Shown here piece by piece: positions 1 to 35,335 of a DNA stretch of 35,335 nucleotides. The stretch spans positions 1 to 35,335 of the forward strand of contig JALVXW010000207.1 of the NCBI GenBank assembly GCA_027038155.1. Direction: 5' to 3'. This stretch comes from Sulfurovum sp. (GTDB lineage Bacteria; Campylobacterota; Campylobacteria; Campylobacterales; Sulfurovaceae). The stretch's first letter is position 1; every line of letters begins with the position of its first letter. Under the pieces are notes generated by a model, which was given only the letters and a program-made list of their open reading frames with translations, did not search any database and was not told the origin of the DNA. Both the position numbers and the translations under genes were made by a program.

Positions 1-664
1 GTTGTGTCTCATCCATACCTATGCCACTATCACTAATGCTCAATATATCTCCATCCATACCTATTTTTATAATGGTTTTTTTATCAGAATACTTCATTGC
101 ATTCATAAGTAAATTGTCTATCATCTTCTCAAAACCCATTTTATCAGCATAGAGTGTTTTATCTATAGGTTCCAAAGAGAAAGAGTTGCGCTCAAATACT
201 TGAAAAATTTCTATCCGTTCCTGCAGTACATCATAAAGCGAGAAAGTCTCCTTTTCTATAGGATGTATCTCTTTTTTTATGCTATAAACCAGCTCTTTAT
301 AGAGTCTTTCTAGCCGTGAAGAGGCAGCATCTATCCGTGCTACTCTTTGTAAAGATTTTTCATCTTCCACACGTTTTTTAAGTAGGATTGTATTTGCTTT
401 TATGGTGGAGAGAGGAATATTAAGCTCATGAAGTATTTCGGAGCTAAGATGTGAGAGGCTTTCATCAAGTTGTACTTTGGGTGCCAATAAATGTGTGGCA
501 ATAATATAACCCCAGCCTCCAGCCAATAGCAAAACAAACAAAGAAGCCAACATAAAATTGGACTCAGAAAACCCCTCATTTTTCAGATACCAATAGAGAA
601 AACTTAACAACATTGCTACACTTGTAAAGTATCCTAATGCTGCAAGTTGCGTCTCTTTTTTCAT
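1..664 (-). CDS. Two-component sensor histidine kinase, 3' end truncated by the window edge
   Basis: Not in the ORF track; translated by hand from ATG at 664 (MKKETQLAALGYF...). It has two hydrophobic segments, an H-box (EILHELNIPLSTI), an N-box (NFLMNAMKYS) and a G1 box (ISDSGIGMD). It starts 1 bp after the regulator's stop. Confidence 0.92.
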   Translation of the reverse strand, partial: MKKETQLAALGYFTSVAMLLSFLYWYLKNEGFSESNFMLASLFVLLLAGGWGYIIATHLLAPKVQLDESLSHLSSEILHELNIPLSTIKANTILLKKRVEDEKSLQRVARIDAASSRLERLYKELVYSIKKEIHPIEKETFSLYDVLQERIEIFQVFERNSFSLEPIDKTLYADKMGFEKMIDNLLMNAMKYSDKKTIIKIGMDGDILSISDSGIGMDETQ

Positions 665-665
665 T

Positions 666-1322
666 TTATACTTCTGTCCACTTATAGCCTATACCTCGGA
701 CATTACTAATAGACTCAGGAAAATATTTTTTAAGTTGTGTGACATAGACCCTTAGCGAGCCATCACTGGCATGTTGACCTGCCGCCCATAGTCTATTTTT
801 AATTATTTCAGAACTTACCACTTCACCTTTGGCTTCAACAAGAAGAACCAGCAACTCTATGGCTTTTTGTGTAACTTCCAATGCAACATTGTCCAAATAA
901 AGGGTCTTTCCTACCATATCAAGCGTATATGCCCCTATAGATACTCTTTGTCTCCTTACTTGTCTTCGTAGAAGTGCATGAATACGAAGCAGAAGCTCAT
1001 CTAAATCGATAGGCTTTTTCATATAGTCATCTGCTCCCTTAGCAAACCCTTCCTGCAAAGAGGCTTTATCATCACGAGAAGTTAAAAATATAACAGGAGT
1101 CATATCATCACCACTACGCAATTTCTCAAGCAAATCAAATCCACTCTCATACGGAAGATTTACATCAAAAAGATAGAGCTCATAGTTGTTTTCATAAGTC
1201 AAATCAAGTGCAGTATAAGGATCCAATGCACAATCAAGCACAAAACCCTCCTCTTCCAAAAAGTCCTGAAGGGTTTCATTAAAGAGTTTATCATCTTCTA
1301 GGAGGAGGATTCTAATGGACAC
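666..1322 (-). CDS. OmpR/PhoB-family response regulator
   Basis: Receiver domain (LLLEDD, LFDVNLP, FLTS, ADDYMKKP) plus winged-helix tail (LRVYVTQLKK...NVRGIGY). GTG start with a GGAG SD. Confidence 0.95.
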   Translation of the reverse strand: MSIRILLLEDDKLFNETLQDFLEEEGFVLDCALDPYTALDLTYENNYELYLFDVNLPYESGFDLLEKLRSGDDMTPVIFLTSRDDKASLQEGFAKGADDYMKKPIDLDELLLRIHALLRRQVRRQRVSIGAYTLDMVGKTLYLDNVALEVTQKAIELLVLLVEAKGEVVSSEIIKNRLWAAGQHASDGSLRVYVTQLKKYFPESISNVRGIGYKWTEV

Positions 1323-1332
1323 ACTTTACTCC

Positions 1333-1353
1333 TAATTTTTAATTTTTAATTTT
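1333..1353. repeat. 7-bp tandem repeat (TAATTTT)x3 at the fabG / response regulator junction
   Basis: Three exact units read directly; they abut the regulator's SD. Confidence 0.6.
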
Positions 1354-1372
1354 ATGCAATTCACCCTGCAAA

Positions 1373-2116
1373 TTACATTAACATCCCGCCATTGACTTTA
1401 AGTGTCTCACCTGTGATGTAAGAAGCGTGGTCAGAGAGTAAAAATGCTACGGCATCTGCTACTTCGCCAGGGTTTCCAAATCTACCCATAGGTATCTTGG
1501 CAGTAAAAGCATCTTTTACCTCATCTTTTAATACCTCTGTCATCTCAGTAGCGATAAACCCTGGGGTCACTGTGTTGTAGCGTATGCCAGAAGTTCCTGC
1601 TTCAATAGCAAATGATTTTGTCATCGCTATGGTTCCACCTTTAGAAGCAGCGTAATTAGTCTGTCCTGCATTCCCTGTCTCTCCCACAATAGAAGCGATA
1701 TTTACTACCGAACCAAAACGCTTTTTACGCATCACTTTTAGAGCCTCTCTACACCCTATAAATGTAGAGGTGAGGTTAGCGTTAATCACATCCATAAACG
1801 CTTCTGTCTTCATACGCATAGCCAAACCATCTTTGGTAATCCCTGCATTATTTACAAGGTAAGAGAGCTCTCCATCTTCTGCAATAATCGTTTTTATTCC
1901 TGCTACAAAAGCCTCTTCATTACTCACGTCAAAACCAATCACCTCAGCTTTACCACCTGCTGCCTCTATCTCTGTTTTGACTGCATTGGCCTGTTCTTCA
2001 CCAGAACGGAAGTTTATCCATACTTTAAGCCCCATAGCTGCAAGCCCTTTGGCTATCTGGGCACCTATACCTCTACTTGCACCCGTTACGAGTACATTTG
2101 TTCCTGTAAATTTCAT
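1373..2116 (-). CDS. fabG: 3-oxoacyl-ACP reductase
   Basis: SDR motifs TGASRGIG, NNAGITKD and GQTNYAASK; adjacent to gpmI as in other Campylobacterota. Confidence 0.96.
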   Translation of the reverse strand: MKFTGTNVLVTGASRGIGAQIAKGLAAMGLKVWINFRSGEEQANAVKTEIEAAGGKAEVIGFDVSNEEAFVAGIKTIIAEDGELSYLVNNAGITKDGLAMRMKTEAFMDVINANLTSTFIGCREALKVMRKKRFGSVVNIASIVGETGNAGQTNYAASKGGTIAMTKSFAIEAGTSGIRYNTVTPGFIATEMTEVLKDEVKDAFTAKIPMGRFGNPGEVADAVAFLLSDHASYITGETLKVNGGMLM

Positions 2117-2137
2117 TATCCACCTTTAAAATATTTA

Positions 2138-2300
2138 GGGAGTCTCTAAAAATAGGTGATACCCACAACATCTCTAGCTTTTCTCTAGGCTAGGCATCTT
2201 TTTTAACCCTAGCCGTAGCTAAGGTAAAAAAGAGTAACAACGCATAGGGGAAAGCTAGAGATACCCAAAGGGTGGGTATTACCTATTATTAGAGGTTCCC
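2138..2300. mobile_element. MITE-like palindromic element, family A, copy 1 (163 bp)
   Basis: Imperfect terminal inverted repeats GGGAGTCTCTAAAAATAGGT / ACCTATTATTAGAGGTTCCC, flanked by a TTTA direct repeat (2134-2137 and 2301-2304). A homologous copy lies at 8093-8281. Confidence 0.88.
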
Positions 2301-2325
2301 TTTAAATAATTGTACCTCAACTGTC

Positions 2326-3807
2326 CTAAATCAGAGGTTCATCCATCTCTGTAGGAATCTCCAGCCCCATAAGTTTTAGTACAGTAGGTGCAATATTGTT
2401 AAGCCCACACCCCTCTTTTACTTCATTTACACCCTCCGCAATCACAAAGCACCACACCTCACCTACTGTATGGTTTGTCAAGATATTCCCCTTGCTATCT
2501 TTCATCTCTTCGCAGTTTCCATGGTCTGAAGTAAGGAGAATGTTATACCCCTCTTTTTTTGCTTTTTCAATAATGAGCCCAAGTTGTCTATCGACTGCAT
2601 TGACTGCTTCACAAGCAGCCTTATAGTTACCCGTATGCCCTACCATATCACCATTGGCAAAGTTTACCACTATAAAATCATACGCTTCATCCATCGCAGT
2701 ACGTACCGCTTCTCCTACCTCAGGGGCGGACATCTCTGGTTTCATATCGTAAGTCTTGACATCTGGGCTAGGAATGAGCACACGACTCTCCCCTACATAA
2801 GGTTCCTCTATGCCTCCATTAAAGAAAAAAGTAACATGGGCATACTTCTCTGTCTCTGCGGCATGAAGCTGTCTAAGTCCTGCATTGGAGATCACCTCTG
2901 CCAATGTATTTTCAGGTGCTACCTTGGGAAAAAGTACAGGGTAGTCAAAACTTGCATCATACTGTGTCATTGTAGCCACATGCAAAGGAGTATAGGTACG
3001 CTCAAAGGCATCAAATGTTTCACTTCCTAAGGCGGTGGTTATCTCTCTGGCTCTATCGGAACGGAAATTAGTCATTATCACCACATCCCCCTCTTTGAGC
3101 CCCTCATAGCCACTCAATGCTACAGGTTCTAAAAACTCATCTAAAACATCTTTGGCATAACTCTCATCTATATATGCTTTAATATCTAGTGTTGTAGATG
3201 GCAAAGCCTTTGCTATGGCATTGTAGCCTTTCTCTACCCTCTCCCAACGGTTATCTCTATCCATTGTGTAAAAACGCCCACCTATAGTGGCAATAGAGAT
3301 ATGTTTATCACAGATGGCCTCTATCTGCTCCACATAACGCTTAGCTGAGGTAGGACTCACATCACGCCCATCGGTAATAAGATGCAAAAATACCTTTTTG
3401 CCTCTACTTCGTGCCAACTTTGCCAATCCTATGGTATGCTCTATATGCGAATGTACCCCACCATCACTCAACAGTCCTATGAGGTGTACCCTCTCACTTT
3501 TGGCTAGTGTATCATTTAACACACTGTTATCTTCAATACTGCCATCTTCAAGAGCCAAAGAGATTTTAACCAAATCTTGGTACAAAATACGTCCACTTCC
3601 TATGGTCATATGCCCCACTTCAGAGTTACCCATCTGCCCCTCTGGTAGCCCAACACTTAATCCGTGCGTAGAGATAAGGGCTCTAGGTGTCTCTTTAAAG
3701 AGTTTGTCATACGTAGGTTTGGTTGCATCTTTAAATGCATTACAAGTACTTTCAGGCTTACATCCAATACCATCGGTAATGATTAAAATTGTTTTATTGC
3801 TATTCAT
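2326..3807 (-). CDS. gpmI: 2,3-bisphosphoglycerate-independent phosphoglycerate mutase
   Basis: Motifs [37 protein letters not shown] and TSDHGN. Confidence 0.97.
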
Positions 3808-3882
3808 TATTTTTCTTTTTCGTGTATTTTATTGAAATAATAGTAAAATAAACTTTCTTAAACATAAAGGGAATTAGAATTA

Positions 3883-4941
3883 ATGCTATATGAACTCTCT
3901 AAACTTTTAGACATCAACCTCTTTGGGTACATCTCTGTACGTGCGGGTATTGCCTTTTTTATTGCATTTGTCTTCACACTTTTAATCATGCCAAAATATC
4001 TTGCATGGGCACTCTCAAAAAATGCCAACCAGCCCATCAGCAAATATGTACCTGCCCATGAAGGCAAACGCCATACCCCCACTATGGGAGGGGCTATCTT
4101 TCTTATTGCCACACTCATTGCCGCATTGGTTAGTGTTGATTTGACCAATCCCTACATTATAGGAGGCATCATTACCCTTATTGGGTTTGGATTTGTAGGA
4201 TTTAAAGATGATTTGGGCAAAGTACTCGCAGGAGACAACCTGGAGGGGTTAACCCCTAGAGGAAAGATGTTTCTTCAAGCACTGATTGCCTCACTTGCTA
4301 CTGGGCTTTTACTCTATTCTGGTTTCCCTACAGCGTTTTATGTACCGTTTCTCAAAACACCCCTGTTTGATTTAAGCTACTTTGCTATCCCCTTTTGGAT
4401 ACTCATCTTTCTTGCCACAACCAACGCAGTCAATCTTACCGATGGACTTGACGGATTGGCAACCGTTCCTTCTGTGATTGCTCTTTTTACCTTGGGGGCG
4501 ATTGTCTATATTACAGGACATGCTATCTTCTCTGAGTATCTTCTTGTACCCAACATCAAAGGGGTAGGAGAGGTGATGATACTCGCCGCTGCTCTTGCTG
4601 GAGGGCTTTTGGGGTTTCTTTGGTACAACGCCTACCCTGCCGAAGTCTTTATGGGTGACACAGGCAGTCTTGCTATTGGTGGATTTTTGGCCTATCTTGC
4701 CATACTGGGCAAAAGCGAAGTACTGCTTATTCTTATTGGTATTGTCTTTGTTATTGAGACAGTTTCGGTTATTTTACAGGTGGGCTCTTTTAAGCTACGT
4801 GAAAAACGTATCTTCAAAATGGCACCTATTCACCACCATTTTGAGCTTAAAGGGTGGGCAGAAAACAAGATTATTGTACGTTTTTGGATGATTGCTTTTA
4901 TTGCCAACATCTTAGCTCTTGTATCGTTTAAGTTTAGATAA
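3883..4941 (+). CDS. mraY: Phospho-N-acetylmuramoyl-pentapeptide transferase
   Basis: [28 protein letters not shown] and MAPIHHHFE motifs in a polytopic membrane protein. Confidence 0.97.
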
Positions 4942-4948
4942 AATCAAG

Positions 4949-4976
4949 GAGCAGTGAGCAGTGATCAGTGAGCAAC
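4949..4976 (+). repeat. 7-bp tandem repeat (GAGCAGT-like x4) spanning the murD SD and start
   Basis: GAGCAGT GAGCAGT GATCAGT GAGCAAC, with GTG triplets at 4954, 4961 and 4968. Confidence 0.75.
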
Positions 4977-6217
4977 AAAAACCAACACTATTTGGCTATG
5001 GCTTAACCACAAAAGCTATTGCCAAAAAATTGGGTGGAGGCTGTACTTTTTTTGATGACAAGTGCACTAAAACCTATACAGATGAGTACCATAACACTAT
5101 CAAACCCTCACATGCATTTGACCCCAATGAGAGCAACATGGAAATTACGACCCCTAGTTTGCCACCTAAACATCCACTTATTTTAAGTGCCAGAAATCTA
5201 ATGAGTGAGTATGATTACTTTTTAGGTAGGGTGGGCATTCCTGCCCACCAAAATATTTCTGGGCAGGAATGCCCACCCTACACCATCTGGATATCTGGCA
5301 CCAACGGTAAAACCACCACCACTCAAATGCTTACACACCTTCTTGAAAAAAGAGGGGCTATCAATGGAGGAAACATTGGCATACCTTTGGCAGATTTGGA
5401 CCCTAATGCACCTATATGGATACTTGAAACCAGCTCCTTTACGCTCCACCATACCCATAAAGCATCACCCAATATCTATCTTCTTCTTCCTATTACGCCA
5501 GACCATTTAGACTGGCATGGTACCCCCAAAGCCTATGAGAAAGATAAACTTAAACCTTTGCTTACCATGAAAGAAGGTGAACTTGCACTTGTACCCAAAG
5601 GGCTTACACTTCCACAAACAGATGCCTTTGTTGTTGAATATGATACCAATAGATTCTTATGCGACTACTTTGGATTAGAGAGCTCAAAACTCAACTACAA
5701 AGGTGCTTTTTTACAAGATGCTCTGCTCTCCTTAGCCATTACCAAAGTGCTGTTTGATGAAACCGATTATGACCTACTTAATACTTTTGAGCGTGACGCC
5801 CACAGACAAGAGGAGTTGTACGATGCAAAAGGGCGTCTTTGGGTCAATGACTCCAAAGCAACCAATCTTGATGCAACAATACAAGCACTCAAAGGCTATG
5901 CCAACAGATACATCCATCTCATACTTGGAGGCGACGACAAAGGTGTAGATTTGACCCCTCTTTTTGAAGAGATGAAACCCCTTAACCTTACACTTTATAC
6001 AATAGGTGCCAACAATGACAAACTCTTAGAGCTTGCCAAACACTACAAAATTAAAGCTAAAGAGGCAAAAAATATAGAAAGTGCTATCCATCACATAGAT
6101 AAAATCCTCTCTTCTAAAGATGTAGCCCTACTCTCACCAGCTGCTGCAAGTTTTGACCAATTCAAATCATACAAACATAGAGGCGAAACATTTATACATT
6201 TGGTTAAAAAGCTATAA
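4961..6217 (+). CDS. murD: UDP-N-acetylmuramoyl-L-alanine--D-glutamate ligase, carrying an in-frame palindromic insert
   Basis: P-loop ISGTNGKTTTT, GGNIG, ETSSF, PDHLDWH, VNDSKATN and LSPAAASFDQF; directly follows mraY. Confidence 0.96.
   Translation: MISEQQKPTLFGYGLTTKAIAKKLGGGCTFFDDKCTKTYTDEYHNTIKPSHAFDPNESNMEITTPSLPPKHPLILSARNLMSEYDYFLGRVGIPAHQNISGQECPPYTIWISGTNGKTTTTQMLTHLLEKRGAINGGNIGIPLADLDPNAPIWILETSSFTLHHTHKASPNIYLLLPITPDHLDWHGTPKAYEKDKLKPLLTMKEGELALVPKGLTLPQTDAFVVEYDTNRFLCDYFGLESSKLNYKGAFLQDALLSLAITKVLFDETDYDLLNTFERDAHRQEELYDAKGRLWVNDSKATNLDATIQALKGYANRYIHLILGGDDKGVDLTPLFEEMKPLNLTLYTIGANNDKLLELAKHYKIKAKEAKNIESAIHHIDKILSSKDVALLSPAAASFDQFKSYKHRGETFIHLVKKL
5226..5281. repeat. GTAG-type REP doublet (REPIN-like) inside murD
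   Basis: Perfect 22-bp inverted repeat GTAGGGTGGGCATTCCTGCCCA ... TGGGCAGGAATGCCCACCCTAC with a 12-bp spacer. Each arm is itself a GC-rich hairpin; the left arm is GGTGGGCA-TTCC-TGCCCACC. Confidence 0.88.
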
Positions 6218-6239
6218 ATAACATTTTTTTACAAAAAAA

Positions 6240-6260
6240 TTTTACTTTTTACTTTTTACT
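6240..6260. repeat. 7-bp tandem repeat (TTTTACT)x3
   Basis: Three exact units between murD and the tRNA-Phe promoter. Confidence 0.5.
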
Positions 6261-6281
6261 TGTTAATTCTTAAGCTTTTGG

Positions 6282-6290
6282 TGTTATAAT
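6282..6290 (+). promoter_or_regulatory. Extended -10 promoter (TGnTATAAT) for tRNA-Phe
   Basis: TGTTATAAT ends 35 bp upstream of the tRNA and is preceded by T-tracts. Confidence 0.7.
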
Positions 6291-6325
6291 TTCAGCCACT
6301 TAACAAGACATCTTGTCTTTAAGTT

Positions 6326-6401
6326 GGCTCCATAGCTCAGTTGGTAGAGCAAAGGATTGAAAATCCTTGTGTCGGCGGTTCGATTCCGTCTGGCGCCACC
6401 A
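6326..6401 (+). tRNA. tRNA-Phe (GAA)
   Basis: 76-nt cloverleaf with D-arm GCTCAGTTGGTAGAGC, anticodon arm AAGGA-TTGAAAA-TCCTT, T-loop GTTCGATT and encoded CCA. Confidence 0.97.
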
Positions 6402-6592
6402 TTTAAAATCTTTCATAAAATTCACCCTCTATACCAAGATAAACCCAATAACTTTTCTTAAATTTATATTATAAGATCTCAAAAACAACATCATTTCTAA
6501 TATATTTACAAACATAACAACGCTCTCTAGCAACTAAAATTTGGGCTATATAGACAATATATTAATATTTTGTTAACTTTTTATTAATTTCA

Positions 6593-6622
6593 TTGACATA
6601 CTTATGAAATACTTGTTATAAT
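6593..6622 (+). promoter_or_regulatory. Consensus sigma70-type promoter of the porin gene
   Basis: TTGACA (6593-6598), an 18-bp spacer, then TG-n-TATAAT (6614-6622); AAGGAG SD before the ATG at 6657. Confidence 0.8.
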
Positions 6623-6656
6623 ACGGGGTATTCAAAACAAATTCAAGGAGATTACA

Positions 6657-7904
6657 ATGAAAAAAACATTATTACTTTCAGTAGTAGCGTCAACAATGAT
6701 TATGGCAGGTGGTACTATCGGTGCACCCGTTGAGCCAGTAGTAGAGACACCAGCAGTAGCAGCAACAACATCTGACTGGGACTTCTCAGGACAAGCAGTA
6801 GTTTATTACCAAACAACTGATGCATTTGGAAACGGAGACCTTTTTGAGCAAGATACTTCTAGAGCAAATGCTGGTCTTCAACTTAGAGCTGTAAATAAAA
6901 ATTTATTTTCAGGTATTGGTGCAGGTGTAGAGGTAAATGGTCTTGCGACGCTTGGTCTTCAGGAAGATGTAGTTGCAGGTGTAATGCAATCAGCAGGAAC
7001 TGCAGATGCTAGAGGTGGTTGGATTTCTCAAGCATATTTAACTTATGCAACAGGTAAAACTAACTTTAAAGTTGGTCGTCAAGAGCTTCCAAAAGCACTT
7101 TCTCCATTTGCTTTCTCTGAGGGTTGGAATGTATTTAAAAATACATTTGATGCGGCATTGGTTGTAAATTCTGATATTCAAGATACTACATTGGTTGGTG
7201 CAATCGTTGCAAAAGCAAACTACAATGGTTTGGCAACAGATATGTCTCAATTTACAAGTGTTAACCCAGATGGTGAAGATGATAACTTTATCTACATGCT
7301 AACTGCTCAAAACAAATCTATAAACGATTTAACATTGACAGGTTCTTACTACTACGCACCAGATGTAGAGGGAATAGGTAATGAAGATATAAACATTCTA
7401 TGGGGAGATGCTAAATTTGGAGTTGCTGGTCTCAATATGGGTCTTCAAGGTGGTACAATCATGAGTGATGCTCTTGCTGATGATGGTGTGGCATTTGGTG
7501 CAAAAGCCAGTACTACTCTTGGTGCAGTTAATGCTTCAATTGCTTACTCTAGCACAGATGAAAATGCTAACTTTAAAAATGTTGGTGGTGTAAAAACTCC
7601 ACTCTATACACAAATGGTTCTTAACCAAGGTATTATCCAAAATGATGCTGATTACATTAAAGCTGGTGTATCCACTAAAGCACTTAATGGTAAATTTATC
7701 GTTAACTATGGTTATGCTGTAAATAACAATGATGATATTGCTAAAGGTGCAGACAACAACCCTGCTGAGCTTGATGTTATCTATAAAACTAAAGTATTTA
7801 ACAACTCTACAACACTATTGGCTGCTTACGTAATGGTAGACCCAGATGTAGCAGGAAAAGATAACCTTAATGTTATCCGTGTATGGGGAAGATACAACTT
7901 CTAA
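6657..7904 (+). CDS. Outer-membrane beta-barrel porin (Campylobacterota MOMP/OprD-like)
   Basis: Sec signal peptide, Gly/Ala/Asn/Asp-rich amphipathic strands, a KVGRQEL motif and a C-terminal beta-signal (VWGRYNF). It has a strong promoter and its own terminator. Confidence 0.85.
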   Translation: MKKTLLLSVVASTMIMAGGTIGAPVEPVVETPAVAATTSDWDFSGQAVVYYQTTDAFGNGDLFEQDTSRANAGLQLRAVNKNLFSGIGAGVEVNGLATLGLQEDVVAGVMQSAGTADARGGWISQAYLTYATGKTNFKVGRQELPKALSPFAFSEGWNVFKNTFDAALVVNSDIQDTTLVGAIVAKANYNGLATDMSQFTSVNPDGEDDNFIYMLTAQNKSINDLTLTGSYYYAPDVEGIGNEDINILWGDAKFGVAGLNMGLQGGTIMSDALADDGVAFGAKASTTLGAVNASIAYSSTDENANFKNVGGVKTPLYTQMVLNQGIIQNDADYIKAGVSTKALNGKFIVNYGYAVNNNDDIAKGADNNPAELDVIYKTKVFNNSTTLLAAYVMVDPDVAGKDNLNVIRVWGRYNF

Positions 7905-7929
7905 AAATGACTTCTTAAAGTTATAACCT

Positions 7930-7969
7930 TTAGAGATCAGGCTTTTGCCTGACTCTAACTTCTTCTTTT
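7930..7969 (+). terminator. Rho-independent terminator after the porin gene
   Basis: Hairpin TTAGAG-A-TCAGGC-TTTT-GCCTGA-CTCTAA followed by a T-rich tract. Confidence 0.8.
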
Positions 7970-8092
7970 AAGCTTCCAATTTTATCTTTTTTTATATCTT
8001 ATTTTTTACCATAAGGCAAATTTGCCATAATTTGGATCAAAAAATAATGCGGAATAGAAAAATACCTGCCAAGATAGAATCTTATTACTACA

Positions 8093-8281
8093 GGGAACCT
8101 CTAAAAATAGGTGATACCCGCAACATCTCTAGCTTTTCTCTAGGGGCTAGGCACTCTTTTCTCAAAGAGAGTGCAAGCATAAGGCAACCCTAGCTGTAGC
8201 TAAGGTAAAAAAGAGTAATAACGCATAGAGGAAAGCTAGAGATGCCTAAAGGGTAGGTATTACCTATTTTTAGAGGTTCCC
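8093..8281. mobile_element. MITE-like palindromic element, family A, copy 2 (189 bp)
   Basis: Perfect 20-bp terminal inverted repeat GGGAACCTCTAAAAATAGGT / ACCTATTTTTAGAGGTTCCC, flanked by a TACA direct repeat (8089-8092 and 8282-8285). It has an extra internal hairpin (GCACTCT...AGAGTGC) compared with copy 1. Confidence 0.9.
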
Positions 8282-8356
8282 TACATAGTAAAATTGATAT
8301 ACAGCAAAACTTTCACCGTAAGACCAATACGCTAAAGATGTGATAATAATCACGCT

Positions 8357-9193
8357 CTACGATTTTGCCAGAGGATGTGCTTTCATATACTCTTGCATCT
8401 TTTTAACCGATCCTAATTTGGTATAAACCTGTGTGGTTGCCATTGTCTCATGCCCAAGCAGCTCACTTACATCTGCTATACGTGCCCCATGATGAAGCAA
8501 ATGTGTAGCAAAAGAGTGTCTAAGTTGGTGAGGCGTAACTTTTAGTCCATGTATCTTAAAGAGCTTTGTTAAGATATAGCGTAACTGAGCACTGTTCATA
8601 GGAGCATTCCCTTTTTCAAAAAGATATGTTTTTGGATGATATATCTCCCTGTATTGCATAATAAGTGAATGCAGTTCAGGCAATAGGGGCAACTCTCTTA
8701 CTTTATTTCCCTTGCCATATATCTGTACCCATGTATCTGTAATGGCATCTAATCTAAGCGTACTTAGTTCTGAGATACGTAACCCTAAACCATAAAGCAT
8801 AGAGATAAGCAGTTTTTCTTCTATTTTTGCCTCTTGCAGTACCTCTGTAATATACTGCTCTTCAATGGGCTTAGGAAGGCTCTGAGGCACTTTAATAGTC
8901 TCATCGCCTATAAGCCTAACACAGAGGTGACACTGCTCTTGCATATATGTTACAAAGGAGCGGACAGCAGAGAGTTTTTTCACAATCGTTTTTTTACTGT
9001 TTTTGACAATAGCAAAACGAAAAGGGGTAATATCTAAAATATGCACCTCCTCCTCTTCACAAAAATGACTTTTTTGAGACATTTGACGCAGTGCAATCTC
9101 ATACGTAACAATAGAGTGTTCGGAGTATCCACGAATATCAAGCAGATATAGAAGAAAATCTTCAATGTAAGCGTCTAGCTCCCTACTCTTCAC
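8357..9193 (-). CDS. XerC/XerD-like tyrosine recombinase
   Basis: Catalytic signature GLRISEL, GKGNKVR, TPHQLRHSFATHLL, LLGH and TTQVYT, plus an N-terminal SAM-like core-binding region; 278 aa, last gene of a housekeeping run. Confidence 0.9.
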   Translation of the reverse strand: MKSRELDAYIEDFLLYLLDIRGYSEHSIVTYEIALRQMSQKSHFCEEEEVHILDITPFRFAIVKNSKKTIVKKLSAVRSFVTYMQEQCHLCVRLIGDETIKVPQSLPKPIEEQYITEVLQEAKIEEKLLISMLYGLGLRISELSTLRLDAITDTWVQIYGKGNKVRELPLLPELHSLIMQYREIYHPKTYLFEKGNAPMNSAQLRYILTKLFKIHGLKVTPHQLRHSFATHLLHHGARIADVSELLGHETMATTQVYTKLGSVKKMQEYMKAHPLAKS

Positions 9194-9206
9194 TGCTTCT
9201 CCTTTG

Positions 9207-9824
9207 CTAAATAGTATGCTCTAACATCTTCTCTAATAGGTAGGCTTTTGCCTCTTCATGTGTCATGCCTTTGAGCGAAAGACTTTGCATATAAAACTCA
9301 ACGGTTGAAAAAGGTCTAGGAATAGTAAATCTATCCCAGCTACCTAGCTGCCAGTAGTTTGAACAGGTATAATTCATCACAAAAACGGGAAGTTTGCTTT
9401 TTAAGGCAATTCCCGCTGCTCCATCACTCATCGTATGCCTAGGTCCTCTAGGTCCATCTGGAGTTATAAGTATCTCTTTACCACTTTTAATGCTTTTAAA
9501 AGCTTGCAAAAGAACCTGTTTTGCACCTTTTCTTGAAGAACCCCTAAGTGGATGTATTTTTAAAAACTGTAATGTACGTGCTATGAGTGTGCCATCAAAG
9601 TGAGAAGATATAATTGCAGAAGCAGGATGCTTTTTATGTATATGTCTATATGCTTGCGGTGACATAAGCAGTTCTCCATGCCATGTAACACAGACATGCT
9701 GTTGTTGATCTATTTCTGTAATATAATGAAATTTTTTACGTGTAGTAATCCATATAATACGCATCAACATATAAACCAAAGGGGGTATTACTATCTGCCC
9801 CAATTTCCTCAAAAAGGATTTCAT
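9207..9824 (-). CDS. DUF374 / lysophospholipid acyltransferase family protein (LpxJ-like)
   Basis: WHGEL, SSHFDG, RGSSRKG, ITPDGPRGP and SWDRF motifs; lies downstream of miaB. Confidence 0.85.
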   Translation of the reverse strand: MKSFLRKLGQIVIPPLVYMLMRIIWITTRKKFHYITEIDQQQHVCVTWHGELLMSPQAYRHIHKKHPASAIISSHFDGTLIARTLQFLKIHPLRGSSRKGAKQVLLQAFKSIKSGKEILITPDGPRGPRHTMSDGAAGIALKSKLPVFVMNYTCSNYWQLGSWDRFTIPRPFSTVEFYMQSLSLKGMTHEEAKAYLLEKMLEHTI

Positions 9825-9829
9825 CTGCG

Positions 9830-11131
9830 TTAGACAAGCACTCCGTCAAGTGCACCCCTAGATGTTTTACTTACTTTTACATCTACAATCTGTCCCAATA
9901 ACTCTTCGCTACCTTTCACAAAAAAGAGTTTTCCATCATCACTACGTCCTGAAACACGGCCATTTGACTTAAGTTCATCAAAATAAACTTTATGCACTTT
10001 ACCTATTTGAGCATCCATAACCTCATCAAGTATTTCAGTATGACGCAACTGAAGTCTCGTGAGTCTATCTCCTGAAACTTTACTATCTATCTGATTATCA
10101 AAACTAGCTGCTTTTGTATGTGGGCGTGGTGAATACTTAAAAGAGAACATCTGTTCAAAACGTACTTTCTCTACCACCTCCATTGTATCCTCAAAGTCTG
10201 CATCACTCTCACCAGGAAAACCTACTATAACATCGGTAGATATAGTAGCTTCAGGGCATAGAGTACGTATCTTTTCACAACGATTCAAGAAGTTCTCTTT
10301 TGTATATCCTCTCTTCATCTCTTTAAGAATACGTGTTGAGCCACTCTGTAAAGGGACATGTATTTGTTTGCATATTTTAGGATTTGAGGCAAACTCTTGT
10401 AAAAAGGCGTCATCCATATGCAAAGGGTGAGGAGAGGCAAAACGAATACGCTCCAAGCCATCAATTTTTGATATTTTTTGCAAAAGCTGTGTAAAATTAC
10501 ATATCTCATCTGTTGCACTAAAATGTTTACCATAGTTATTGACATTTTGACCAAGAAGCATCACCTCTTTGGCACCCACATTAACTGCTTTTGTTATCTC
10601 TTTTACAATAAGATCTGAAGGAATAGAAATTTCATCACCCCGTGTCGCAGGAACAATACAGAAAGTACACGATTTATCACACCCGATAGAGATATTTACC
10701 ATCGCTTTAAAAGGATTACTTCTGTATTCACCAAAGGTATAGGTACTCTCATCAAAATCAGTATTTACCTCTACAGCATGTTTTTGATCTACCACATCTG
10801 TAATTTTAGAGACATTTCTGGCACCTAGTACAAAATCTACCACTGGTGCACGTTTAATAATCTCTTTTCCTAAGTGCGAAGCAGTGCACCCTGTTACACC
10901 TATCTTTGCCCCCTCTTTTTTATGCTTTTTAAAGACACCTATCTCAGAAAAGAGTTTGGCTACAGGTTTTTCTCTAACCGAACAGGTATTGATGATAATG
11001 AGGTCTGCTTCGGAGAGGTTTTGGGTAAGTTCGTAGGGTTCTTTTTGGTTAAGTTCTGCAATTATATGTTCGCTATCACGTACATTCATTGCACAACCTA
11101 ATGTCTCTATAAATAGTTTTTTTGTACTCAA
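9830..11131 (-). CDS. miaB: tRNA-2-methylthio-N6-dimethylallyladenosine synthase
   Basis: [20 protein letters not shown], radical-SAM motif CDKSCTFC and a C-terminal TRAM domain. Confidence 0.96.
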
Positions 11132-11155
11132 TCTATCTCTTTAATATTGTGAAAA

Positions 11156-11395
11156 TTATGCGATAATATGCACTTCATAGATGTATTCATTTTCATCTAG
11201 ACCATATTTCACTTCTCTCATATAGACAGAAAAACCTTTCTCTTCAAAATATTCGATAAGCTCTTTTAACTCTTTGTGTGAGTTGTCTTTATCAAAATAA
11301 AATATAGATTTATTCGCTAGCTCTTCTTCTATTTTTTTCAGCTCAATTGTTTTTGGCTTTGCTTTTAATGTGGTTCTAGCAAGTTTCAATTTCAT
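11156..11395 (-). CDS. HP0268-family small protein (putative nuclease)
   Basis: 79 aa with IFYFDKDNSHK and REVKYGLDENEYIYEVH; sits upstream of miaB and divergent from nusA, as in Campylobacter. Confidence 0.8.
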   Translation of the reverse strand: MKLKLARTTLKAKPKTIELKKIEEELANKSIFYFDKDNSHKELKELIEYFEEKGFSVYMREVKYGLDENEYIYEVHIIA

Positions 11396-11466
11396 CTATA
11401 GTACCTTTGATTTATTCTTTATTATATTTTAGATTATACTTTATTTTCAGTAAAGGTTTGGTTAGA

Positions 11467-11472
11467 TATAAT
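11467..11472 (+). promoter_or_regulatory. Putative -10 box for nusA
   Basis: TATAAT about 100 bp upstream of the nusA ATG in the divergent intergenic region. Confidence 0.5.
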
Positions 11473-11570
11473 ACACAACTTCAAAAAGAACCCTCCCGAG
11501 ATACTATTGACACTGTTATGTTACCTCTTGTAGCGGTCTATTGAAATGCCATTTAAACATAGGAAAAATT

Positions 11571-12731
11571 ATGGAAAAAATATTAGATATTATTGAAGCT
11601 ATTGCACATGAAAAAAACATCTCTAAAGAGCATGCTATTGAGGCCTTTAGTGAAGCACTTAAAAATACTGCTAAAAAACTCACTTCATTTACAAGTCACT
11701 TTGAAGTACATATTGACAATGATACCAAAACATATACAGTAGATAAGGTCATTACGGTCGTGGCAGATGATGACGAACAACTTTTTGTAGAAGTAGGCAA
11801 AGAGGACAATAAAGAAAAAATTCCTTCAGATGCCTTTGTGCCACTTAGTGAAGCAAAAGAGTTTGATGCGTCACTTGAAATTGGCGACAAACTTACAGAA
11901 GAGTTTGTTTTAGAAGAGCATGGACGTACTGCATCGGCCAATTTGTTTAAAGAGTTGGAGTACCATATACAAAGACGCATAGAGCAAGATCTTTTTGAAA
12001 AATATAGAGAGAAAGTGGGCTCTGTAATGCTAGGCACAGTCAACCGTGTAGATGTAGAGGATAATACCTATGTAGAGATTGGTGAACTTAAAGGTGTGAT
12101 GAGTCAACGCAACCGAATTAAAGGCGAAAAGTTTAAGCATGGAGATAGCATTAGAGCACTCCTTCGTTTTGTCTCTGTTGACCCTCAGCATGGACTCTTT
12201 TTGGAACTCACAAGAACCTCTCCAAAGTTTTTAGAAGCCCTTATGGAGTCTGAAGTACCAGAGATAGCTGATGGTGCTGTAGAGATAGTAGGTGCAGCTA
12301 GAATCCCAGGAGAGCGAGCCAAAATAGCCCTAAAAACAGAGCAGATGAATGTTGACCCTATTGGTGCAGCTGTTGGTGTAAAAGGGGTACGTATCAATGC
12401 AGTGAGTCAAGAGCTTAATGGTGAAAATATTGACTGTATTGAGTACTCGCCTATTCCTGAAGTGTTTATTACACGTGCGTTAAGCCCTGCAATTACACAG
12501 AGTATCAAAGTAGATGCAGCCACTAAAAAAGCGATGGTGAATATTACTGGTGACCAAAAAGCAAAAGCTATTGGCAAGTCAGGAATTAACATTCGTTTGG
12601 CTTCTATGCTTACAGGCTATACCATAGAACTCAATGAGGTAGAAGGTGTCGCAGAACGTCAAGTGGACTCATCAACACCTGAAGTAGAAAAAACAACTGA
12701 TACAACAGCATTAGAAGATTTGTTTAAATAA
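11571..12731 (+). CDS. nusA: Transcription termination/antitermination factor NusA
   Basis: S1 and KH domains (ARIPGERAKIA, DPIGAAVGVKGVRI, AIGKSGINIRLA). Start moved to ATG 11571 (MEKILDII), which has an AGGA SD. Confidence 0.96.
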   Translation: MEKILDIIEAIAHEKNISKEHAIEAFSEALKNTAKKLTSFTSHFEVHIDNDTKTYTVDKVITVVADDDEQLFVEVGKEDNKEKIPSDAFVPLSEAKEFDASLEIGDKLTEEFVLEEHGRTASANLFKELEYHIQRRIEQDLFEKYREKVGSVMLGTVNRVDVEDNTYVEIGELKGVMSQRNRIKGEKFKHGDSIRALLRFVSVDPQHGLFLELTRTSPKFLEALMESEVPEIADGAVEIVGAARIPGERAKIALKTEQMNVDPIGAAVGVKGVRINAVSQELNGENIDCIEYSPIPEVFITRALSPAITQSIKVDAATKKAMVNITGDQKAKAIGKSGINIRLASMLTGYTIELNEVEGVAERQVDSSTPEVEKTTDTTALEDLFK

Positions 12732-12739
12732 ATATATGT

Positions 12740-12766
12740 AGGTAGGTTTATCAACCCTACCTTTTT
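12740..12766 (+). terminator. Hairpin / terminator between convergent nusA and tpiA
   Basis: AGGTAGGTT-TATC-AACCCTACCT followed by a T run. Confidence 0.65.
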
Positions 12767-12791
12767 AAAGTAAACATTGATTTAAAATCTA

Positions 12792-13484
12792 TTAAGAAAG
12801 CACCATCTGAGAAAAACTCTCCACATCAAGTGATGCAGACCCTACAAGTACCCCATCTACCCCAGCAATACTTGTAATCTCTTTGATATTGGCAGGCTTA
12901 ACAGAACCTCCATAGAGTAGTGGTTTATCATTGATAGCTTTTTTTAAGGCTCTGTGTGTGGTTGAAATCTCTTCCACTGTCGCACTTCGTCCTGTACCAA
13001 TAGCCCAAATAGGTTCATAGGCAACAATGAGTTTATCATAACCAATATCAATACCTTCAAACTGAGCCAAAAGGTATTGCATTACAGCTTCAAACCCTTT
13101 TTCACGTATCTCCAATGGTTCACCAATACAGTAAATGATTTCAAAGTCCTGCTTTTGAAAAAAAGAAAATTTAGCTGCTGCTTTCTCTTGTGTCTCTGCC
13201 ATATACTCACGGCGTTCACTGTGCCCAATGAGAATAGTCTTTATACCAAACTCATCTAACTGCTCTAAACCTATCTCTCCAGTATATGCACCATTGTGTG
13301 CTGCATACGCATTTTGCGTACCTATCGTAAAGTCACCCTCGTAATCATTCAGTGCCGTAGCAGGAGGGAAAATATACACTTTGTCTTCTGGATGCTTAGC
13401 ACGTAGCTTCTCATTGAGTTCCACAATATAGTTTTCTGTACTTTTTCTTGTGTGGTTGGTTTTAAAATTAGCTGCATAAATCAT
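12792..13484 (-). CDS. tpiA: Triosephosphate isomerase
   Basis: ANFK, GHSERR, AYEPIWAIGTG and LYGGSV. Confidence 0.97.
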   Translation of the reverse strand: MIYAANFKTNHTRKSTENYIVELNEKLRAKHPEDKVYIFPPATALNDYEGDFTIGTQNAYAAHNGAYTGEIGLEQLDEFGIKTILIGHSERREYMAETQEKAAAKFSFFQKQDFEIIYCIGEPLEIREKGFEAVMQYLLAQFEGIDIGYDKLIVAYEPIWAIGTGRSATVEEISTTHRALKKAINDKPLLYGGSVKPANIKEITSIAGVDGVLVGSASLDVESFSQMVLS

Positions 13485-13486
13485 TA

Positions 13487-14680
13487 TTATGCCTTTAGGG
13501 CTTCAATACCAGGGAGGGGTTTGCCCTCAAGTAGATTAAGGCTTGCTCCACCACCTGTACTTACAAAGGTCATCTCATCAACATCTCCTGCTTTTTGGGC
13601 AACATCAGCAGTATCTCCACCCCCTACGATTGTTGTAGCGTGACTTCCTGCAATATCATGAGACATCAGAAGGCTCCCTTTTGCAAATCTATCCCACTCA
13701 TAGACACCCATAGGACCATTCCATAAAATCGTCTGTGCATCTGCAATCACTTCACGAAAAAGTCTTGATGATGCAGGTCCAATATCTAGCCCCATCCAAT
13801 CTTCTGGAATCTCTTGTGCTGGTAGATACTTAGAGACCGAATACTCTTCAAATTTAGGCGCAACCACAACATCTACAGGAAGATAGAACTTAACCCCTTG
13901 TTTTCTAGCCTTTATCATAATTGTTCTAGCTTCATCTAACAGATCATCTTCTACCAAAGAGCTACCTATCTCATAGCCTTGTGCCTTTAAAAATGTAAAT
14001 GCCATTCCCCCGCCAATGACCACTTTATCTACCTTATTTAAAAGCTCTCTAAGTGCTTCAAGTTTACCAGATACTTTAGAGCCACCAATCACTGCTACAA
14101 ATGGCCGAATAGGATTTGCAAGTGTTTTATCAAAAAAGGTCACCTCTTTGTTTAATAAAAAACCTGCCCCCTTACTGTTGTTGTCAAAAAGTCTTGCCAT
14201 GGCATCTATAGAAGCATGTGCCCTATGGCATGCACCAAATGCATCGTTAATATAGATATCTGCCATAGAGGCTAACTCTTTGGCAAACGCTATATCATTC
14301 TTAGTTTCCCCTGCTTCATAGCGTAAGTTTTCAAGCACTAGTACTTCACCACTCTCTAAAACTGCAGCTTTTGCTTTGGTTTTTTCTCCTATAACATCTT
14401 TTGCCAATGTGATATTGTCTGCCAACTTAAGAAGTGTTTGCAGTCTTGTAACCACCGTTGCCAATGAAAACTTCTCTTCATACACGCCTGGCTCTGGACG
14501 TTCATAATGCGAAGCCAGAATAACTTTACATTCGCGATCTAAACAGTAACGAATACTGGTTAAAGCACCACGTATTCTTCTGTCATCTGTGATATTACCC
14601 TGCTCATCTTTTGGTACATTAAAATCACAACGAATAAATACGGTTTTTCCTGCTATATCTAAATCTTTAATTGTTTTCAA
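13487..14680 (-). CDS. pgk: Phosphoglycerate kinase
   Basis: [32 protein letters not shown] and STGGGASL; TTG start. Confidence 0.97.
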
Positions 14681-14681
14681 C

Positions 14682-15680
14682 TTATGCTCCCTTACTAATA
14701 TGTACTGCCATATCTACCAAACGACAAGAGTATCCCCACTCATTATCATACCATGAGAGTACCTTTACCATATTGCCACCGATGACTTGAATGGTATCTT
14801 GTGCCACTACAGTACTTAGTGCTTCACCTACAAAATCTTGAGAGACTCTATACTCTTCATCTACACCCAAAATACCTTTATGAGAGCCTTCAGATGCTGT
14901 TTTAAATGCAGCTTGTACCTCTTCTACAGTGGTATCTTTAGCCAATGTCACAGTCAAATCTACCATAGAGACATCAGGGGTAGGCACACGAATAGCTTGT
15001 CCATTGATTTTGCCTGCAAGATTTGGCAATACTTTAGAGATGGCTTTAGCCGCACCTGTGGTGGTAGGTACCAGATTGGCTGCACCAGAGCGTCCTTTTC
15101 GTGGATCTTTTTTATGTTTTGCATCAAGTATAGGCTGCGATGAAGTGTAGGAGTGAATGGTTGTCATAAGCCCATTTTCTATGCCAAAAGCATCATCGAG
15201 TACTTTGGCTACAGGGGCTAACCCATTGGTGGTACAAGAGGCATTTGAAACTACCTTCTGTCCTGCATAATCCTCTGCATTTGCACCCAGTACAAAAGTA
15301 GCGGTATCATCTTTGGCTGGAGCGGAGAAGAGTACCTTTTTGATACCATTATCAAAGTATGGTTGGACAGACTCTTTTGTTAAAAATGCACCCGTACACT
15401 CAAGCACCAGCTCAGCTCCTGTAGAAGCAAAATCAATCTTACTTAAATCACGCTGGGCAAATATTTTTGCTTTTGTCGTACCGATATTTAAAAATCCATC
15501 AGCTACACTCACATCATTGCGTCTGCCATGTACAGAGTCATATTTGAGATTATATGCAAGCATCTCTTCTGAGCCAGAAGCATTTACTGCTACAAGCTCA
15601 ATATCATCTCTATCGGCGATAATTCTCGCGACACATCTACCAATTCTTCCAAGTCCATTGATTGCTACTTTTACAGCCAT
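14682..15680 (-). CDS. gap: Type I glyceraldehyde-3-phosphate dehydrogenase
   Basis: [17 protein letters not shown] and SWYDNEWGY. Confidence 0.97.
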
Positions 15681-15742
15681 TGTGTACCCTTATGCTTTTT
15701 ATGCTAAAATTCGGATAATTTTACAGTAAATGAGGTTAGCAT

Positions 15743-16663
15743 TTGGTTAATCACCCTAAGCCGATAGTAGCAATCTTTGGAGGAAGTTTCGACCCTCCAC
15801 ATCTTGGACATCAACATATTGTTGAGCGTGCTATTGAAAACTTAGAGATTGACCATCTGCTTGTTGTACCTGCCTATCTCAATCCTTTTAAAAGTTTTTC
15901 GCTTGCCTCTGCTTCTCAGAGGCTTGCGTGGTGTCATACACTTTTTGATAATATTGAAAAAGTCATTGTGAGTGAGTATGAGATAAATGAAGGCAAAAGT
16001 ATCACAACCGAACAAACTGTAAAACATTTTAACAGTGTGTATGATGCAAAGTATCTCATCGTTGGTTCTGACAACGTGCCAACATTGACAAAATGGCACC
16101 ATTTTTTTTGGCTTAATGAGACAATAATCTGGGTGATTGTCACACGTAGAGGCTATCCAGTAGATGCGGATAACCTTAAAAAATGGGAAATACTAGAGAT
16201 AGATACTCCCATAAGCTCTACAGATATACGAAACAAAAAAATGTTACACTATGTTGACAAAAAAATTCAAAAATCAGTACAAAATGTACTTGAAGGAAAT
16301 ACCTTAATGGCAATAGACGAAAGAGTAGAGAATATCGTGCATATTCTTGATGATAAAAAAGCAGAAGAGATAGAAGTATTTAACCTAGATAATGCAGACT
16401 ATATTGCAAAGCGTGTAGTGATTGCTAATTCACTTAATGGAAAACATACATTGGCACTCTTTGACCATCTGAAAAAAGGGCTTAAAGAGCATGGAGATGC
16501 TATTTTGGCTTCAGATACAAGTGACGAGTGGGTTGTAGCAGATTTAGGAGATATTCTTATTCATATTATGGTACCGGAGTATAGACAACGCTATAGCCTG
16601 GAACAGTTTTTGAATGAATTGGTAGAAAACCAGAAAAAAAATCACAATATTGACCCTGCTTAA
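15743..16663 (+). CDS. nadD: Nicotinate-nucleotide adenylyltransferase fused in frame to ribosome silencing factor RsfS
   Basis: Residues 1 to about 185 are NadD (FGGSFDPPHLGH, NPFK, IVGSDN, ISSTDIR). Residues 189-306 are RsfS. There is no stop between them. Confidence 0.9.
   Translation: MVNHPKPIVAIFGGSFDPPHLGHQHIVERAIENLEIDHLLVVPAYLNPFKSFSLASASQRLAWCHTLFDNIEKVIVSEYEINEGKSITTEQTVKHFNSVYDAKYLIVGSDNVPTLTKWHHFFWLNETIIWVIVTRRGYPVDADNLKKWEILEIDTPISSTDIRNKKMLHYVDKKIQKSVQNVLEGNTLMAIDERVENIVHILDDKKAEEIEVFNLDNADYIAKRVVIANSLNGKHTLALFDHLKKGLKEHGDAILASDTSDEWVVADLGDILIHIMVPEYRQRYSLEQFLNELVENQKKNHNIDPA
16307..16663 (+). CDS. rsfS: Ribosome silencing factor RsfS (likely internal start in the nadD frame)
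   Basis: MAIDERVENIVHILDDKKAEEIEV...EWVVADLGDILIHIM...RQRYSLE; AAGGA SD 9 nt upstream of ATG 16307. Confidence 0.85.
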   Translation: MAIDERVENIVHILDDKKAEEIEVFNLDNADYIAKRVVIANSLNGKHTLALFDHLKKGLKEHGDAILASDTSDEWVVADLGDILIHIMVPEYRQRYSLEQFLNELVENQKKNHNIDPA

Positions 16664-16677
16664 ACTACTTTAGTTTA

Positions 16678-16841
16678 ACCCAAATTATGCAATAGAAATT
16701 ACCAAACTAGCAAAAGTCATTGTACCGTGGGCATTTACAAATAATCATCGATTAACCTAAGGGTTAACCTCAAATTCTTTGCAAACACCCACAGCACAAG
16801 CACTATCGCTAATTTTGGCAATCCTATTGCATAATTTGGGT
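16678..16841. mobile_element. MITE-like palindromic element, family B (164 bp)
   Basis: Perfect 18-bp terminal inverted repeat ACCCAAATTATGCAATAG / CTATTGCATAATTTGGGT, and the whole element is an imperfect palindrome. It is flanked by a TTA direct repeat (16675-16677 and 16842-16844). Confidence 0.82.
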
Positions 16842-17171
16842 TTAAGCAAAAATCCCATGCCTAGAACCTTCTAAAAATTCTAAAAGTAAAAAGAGTCCTA
16901 TGGTTACTATAGGTGAAAAAATTATCCACCAGTAGTACTTTTCTTTAAAGAGATACCACACTACACCAAACCATGCCAAAATAACTAACAATAGATGTGC
17001 GATATAAAGAGGAATAATTGACCGTGTTAAGTTACCTGCTACTGCCAAAGAGATAATTATGGTAAATGATGCCAGTGTAATAAGTAATTTTTTGGTGTTT
17101 TTGTCTCTAGTATATTTGAAAAAAATAGTAGCCATGGTTATAAGTATAGCTATGATTATTAGTGCTTTCAT
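16842..17171 (-). CDS. Hypothetical small membrane protein (about 4 TM segments)
   Basis: 109 aa with four hydrophobic stretches and an AAGGA SD; no recognisable family. Confidence 0.8.
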   Translation of the reverse strand: MKALIIIAILITMATIFFKYTRDKNTKKLLITLASFTIIISLAVAGNLTRSIIPLYIAHLLLVILAWFGVVWYLFKEKYYWWIIFSPIVTIGLFLLLEFLEGSRHGIFA

Positions 17172-17189
17172 GGAAATCCTTTAAGGTTC

Positions 17190-17426
17190 TTAGAGTTTAT
17201 CCCTTTCATCAGGAGTCACATTTGGTACTTGCCTTAATGCCTCTACAAAAGATGCTTTTGAAGCTCTTTTTGCTCTTTGTTCTATGATATCTAAGGTTTG
17301 TAACGCAGAGACTTTTTCGCTTAAGGCATTGAGTATAAATTGATTAAGTGAGATTTTTTCATTTGTGCAGACATCATTTATTGCATTTTTTAAATAGTCT
17401 GGCATGCGTAAACTCATTGTTTTCAT
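17190..17426 (-). CDS. Putative antitoxin, ribbon-helix-helix / HicB-like
   Basis: N-terminal RHH pattern (TMSLRMPDYL...EKISLNQFILNALSEK); ATGA overlap with the PIN gene; GGAG SD. Confidence 0.8.
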   Translation of the reverse strand: MKTMSLRMPDYLKNAINDVCTNEKISLNQFILNALSEKVSALQTLDIIEQRAKRASKASFVEALRQVPNVTPDERDKL

Positions 17427-17833
17427 ATTATTTCTCCTATATATTGTAAAAATTCTTTAGGGGTCATCACTTTAAGACCATACTCTAAAGCAGGCTGAAA
17501 ATCTTTACCATTAAGTGTAACAATGATAGAGTGCGATTTTACAGCAAGCTCCAATAAAAAGTCATCATCAACATCTTTGAGCTTGGGTCTCCAAAGATAA
17601 AAAATACTATTTTTATTGCCAATGAGACAAATATAATCTAAAATAGCATCAACATGCACGTCATCCATTTTAGATTTCAGTTTTAATATCTCTTCATACT
17701 CATAAAGCAGTGTCGTCGAGATATGTACCATAAATTTCTTACTGTCTATCATAGATAAGAGTTTATGACTAGCACCCTTATTGGATAATAGAGCTGAAAG
17801 TAATACATTGGTGTCTATTACAATATTTACCAT
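17423..17833 (-). CDS. PIN-domain (VapC-like) putative toxin
   Basis: VIDTNVLLSAL, YEYEEIL, DVDDDFLLELAV and IVTLNGKDF retain the acidic PIN active-site pattern. Confidence 0.9.
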   Translation of the reverse strand: MVNIVIDTNVLLSALLSNKGASHKLLSMIDSKKFMVHISTTLLYEYEEILKLKSKMDDVHVDAILDYICLIGNKNSIFYLWRPKLKDVDDDFLLELAVKSHSIIVTLNGKDFQPALEYGLKVMTPKEFLQYIGEII

Positions 17834-17839
17834 AATGGT

Positions 17840-17845
17840 ATTATA
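17840..17845 (-). promoter_or_regulatory. -10 box positioned for a leaderless PIN toxin mRNA
   Basis: TATAAT-ACCATT-ATG on the minus strand, with no SD. Confidence 0.6.
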
Positions 17846-17890
17846 TACAGTATCATATTAAAATAGTCTAAACCAATATAAACCACTATT

Positions 17891-19588
17891 TTACAACTTA
17901 TCTACAACCTTAATACCTAGTATATCAAGCCCTTGCTTAATTGTCTTAGCTGTAAGATTTGCAAGTTGTAAGCGACTCATCTTAACCTCTTCTTCTACAC
18001 CATCTTTCAAGATAGGGTTTTGTTCATAAAACCGCATAAAGAGTGTTGCGAGTTCATATAAATAGGTGGTAATTTGGTTTGGACTTGCATCTACCGCGGC
18101 ACGGCTTAAGAGATCCTCAAAACGCAACAACATTGTAGCCAATCTATGCTCTAATGCATCACCTATGACAATACTGCCCTCTATAGGTGCATTATACTTT
18201 CTAAAGATACTTTGAATTCTTGCATAGGCATACTGCATATAGAGTGAAGTGTTACCCTCAAATGAAAGCATTTTATCCCAGTTAAAGATGTAGTTAGATT
18301 CACGGTTTATGGAGAGGTCAGCATATTTTACTGCACCTATACCAATAATTTTAGCCAATTCATCTATTTGTTCTGGTGCATACTCCTCTTTATTGTTTAT
18401 GGTCTCCTTAGCTTTAATGACTGCTTCATCAAGGAGGTCTATAAGTTTGACTGTGCCACCATCACGGGTTTTAAATGGTTTACCACTCTTATCCATCATG
18501 GTACCAAAGGCGATGTGTTCAAGTTTTACCTCTTCAGAGACAAAACCTGCCTCTTTTGCAATACGAAATACCTGCTTAAAGTGTCCAGCTTGTCTGGCAT
18601 CTACCACATAAGAGATACGTTTTGCCCCTAAGACTTCTGCTCTATACCATAAAGCGGCAAGGTCAGTGGTTGCATACAGATACCCGCCATCTGCTTTTTG
18701 TACAATCACAGGAACTTCATCACCTTCCAAAAAGACACACTGAGCACCATCGCTCTCTTGCAATATACTTTTGCCAGTCAATGAATCAACAACTTTAGGT
18801 AACATATCATTATAAAAACTCTCTGCACGTACATCATCACGCATAAGATTGACATTTAGCTTCTCGTACACCTCTTCACAGTGACCTAGTGAAATATCTA
18901 TAAACTTTTTCCACAGGTTCAGACAGTGTGCATCACCCGATTGTATCTTAACAACATACTCTCTGGCTTTGTTGGCAAAGTCTGCGTTGGCATCAAACTC
19001 ACCTTTGGCATCTTTGTAAAATTGCTCCAAATCTTTAAGGGTAACTGTGCCATCTTCATCTTTCATCTCAAGATAGGCAATAAGCATTCCAAACTGAGTA
19101 CCCCAGTCACCAATATGGTTTTGGCGTATTACCTCATCTCCCAAAAAGGTAAGAAGGTTTGCCAAAGTATCGCCAATAATGGTTGAACGCAAATGTCCTA
19201 CATGCATCTGTTTGGCCATGTTTGGTCCAGAGTAATCTACTACTACTTTGATAGGGTTCTCTTTTGTGGAGACCCCTACTCTTTCATCCTCTAGAGCACT
19301 TTGGCATTGTGTCGCAATCCAAAGTGGATTTAGCCAAAGGTTAATAAACCCAGGCCCTGCTATCTCTGCTTTAGAGAGCACCCCTGTCAAGTCAAGATGT
19401 TCCACAATGCTTTGGGCTATTGCTCTTGGATTTTTGCCCAGTTTTTTTGAGAGTGCCATAGCACCATTAAACTGATAGTCTCCAAACTCTGGTTTGCTTG
19501 CTTCTGAGACAGACATAGGCTCATGTGCTATACCAGCTTTAGTGAAAGCATCTTTTATAATGTCATTGATGTGTGATTTTAGTTTCAT
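17891..19588 (-). CDS. argS: Arginine--tRNA ligase
   Basis: FGDYQFNG, HIGH-like HVGH, GDWGTQFG, FKTRDG and YMQYAYAR. Start moved to ATG 19588 (MKLKSH) because the ORF track's 26-aa extension is translated repeat sequence. Confidence 0.96.
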   Translation of the reverse strand: MKLKSHINDIIKDAFTKAGIAHEPMSVSEASKPEFGDYQFNGAMALSKKLGKNPRAIAQSIVEHLDLTGVLSKAEIAGPGFINLWLNPLWIATQCQSALEDERVGVSTKENPIKVVVDYSGPNMAKQMHVGHLRSTIIGDTLANLLTFLGDEVIRQNHIGDWGTQFGMLIAYLEMKDEDGTVTLKDLEQFYKDAKGEFDANADFANKAREYVVKIQSGDAHCLNLWKKFIDISLGHCEEVYEKLNVNLMRDDVRAESFYNDMLPKVVDSLTGKSILQESDGAQCVFLEGDEVPVIVQKADGGYLYATTDLAALWYRAEVLGAKRISYVVDARQAGHFKQVFRIAKEAGFVSEEVKLEHIAFGTMMDKSGKPFKTRDGGTVKLIDLLDEAVIKAKETINNKEEYAPEQIDELAKIIGIGAVKYADLSINRESNYIFNWDKMLSFEGNTSLYMQYAYARIQSIFRKYNAPIEGSIVIGDALEHRLATMLLRFEDLLSRAAVDASPNQITTYLYELATLFMRFYEQNPILKDGVEEEVKMSRLQLANLTAKTIKQGLDILGIKVVDKL

Positions 19589-19608
19589 AAATTTTCCGTA
19601 ATATCTTT

Positions 19609-19716
19609 CTCGTTCCCATGCTCTGCGTGGGAATGCATACACAGTCTTTGTAAGTAAGGGGAGCAACTTAGCATTTATAGCTTAAATACGTTCCCATTGA
19701 GGACAATGGGAACGAG
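19609..19716. repeat. REP-like double-hairpin element between tatA and argS
   Basis: Left hairpin CGTTCCCATGC-TCT-GCGTGGGAATG, right hairpin CGTTCCCATTG-AGGA-CAATGGGAACG; the outer ends CTCGTTCCCA / TGGGAACGAG are inverted. Confidence 0.8.
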
Positions 19717-19726
19717 TTTTGAGAAA

Positions 19727-19948
19727 TTAAGCGTTTTCGCTTTTTTTCTCTTCGGTTTTTGCTTCAACTTTTGGTTCTTCAGTTTTAGCAATCTCTTTAG
19801 GCTCTTCATCATCTTCTTTGATGGCCTTTTTAAAGTCTTTTATCCCTTTTCCCATACCTTTTGCAAGATCAGGAATCTTTTTTGCTCCAAAAAGAAGTAC
19901 TACTATCGCCAATACAATAAGTAATTCTGGCATACTTGGCATACCCAT
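19727..19948 (-). CDS. tatA: Twin-arginine translocase subunit TatA
   Basis: [35 protein letters not shown] followed by a charged tail. Confidence 0.95.
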
Positions 19949-20004
19949 GTCTATCCTTTAACATTAATTTCAATAATTATACTGCATTATGTTTAATATT
20001 TCTA

Positions 20005-20619
20005 TTAGGCCAACCACTCAGTAATGAATTTATCCTCATCTTCCCTACTTTGTTTCAATCTGGCTGCTTTAGCCACAATAATAAATTTTCGTGTTGCATC
20101 CTCAATATTATCGTTAATAATTGTAAAATCATACTCCCCTACAGCCCTTATCTCGCTCTTTGCATTTTCAATACGATTTATGATTACAGATTCATCATCG
20201 GTACAACGTGCTCTTAATCTTTTTTCAAGTTCTATTAGCGTAGGAGGTGTAATAAACGCCGATGTTGTAATATCATTCATCTTGGCACGTACCAATCTAT
20301 GCCCCTGTACATCAATATCAAAAATAACCAGTTTTCCCTCTACCAAAGCCTCTCTGACTGGCTTTAATGATGTACCATAATAGTTACCATGTACCTCTGC
20401 ATACTCTAAGAAATTTCCAGCTTTAATATCCTCCTCAAAATCCTCTTTGGTAACAAAAAAATAGTCTACACCATTTTTTTCACCTACCCTTGGATTTCTC
20501 GTAGTGGTTGAGATAGAAAAATAATAGTCACCAATCTCTTCAGAAGCAGCATTGATAATAGTGCTTTTTCCTGCACCACTAGGGCCAGAGAGCACAAGTA
20601 TTGCACCTCTTTTTTGCAT
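20005..20619 (-). CDS. gmk: Guanylate kinase
   Basis: SGPSGAGKST, TTRNPR, GVDYFFV, YYGT and DIDVQG. Confidence 0.97.
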   Translation of the reverse strand: MQKRGAILVLSGPSGAGKSTIINAASEEIGDYYFSISTTTRNPRVGEKNGVDYFFVTKEDFEEDIKAGNFLEYAEVHGNYYGTSLKPVREALVEGKLVIFDIDVQGHRLVRAKMNDITTSAFITPPTLIELEKRLRARCTDDESVIINRIENAKSEIRAVGEYDFTIINDNIEDATRKFIIVAKAARLKQSREDEDKFITEWLA

Positions 20620-21416
20620 TAACTGTCTCCCTTTAATTTCATAAAAACTTTTATCTTTTTGCCTTGAAGCAATCTTCTCATCTGTTTTTTTCTCAAACCT
20701 TTTTGCAGTATATTTTCTATATTTTTCATCTCCTCTTCGGCAAGGATAATTTTTGATGGTCTATTTTTTCCAGATCTCTTTTTGACTGTTTTTTTATTTG
20801 TACTCAACGCATCTACAATCTCATTCTCTTCTACAATCTCAACACCCTCATCAACAAGCTGTTTTTTAATCAATTCTACTTTTCGCTTTTCTATATCTTC
20901 TTCAGACAAAAGGTCTTCCACTTCATCCTCTTCACTACTCTCTAAAATAGTTTTAATTTTTTCTATCTCATCATTATCCAACACTTTAGGACTCTCTCTA
21001 TCTGACTCTCTATGTATCTCTTCTGTGGGAATCTCTTTTGGTGCATCCAAGATGCTATCTGCATCTTCAGTTGTGTCTACCAAATCTTCTTTTGCTTTGG
21101 TTATGTTTTTCTCAATATTCTCTTTAAAAAATTCTATAATAAAAGAGGGTAAAAATGGTTTCTTTATTGTAAAATCAAAACCTTCTATTGTCTCATTTGC
21201 ATATGAGATAAACACTCTTTTTATATTTTGGGTATGTTGAAAAAAATCCAAAACATCTGTTTCATAAGCAGACTCGTCCACAAATACCATTGCATACTGC
21301 TTATCTTTTATGGCATCCACTGTAGATACCTCCTCAAGTTCTATATCCACTTCGCCTGCACACAATACAAACAGTCTTGAAACTACAGGATTGGTATTGA
21401 TAAGTAATATATGCAT
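20619..21416 (-). CDS. Hypothetical acidic protein with a degenerate receiver-like N-terminus
   Basis: Start moved to ATG 21416 (GGAG SD). It begins MHILLINTNPVVSRL...IKKPFLP, then has a D/E-rich middle and a basic tail. It occupies the same position upstream of gmk as the Campylobacter 'highly acidic protein'. Confidence 0.7.
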   Translation of the reverse strand: MHILLINTNPVVSRLFVLCAGEVDIELEEVSTVDAIKDKQYAMVFVDESAYETDVLDFFQHTQNIKRVFISYANETIEGFDFTIKKPFLPSFIIEFFKENIEKNITKAKEDLVDTTEDADSILDAPKEIPTEEIHRESDRESPKVLDNDEIEKIKTILESSEEDEVEDLLSEEDIEKRKVELIKKQLVDEGVEIVEENEIVDALSTNKKTVKKRSGKNRPSKIILAEEEMKNIENILQKGLRKKQMRRLLQGKKIKVFMKLKGDS

Positions 21417-21494
21417 CTTAACTCCCAAAAAATAGTATTGAATTAATTATAGTGTAACTCTGATTAGTATTTGATTTGATAGTATGCTTTAAGG

Positions 21495-21571
21495 TGGTAC
21501 ACCCTGCGAGATTCGAACTCACGACCTTCGGTACCGCAAACCGATGCTCTATCCAGCTGAGCTAAGAGTGC
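21495..21571 (-). tRNA. tRNA-Arg (GCG)
   Basis: The reverse complement folds as a 77-nt cloverleaf with anticodon arm TCGGT-TTGCGGT-ACCGA, T-loop GTTCGAAT and encoded CCA. Confidence 0.95.
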
Positions 21572-21644
21572 ACATTTACATGTAGTAGCGATATTTAGAG
21601 CGAAATTATAGCCAAAAAAACTTTATGTTTCAAATATTTTGGGA

Positions 21645-21968
21645 CTATTCTTTGTTTTTCAGTTTATCAAACTTGATAATAAGCTCTATTTTTGAAAGTG
21701 GCATACCCAAAGTTTTTGAAATCTGCTCTTTACTCTCTCCTTCATGAATCATTTTCATCACTGTATCAAAAGAAGAGAAATTCTCTACCACATCTTTGAC
21801 TACCATACGTGATGCTTCATAGTTGGCAATTGTAATATCTTTTACCTCTAGGATTTCATGGAGTTTTTGATTTTCACTGCTTAACTTGGCATTTTTACTC
21901 ATAAGTATCCATAAAACAATAGCCAAACATAGCAATAATCCCAAAACAACTATATCTATGATTTCCAC
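21645..21968 (-). CDS. Hypothetical protein: N-terminal TM helix, coiled segment, C-terminal HTH-like motif
   Basis: Hydrophobic N-terminus and C-terminal GESKEQISKTLGMPLSKIELI; abuts the mqnP stop. Confidence 0.75.
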   Translation of the reverse strand: MEIIDIVVLGLLLCLAIVLWILMSKNAKLSSENQKLHEILEVKDITIANYEASRMVVKDVVENFSSFDTVMKMIHEGESKEQISKTLGMPLSKIELIIKFDKLKNKE

Positions 21969-22844
21969 TTATATTACCTCCATAATGATACACACCATAA
22001 ATATAAACCCCAAATATCCATTTACTGCAAAGAATGCTTTATCTATTTTGGTAAAATCTTTATTGACGATGTAGTGTTCATATGTTAGCATTATAGCAGA
22101 AAAGAGTACTGCCATGTGTGCCCATAGGTTCAAATGGGCTTCTTGTACAAATAGACTCCAAAACAGTACGGCCAACAGATGAAATAGCCTTGCAATCCAC
22201 ATGGTATTTTTTGCACCAAATTTTGAAGGTATTGAGTGTAGATTGTGAGCTTTGTCAAACGCTATATCTTGCAAAGAGTAGAGCAAATCAAACCCAGCTA
22301 CCCAAAACATCACCCCTGTTGCCAAATAGAGTGACCATAACGTTATCTCTCCAGATACTGCTACCACACCCGCTACAGGAGCCAACCCTAGGCTAATACC
22401 GAGTATAAGATGTGCCAGTGCAGAAAAGCGTTTAAAGAGCGTATAGGCACCCAAAACCAACAAAATAGGCACGGCAAGTTTAAGTGCCAAAGCATTAACA
22501 AAATAGGCTACCACAACAAAGATAACTGCATTGATAACGATAAAACCTAATATTTGCAGGTGCGATACCCTGCCATCTACAGAAGGACGCCCCTTTGTTC
22601 TAGGGTTGAGTCTATCGATATCTCTATCAAGATAACGGTTAACGCCCATAGCAAAATTGCGTGCACTAATGGCTGCGAAGATACCCAAAAAAAACAGTCT
22701 CCACCCAAACCACCCCTCTGCGGCAACCAGCATAGCAATAAAAATAAAAGGCAAAGAGAATATAGAGTGTTTAAACATCACCAACTCAGAAAAGTCATTC
22801 AACAACTTAACAAAACGATTCCCTCTTAACGCTTCACTCCTCAC
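21969..22844 (-). CDS. mqnP: UbiA-family prenyltransferase of the futalosine menaquinone pathway (MqnP-like)
   Basis: HSIFSLPF, NRYLDRDIDRLNPRT, AGFDLLYSLQD and HSIPSKFG. The exact start is uncertain: GTG 22844 lies within a 7-mer repeat. Confidence 0.88.
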   Translation of the reverse strand: MRSEALRGNRFVKLLNDFSELVMFKHSIFSLPFIFIAMLVAAEGWFGWRLFFLGIFAAISARNFAMGVNRYLDRDIDRLNPRTKGRPSVDGRVSHLQILGFIVINAVIFVVVAYFVNALALKLAVPILLVLGAYTLFKRFSALAHLILGISLGLAPVAGVVAVSGEITLWSLYLATGVMFWVAGFDLLYSLQDIAFDKAHNLHSIPSKFGAKNTMWIARLFHLLAVLFWSLFVQEAHLNLWAHMAVLFSAIMLTYEHYIVNKDFTKIDKAFFAVNGYLGFIFMVCIIMEVI

Positions 22845-22859
22845 ACTTCACTCCTCATT
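22832..22859 (-). repeat. 7-bp tandem repeat x4 spanning the mqnP SD and start
   Basis: The minus strand reads AATGAGG AGTGAAG TGTGAGG AGTGAAG just after the pssA stop. Confidence 0.75.
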
Positions 22860-22861
22860 CA

Positions 22862-23422
22862 TTATGGATGTGGAATTTTAAGTTTTGAATTTAGTGACCA
22901 AGCAATAGCTGTTACCAAAATGGCAATTATGTATCCACTGCCTATTGCACCATATGCCGTAAGCAAATAAAGGACCCATAGTAAAATAGCTCCAAGAGGA
23001 GTAGGCACACCTTCAAAATACTTCTCTACCTCTCCTACATCTACTTTGAGATTAAACTCAACCAAACGTCTTAAGCCATTGATGATATACCAAATAAATA
23101 CAATTCCCAAAATAAGCTCTTCTATGCCCACAACACCCACATACTGTTTTGTCGCATAAAAGAGTAAAAATGCAGGCATTACCACAAACGAAAGAAAGTC
23201 AGCAAAAGAGTCAAGCTGTATGCCAAACTCCGTTGAGAGGTTGTATTTGCGTGCAAGCTTACCATCTGCAATATCGCATGCCCCTCCTATCCATGCCAAC
23301 ACAATAGCCGTAAAAAAATCTCCCTTTACAATAAAATAGATTGCTACAATTCCCATTGTAATATTAAGATACGTAACAATATTGGCGATATTGAAACGAT
23401 TGTTTTTGTCAAATAAATCCAT
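22862..23422 (-). CDS. pssA: CDP-alcohol phosphatidyltransferase (phosphatidylserine synthase-like)
   Basis: DIADGKLAR...FGIQLDSFADFLSF signature and YFEGVPTP. Start moved to ATG 23422 (AAGGA SD). Confidence 0.8.
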   Translation of the reverse strand: MDLFDKNNRFNIANIVTYLNITMGIVAIYFIVKGDFFTAIVLAWIGGACDIADGKLARKYNLSTEFGIQLDSFADFLSFVVMPAFLLFYATKQYVGVVGIEELILGIVFIWYIINGLRRLVEFNLKVDVGEVEKYFEGVPTPLGAILLWVLYLLTAYGAIGSGYIIAILVTAIAWSLNSKLKIPHP

Positions 23423-23466
23423 TCTTATCCTTTGGTTAAAAGATAATTTTACCTTGTTTGGGGTTA

Positions 23467-23475
23467 TGGTATGAT
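23467..23475 (+). promoter_or_regulatory. Extended -10 positioned for a leaderless miaA mRNA
   Basis: TG-G-TATGAT-TACAAC-ATG, with no SD before ATG 23482. Confidence 0.55.
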
Positions 23476-23481
23476 TACAAC

Positions 23482-24414
23482 ATGAAAACTCATAGCAAAT
23501 CTTTTTCTCAACTGGCACTCATTGGCTCTACGGCATCAGGGAAAACAGCACTCTCTATTGAACTTGCACAAAAAACCAATGCCTACATATTGTCACTGGA
23601 CTCTTTGGCTATTTACAAAAAGATAGATATTGTTTCCGCTAAACCAACACCAGAAGAACGCCAAGGCATTAGGCATTTTGGTATTGACATTATATATCCT
23701 GATGAGAATTTTGATGTGAATACTTATATTTCCCTCTATCATAAAGTAAGACAACAATGTAAAGAGGACGGTAAAAATCTTATTATCGTAGGAGGGACAA
23801 GTTTTTATCTTAAAATACTTATTGAGGGTATCAGTATCATGCCAAAAATAAGTGATAGTACAAAAAAAGAAGCCTCTACACATTTAAAAAGCCTAAACAA
23901 AACATATCAATGGCTAGACAAGCTAGATCATACGTATATGGCCCACATCGCATCCGCAGACCGTTATCGCATAGAGAAAGCACTCTCTATCTATCTTGAA
24001 ACTGGTTTAACCCCTACAGAGTATTTTACTCTGCATCCTCCTCAACCTGTCATAAAAGAACCCTTGCCCCTTTATCAAATTACGTGGGAGAGAGAAATAC
24101 TCAAAGAGCGTATAGCATTACGTACCCAACTTATGTTAAATGATGGTCTTATAGATGAAGTATGTATGCTAGAAAAAAAGTATAGCCGTGCCCCAAACAG
24201 TATGAAATCTATTGGGATTAAAGAGACATTAGCGTATCTTGATGGATGTTACGATAAAGAAATGCTTACTCAAAAGATTACTACCAATACTGCTCGTCTT
24301 GCAAAAAGACAAAATACATTTAATAATTCTCAGTTTAATAATGTTGTAAAAGGAAGTGTAGAAGTGCTGAAAAAGAAGATGTTACTGTCTATGAACTATG
24401 GAATACAGGGTTGA
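23482..24414 (+). CDS. miaA: tRNA dimethylallyltransferase
   Basis: GSTASGKT, SLDSLAIYK, SAKP, VGGTSFY and LAKRQNT. Start moved to ATG 23482. Confidence 0.95.
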   Translation: MKTHSKSFSQLALIGSTASGKTALSIELAQKTNAYILSLDSLAIYKKIDIVSAKPTPEERQGIRHFGIDIIYPDENFDVNTYISLYHKVRQQCKEDGKNLIIVGGTSFYLKILIEGISIMPKISDSTKKEASTHLKSLNKTYQWLDKLDHTYMAHIASADRYRIEKALSIYLETGLTPTEYFTLHPPQPVIKEPLPLYQITWEREILKERIALRTQLMLNDGLIDEVCMLEKKYSRAPNSMKSIGIKETLAYLDGCYDKEMLTQKITTNTARLAKRQNTFNNSQFNNVVKGSVEVLKKKMLLSMNYGIQG

Positions 24415-24427
24415 TAAAATCAACCCT
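24407..24427. terminator. Hairpin overlapping the miaA stop, between convergent miaA and nuoN
   Basis: Perfect 9-bp stem AGGGTTGAT-AAA-ATCAACCCT; there is no clear U-tract, so the terminator role is uncertain. Confidence 0.5.
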
Positions 24428-24439
24428 CAAATCAATAGA

Positions 24440-25930
24440 CTAATAACCACTCATACTAATCATATCATGCAAGTAAGAAATCAATGGTTGTATATAGAAT
24501 ATCGCTGTTACCGTCGCAATGGTAGCAAGACCAATAATAGCCATAAGTGGTTTAGAGATGTTATAGTATACAGTATCTACATCTTTTACTGGATCTTTTA
24601 GGAACATATATACAATGAGTTTCAAATAGTAATATGCAGCGATTGCTGAGTTAAGCCCCATAATAATAGCTAACCAAACATAACCAGAATTTACAGCAGC
24701 CTGCATCACATAGATTTTGCCCCAGAATACCGAGAATGGTGGTACACCTGCAAGTGAAAGCATAAAAAGAGCCATCACCACTGCGCCCATTGGCATAATA
24801 TTGATAAGTCCTGCAAATTTTTCATAGGGGTGGTCATATCGTGCATTAAATCTACGTTTTTTATGACGAGAAATCCACAACATTGCAAAGGCACCAAGAT
24901 TGGTAAACATAAAGAGCGCATAGTACAAGAAGATAGCAGTATTTCCATCTGTTGTATTGAGTGCCAGTGCTGCCATAATAAACCCAGCATGAGAGATAGA
25001 TGAGTAAGCAAGCATACGTTTGACATCATTTTGCACCAATGCCATGATATTGGCAAGTGTCATAGTAAGTACAGACATAGCCAAGATGACTATGCGTACC
25101 CATTCAACTCCAAGGTCAATATACATACCAAAAATTCTAATACTCACAACAAATGCAGCAACTTTAGGTACAACAGACATATATCCAGCCAATGGTGCAG
25201 AAGCACCTTCATAGACATCTGGAGCCCATGTATGGAAAGGAAAAAGAGAGAGTTTAAATGCAAAAGCAACCAACAACAGTACCGATGAACCAAAAATAGC
25301 AATCATTAATCCTGTTTCATTCATGCGAACAGCTAATACTTCTGCCACTTTATAAAGTTCTATAGAACCCGTCAAAGCATACACTACTGCTGAACCCATA
25401 GCAAAAAATGCCGCCGCCAAAGCACCCATGGTAAAGTATTTTACCGCTGCTTCATAAGAGTTGACTCTGTTATGTAATGCAATCAATGTATAGAGTGCCA
25501 AAGAGGCTGTTTCAATTCCCACAAAAATAAGAATCAAGTTGTCTGATGCCACCATAAATTGGAATCCTGCAACCATAAACAAAAAGAGTGCAAAAAATTC
25601 AGGATATGAATACTCATGAAATCTCTTTGATGTGAGTGCAAGAGGAATAAATATCATAGATGCAACAATCAGCATAAGTTGAGAAATAATAGAGATACCA
25701 TCTATAAGCATGACATCAAAAAATCCACGTTCATTGACAGTAAGTCCTAATACAGATCCAAGGTCAATAAACAGAATTAATACAGTCAACATTACATAGA
25801 GAGATTTATCTAACTTCTTATTGATCAAATCTAAGACAAGAATAACTAAACCACCAGCTATAGCAATCAGCATTGGGGCAAGTGTTATTAGGTTTAGACT
25901 CTCTAAACTCACATTAATAGGCGTTAACAT
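24440..25930 (-). CDS. nuoN: NADH-quinone oxidoreductase subunit N
   Basis: EAAVKYF, AFKLSLFPFHTWAPDVYEG, KRMLAYSSISHAG and SLAGVPP; last gene of the nuo operon. Confidence 0.96.
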   Translation of the reverse strand: MLTPINVSLESLNLITLAPMLIAIAGGLVILVLDLINKKLDKSLYVMLTVLILFIDLGSVLGLTVNERGFFDVMLIDGISIISQLMLIVASMIFIPLALTSKRFHEYSYPEFFALFLFMVAGFQFMVASDNLILIFVGIETASLALYTLIALHNRVNSYEAAVKYFTMGALAAAFFAMGSAVVYALTGSIELYKVAEVLAVRMNETGLMIAIFGSSVLLLVAFAFKLSLFPFHTWAPDVYEGASAPLAGYMSVVPKVAAFVVSIRIFGMYIDLGVEWVRIVILAMSVLTMTLANIMALVQNDVKRMLAYSSISHAGFIMAALALNTTDGNTAIFLYYALFMFTNLGAFAMLWISRHKKRRFNARYDHPYEKFAGLINIMPMGAVVMALFMLSLAGVPPFSVFWGKIYVMQAAVNSGYVWLAIIMGLNSAIAAYYYLKLIVYMFLKDPVKDVDTVYYNISKPLMAIIGLATIATVTAIFYIQPLISYLHDMISMSGY

Positions 25931-27456
25931 TATTTTGCCTCCTTCGTTGATTTTGATAGTTTTATTATATCTTTTGCCTCTTGTGTAATCGCTTTTTCAT
26001 CCATAAAATGGAGCATCGCTTTCACTGAATTGTCTATAGGCTCCAATACTGGTTTAGGGTAAATACCTAACCATATTACAATTGCTACAAGCGGGATAAG
26101 TGACCATGTTTCTCTACTGTTCAAATCTTTAAGTTTAAGATTTTCCTTATTGGTCACTGGACCAAAGAAAGCTTTTTTCATGACTCTTAGCATATAGACT
26201 GCACCCAAAATAATAGAGGTACCTGCAAGAATTGTCATGATTGGTGAAACTTTATAGAACCCTAAAAGCACAAGAAACTCACCAGGGAATCCCATAGTAA
26301 GTGGCAATCCTACTGCCGCCATAAGCATAATACCAAAAATTACTGCATACTTAGGCATCACTGAAGCCAACCCTCCAAACTCTGAAAGAAGTTTGGTATG
26401 TCTTCTGTCATAAATTACACCCACAAGCATAAAGAGTGCACCCGACACAATCCCGTGAGAGAGCATTTGAAATACTGAACCAGAGATACCCTCTGCATTC
26501 ATCGCAAAGATACCCAACATAATAATACCCATATGTGAAACAGATGAGTATGCAATAACCTGCTTCATATCTTTTTGGGCATAGGCAATCATCGCTGTAT
26601 AGATAACCATAATAATAGAAATAACTGCAATTGGAGCGATAGCCATCACTGATGCATCAGGAAACATAGGAAGTGAAAATCTTACAAATCCATAGGTACC
26701 CATTTTAAGTAAAACCGCAGCAAGAATGACCGAACCAATAGTAGGTGCTTGTCCGTGTGCGTATGGAATCCATGTGTGAAAAGGGAACATTGGTACTTTA
26801 ATAGCAAATCCTATAAAGAATGCGGCAAAGAGCCATAATTGCATAGACTTAGGAAATACAAGCATATACCAATCTGTAAGTGCAAATGACCATATACCTG
26901 TAACACTATAGTATGTATAGGCTATAAACAACATACCTACAAGCATGATAAGTGACCCCGTAAAAGTATAGAGGAAAAACTTAATAGAAGCATAGACTCT
27001 CAATGGCCCACCCCATGCACCAATGATATAGAGCATTGGCACCAAAGAGAGCTCCCAGAAAAGATAGAAAATAATTGCATCCAATGCTACAAATACCCCT
27101 ACCATTGTCATCTCCAAAAAGAGAAGTGTTACAATCATATTTTTAATATTTTTTGTAACAGACATAGATGCCATACCAATAAGCGTCATCAATGTTGTCA
27201 TTATAAGGATAAAGAGTGAGATGCCATCTACCCCCATATAATAAGAGATGCCTATATTAGGAATAAGTGGGATTGACTCTACAAACTGCATACCTGCATC
27301 AGACATATCAAAACTAAACCATAACCATAAAGAGAGTAAAAACTCAATTGTTGCTACAGTAATACCATAGGCTCTTGCACTCTCTTTATCAATCACAAAT
27401 CCAAGCAATCCTGCGACTGCTGGAAAAAATACCAATACACTTAAAATATTATCCAT
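25930..27456 (-). CDS. nuoM: NADH-quinone oxidoreductase subunit M
   Basis: GVDGIS, FWELSLVPM, KVPMFPFHTW, LLKMGTYG and AYSSVSHMG. Confidence 0.96.
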   Translation of the reverse strand: MDNILSVLVFFPAVAGLLGFVIDKESARAYGITVATIEFLLSLWLWFSFDMSDAGMQFVESIPLIPNIGISYYMGVDGISLFILIMTTLMTLIGMASMSVTKNIKNMIVTLLFLEMTMVGVFVALDAIIFYLFWELSLVPMLYIIGAWGGPLRVYASIKFFLYTFTGSLIMLVGMLFIAYTYYSVTGIWSFALTDWYMLVFPKSMQLWLFAAFFIGFAIKVPMFPFHTWIPYAHGQAPTIGSVILAAVLLKMGTYGFVRFSLPMFPDASVMAIAPIAVISIIMVIYTAMIAYAQKDMKQVIAYSSVSHMGIIMLGIFAMNAEGISGSVFQMLSHGIVSGALFMLVGVIYDRRHTKLLSEFGGLASVMPKYAVIFGIMLMAAVGLPLTMGFPGEFLVLLGFYKVSPIMTILAGTSIILGAVYMLRVMKKAFFGPVTNKENLKLKDLNSRETWSLIPLVAIVIWLGIYPKPVLEPIDNSVKAMLHFMDEKAITQEAKDIIKLSKSTKEAK

Positions 27457-27465
27457 CTTATCCCC

Positions 27466-29373
27466 TTACACAAACATCGCTGATATCGCAGCAATTACTA
27501 ATAATAATACACCACCTACTGCCATCCAGTTAAGATAGTTAGAGAGGTTACCTGTCTGCATTCCTCTGGTTGCATCTCCTGATTTATAAAATGCTTTTGC
27601 AATATTATCTACCGTTGCATCCACAATTTTTAAATCAACTTTTTCCCAGAAAACTGCTGAAACCATTGCATAGGGTTTAGTAATAAATTCTTCATAAAAC
27701 TTTGGTACATAGTACTGATTTTTAAGAAGTTTATAAAAGAACCCTTGTTCTTTCTCTTTGTCACGTTTCCATGCATGTCTACCTATTCTTGCATATTTTA
27801 AATATGCCCAAACAATACCAGAAATAGCAAAGAAAAGAACAACAAGACCTAACCATGAAGCTAAATGATGCGTATGCTCACTCATCTCGTAGTGCGGTAG
27901 CAATTCTGTAATAAAATCTTCATACTCTTTCATATACCAACCCGTAATTGTTGCCAGTACTGCCAATGGCGACATGGCAATTAAAACAAATTTATACATC
28001 TCATGAGGATGAAATCCCAATGGTGTATGTCTATCTTCTCCATGAAAAGTCATAAACACTTGTCTAAAGCTATAGAAAGCGGTCATACCTGCTGTAACCA
28101 CCAACATAATCCATAAGAAATAGGTATGTTCATTAAAGGCAGTTTCTATAATAGCATCTTTTGACCAAAATCCTGCCAAAGGCGGTAATCCTGCAAGTGC
28201 TACCGATGCTAGAGTCATATAAATCCATGTCCCTCTCATCTCTTTTTTCATGCCACCCATCTTGAAGATATCTAGTTCATCATGCATAGCATGCATCACA
28301 TTACCACCACCCAAGAAGAGAAGTGCTTTAAAGAATGCATGAGCTGCCAAGTGGAAAAGTGCTATCCAGTAAGCACCCAGTCCAGCTGCCGCAAACATAT
28401 ACCCCAACTGTGAAAGTGTAGAGTAGGCAATAATACGCTTAAGGTCACGCTCTACCAGTGCCATGGAGGCCGCATAGAAGGCTACAAATGTACCTAAGCT
28501 CGCAATAAAGAAACTCACCTCAGGCGCCGCATGGAAAAGTGGATTGGCTCTAATAACCAAAAATACCCCTGCTGTTACCATGGTTGCCGCGTGTATCAAT
28601 GCAGATACCGGAGTAGGTCCCTCCATCGCATCTGTAAGCCATGTATGAAATGGAAATTGTGCAGATTTACCCATTGCACCAATAAAGAGTGCAATAGTAG
28701 CTGTTACAATTATGCCGTTATTCAAATATGGTAATTGTGCAAATACTTCATCGTATTTGAGTGTACCTGTATTCCAGTAAAGTACAAAAATACCTACCAA
28801 CATACCAAGGTCTGCAATACGATTTACAATAAAAGCTTCATTTGCGGCCCATGATGGTGAGACAGATGGGTTTTCTTCTCTTGTCTGATCTGCTTTGTGA
28901 TACCAAAAGCCAATAAGCAACCAAGAACAGACACCCACACCTTCCCAGCCAATAAAGAGTCCAAGAAAGTTATCTGACATGACAAGTATCATCATAGAGA
29001 ATACAAAAGCAGAGAGATAAGAGAAAAATCTATTAAAACTTTTATCATGATCCATGTACCCAATAGCATACACATGTACAACCGTTGATACCAAAGTAAC
29101 AACTGTCATCATTGTTACAGAAACCTGATCAACCACAAATCCAAAAGAGACATTAAAGTCTCCCGCATGAATCCAGTCCATCATAGTAATATTAATTACA
29201 TCTCCTGTTGTATAAAGATGTATTGCCAAAAGCAATGAAGAGATGAATGCTGTACCAATAAACATGGATGCTACAATACCTACAAATACTTCTCTTTGGC
29301 TCATCCCAAAAAGTGCAGCGAACAGAGAACTCGCAAACGGTGCAAAAAGTGCTATATATACTAAATTTTCCAT
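27466..29373 (-). CDS. nuoL: NADH-quinone oxidoreductase subunit L
   Basis: GWEGVG, GKSAQFPFHTWLTDAMEGPTPVSALIHAATMVTAG and HAFFKALLF. Confidence 0.97.
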   Translation of the reverse strand: MENLVYIALFAPFASSLFAALFGMSQREVFVGIVASMFIGTAFISSLLLAIHLYTTGDVINITMMDWIHAGDFNVSFGFVVDQVSVTMMTVVTLVSTVVHVYAIGYMDHDKSFNRFFSYLSAFVFSMMILVMSDNFLGLFIGWEGVGVCSWLLIGFWYHKADQTREENPSVSPSWAANEAFIVNRIADLGMLVGIFVLYWNTGTLKYDEVFAQLPYLNNGIIVTATIALFIGAMGKSAQFPFHTWLTDAMEGPTPVSALIHAATMVTAGVFLVIRANPLFHAAPEVSFFIASLGTFVAFYAASMALVERDLKRIIAYSTLSQLGYMFAAAGLGAYWIALFHLAAHAFFKALLFLGGGNVMHAMHDELDIFKMGGMKKEMRGTWIYMTLASVALAGLPPLAGFWSKDAIIETAFNEHTYFLWIMLVVTAGMTAFYSFRQVFMTFHGEDRHTPLGFHPHEMYKFVLIAMSPLAVLATITGWYMKEYEDFITELLPHYEMSEHTHHLASWLGLVVLFFAISGIVWAYLKYARIGRHAWKRDKEKEQGFFYKLLKNQYYVPKFYEEFITKPYAMVSAVFWEKVDLKIVDATVDNIAKAFYKSGDATRGMQTGNLSNYLNWMAVGGVLLLVIAAISAMFV

Positions 29374-29375
29374 CT

Positions 29376-29678
29376 TTAACCTCTCATATTTGCTAAGTCA
29401 TCTAAGTTAAGAGAACCAAATTTTTTAAACAATACAATCAAAATACCAAGCCCTACAGCTACTTCTGATGCTGCAATAGCAATCACAAAAAAGGCAAACA
29501 TTTGACCTGTCAAATCATTGTAATAGTGTGAAATCGCTGCAAAGGCGATATTGACAGCATTGAGCATCACTTCTGTTGCAAAAAAAAGCATGAGAAGATT
29601 TCTTCTTCTCAATACACCAACCAATCCTATAGAAAAGAGTATCGCGGATACTACAAGGTAGTGAGATAAGCCTATCAT
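29376..29678 (-). CDS. nuoK: NADH-quinone oxidoreductase subunit K
   Basis: 100 aa with RRNLL, EVMLNA and IAASEVAVGL. Confidence 0.96.
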   Translation of the reverse strand: MIGLSHYLVVSAILFSIGLVGVLRRRNLLMLFFATEVMLNAVNIAFAAISHYYNDLTGQMFAFFVIAIAASEVAVGLGILIVLFKKFGSLNLDDLANMRG

Positions 29679-30238
29679 TTTTTATCCTTTACAACTAAAA
29701 TTTCATCGTCTACTGCGGTATCTTTGGTAAGTGACTTATCCATCTTCTTACCTGCAAGAATAATCCCTGCAATCATCGCAACCAAAAGCATTACTGCTGC
29801 AACCTCAAATGGTACAAGATACTTTGTAAAAAGCACAATTCCTACATCTTGTGCGTTTCCTACACCTTTATGCATAGGATAAAGTGCTGTAATCGCATCT
29901 GAATGCATTGGTGCAGCAAACATAAGCACTAAAACCAATGCACTCATCCCTCCAAGCAAAAATACCAAAGCACTGCTTGTATTCTTCTCTTTAATATCTC
30001 TTGTAGCATCAAAAAACATCATAGCAAATGAGTAGAGTGCCATCACTGCTCCCACATACACTATAAGTTGAACCACACCAAGGAAATCTGCACCAAGGAT
30101 AAAGAAAAATCCTGAGATAAGTACCATCCCCGCAGCAAGTGAAGTCATCGCATACAAGACATTTTTACTCATTACTGTTACAATAAAGAGTCCTATTGTT
30201 AAAGCCGAAAATAGGTAAAAGGCTATCATTTCATACAT
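29675..30238 (-). CDS. nuoJ: NADH-quinone oxidoreductase subunit J
   Basis: QLIVYVGAVMAL and YLVPFEVAAVMLLVAMIA. Confidence 0.95.
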   Translation of the reverse strand: MYEMIAFYLFSALTIGLFIVTVMSKNVLYAMTSLAAGMVLISGFFFILGADFLGVVQLIVYVGAVMALYSFAMMFFDATRDIKEKNTSSALVFLLGGMSALVLVLMFAAPMHSDAITALYPMHKGVGNAQDVGIVLFTKYLVPFEVAAVMLLVAMIAGIILAGKKMDKSLTKDTAVDDEILVVKDKK

Positions 30239-30248
30239 TATTACGCTC

Positions 30249-30872
30249 CTAATACGCTAATGGCGTCTGTTTAATATTATCATCTGCATTTGGAGACACA
30301 GAACCAAACCCACTATATTCCTGTTGTAAATTTAACTTATCAATAGGAGTCAACATATCTTCAAAGAGTGAAAAACCTGCACGTTGCTCTGAAGCATTTT
30401 CGTAACGTGATCCATGTACAATTGCAAGCTCTGGACACACTTCTGCACAGTATCCACAAAAAATACAACGCCCAAAGTTAATCGTATACTCACTTACCTC
30501 TTTACGCTGGTTTTCATCATAGCGCGTATCCATTGTAATACAGTTAGAGATACAAATCTTTTCACAAAGTCCACACCCAATACATCTATAATGTCCCGAT
30601 TCAAGCAATCTTAGCATATCATGAATGGCTCTATATCTTGGTGATATTGGTAATTTCTCAAAAGGATACTTTACTGTATGCATATCATTGGCAAACAGTG
30701 CTTTTAGCATTGCCTTCATTGTCACCCATAGTCCCACAAAAAGTTCCCCTTTGAAGGTTCTTTTTACCACCTGTTTAAACTGACACAACACACCTTTTGG
30801 TGAATGCCCTGCATCAACCATGGTGTAGTTTTGTGTACCTACATTTCTATTTTTAAATTGTTCCAAACCCAT
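30249..30872 (-). CDS. nuoI: NADH-quinone oxidoreductase subunit I
   Basis: Two 4Fe-4S motifs: CIGCGLCEKIC and CIFCGYCAEVCP. Confidence 0.96.
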   Translation of the reverse strand: MGLEQFKNRNVGTQNYTMVDAGHSPKGVLCQFKQVVKRTFKGELFVGLWVTMKAMLKALFANDMHTVKYPFEKLPISPRYRAIHDMLRLLESGHYRCIGCGLCEKICISNCITMDTRYDENQRKEVSEYTINFGRCIFCGYCAEVCPELAIVHGSRYENASEQRAGFSLFEDMLTPIDKLNLQQEYSGFGSVSPNADDNIKQTPLAY

Positions 30873-30881
30873 ACCTACTCC

Positions 30882-31916
30882 TTATACCATCATCACTAAT
30901 GCAGTGATAAGAATATTCACTACTGCCAGTGGCATTAACACTTTCCAGCATAACCACATCAATTGATCTGGTCTCACATGTGGCCATGCAGCTCTTACCC
31001 ATAACATCAAGAAGAAGAAGAGTGCAATCTTAGCCATAATAAAGAACCACCCAAACATACTTGCTACATCATAACCACCTAGAAATACTATTGACGCAAT
31101 CACTGAGACAGTAATCATATTGGCATACTCACCAATAAAGAACATACCCCATCTCATACCCGAATACTCTGTAGCGTATCCAGAGACCACCTCTGCTTCA
31201 TGCTCAAGAAGGTCAAAGGGTGTTCTATTTGTCTCTGCAAATCCTGCTATAAGGAACAACACAAAAGCAACAGGCTGTTTCCAGATAAGCCAATCTCCTA
31301 TCCCCCCTGCTTGATAAGTGTTAAAATCAATAAACGAAAGTGAACCAACAAGCATAATCGGTGCCAAGATAGAGAGTCCTGTGACCACCTCATAAGAGAG
31401 AAACTGCACGGCTGTTCTTGCTGCTCCAATAATACCCCATTTGTTTGCCTGAGACATACCAGCCAAAAGTGGCCCATAAAGCCCGGCTGCCATCATTCCA
31501 AGCACAAACAAGATACCGATATTTAAATCAGACGCAATAGAGGGCACAAATGTATCGCCTAAAAGTGGTATCCATGAAGGAATAGTAAAATCTGGAAACA
31601 CAGGTACCGCAGCAAGCGCAATAAATGCAGTTGCTGCTGTAATGACAGGTGCAATCATAAAAATTAATTTATTGGCATTTTGTGGAATAATATCCTCTTT
31701 GGTAAAGAGTTTAATCCCATCTGCTGCAATCTGTAGTAATCCATAATAACCTACATGCATTGGTCCAAGACGTCTTTGCATAAATGCCAAAACTTTTCTT
31801 TCAATAAATGTACCAAATCCAGCCAATGCTGAAATAATAGCCAAAATAAGTACTGCTTTAATCAGTGAACCTACCCATGTTACCTCTGGTAATTTTTCTA
31901 TCAGTGTTGTTTCCAT
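30882..31916 (-). CDS. nuoH: NADH-quinone oxidoreductase subunit H
   Basis: ERKVLAFMQRRLGP, ADGIKLFTKED, AETNRTPFDL and WPHVRPDQ. Confidence 0.97.
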   Translation of the reverse strand: METTLIEKLPEVTWVGSLIKAVLILAIISALAGFGTFIERKVLAFMQRRLGPMHVGYYGLLQIAADGIKLFTKEDIIPQNANKLIFMIAPVITAATAFIALAAVPVFPDFTIPSWIPLLGDTFVPSIASDLNIGILFVLGMMAAGLYGPLLAGMSQANKWGIIGAARTAVQFLSYEVVTGLSILAPIMLVGSLSFIDFNTYQAGGIGDWLIWKQPVAFVLFLIAGFAETNRTPFDLLEHEAEVVSGYATEYSGMRWGMFFIGEYANMITVSVIASIVFLGGYDVASMFGWFFIMAKIALFFFLMLWVRAAWPHVRPDQLMWLCWKVLMPLAVVNILITALVMMV

Positions 31917-31917
31917 T

Positions 31918-34401
31918 CTATTGCACCTTTCTCAATGTTACTGTTTTGTAGCGTGATGCCCCAAAGAGATCATACACACCTTCGCTTGCTTTAAAGTCTG
32001 GCACTTTTACGATGTCTCCAGTCATTTTCTCATCAGCTACAACATCTAAAGTAATACTTCCGTTGTCAAAGATAACTTCGACCCTACTCCCTAAACTTTC
32101 TGCTTTTTCTTTACTTGCATACAGTGAAAATGTTTCAAAAATCTCATGTGATTTATCTGTAAAATCATTAAACTGTCGTGCAGGATTACATCGATATGCA
32201 ATCTCGCCTTCAAGTACTGCATCTTCATCACACTTTTCTACTTCTGGAAGTGCTGTTTTTACATTGCTTGTTTCAAGTTTGTATCCACGATTGTCTCTAC
32301 CGTCATTTTCAAAGCTATTTGGCAAATCATCAAATGCCATCGCTTTAAATCCTCTATCGGTTGGAAGTTTTTCTGTCCAATCTATAGTTAATTCAGGTGC
32401 ACCCACAAGTACTTTCATTAGGTCATTAAGTTCATATCCATGATACTCAACTGCTGCATTGGTAGGAAGTACACGCTTTGTAATACTACAAAGTGTTCCC
32501 TCTTGTTGATTCATCGCTGGCATATCTAAATCACCTGTACCTAATGCAGAGAGTCTAAAGTCACCATTTTCGTTATATCCAACAGTGTATCCACTTTGTG
32601 CCTCATCAAGTTCACAAATCAGTGCCACACCCAATGCATTGGACTTAGGAGGAGTCATAACTATATCAATATTACAAGTAGCCTCTACAAGTGCCGCAAG
32701 TTTTGCAATATTTTCAGCTTTTTCATGGTAGTAAAGGTCTTCACCCAGCATCATAGAGAAGGACTCTTTTTTCTTCATCATCTTCTCAAAAGTAGCATCA
32801 AAGGTTGAAGCGTCTCCACCGAGTAAATCTACAAGACCATTGGTAGTGACTTCTATCTCTTTCTCTATCATCTCAGTCACTTTTTTGGAGACCTCTTCCT
32901 CTTTCCCTGTCTCTTCGTTAAGCACCATCTCTTTAACTGTTTTAACCTCTTTCTCTTTAATGGTCTTTGTAGAAGATTTTTTAAAGCTTTCAAGGTACTC
33001 TTTTACATCAGAAGGAAGTTTCTCTTTATCTGCAAAAAGGTCAAGCACCAAATAGAGTGCTGCCTCTTCAAGCCCCACTTTATGATTAAACACCTCTACG
33101 CTCTTACCAAAGGTGGGAATAAGTGTATCCCCTACAGGGTGAAAGTAAAGCCCTGCACCTTTATTAAGCTTTTGCACATTATTAAAGGCATATTTCATTC
33201 CAGGAGCATCATTTCTCAATGCACACCCTATAGAGATGACAAAATCAGACTTTTTCATAATTGCATCTGTATCTGTTGTCCATAGACTATTTCCAGAGGC
33301 TGCTTCGTAGTGATTCAAGAATGTTTGAAAGGCTTTTACTTCAGGATTATAGAGCTTGATACCCATTTTCTCTTTAAGTGTTTGAAGCATCAATGCTTCT
33401 TCATTGGTAATCATGCTGTTAAAACGAATTGTTTCTGCTTTTTTAAAGGCTTCTATGGCACTATTGAATGCTTTTGTATCTTTTGTTGCGGTTGTATTTT
33501 GAAAATCATAGGCAAAACGTGCTGCACCATCCAAAGAGACATAGTTCCACTCATTTGTTACTCTATAAATCTTCTCTGTTCTGTCCTCTATTGATGTCGG
33601 TTTTACTTCATAATATATTTGGAAACCATCACTTGAGTGAGCTGATACCGCTGGAACTCTCTTTAGATCCCATGCATTTGAAGTATAGACAAAATCACGT
33701 GATACCAATGCCCCAACAGGACATACTGCTGCACACTCACCACAATCAGAACAGTTTGTTTCCCCAGTACCATTACTAGGAGCAATCACAGATTTTTGTA
33801 ATTTATTCCACATTGAATAGGCATCTTTTGGCATAGACTCTTTGTAACTCTTGTCTAGTTCTGCTCCACCACGTTTTACTGTCGTTAATGCAGAATCTCC
33901 TATCATATCTTTACAGACGGTGGTACATCTCTCACATACAATACAGAGTCCGGGGTCATAATGTAAAACAGAAGACCAGTTTGTTGCTTCTCTTTTGGTA
34001 TCAGGAATCATGTAACTTTGTGAGTCTACACCCAGATGCAATGTATAGTTTTGCAGTTCACATTCACCTGATTTGTCACATACACCACACTGCAAAGGGT
34101 GATTGACATCATAGACTTCCATGATGGCTCTACGCTCTTCCAGTATATTAGGTGTATCTACCGTAATCTCCATACCCTCTTTGACTTTGGCATTACATGC
34201 ATAGACCTGCTTTCCATCTGCTTCTACAAGACAGATACGGCACGCCAATGTAGGCGAACATCTTGTCAGATAGCAGATAGCTGGAATAAATATACCATTG
34301 GCACGTGCAGCATTAAGAATATATTCACCCTCTTTTGCCTTAAACTCAGTACCATCAATAGTGACAGTCACCATGTTATCTACCGTTTGTACTTCACTCA
34401 T
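31918..34401 (-). CDS. nuoG: NADH-quinone oxidoreductase subunit G (Campylobacterota type)
   Basis: 2Fe-2S motif (IPAICY...ACRICLVE...AC), HPLQCGVCDKSGECELQ, CIVCERCTTVC and CSDCGECAAVCPVGAL; directly upstream of nuoH. Confidence 0.95.
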   Translation of the reverse strand: MSEVQTVDNMVTVTIDGTEFKAKEGEYILNAARANGIFIPAICYLTRCSPTLACRICLVEADGKQVYACNAKVKEGMEITVDTPNILEERRAIMEVYDVNHPLQCGVCDKSGECELQNYTLHLGVDSQSYMIPDTKREATNWSSVLHYDPGLCIVCERCTTVCKDMIGDSALTTVKRGGAELDKSYKESMPKDAYSMWNKLQKSVIAPSNGTGETNCSDCGECAAVCPVGALVSRDFVYTSNAWDLKRVPAVSAHSSDGFQIYYEVKPTSIEDRTEKIYRVTNEWNYVSLDGAARFAYDFQNTTATKDTKAFNSAIEAFKKAETIRFNSMITNEEALMLQTLKEKMGIKLYNPEVKAFQTFLNHYEAASGNSLWTTDTDAIMKKSDFVISIGCALRNDAPGMKYAFNNVQKLNKGAGLYFHPVGDTLIPTFGKSVEVFNHKVGLEEAALYLVLDLFADKEKLPSDVKEYLESFKKSSTKTIKEKEVKTVKEMVLNEETGKEEEVSKKVTEMIEKEIEVTTNGLVDLLGGDASTFDATFEKMMKKKESFSMMLGEDLYYHEKAENIAKLAALVEATCNIDIVMTPPKSNALGVALICELDEAQSGYTVGYNENGDFRLSALGTGDLDMPAMNQQEGTLCSITKRVLPTNAAVEYHGYELNDLMKVLVGAPELTIDWTEKLPTDRGFKAMAFDDLPNSFENDGRDNRGYKLETSNVKTALPEVEKCDEDAVLEGEIAYRCNPARQFNDFTDKSHEIFETFSLYASKEKAESLGSRVEVIFDNGSITLDVVADEKMTGDIVKVPDFKASEGVYDLFGASRYKTVTLRKVQ

Positions 34402-34402
34402 A

Positions 34403-35335
34403 TTAGCTTCCTACCTTTTGAATTTCTACTCTACTAAATCTATAAGAGGATACCAAAGGCGTACTTAATCCCATGTCATAGGTAGGGTTAAGTGCAATGG
34501 TTCCTTTCATAGATGTATCAATCTTAAACACACGTTTAAACGTCACGCCATCAATAGTGAAAGAAATTTTCTCTCCATCACTTAATTTTGTTGCTACTGC
34601 AAACTGAGAAGAGCCTACTAAAAATGCCTTTTGGGCTAGCGGTTCACATTTGTAGGTAAAGGCTGAAAAATGCTCTTTTGGATTACAGATATAGACCACT
34701 GCTCCATCAAAACCATCTAACGTAGCTACCTCTTCAAGCTGACTCTCTACTGATGTTTCACATACCTTTAGAAGATACCCTCTGTGTTCATTCCCTACCA
34801 TATCAAAATAGTCAGGAAGCATATCAAACTCTACCGACACAAACCCCTTATCTTCTGGTAGTGCTTTGGTATAGTCTATTGTATACTTGGCATCTAAGCC
34901 CAAGGCGTTTGCTATATCGTTTAAAACATAACCACCATAAGGCTGTGCTACATGCATAGGGACAACACGTTTATCTATAGTGGTAAGTGTACCCTCTTGT
35001 TGGTTGAGTGCTGGCATATCCAAATCACCATCTCCTAGTGCCGAGAGTGTGAAATCTGCTTCTACATTATACCCCACTGTTGCCCCACTGACCTCATCAT
35101 CCAAATCACAGACAAGAGAGACACCCATCGCATTTCCAGCTGGTGGGATACATAATACATTAAAGTCTGTATACTTTTCAACCAAAGCAAGAATTTTTGC
35201 TATCTGCCGGGCTCTAGGGTGAGCATATACATCACTCCCTACAACCAATGAAAAACCATCTTTTTTAAGCATACTTTTTCGAAGTAGCTCCAACTCCTCT
35301 TCACCCACATTAGACTCAGCAGACAAATGACCAAT
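34403..35335 (-). CDS. nuoG: Second NuoG-like protein, C-terminal part (5' end beyond the window)
   Basis: The frame is open to the window edge and collinear with the C-terminal part of the adjacent NuoG (for example FTLSALGDGDLDMPALNQQEGT vs FRLSALGTGDLDMPAMNQQEGT). Confidence 0.88.
   Translation of the reverse strand: MGHLSAESNVGEEELELLRKSMLKKDGFSLVVGSDVYAHPRARQIAKILALVEKYTDFNVLCIPPAGNAMGVSLVCDLDDEVSGATVGYNVEADFTLSALGDGDLDMPALNQQEGTLTTIDKRVVPMHVAQPYGGYVLNDIANALGLDAKYTIDYTKALPEDKGFVSVEFDMLPDYFDMVGNEHRGYLLKVCETSVESQLEEVATLDGFDGAVVYICNPKEHFSAFTYKCEPLAQKAFLVGSSQFAVATKLSDGEKISFTIDGVTFKRVFKIDTSMKGTIALNPTYDMGLSTPLVSSYRFSRVEIQKVGS

Follow-up and report, generated by a model that had tools for sequence, protein, structure and literature searches.

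Why does a palindromic repeat of a kind normally placed outside genes lie in frame within a cell-wall gene, and is the site itself peculiar? We examined these questions for a repeat doublet in murD, in a 35,335-nt stretch of Sulfurovum DNA (hereafter the window) that belongs to a metagenome-assembled genome, 76% complete (G000). The analysis points to a loop of MurD that is likely a site where mobile DNA can land and be tolerated; in the genus as a whole this loop is filled by many unrelated repeats, which is more unusual than the single insert. The features under discussion are the following.

3883..4941, + strand: upstream gene, which we take to be mraY from its sequence and position, not from a profile scan
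4950..4975, + strand: heptamer array of the AGCAGTG type, about 3.7 units, at the junction of the upstream gene and murD; supplies a GTG start
4961..6217, + strand: murD, intact ORF, starting at GTG 4961 or a nearby GTG
5219..5284, + strand: hypervariable MurD loop, F87-T108, 22 aa in G000
5226..5281, no strand: REP doublet (REPIN-like), 22-bp arms and 12-bp spacer, coding in frame for MurD residues 89-107
5226..5249, + strand: left REP unit, GTAG head and 8-bp hairpin, the full 24-nt unit
5248..5259, no strand: AT-rich spacer, 12 nt
5260..5281, - strand: right REP unit, inverted, shorter than the 24-nt unit by its last two bases; C5276T and A5280G fall within it
5297..5317, + strand: P-loop GTNGKTT (G113-T119), from a 40-row alignment

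An in-frame repeat doublet in murD

The ORF at 4961-6217 matches the TIGR01087 murD model with 316 bits (cut-off 212) and is the only match in G000. As the earlier note had claimed, the element lies in frame inside this intact ORF and is a perfect inverted repeat: each arm (5226-5247, 5260-5281) is the exact reverse complement of the other, with 12 nt between them, and the doublet folds as DNA at -28.3 kcal/mol (z -10.4), a value equaled by 0/200 shuffles. The further suggestion that each arm is itself a hairpin holds for the left one, which with two spacer bases forms 8 bp (z -5.2), and is weaker for the right, which forms a hairpin of only 6 bp (z -2.3) that 7/200 shuffles equal. The element shows the GTAG head followed by a short GC-rich palindrome that defines GTAG REPs. 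At the gathering threshold, an Rfam scan of the window returned nothing at the doublet and two tRNAs only, at 6326-6398 (+) and 21498-21571 (-).

In MurD the doublet is translated as G89-RVGIPAHQNISGQECPP-Y107. The stretch from F87 to I111, between EYDYF and the P-loop, measures 23 aa in comparison with 9 aa in the short allele of relatives, close to the figure of roughly 10 first given for it. The net gain of the loop is 14 aa (42 bp), less than the 56-bp element; therefore, the REP replaced part of the loop, and the idea of an added peptide is right as to a longer loop and wrong as to a simple addition of 19 residues. The short loop aligns with E. coli MurD F98-P105; presuming domain limits of 1-93 and 94-298 in that enzyme, it stands at the start of domain 2, and both this alignment and the AlphaFold2 model agree with the position beside the domain 1-2 boundary proposed initially. 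The model, built on the 40-row alignment in which G113 and N115-T121 are invariant, has a mean pLDDT of 87.5 and the three-domain Mur ligase fold of solved MurD structures (Foldseek E 2e-27; PDB 2JFH, 5A5F, and 1E0D). Fold and catalytic motifs of the MurD ligase family (TIGR01087) are kept, and the departure lies in the segment matching E. coli F98-P105, 14 aa longer. The insert is placed between helix 83-88 and strand 107-112, the strand leading to the P-loop. Residues 91-103 have pLDDT below 50, in part because nearly all rows of the alignment are empty at these positions, and the REP-encoded insert is predicted to be disordered. Judging from the intact frame, the peptide would be present in the enzyme, probably without function.

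Could the repeat have been mis-joined into murD during metagenome assembly? Among the contigs examined none holds the whole element with both flanks, and P2 contigs crossing the left junction reach 29-30 letters on its REP side, slightly short of the 31-letter bridging threshold. Yet three other studies (P2, P3, and P4) supply contigs that start at 5227-5229 and cross the spacer and the right junction, the left and right pieces overlap, and these overlapping pieces recur in other studies with substitutions of their own. No joints skipping the doublet are listed among the contigs of other runs, the murD frame is intact, and the MurD loop of a second genome, G120, also contains a member of this REP family. 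An artefact is hence scarcely credible. Where recorded, the habitat of the runs holding the sequence is hydrothermal-vent metagenomes, and no RNA run is listed among them; most of the named relatives, at 72-78% identity, bear the Sulfurovum label.

Two substitutions, C5276T and A5280G, occur in contigs of runs X3, X4, and X6 (three runs, two studies), yielding P106S and Y107C. Since strains carry these changes, residues encoded by the repeat are changeable, and the idea that REP-encoded P106-Y107 was co-opted in place of a conserved P-F is weakened. At the DNA level, A5280G alters the GTAG head of the right arm much as in other in-frame REPs; GCAG or CTAG replaces GTAG in several such copies (L002, L160, L183, L192, and L034), which could reflect age or else selection to keep the transposase from cutting genes that the cell needs.

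The REP family and its transposases

Exact matches to the REP arm number 18 in G000, and 45 copies are found at up to two mismatches. A degenerate pattern search retrieved 69 arms in 50 loci, against 0 in one base-shuffled genome, and 19 of these loci, each 50-98 bp long, have two arms in the REPIN form, two inverted REPs around a variable spacer. These copies bear out the REP/REPIN identity that had been suggested from the single element. In their available text, PMC3733652, PMC4690160, and bioRxiv 10.1101/2021.07.10.451892 characterize GTAG REP/REPIN-RAYT systems by a GTAG head, GC-rich hairpin, inverted doublets, AT-rich spacers, and location chiefly at gene ends. Besides these traits, the family of G000 has in common with the systems so described the frequent use of TAG as a stop codon, supplied by at least 10 of its loci, and, in congeners, a REP-flanked transposase gene of the NF047646 type (REP-associated tyrosine transposase). 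Such genes in G010 (L199) and G079 (L200) score 148 and 150 bits (cut-off 80) and lie between inverted copies of the murD-type REP, exact on both sides at L199. The predicted RAYT association stands for congeners; in the 76%-complete G000, neither the PF01797 profile nor tblastn with congener RAYTs (best E 0.9) found a RAYT gene. None of the 30 top-scoring Y1_Tnp loci in the genus has a REP of the murD-type family close by; the family itself is present in 48/116 same-genus genomes.

By ORF overlap, 45/50 loci in G000 are not mid-ORF, the majority being at gene ends. REPINs are almost exclusively extragenic according to the accessible part of bioRxiv 10.1101/2021.07.10.451892, and from this description the assembly differs in its 5/50 mid-ORF loci, as well as in that no RAYT was found in it, at 76% completeness. 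The murD copy is therefore of an uncommon class, as first supposed, but not unique. All five mid-ORF copies are in frame and read x-R-V-G; they lie in MurD, an AmgK-like kinase (below cut-off), a RecB-like helicase, FolC, and an RHS-repeat protein. A sixth REP, right at the N-terminal end of an ORF in contig C147, may precede the true start. In other genomes, 4 of 75 distinct loci of the family are mid-ORF, namely MurD of G120, PriA in L369, and two ORFs without family match; the two credible ones, MurD and PriA, have the same peptide registers as those of G000. Mid-ORF copies are too few to tell frame selection from mechanism. The PriA copy, at L369:1321-1410 in G054, is a doublet, in frame.

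Tolerance of the insertion sites finds support beyond MurD, as the REP sites of the AmgK-like protein and FolC are also length-variable in orthologues. The former measures 28 aa, compared with 8-10 aa in 26/28 orthologues and 26 aa of different sequence in the other 2; the latter varies widely in length among 29 aligned orthologues, with peptides that appear, at the peptide level, repeat-derived. FolC (L034, G000:C325; orthologues L232-L261) has in fact two length-variable sites, of which G000 has one filled by a REP arm and the second by an insert of 8 aa; at both positions, several orthologues contain inserts of their own. A MITE-like repeat of 170-200 bp, which ends in terminal inverted repeats and has palindromes inside, is found twice in the window (2132-2304 and 8089-8287) and gives 18 blastn matches of at least 150 bp and 41 end matches in G000; some REP copies adjoin its ends.

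In-frame intragenic REPs of the GTAG or CGTC type, from Opitutus terrae, Thauera, Xanthomonas, and others, are already described in the available text of PMC3733652, both singly and as dimers, in genes for housekeeping and DNA repair, recB-type ones among them, with neutrality in linkers proposed. The single murD case is thus less surprising than the earlier note held, and the in-frame REPs in the RecB-like helicase of G000 and in PriA (L369) resemble the cases presented there. As far as that text goes, equivalent genes carry REPs at different sites, save recB in two Xanthomonas, whereas here one MurD site is filled in 40/98 genomes; the searchable supplements of PMC3733652 contain no Sulfurovum intragenic REP and no MurD. 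The accessible part of bioRxiv 10.1101/2024.10.14.618302 yielded nothing on insertion hotspots of this sort. The RPE, brought up earlier as the best-known analogue, is a palindromic repeat adding peptide within conserved proteins in the available portions of PMC3184786 and PMC3733652, and this is the sole trait in common. RPE-1, of ~105-146 bp in PMC3184786, a review of in-frame repeat fusions, is not known to have a GTAG or RAYT link, whereas the murD element is a 56-bp RAYT-type doublet at a site reused by unrelated repeats; by size it stands apart from RPE-1.

The MurD loop across the genus

From 116 genomes, 105 gave a MurD match, and 98 could be read once 4 fragments and 3 sequences unreadable at the loop were removed. 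A short loop of 8 aa, F-xxx-MPF-x, occurs in 52/98, all of the same form. The remaining 46/98 have an expanded loop of 9-48 aa, all in open frames, a uniformity which, only intact genes having been counted, is partly a product of how the loops were read. G117 has a one-base frameshift beside its short allele, unconnected with repeats. The fillings of the long loops are REP_A, the murD-type family, in 2 genomes (G000 and G120); a second, GTAG-type family, REP_B, in 6; a third, REP_C, in 4; heptamer arrays in 28, each with at most 3/200 shuffles as periodic; and unclassified short sequences in 6. REP families and heptamer arrays together account for 40/98 genomes at one MurD site. These repeats are also found elsewhere in their hosts: REP_B, which matches the Sulfurovum REP in Table II of the available text of PMC4690160, has 17-84 copies per genome in 5 genomes checked, and the TCTTCAC array is dispersed genome-wide in 3 checked loop-carrying hosts and absent from the short-loop G016. 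The CTCCTAC array is sparser, with control matches in G013.

Despite this variety, long loops have a common frame of residues, with Leu at position 2 in 45/46 (vs 0/52 of the short ones), a final Thr in 43/46, and P-F or P-Y kept ahead of the strand in 45/46. Outgroups mostly display the short F-xxx-MPF-x loop; of the 9 genomes that represent other families, one (G027) has a repeat-like loop of 27 aa. A single in-frame REP is of a known kind; for recurrence at one site, by unrelated repeats and across a genus, and for a multi-family repeat hotspot in MurD, we found no report in a literature search that left most subscription papers outside. Since unrelated repeats have refilled the loop in roughly every second member of the genus, a natural replicate series is available for testing the neutrality of repeat peptides, the replacement of REP doublets, and the frequency of short recombination tracts between species, and the MurD loop offers a natural permissive site for up to 40 extra residues.

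Origin and probable exchange of loop alleles

A tree built from MurD without the loop (104 rows, with 3 short rows omitted; a single gene, with 32/101 inner branches weak) requires 15 changes between short and long states, 6 of these being forced by well-supported branches. Long alleles as one clade are rejected (p-AU 1.5e-90, in a 61-row subset of 41 long and 20/52 short alleles), and a single clade of the three REP_B alleles with a common spacer is not (p-AU 0.059). The scaffold common to long alleles (Leu at position 2) also makes it unlikely that they arose through wholly independent insertion into the short allele; allele exchange reconciles this scaffold with the non-monophyly of its carriers. 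One case is G079, 91% identical to the short-loop G055 outside the loop: around the loop it follows G018, which has the same loop allele, at 40/43 informative sites, compared with 34/212 elsewhere. None of 200 permutations gave as strong a tract, which starts ~90 nt inside murD and could have moved in either direction. On either side of the loop, G093, which has a short allele, shares 93-98% identity with the long-allele G092. Local identity excess is absent in most pairs with a common loop type.

For the loop of G000 no donor tract was found, the best local identity being 0.82. Its GTAG starts at the same base and in the same frame as that of G079, although the former is REP_A and the latter REP_B, and the start of the spacer is nearly identical: with the preceding CA, the spacer of G000 reads CACCAAAATAT, near the CACCAAAAATAT of the REP_B loop alleles in G078, G079, and G018. 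The tree sister of G000 is the REP_B-bearing G078 (SH-aLRT 95). The base preceding GTAG is T in 48/69 arms and G in the murD copy, AG occurring in 1/69; such an atypical G is what one would expect had the flank come from an older allele. We infer that the G000 allele overwrote an older long allele, probably of REP_B type.

We regard as probable that this in-frame GTAG REP doublet was placed by a RAYT in a near-neutral permissive loop, which mobile repeats fill, selection screens for frame, and recombination reshuffles. Cut-and-paste of single-stranded REP doublets by RAYT transposases is an established model, and a transposase of this type would have cut and pasted the doublet into the murD loop. 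The loop, in turn, would take almost any in-frame peptide, so different repeats would repeatedly fill it and replace its contents, and selection on a single-copy cell-wall gene would purge frameshifts and inserts elsewhere, leaving those of the loop. Once lengthened, it may act like intergenic space restricted to multiples of three and accept still more repeats. Finally, lineages would exchange long and short alleles through homologous recombination, with SEYDY and IWISGTNGK as the conserved flanks.

Several features of this record could be accommodated without much lateral exchange, by a single loop expansion in early Sulfurovum, inherited vertically, with repeats turning over inside and short alleles arising as independent reversions. 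The scaffold residues common to long alleles (Leu in 45/46, Thr in 43/46), the branching of heptamer alleles near the genus base, and the lack of a tract in most same-type pairs would then be expected. We nonetheless find it unlikely: all 52 short alleles have the one 8-aa form of most outgroups, and exact reversion by deletion is ruled against because residues missing from long alleles cannot be restored; the near identity of G093 and G092 on both loop sides and the G079/G018 tract over the loop speak for exchange as well. The inserts could also be adaptive, with a longer linker tuning how the domains of MurD move or how partners bind, or with the hairpin regulating the transcript of the cell-wall operon. 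The persistence of long loops in 46/98, the site immediately ahead of the P-loop strand, the very stable hairpin of the doublet, and the retained P-F or P-Y agree with such a role, which we hold to be quite improbable given that the fillings have no common sequence, range over 9-48 aa, and are in many cases heptamer arrays, not hairpins, that loop state differs between close relatives, and that a strain change turns P-Y into S-C and breaks the right arm.

It is also conceivable that long loops hitchhiked with mobile cassettes upstream of murD, composed of four-helix-bundle genes and heptamer arrays and spread by recombination through the 5' part of murD. In congeners the junction upstream of murD often has a four-helix-bundle gene or a heptamer remnant, and REP doublets are seen there too; in G000 it has a heptamer remnant. 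Genes of the TIGR02436 type occur in 25/28 heptamer-loop and 15/52 short-loop genomes, and directly upstream of murD in 10/26 resolved heptamer-loop vs 1/49 short-loop genomes, while non-plain junctions amount to 27/39 for long and 13/49 for short loops, with 9/97 junctions unread and the lengths of those of G065, G013, and G014 over-read. However, tests of loop state against junction or four-helix-bundle content on independent pairs (3-4 pairs only, p 0.5-1) give no support, hence kinship or general repeat load explains the raw table equally well, and the one mapped tract starts inside murD. Hitchhiking is, in our view, a doubtful account of the long loops, and we retain the permissive loop filled by mobile repeats.

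An extension of the permissive-loop model, possible yet tentative, would treat the loop as translated "intergenic space", with the cassette swapped whole between species and with RAYT-driven REPs and TIGR02436-tied heptamer arrays overwriting each other, the latter being an unrecognised gene-plus-repeat mobile unit akin to REP/RAYT. Heptamer arrays flank 19/30 TIGR02436 genes vs 17/418 control windows, and no link between the two was found in the literature, most subscription papers lying outside the search. The arrays around four-helix-bundle genes are, as a lead, a possible second mobile-repeat system. At L263:1493-1977, L280:1498-1886, and L376-L405, TIGR02436 genes lie between inverted heptamer arrays, as RAYT genes do between REPs; the L263 protein has a weak match to the model of the DGR protein Avd (E 5e-4). 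In G081, a CCA-adding-enzyme-like ORF carries two heptamer arrays in its reading frame (L265:1320-1532). Elsewhere in the window, at 16669-16850, a long imperfect inverted repeat with 89-nt arms, 73% complementary, lies between convergent ORFs.
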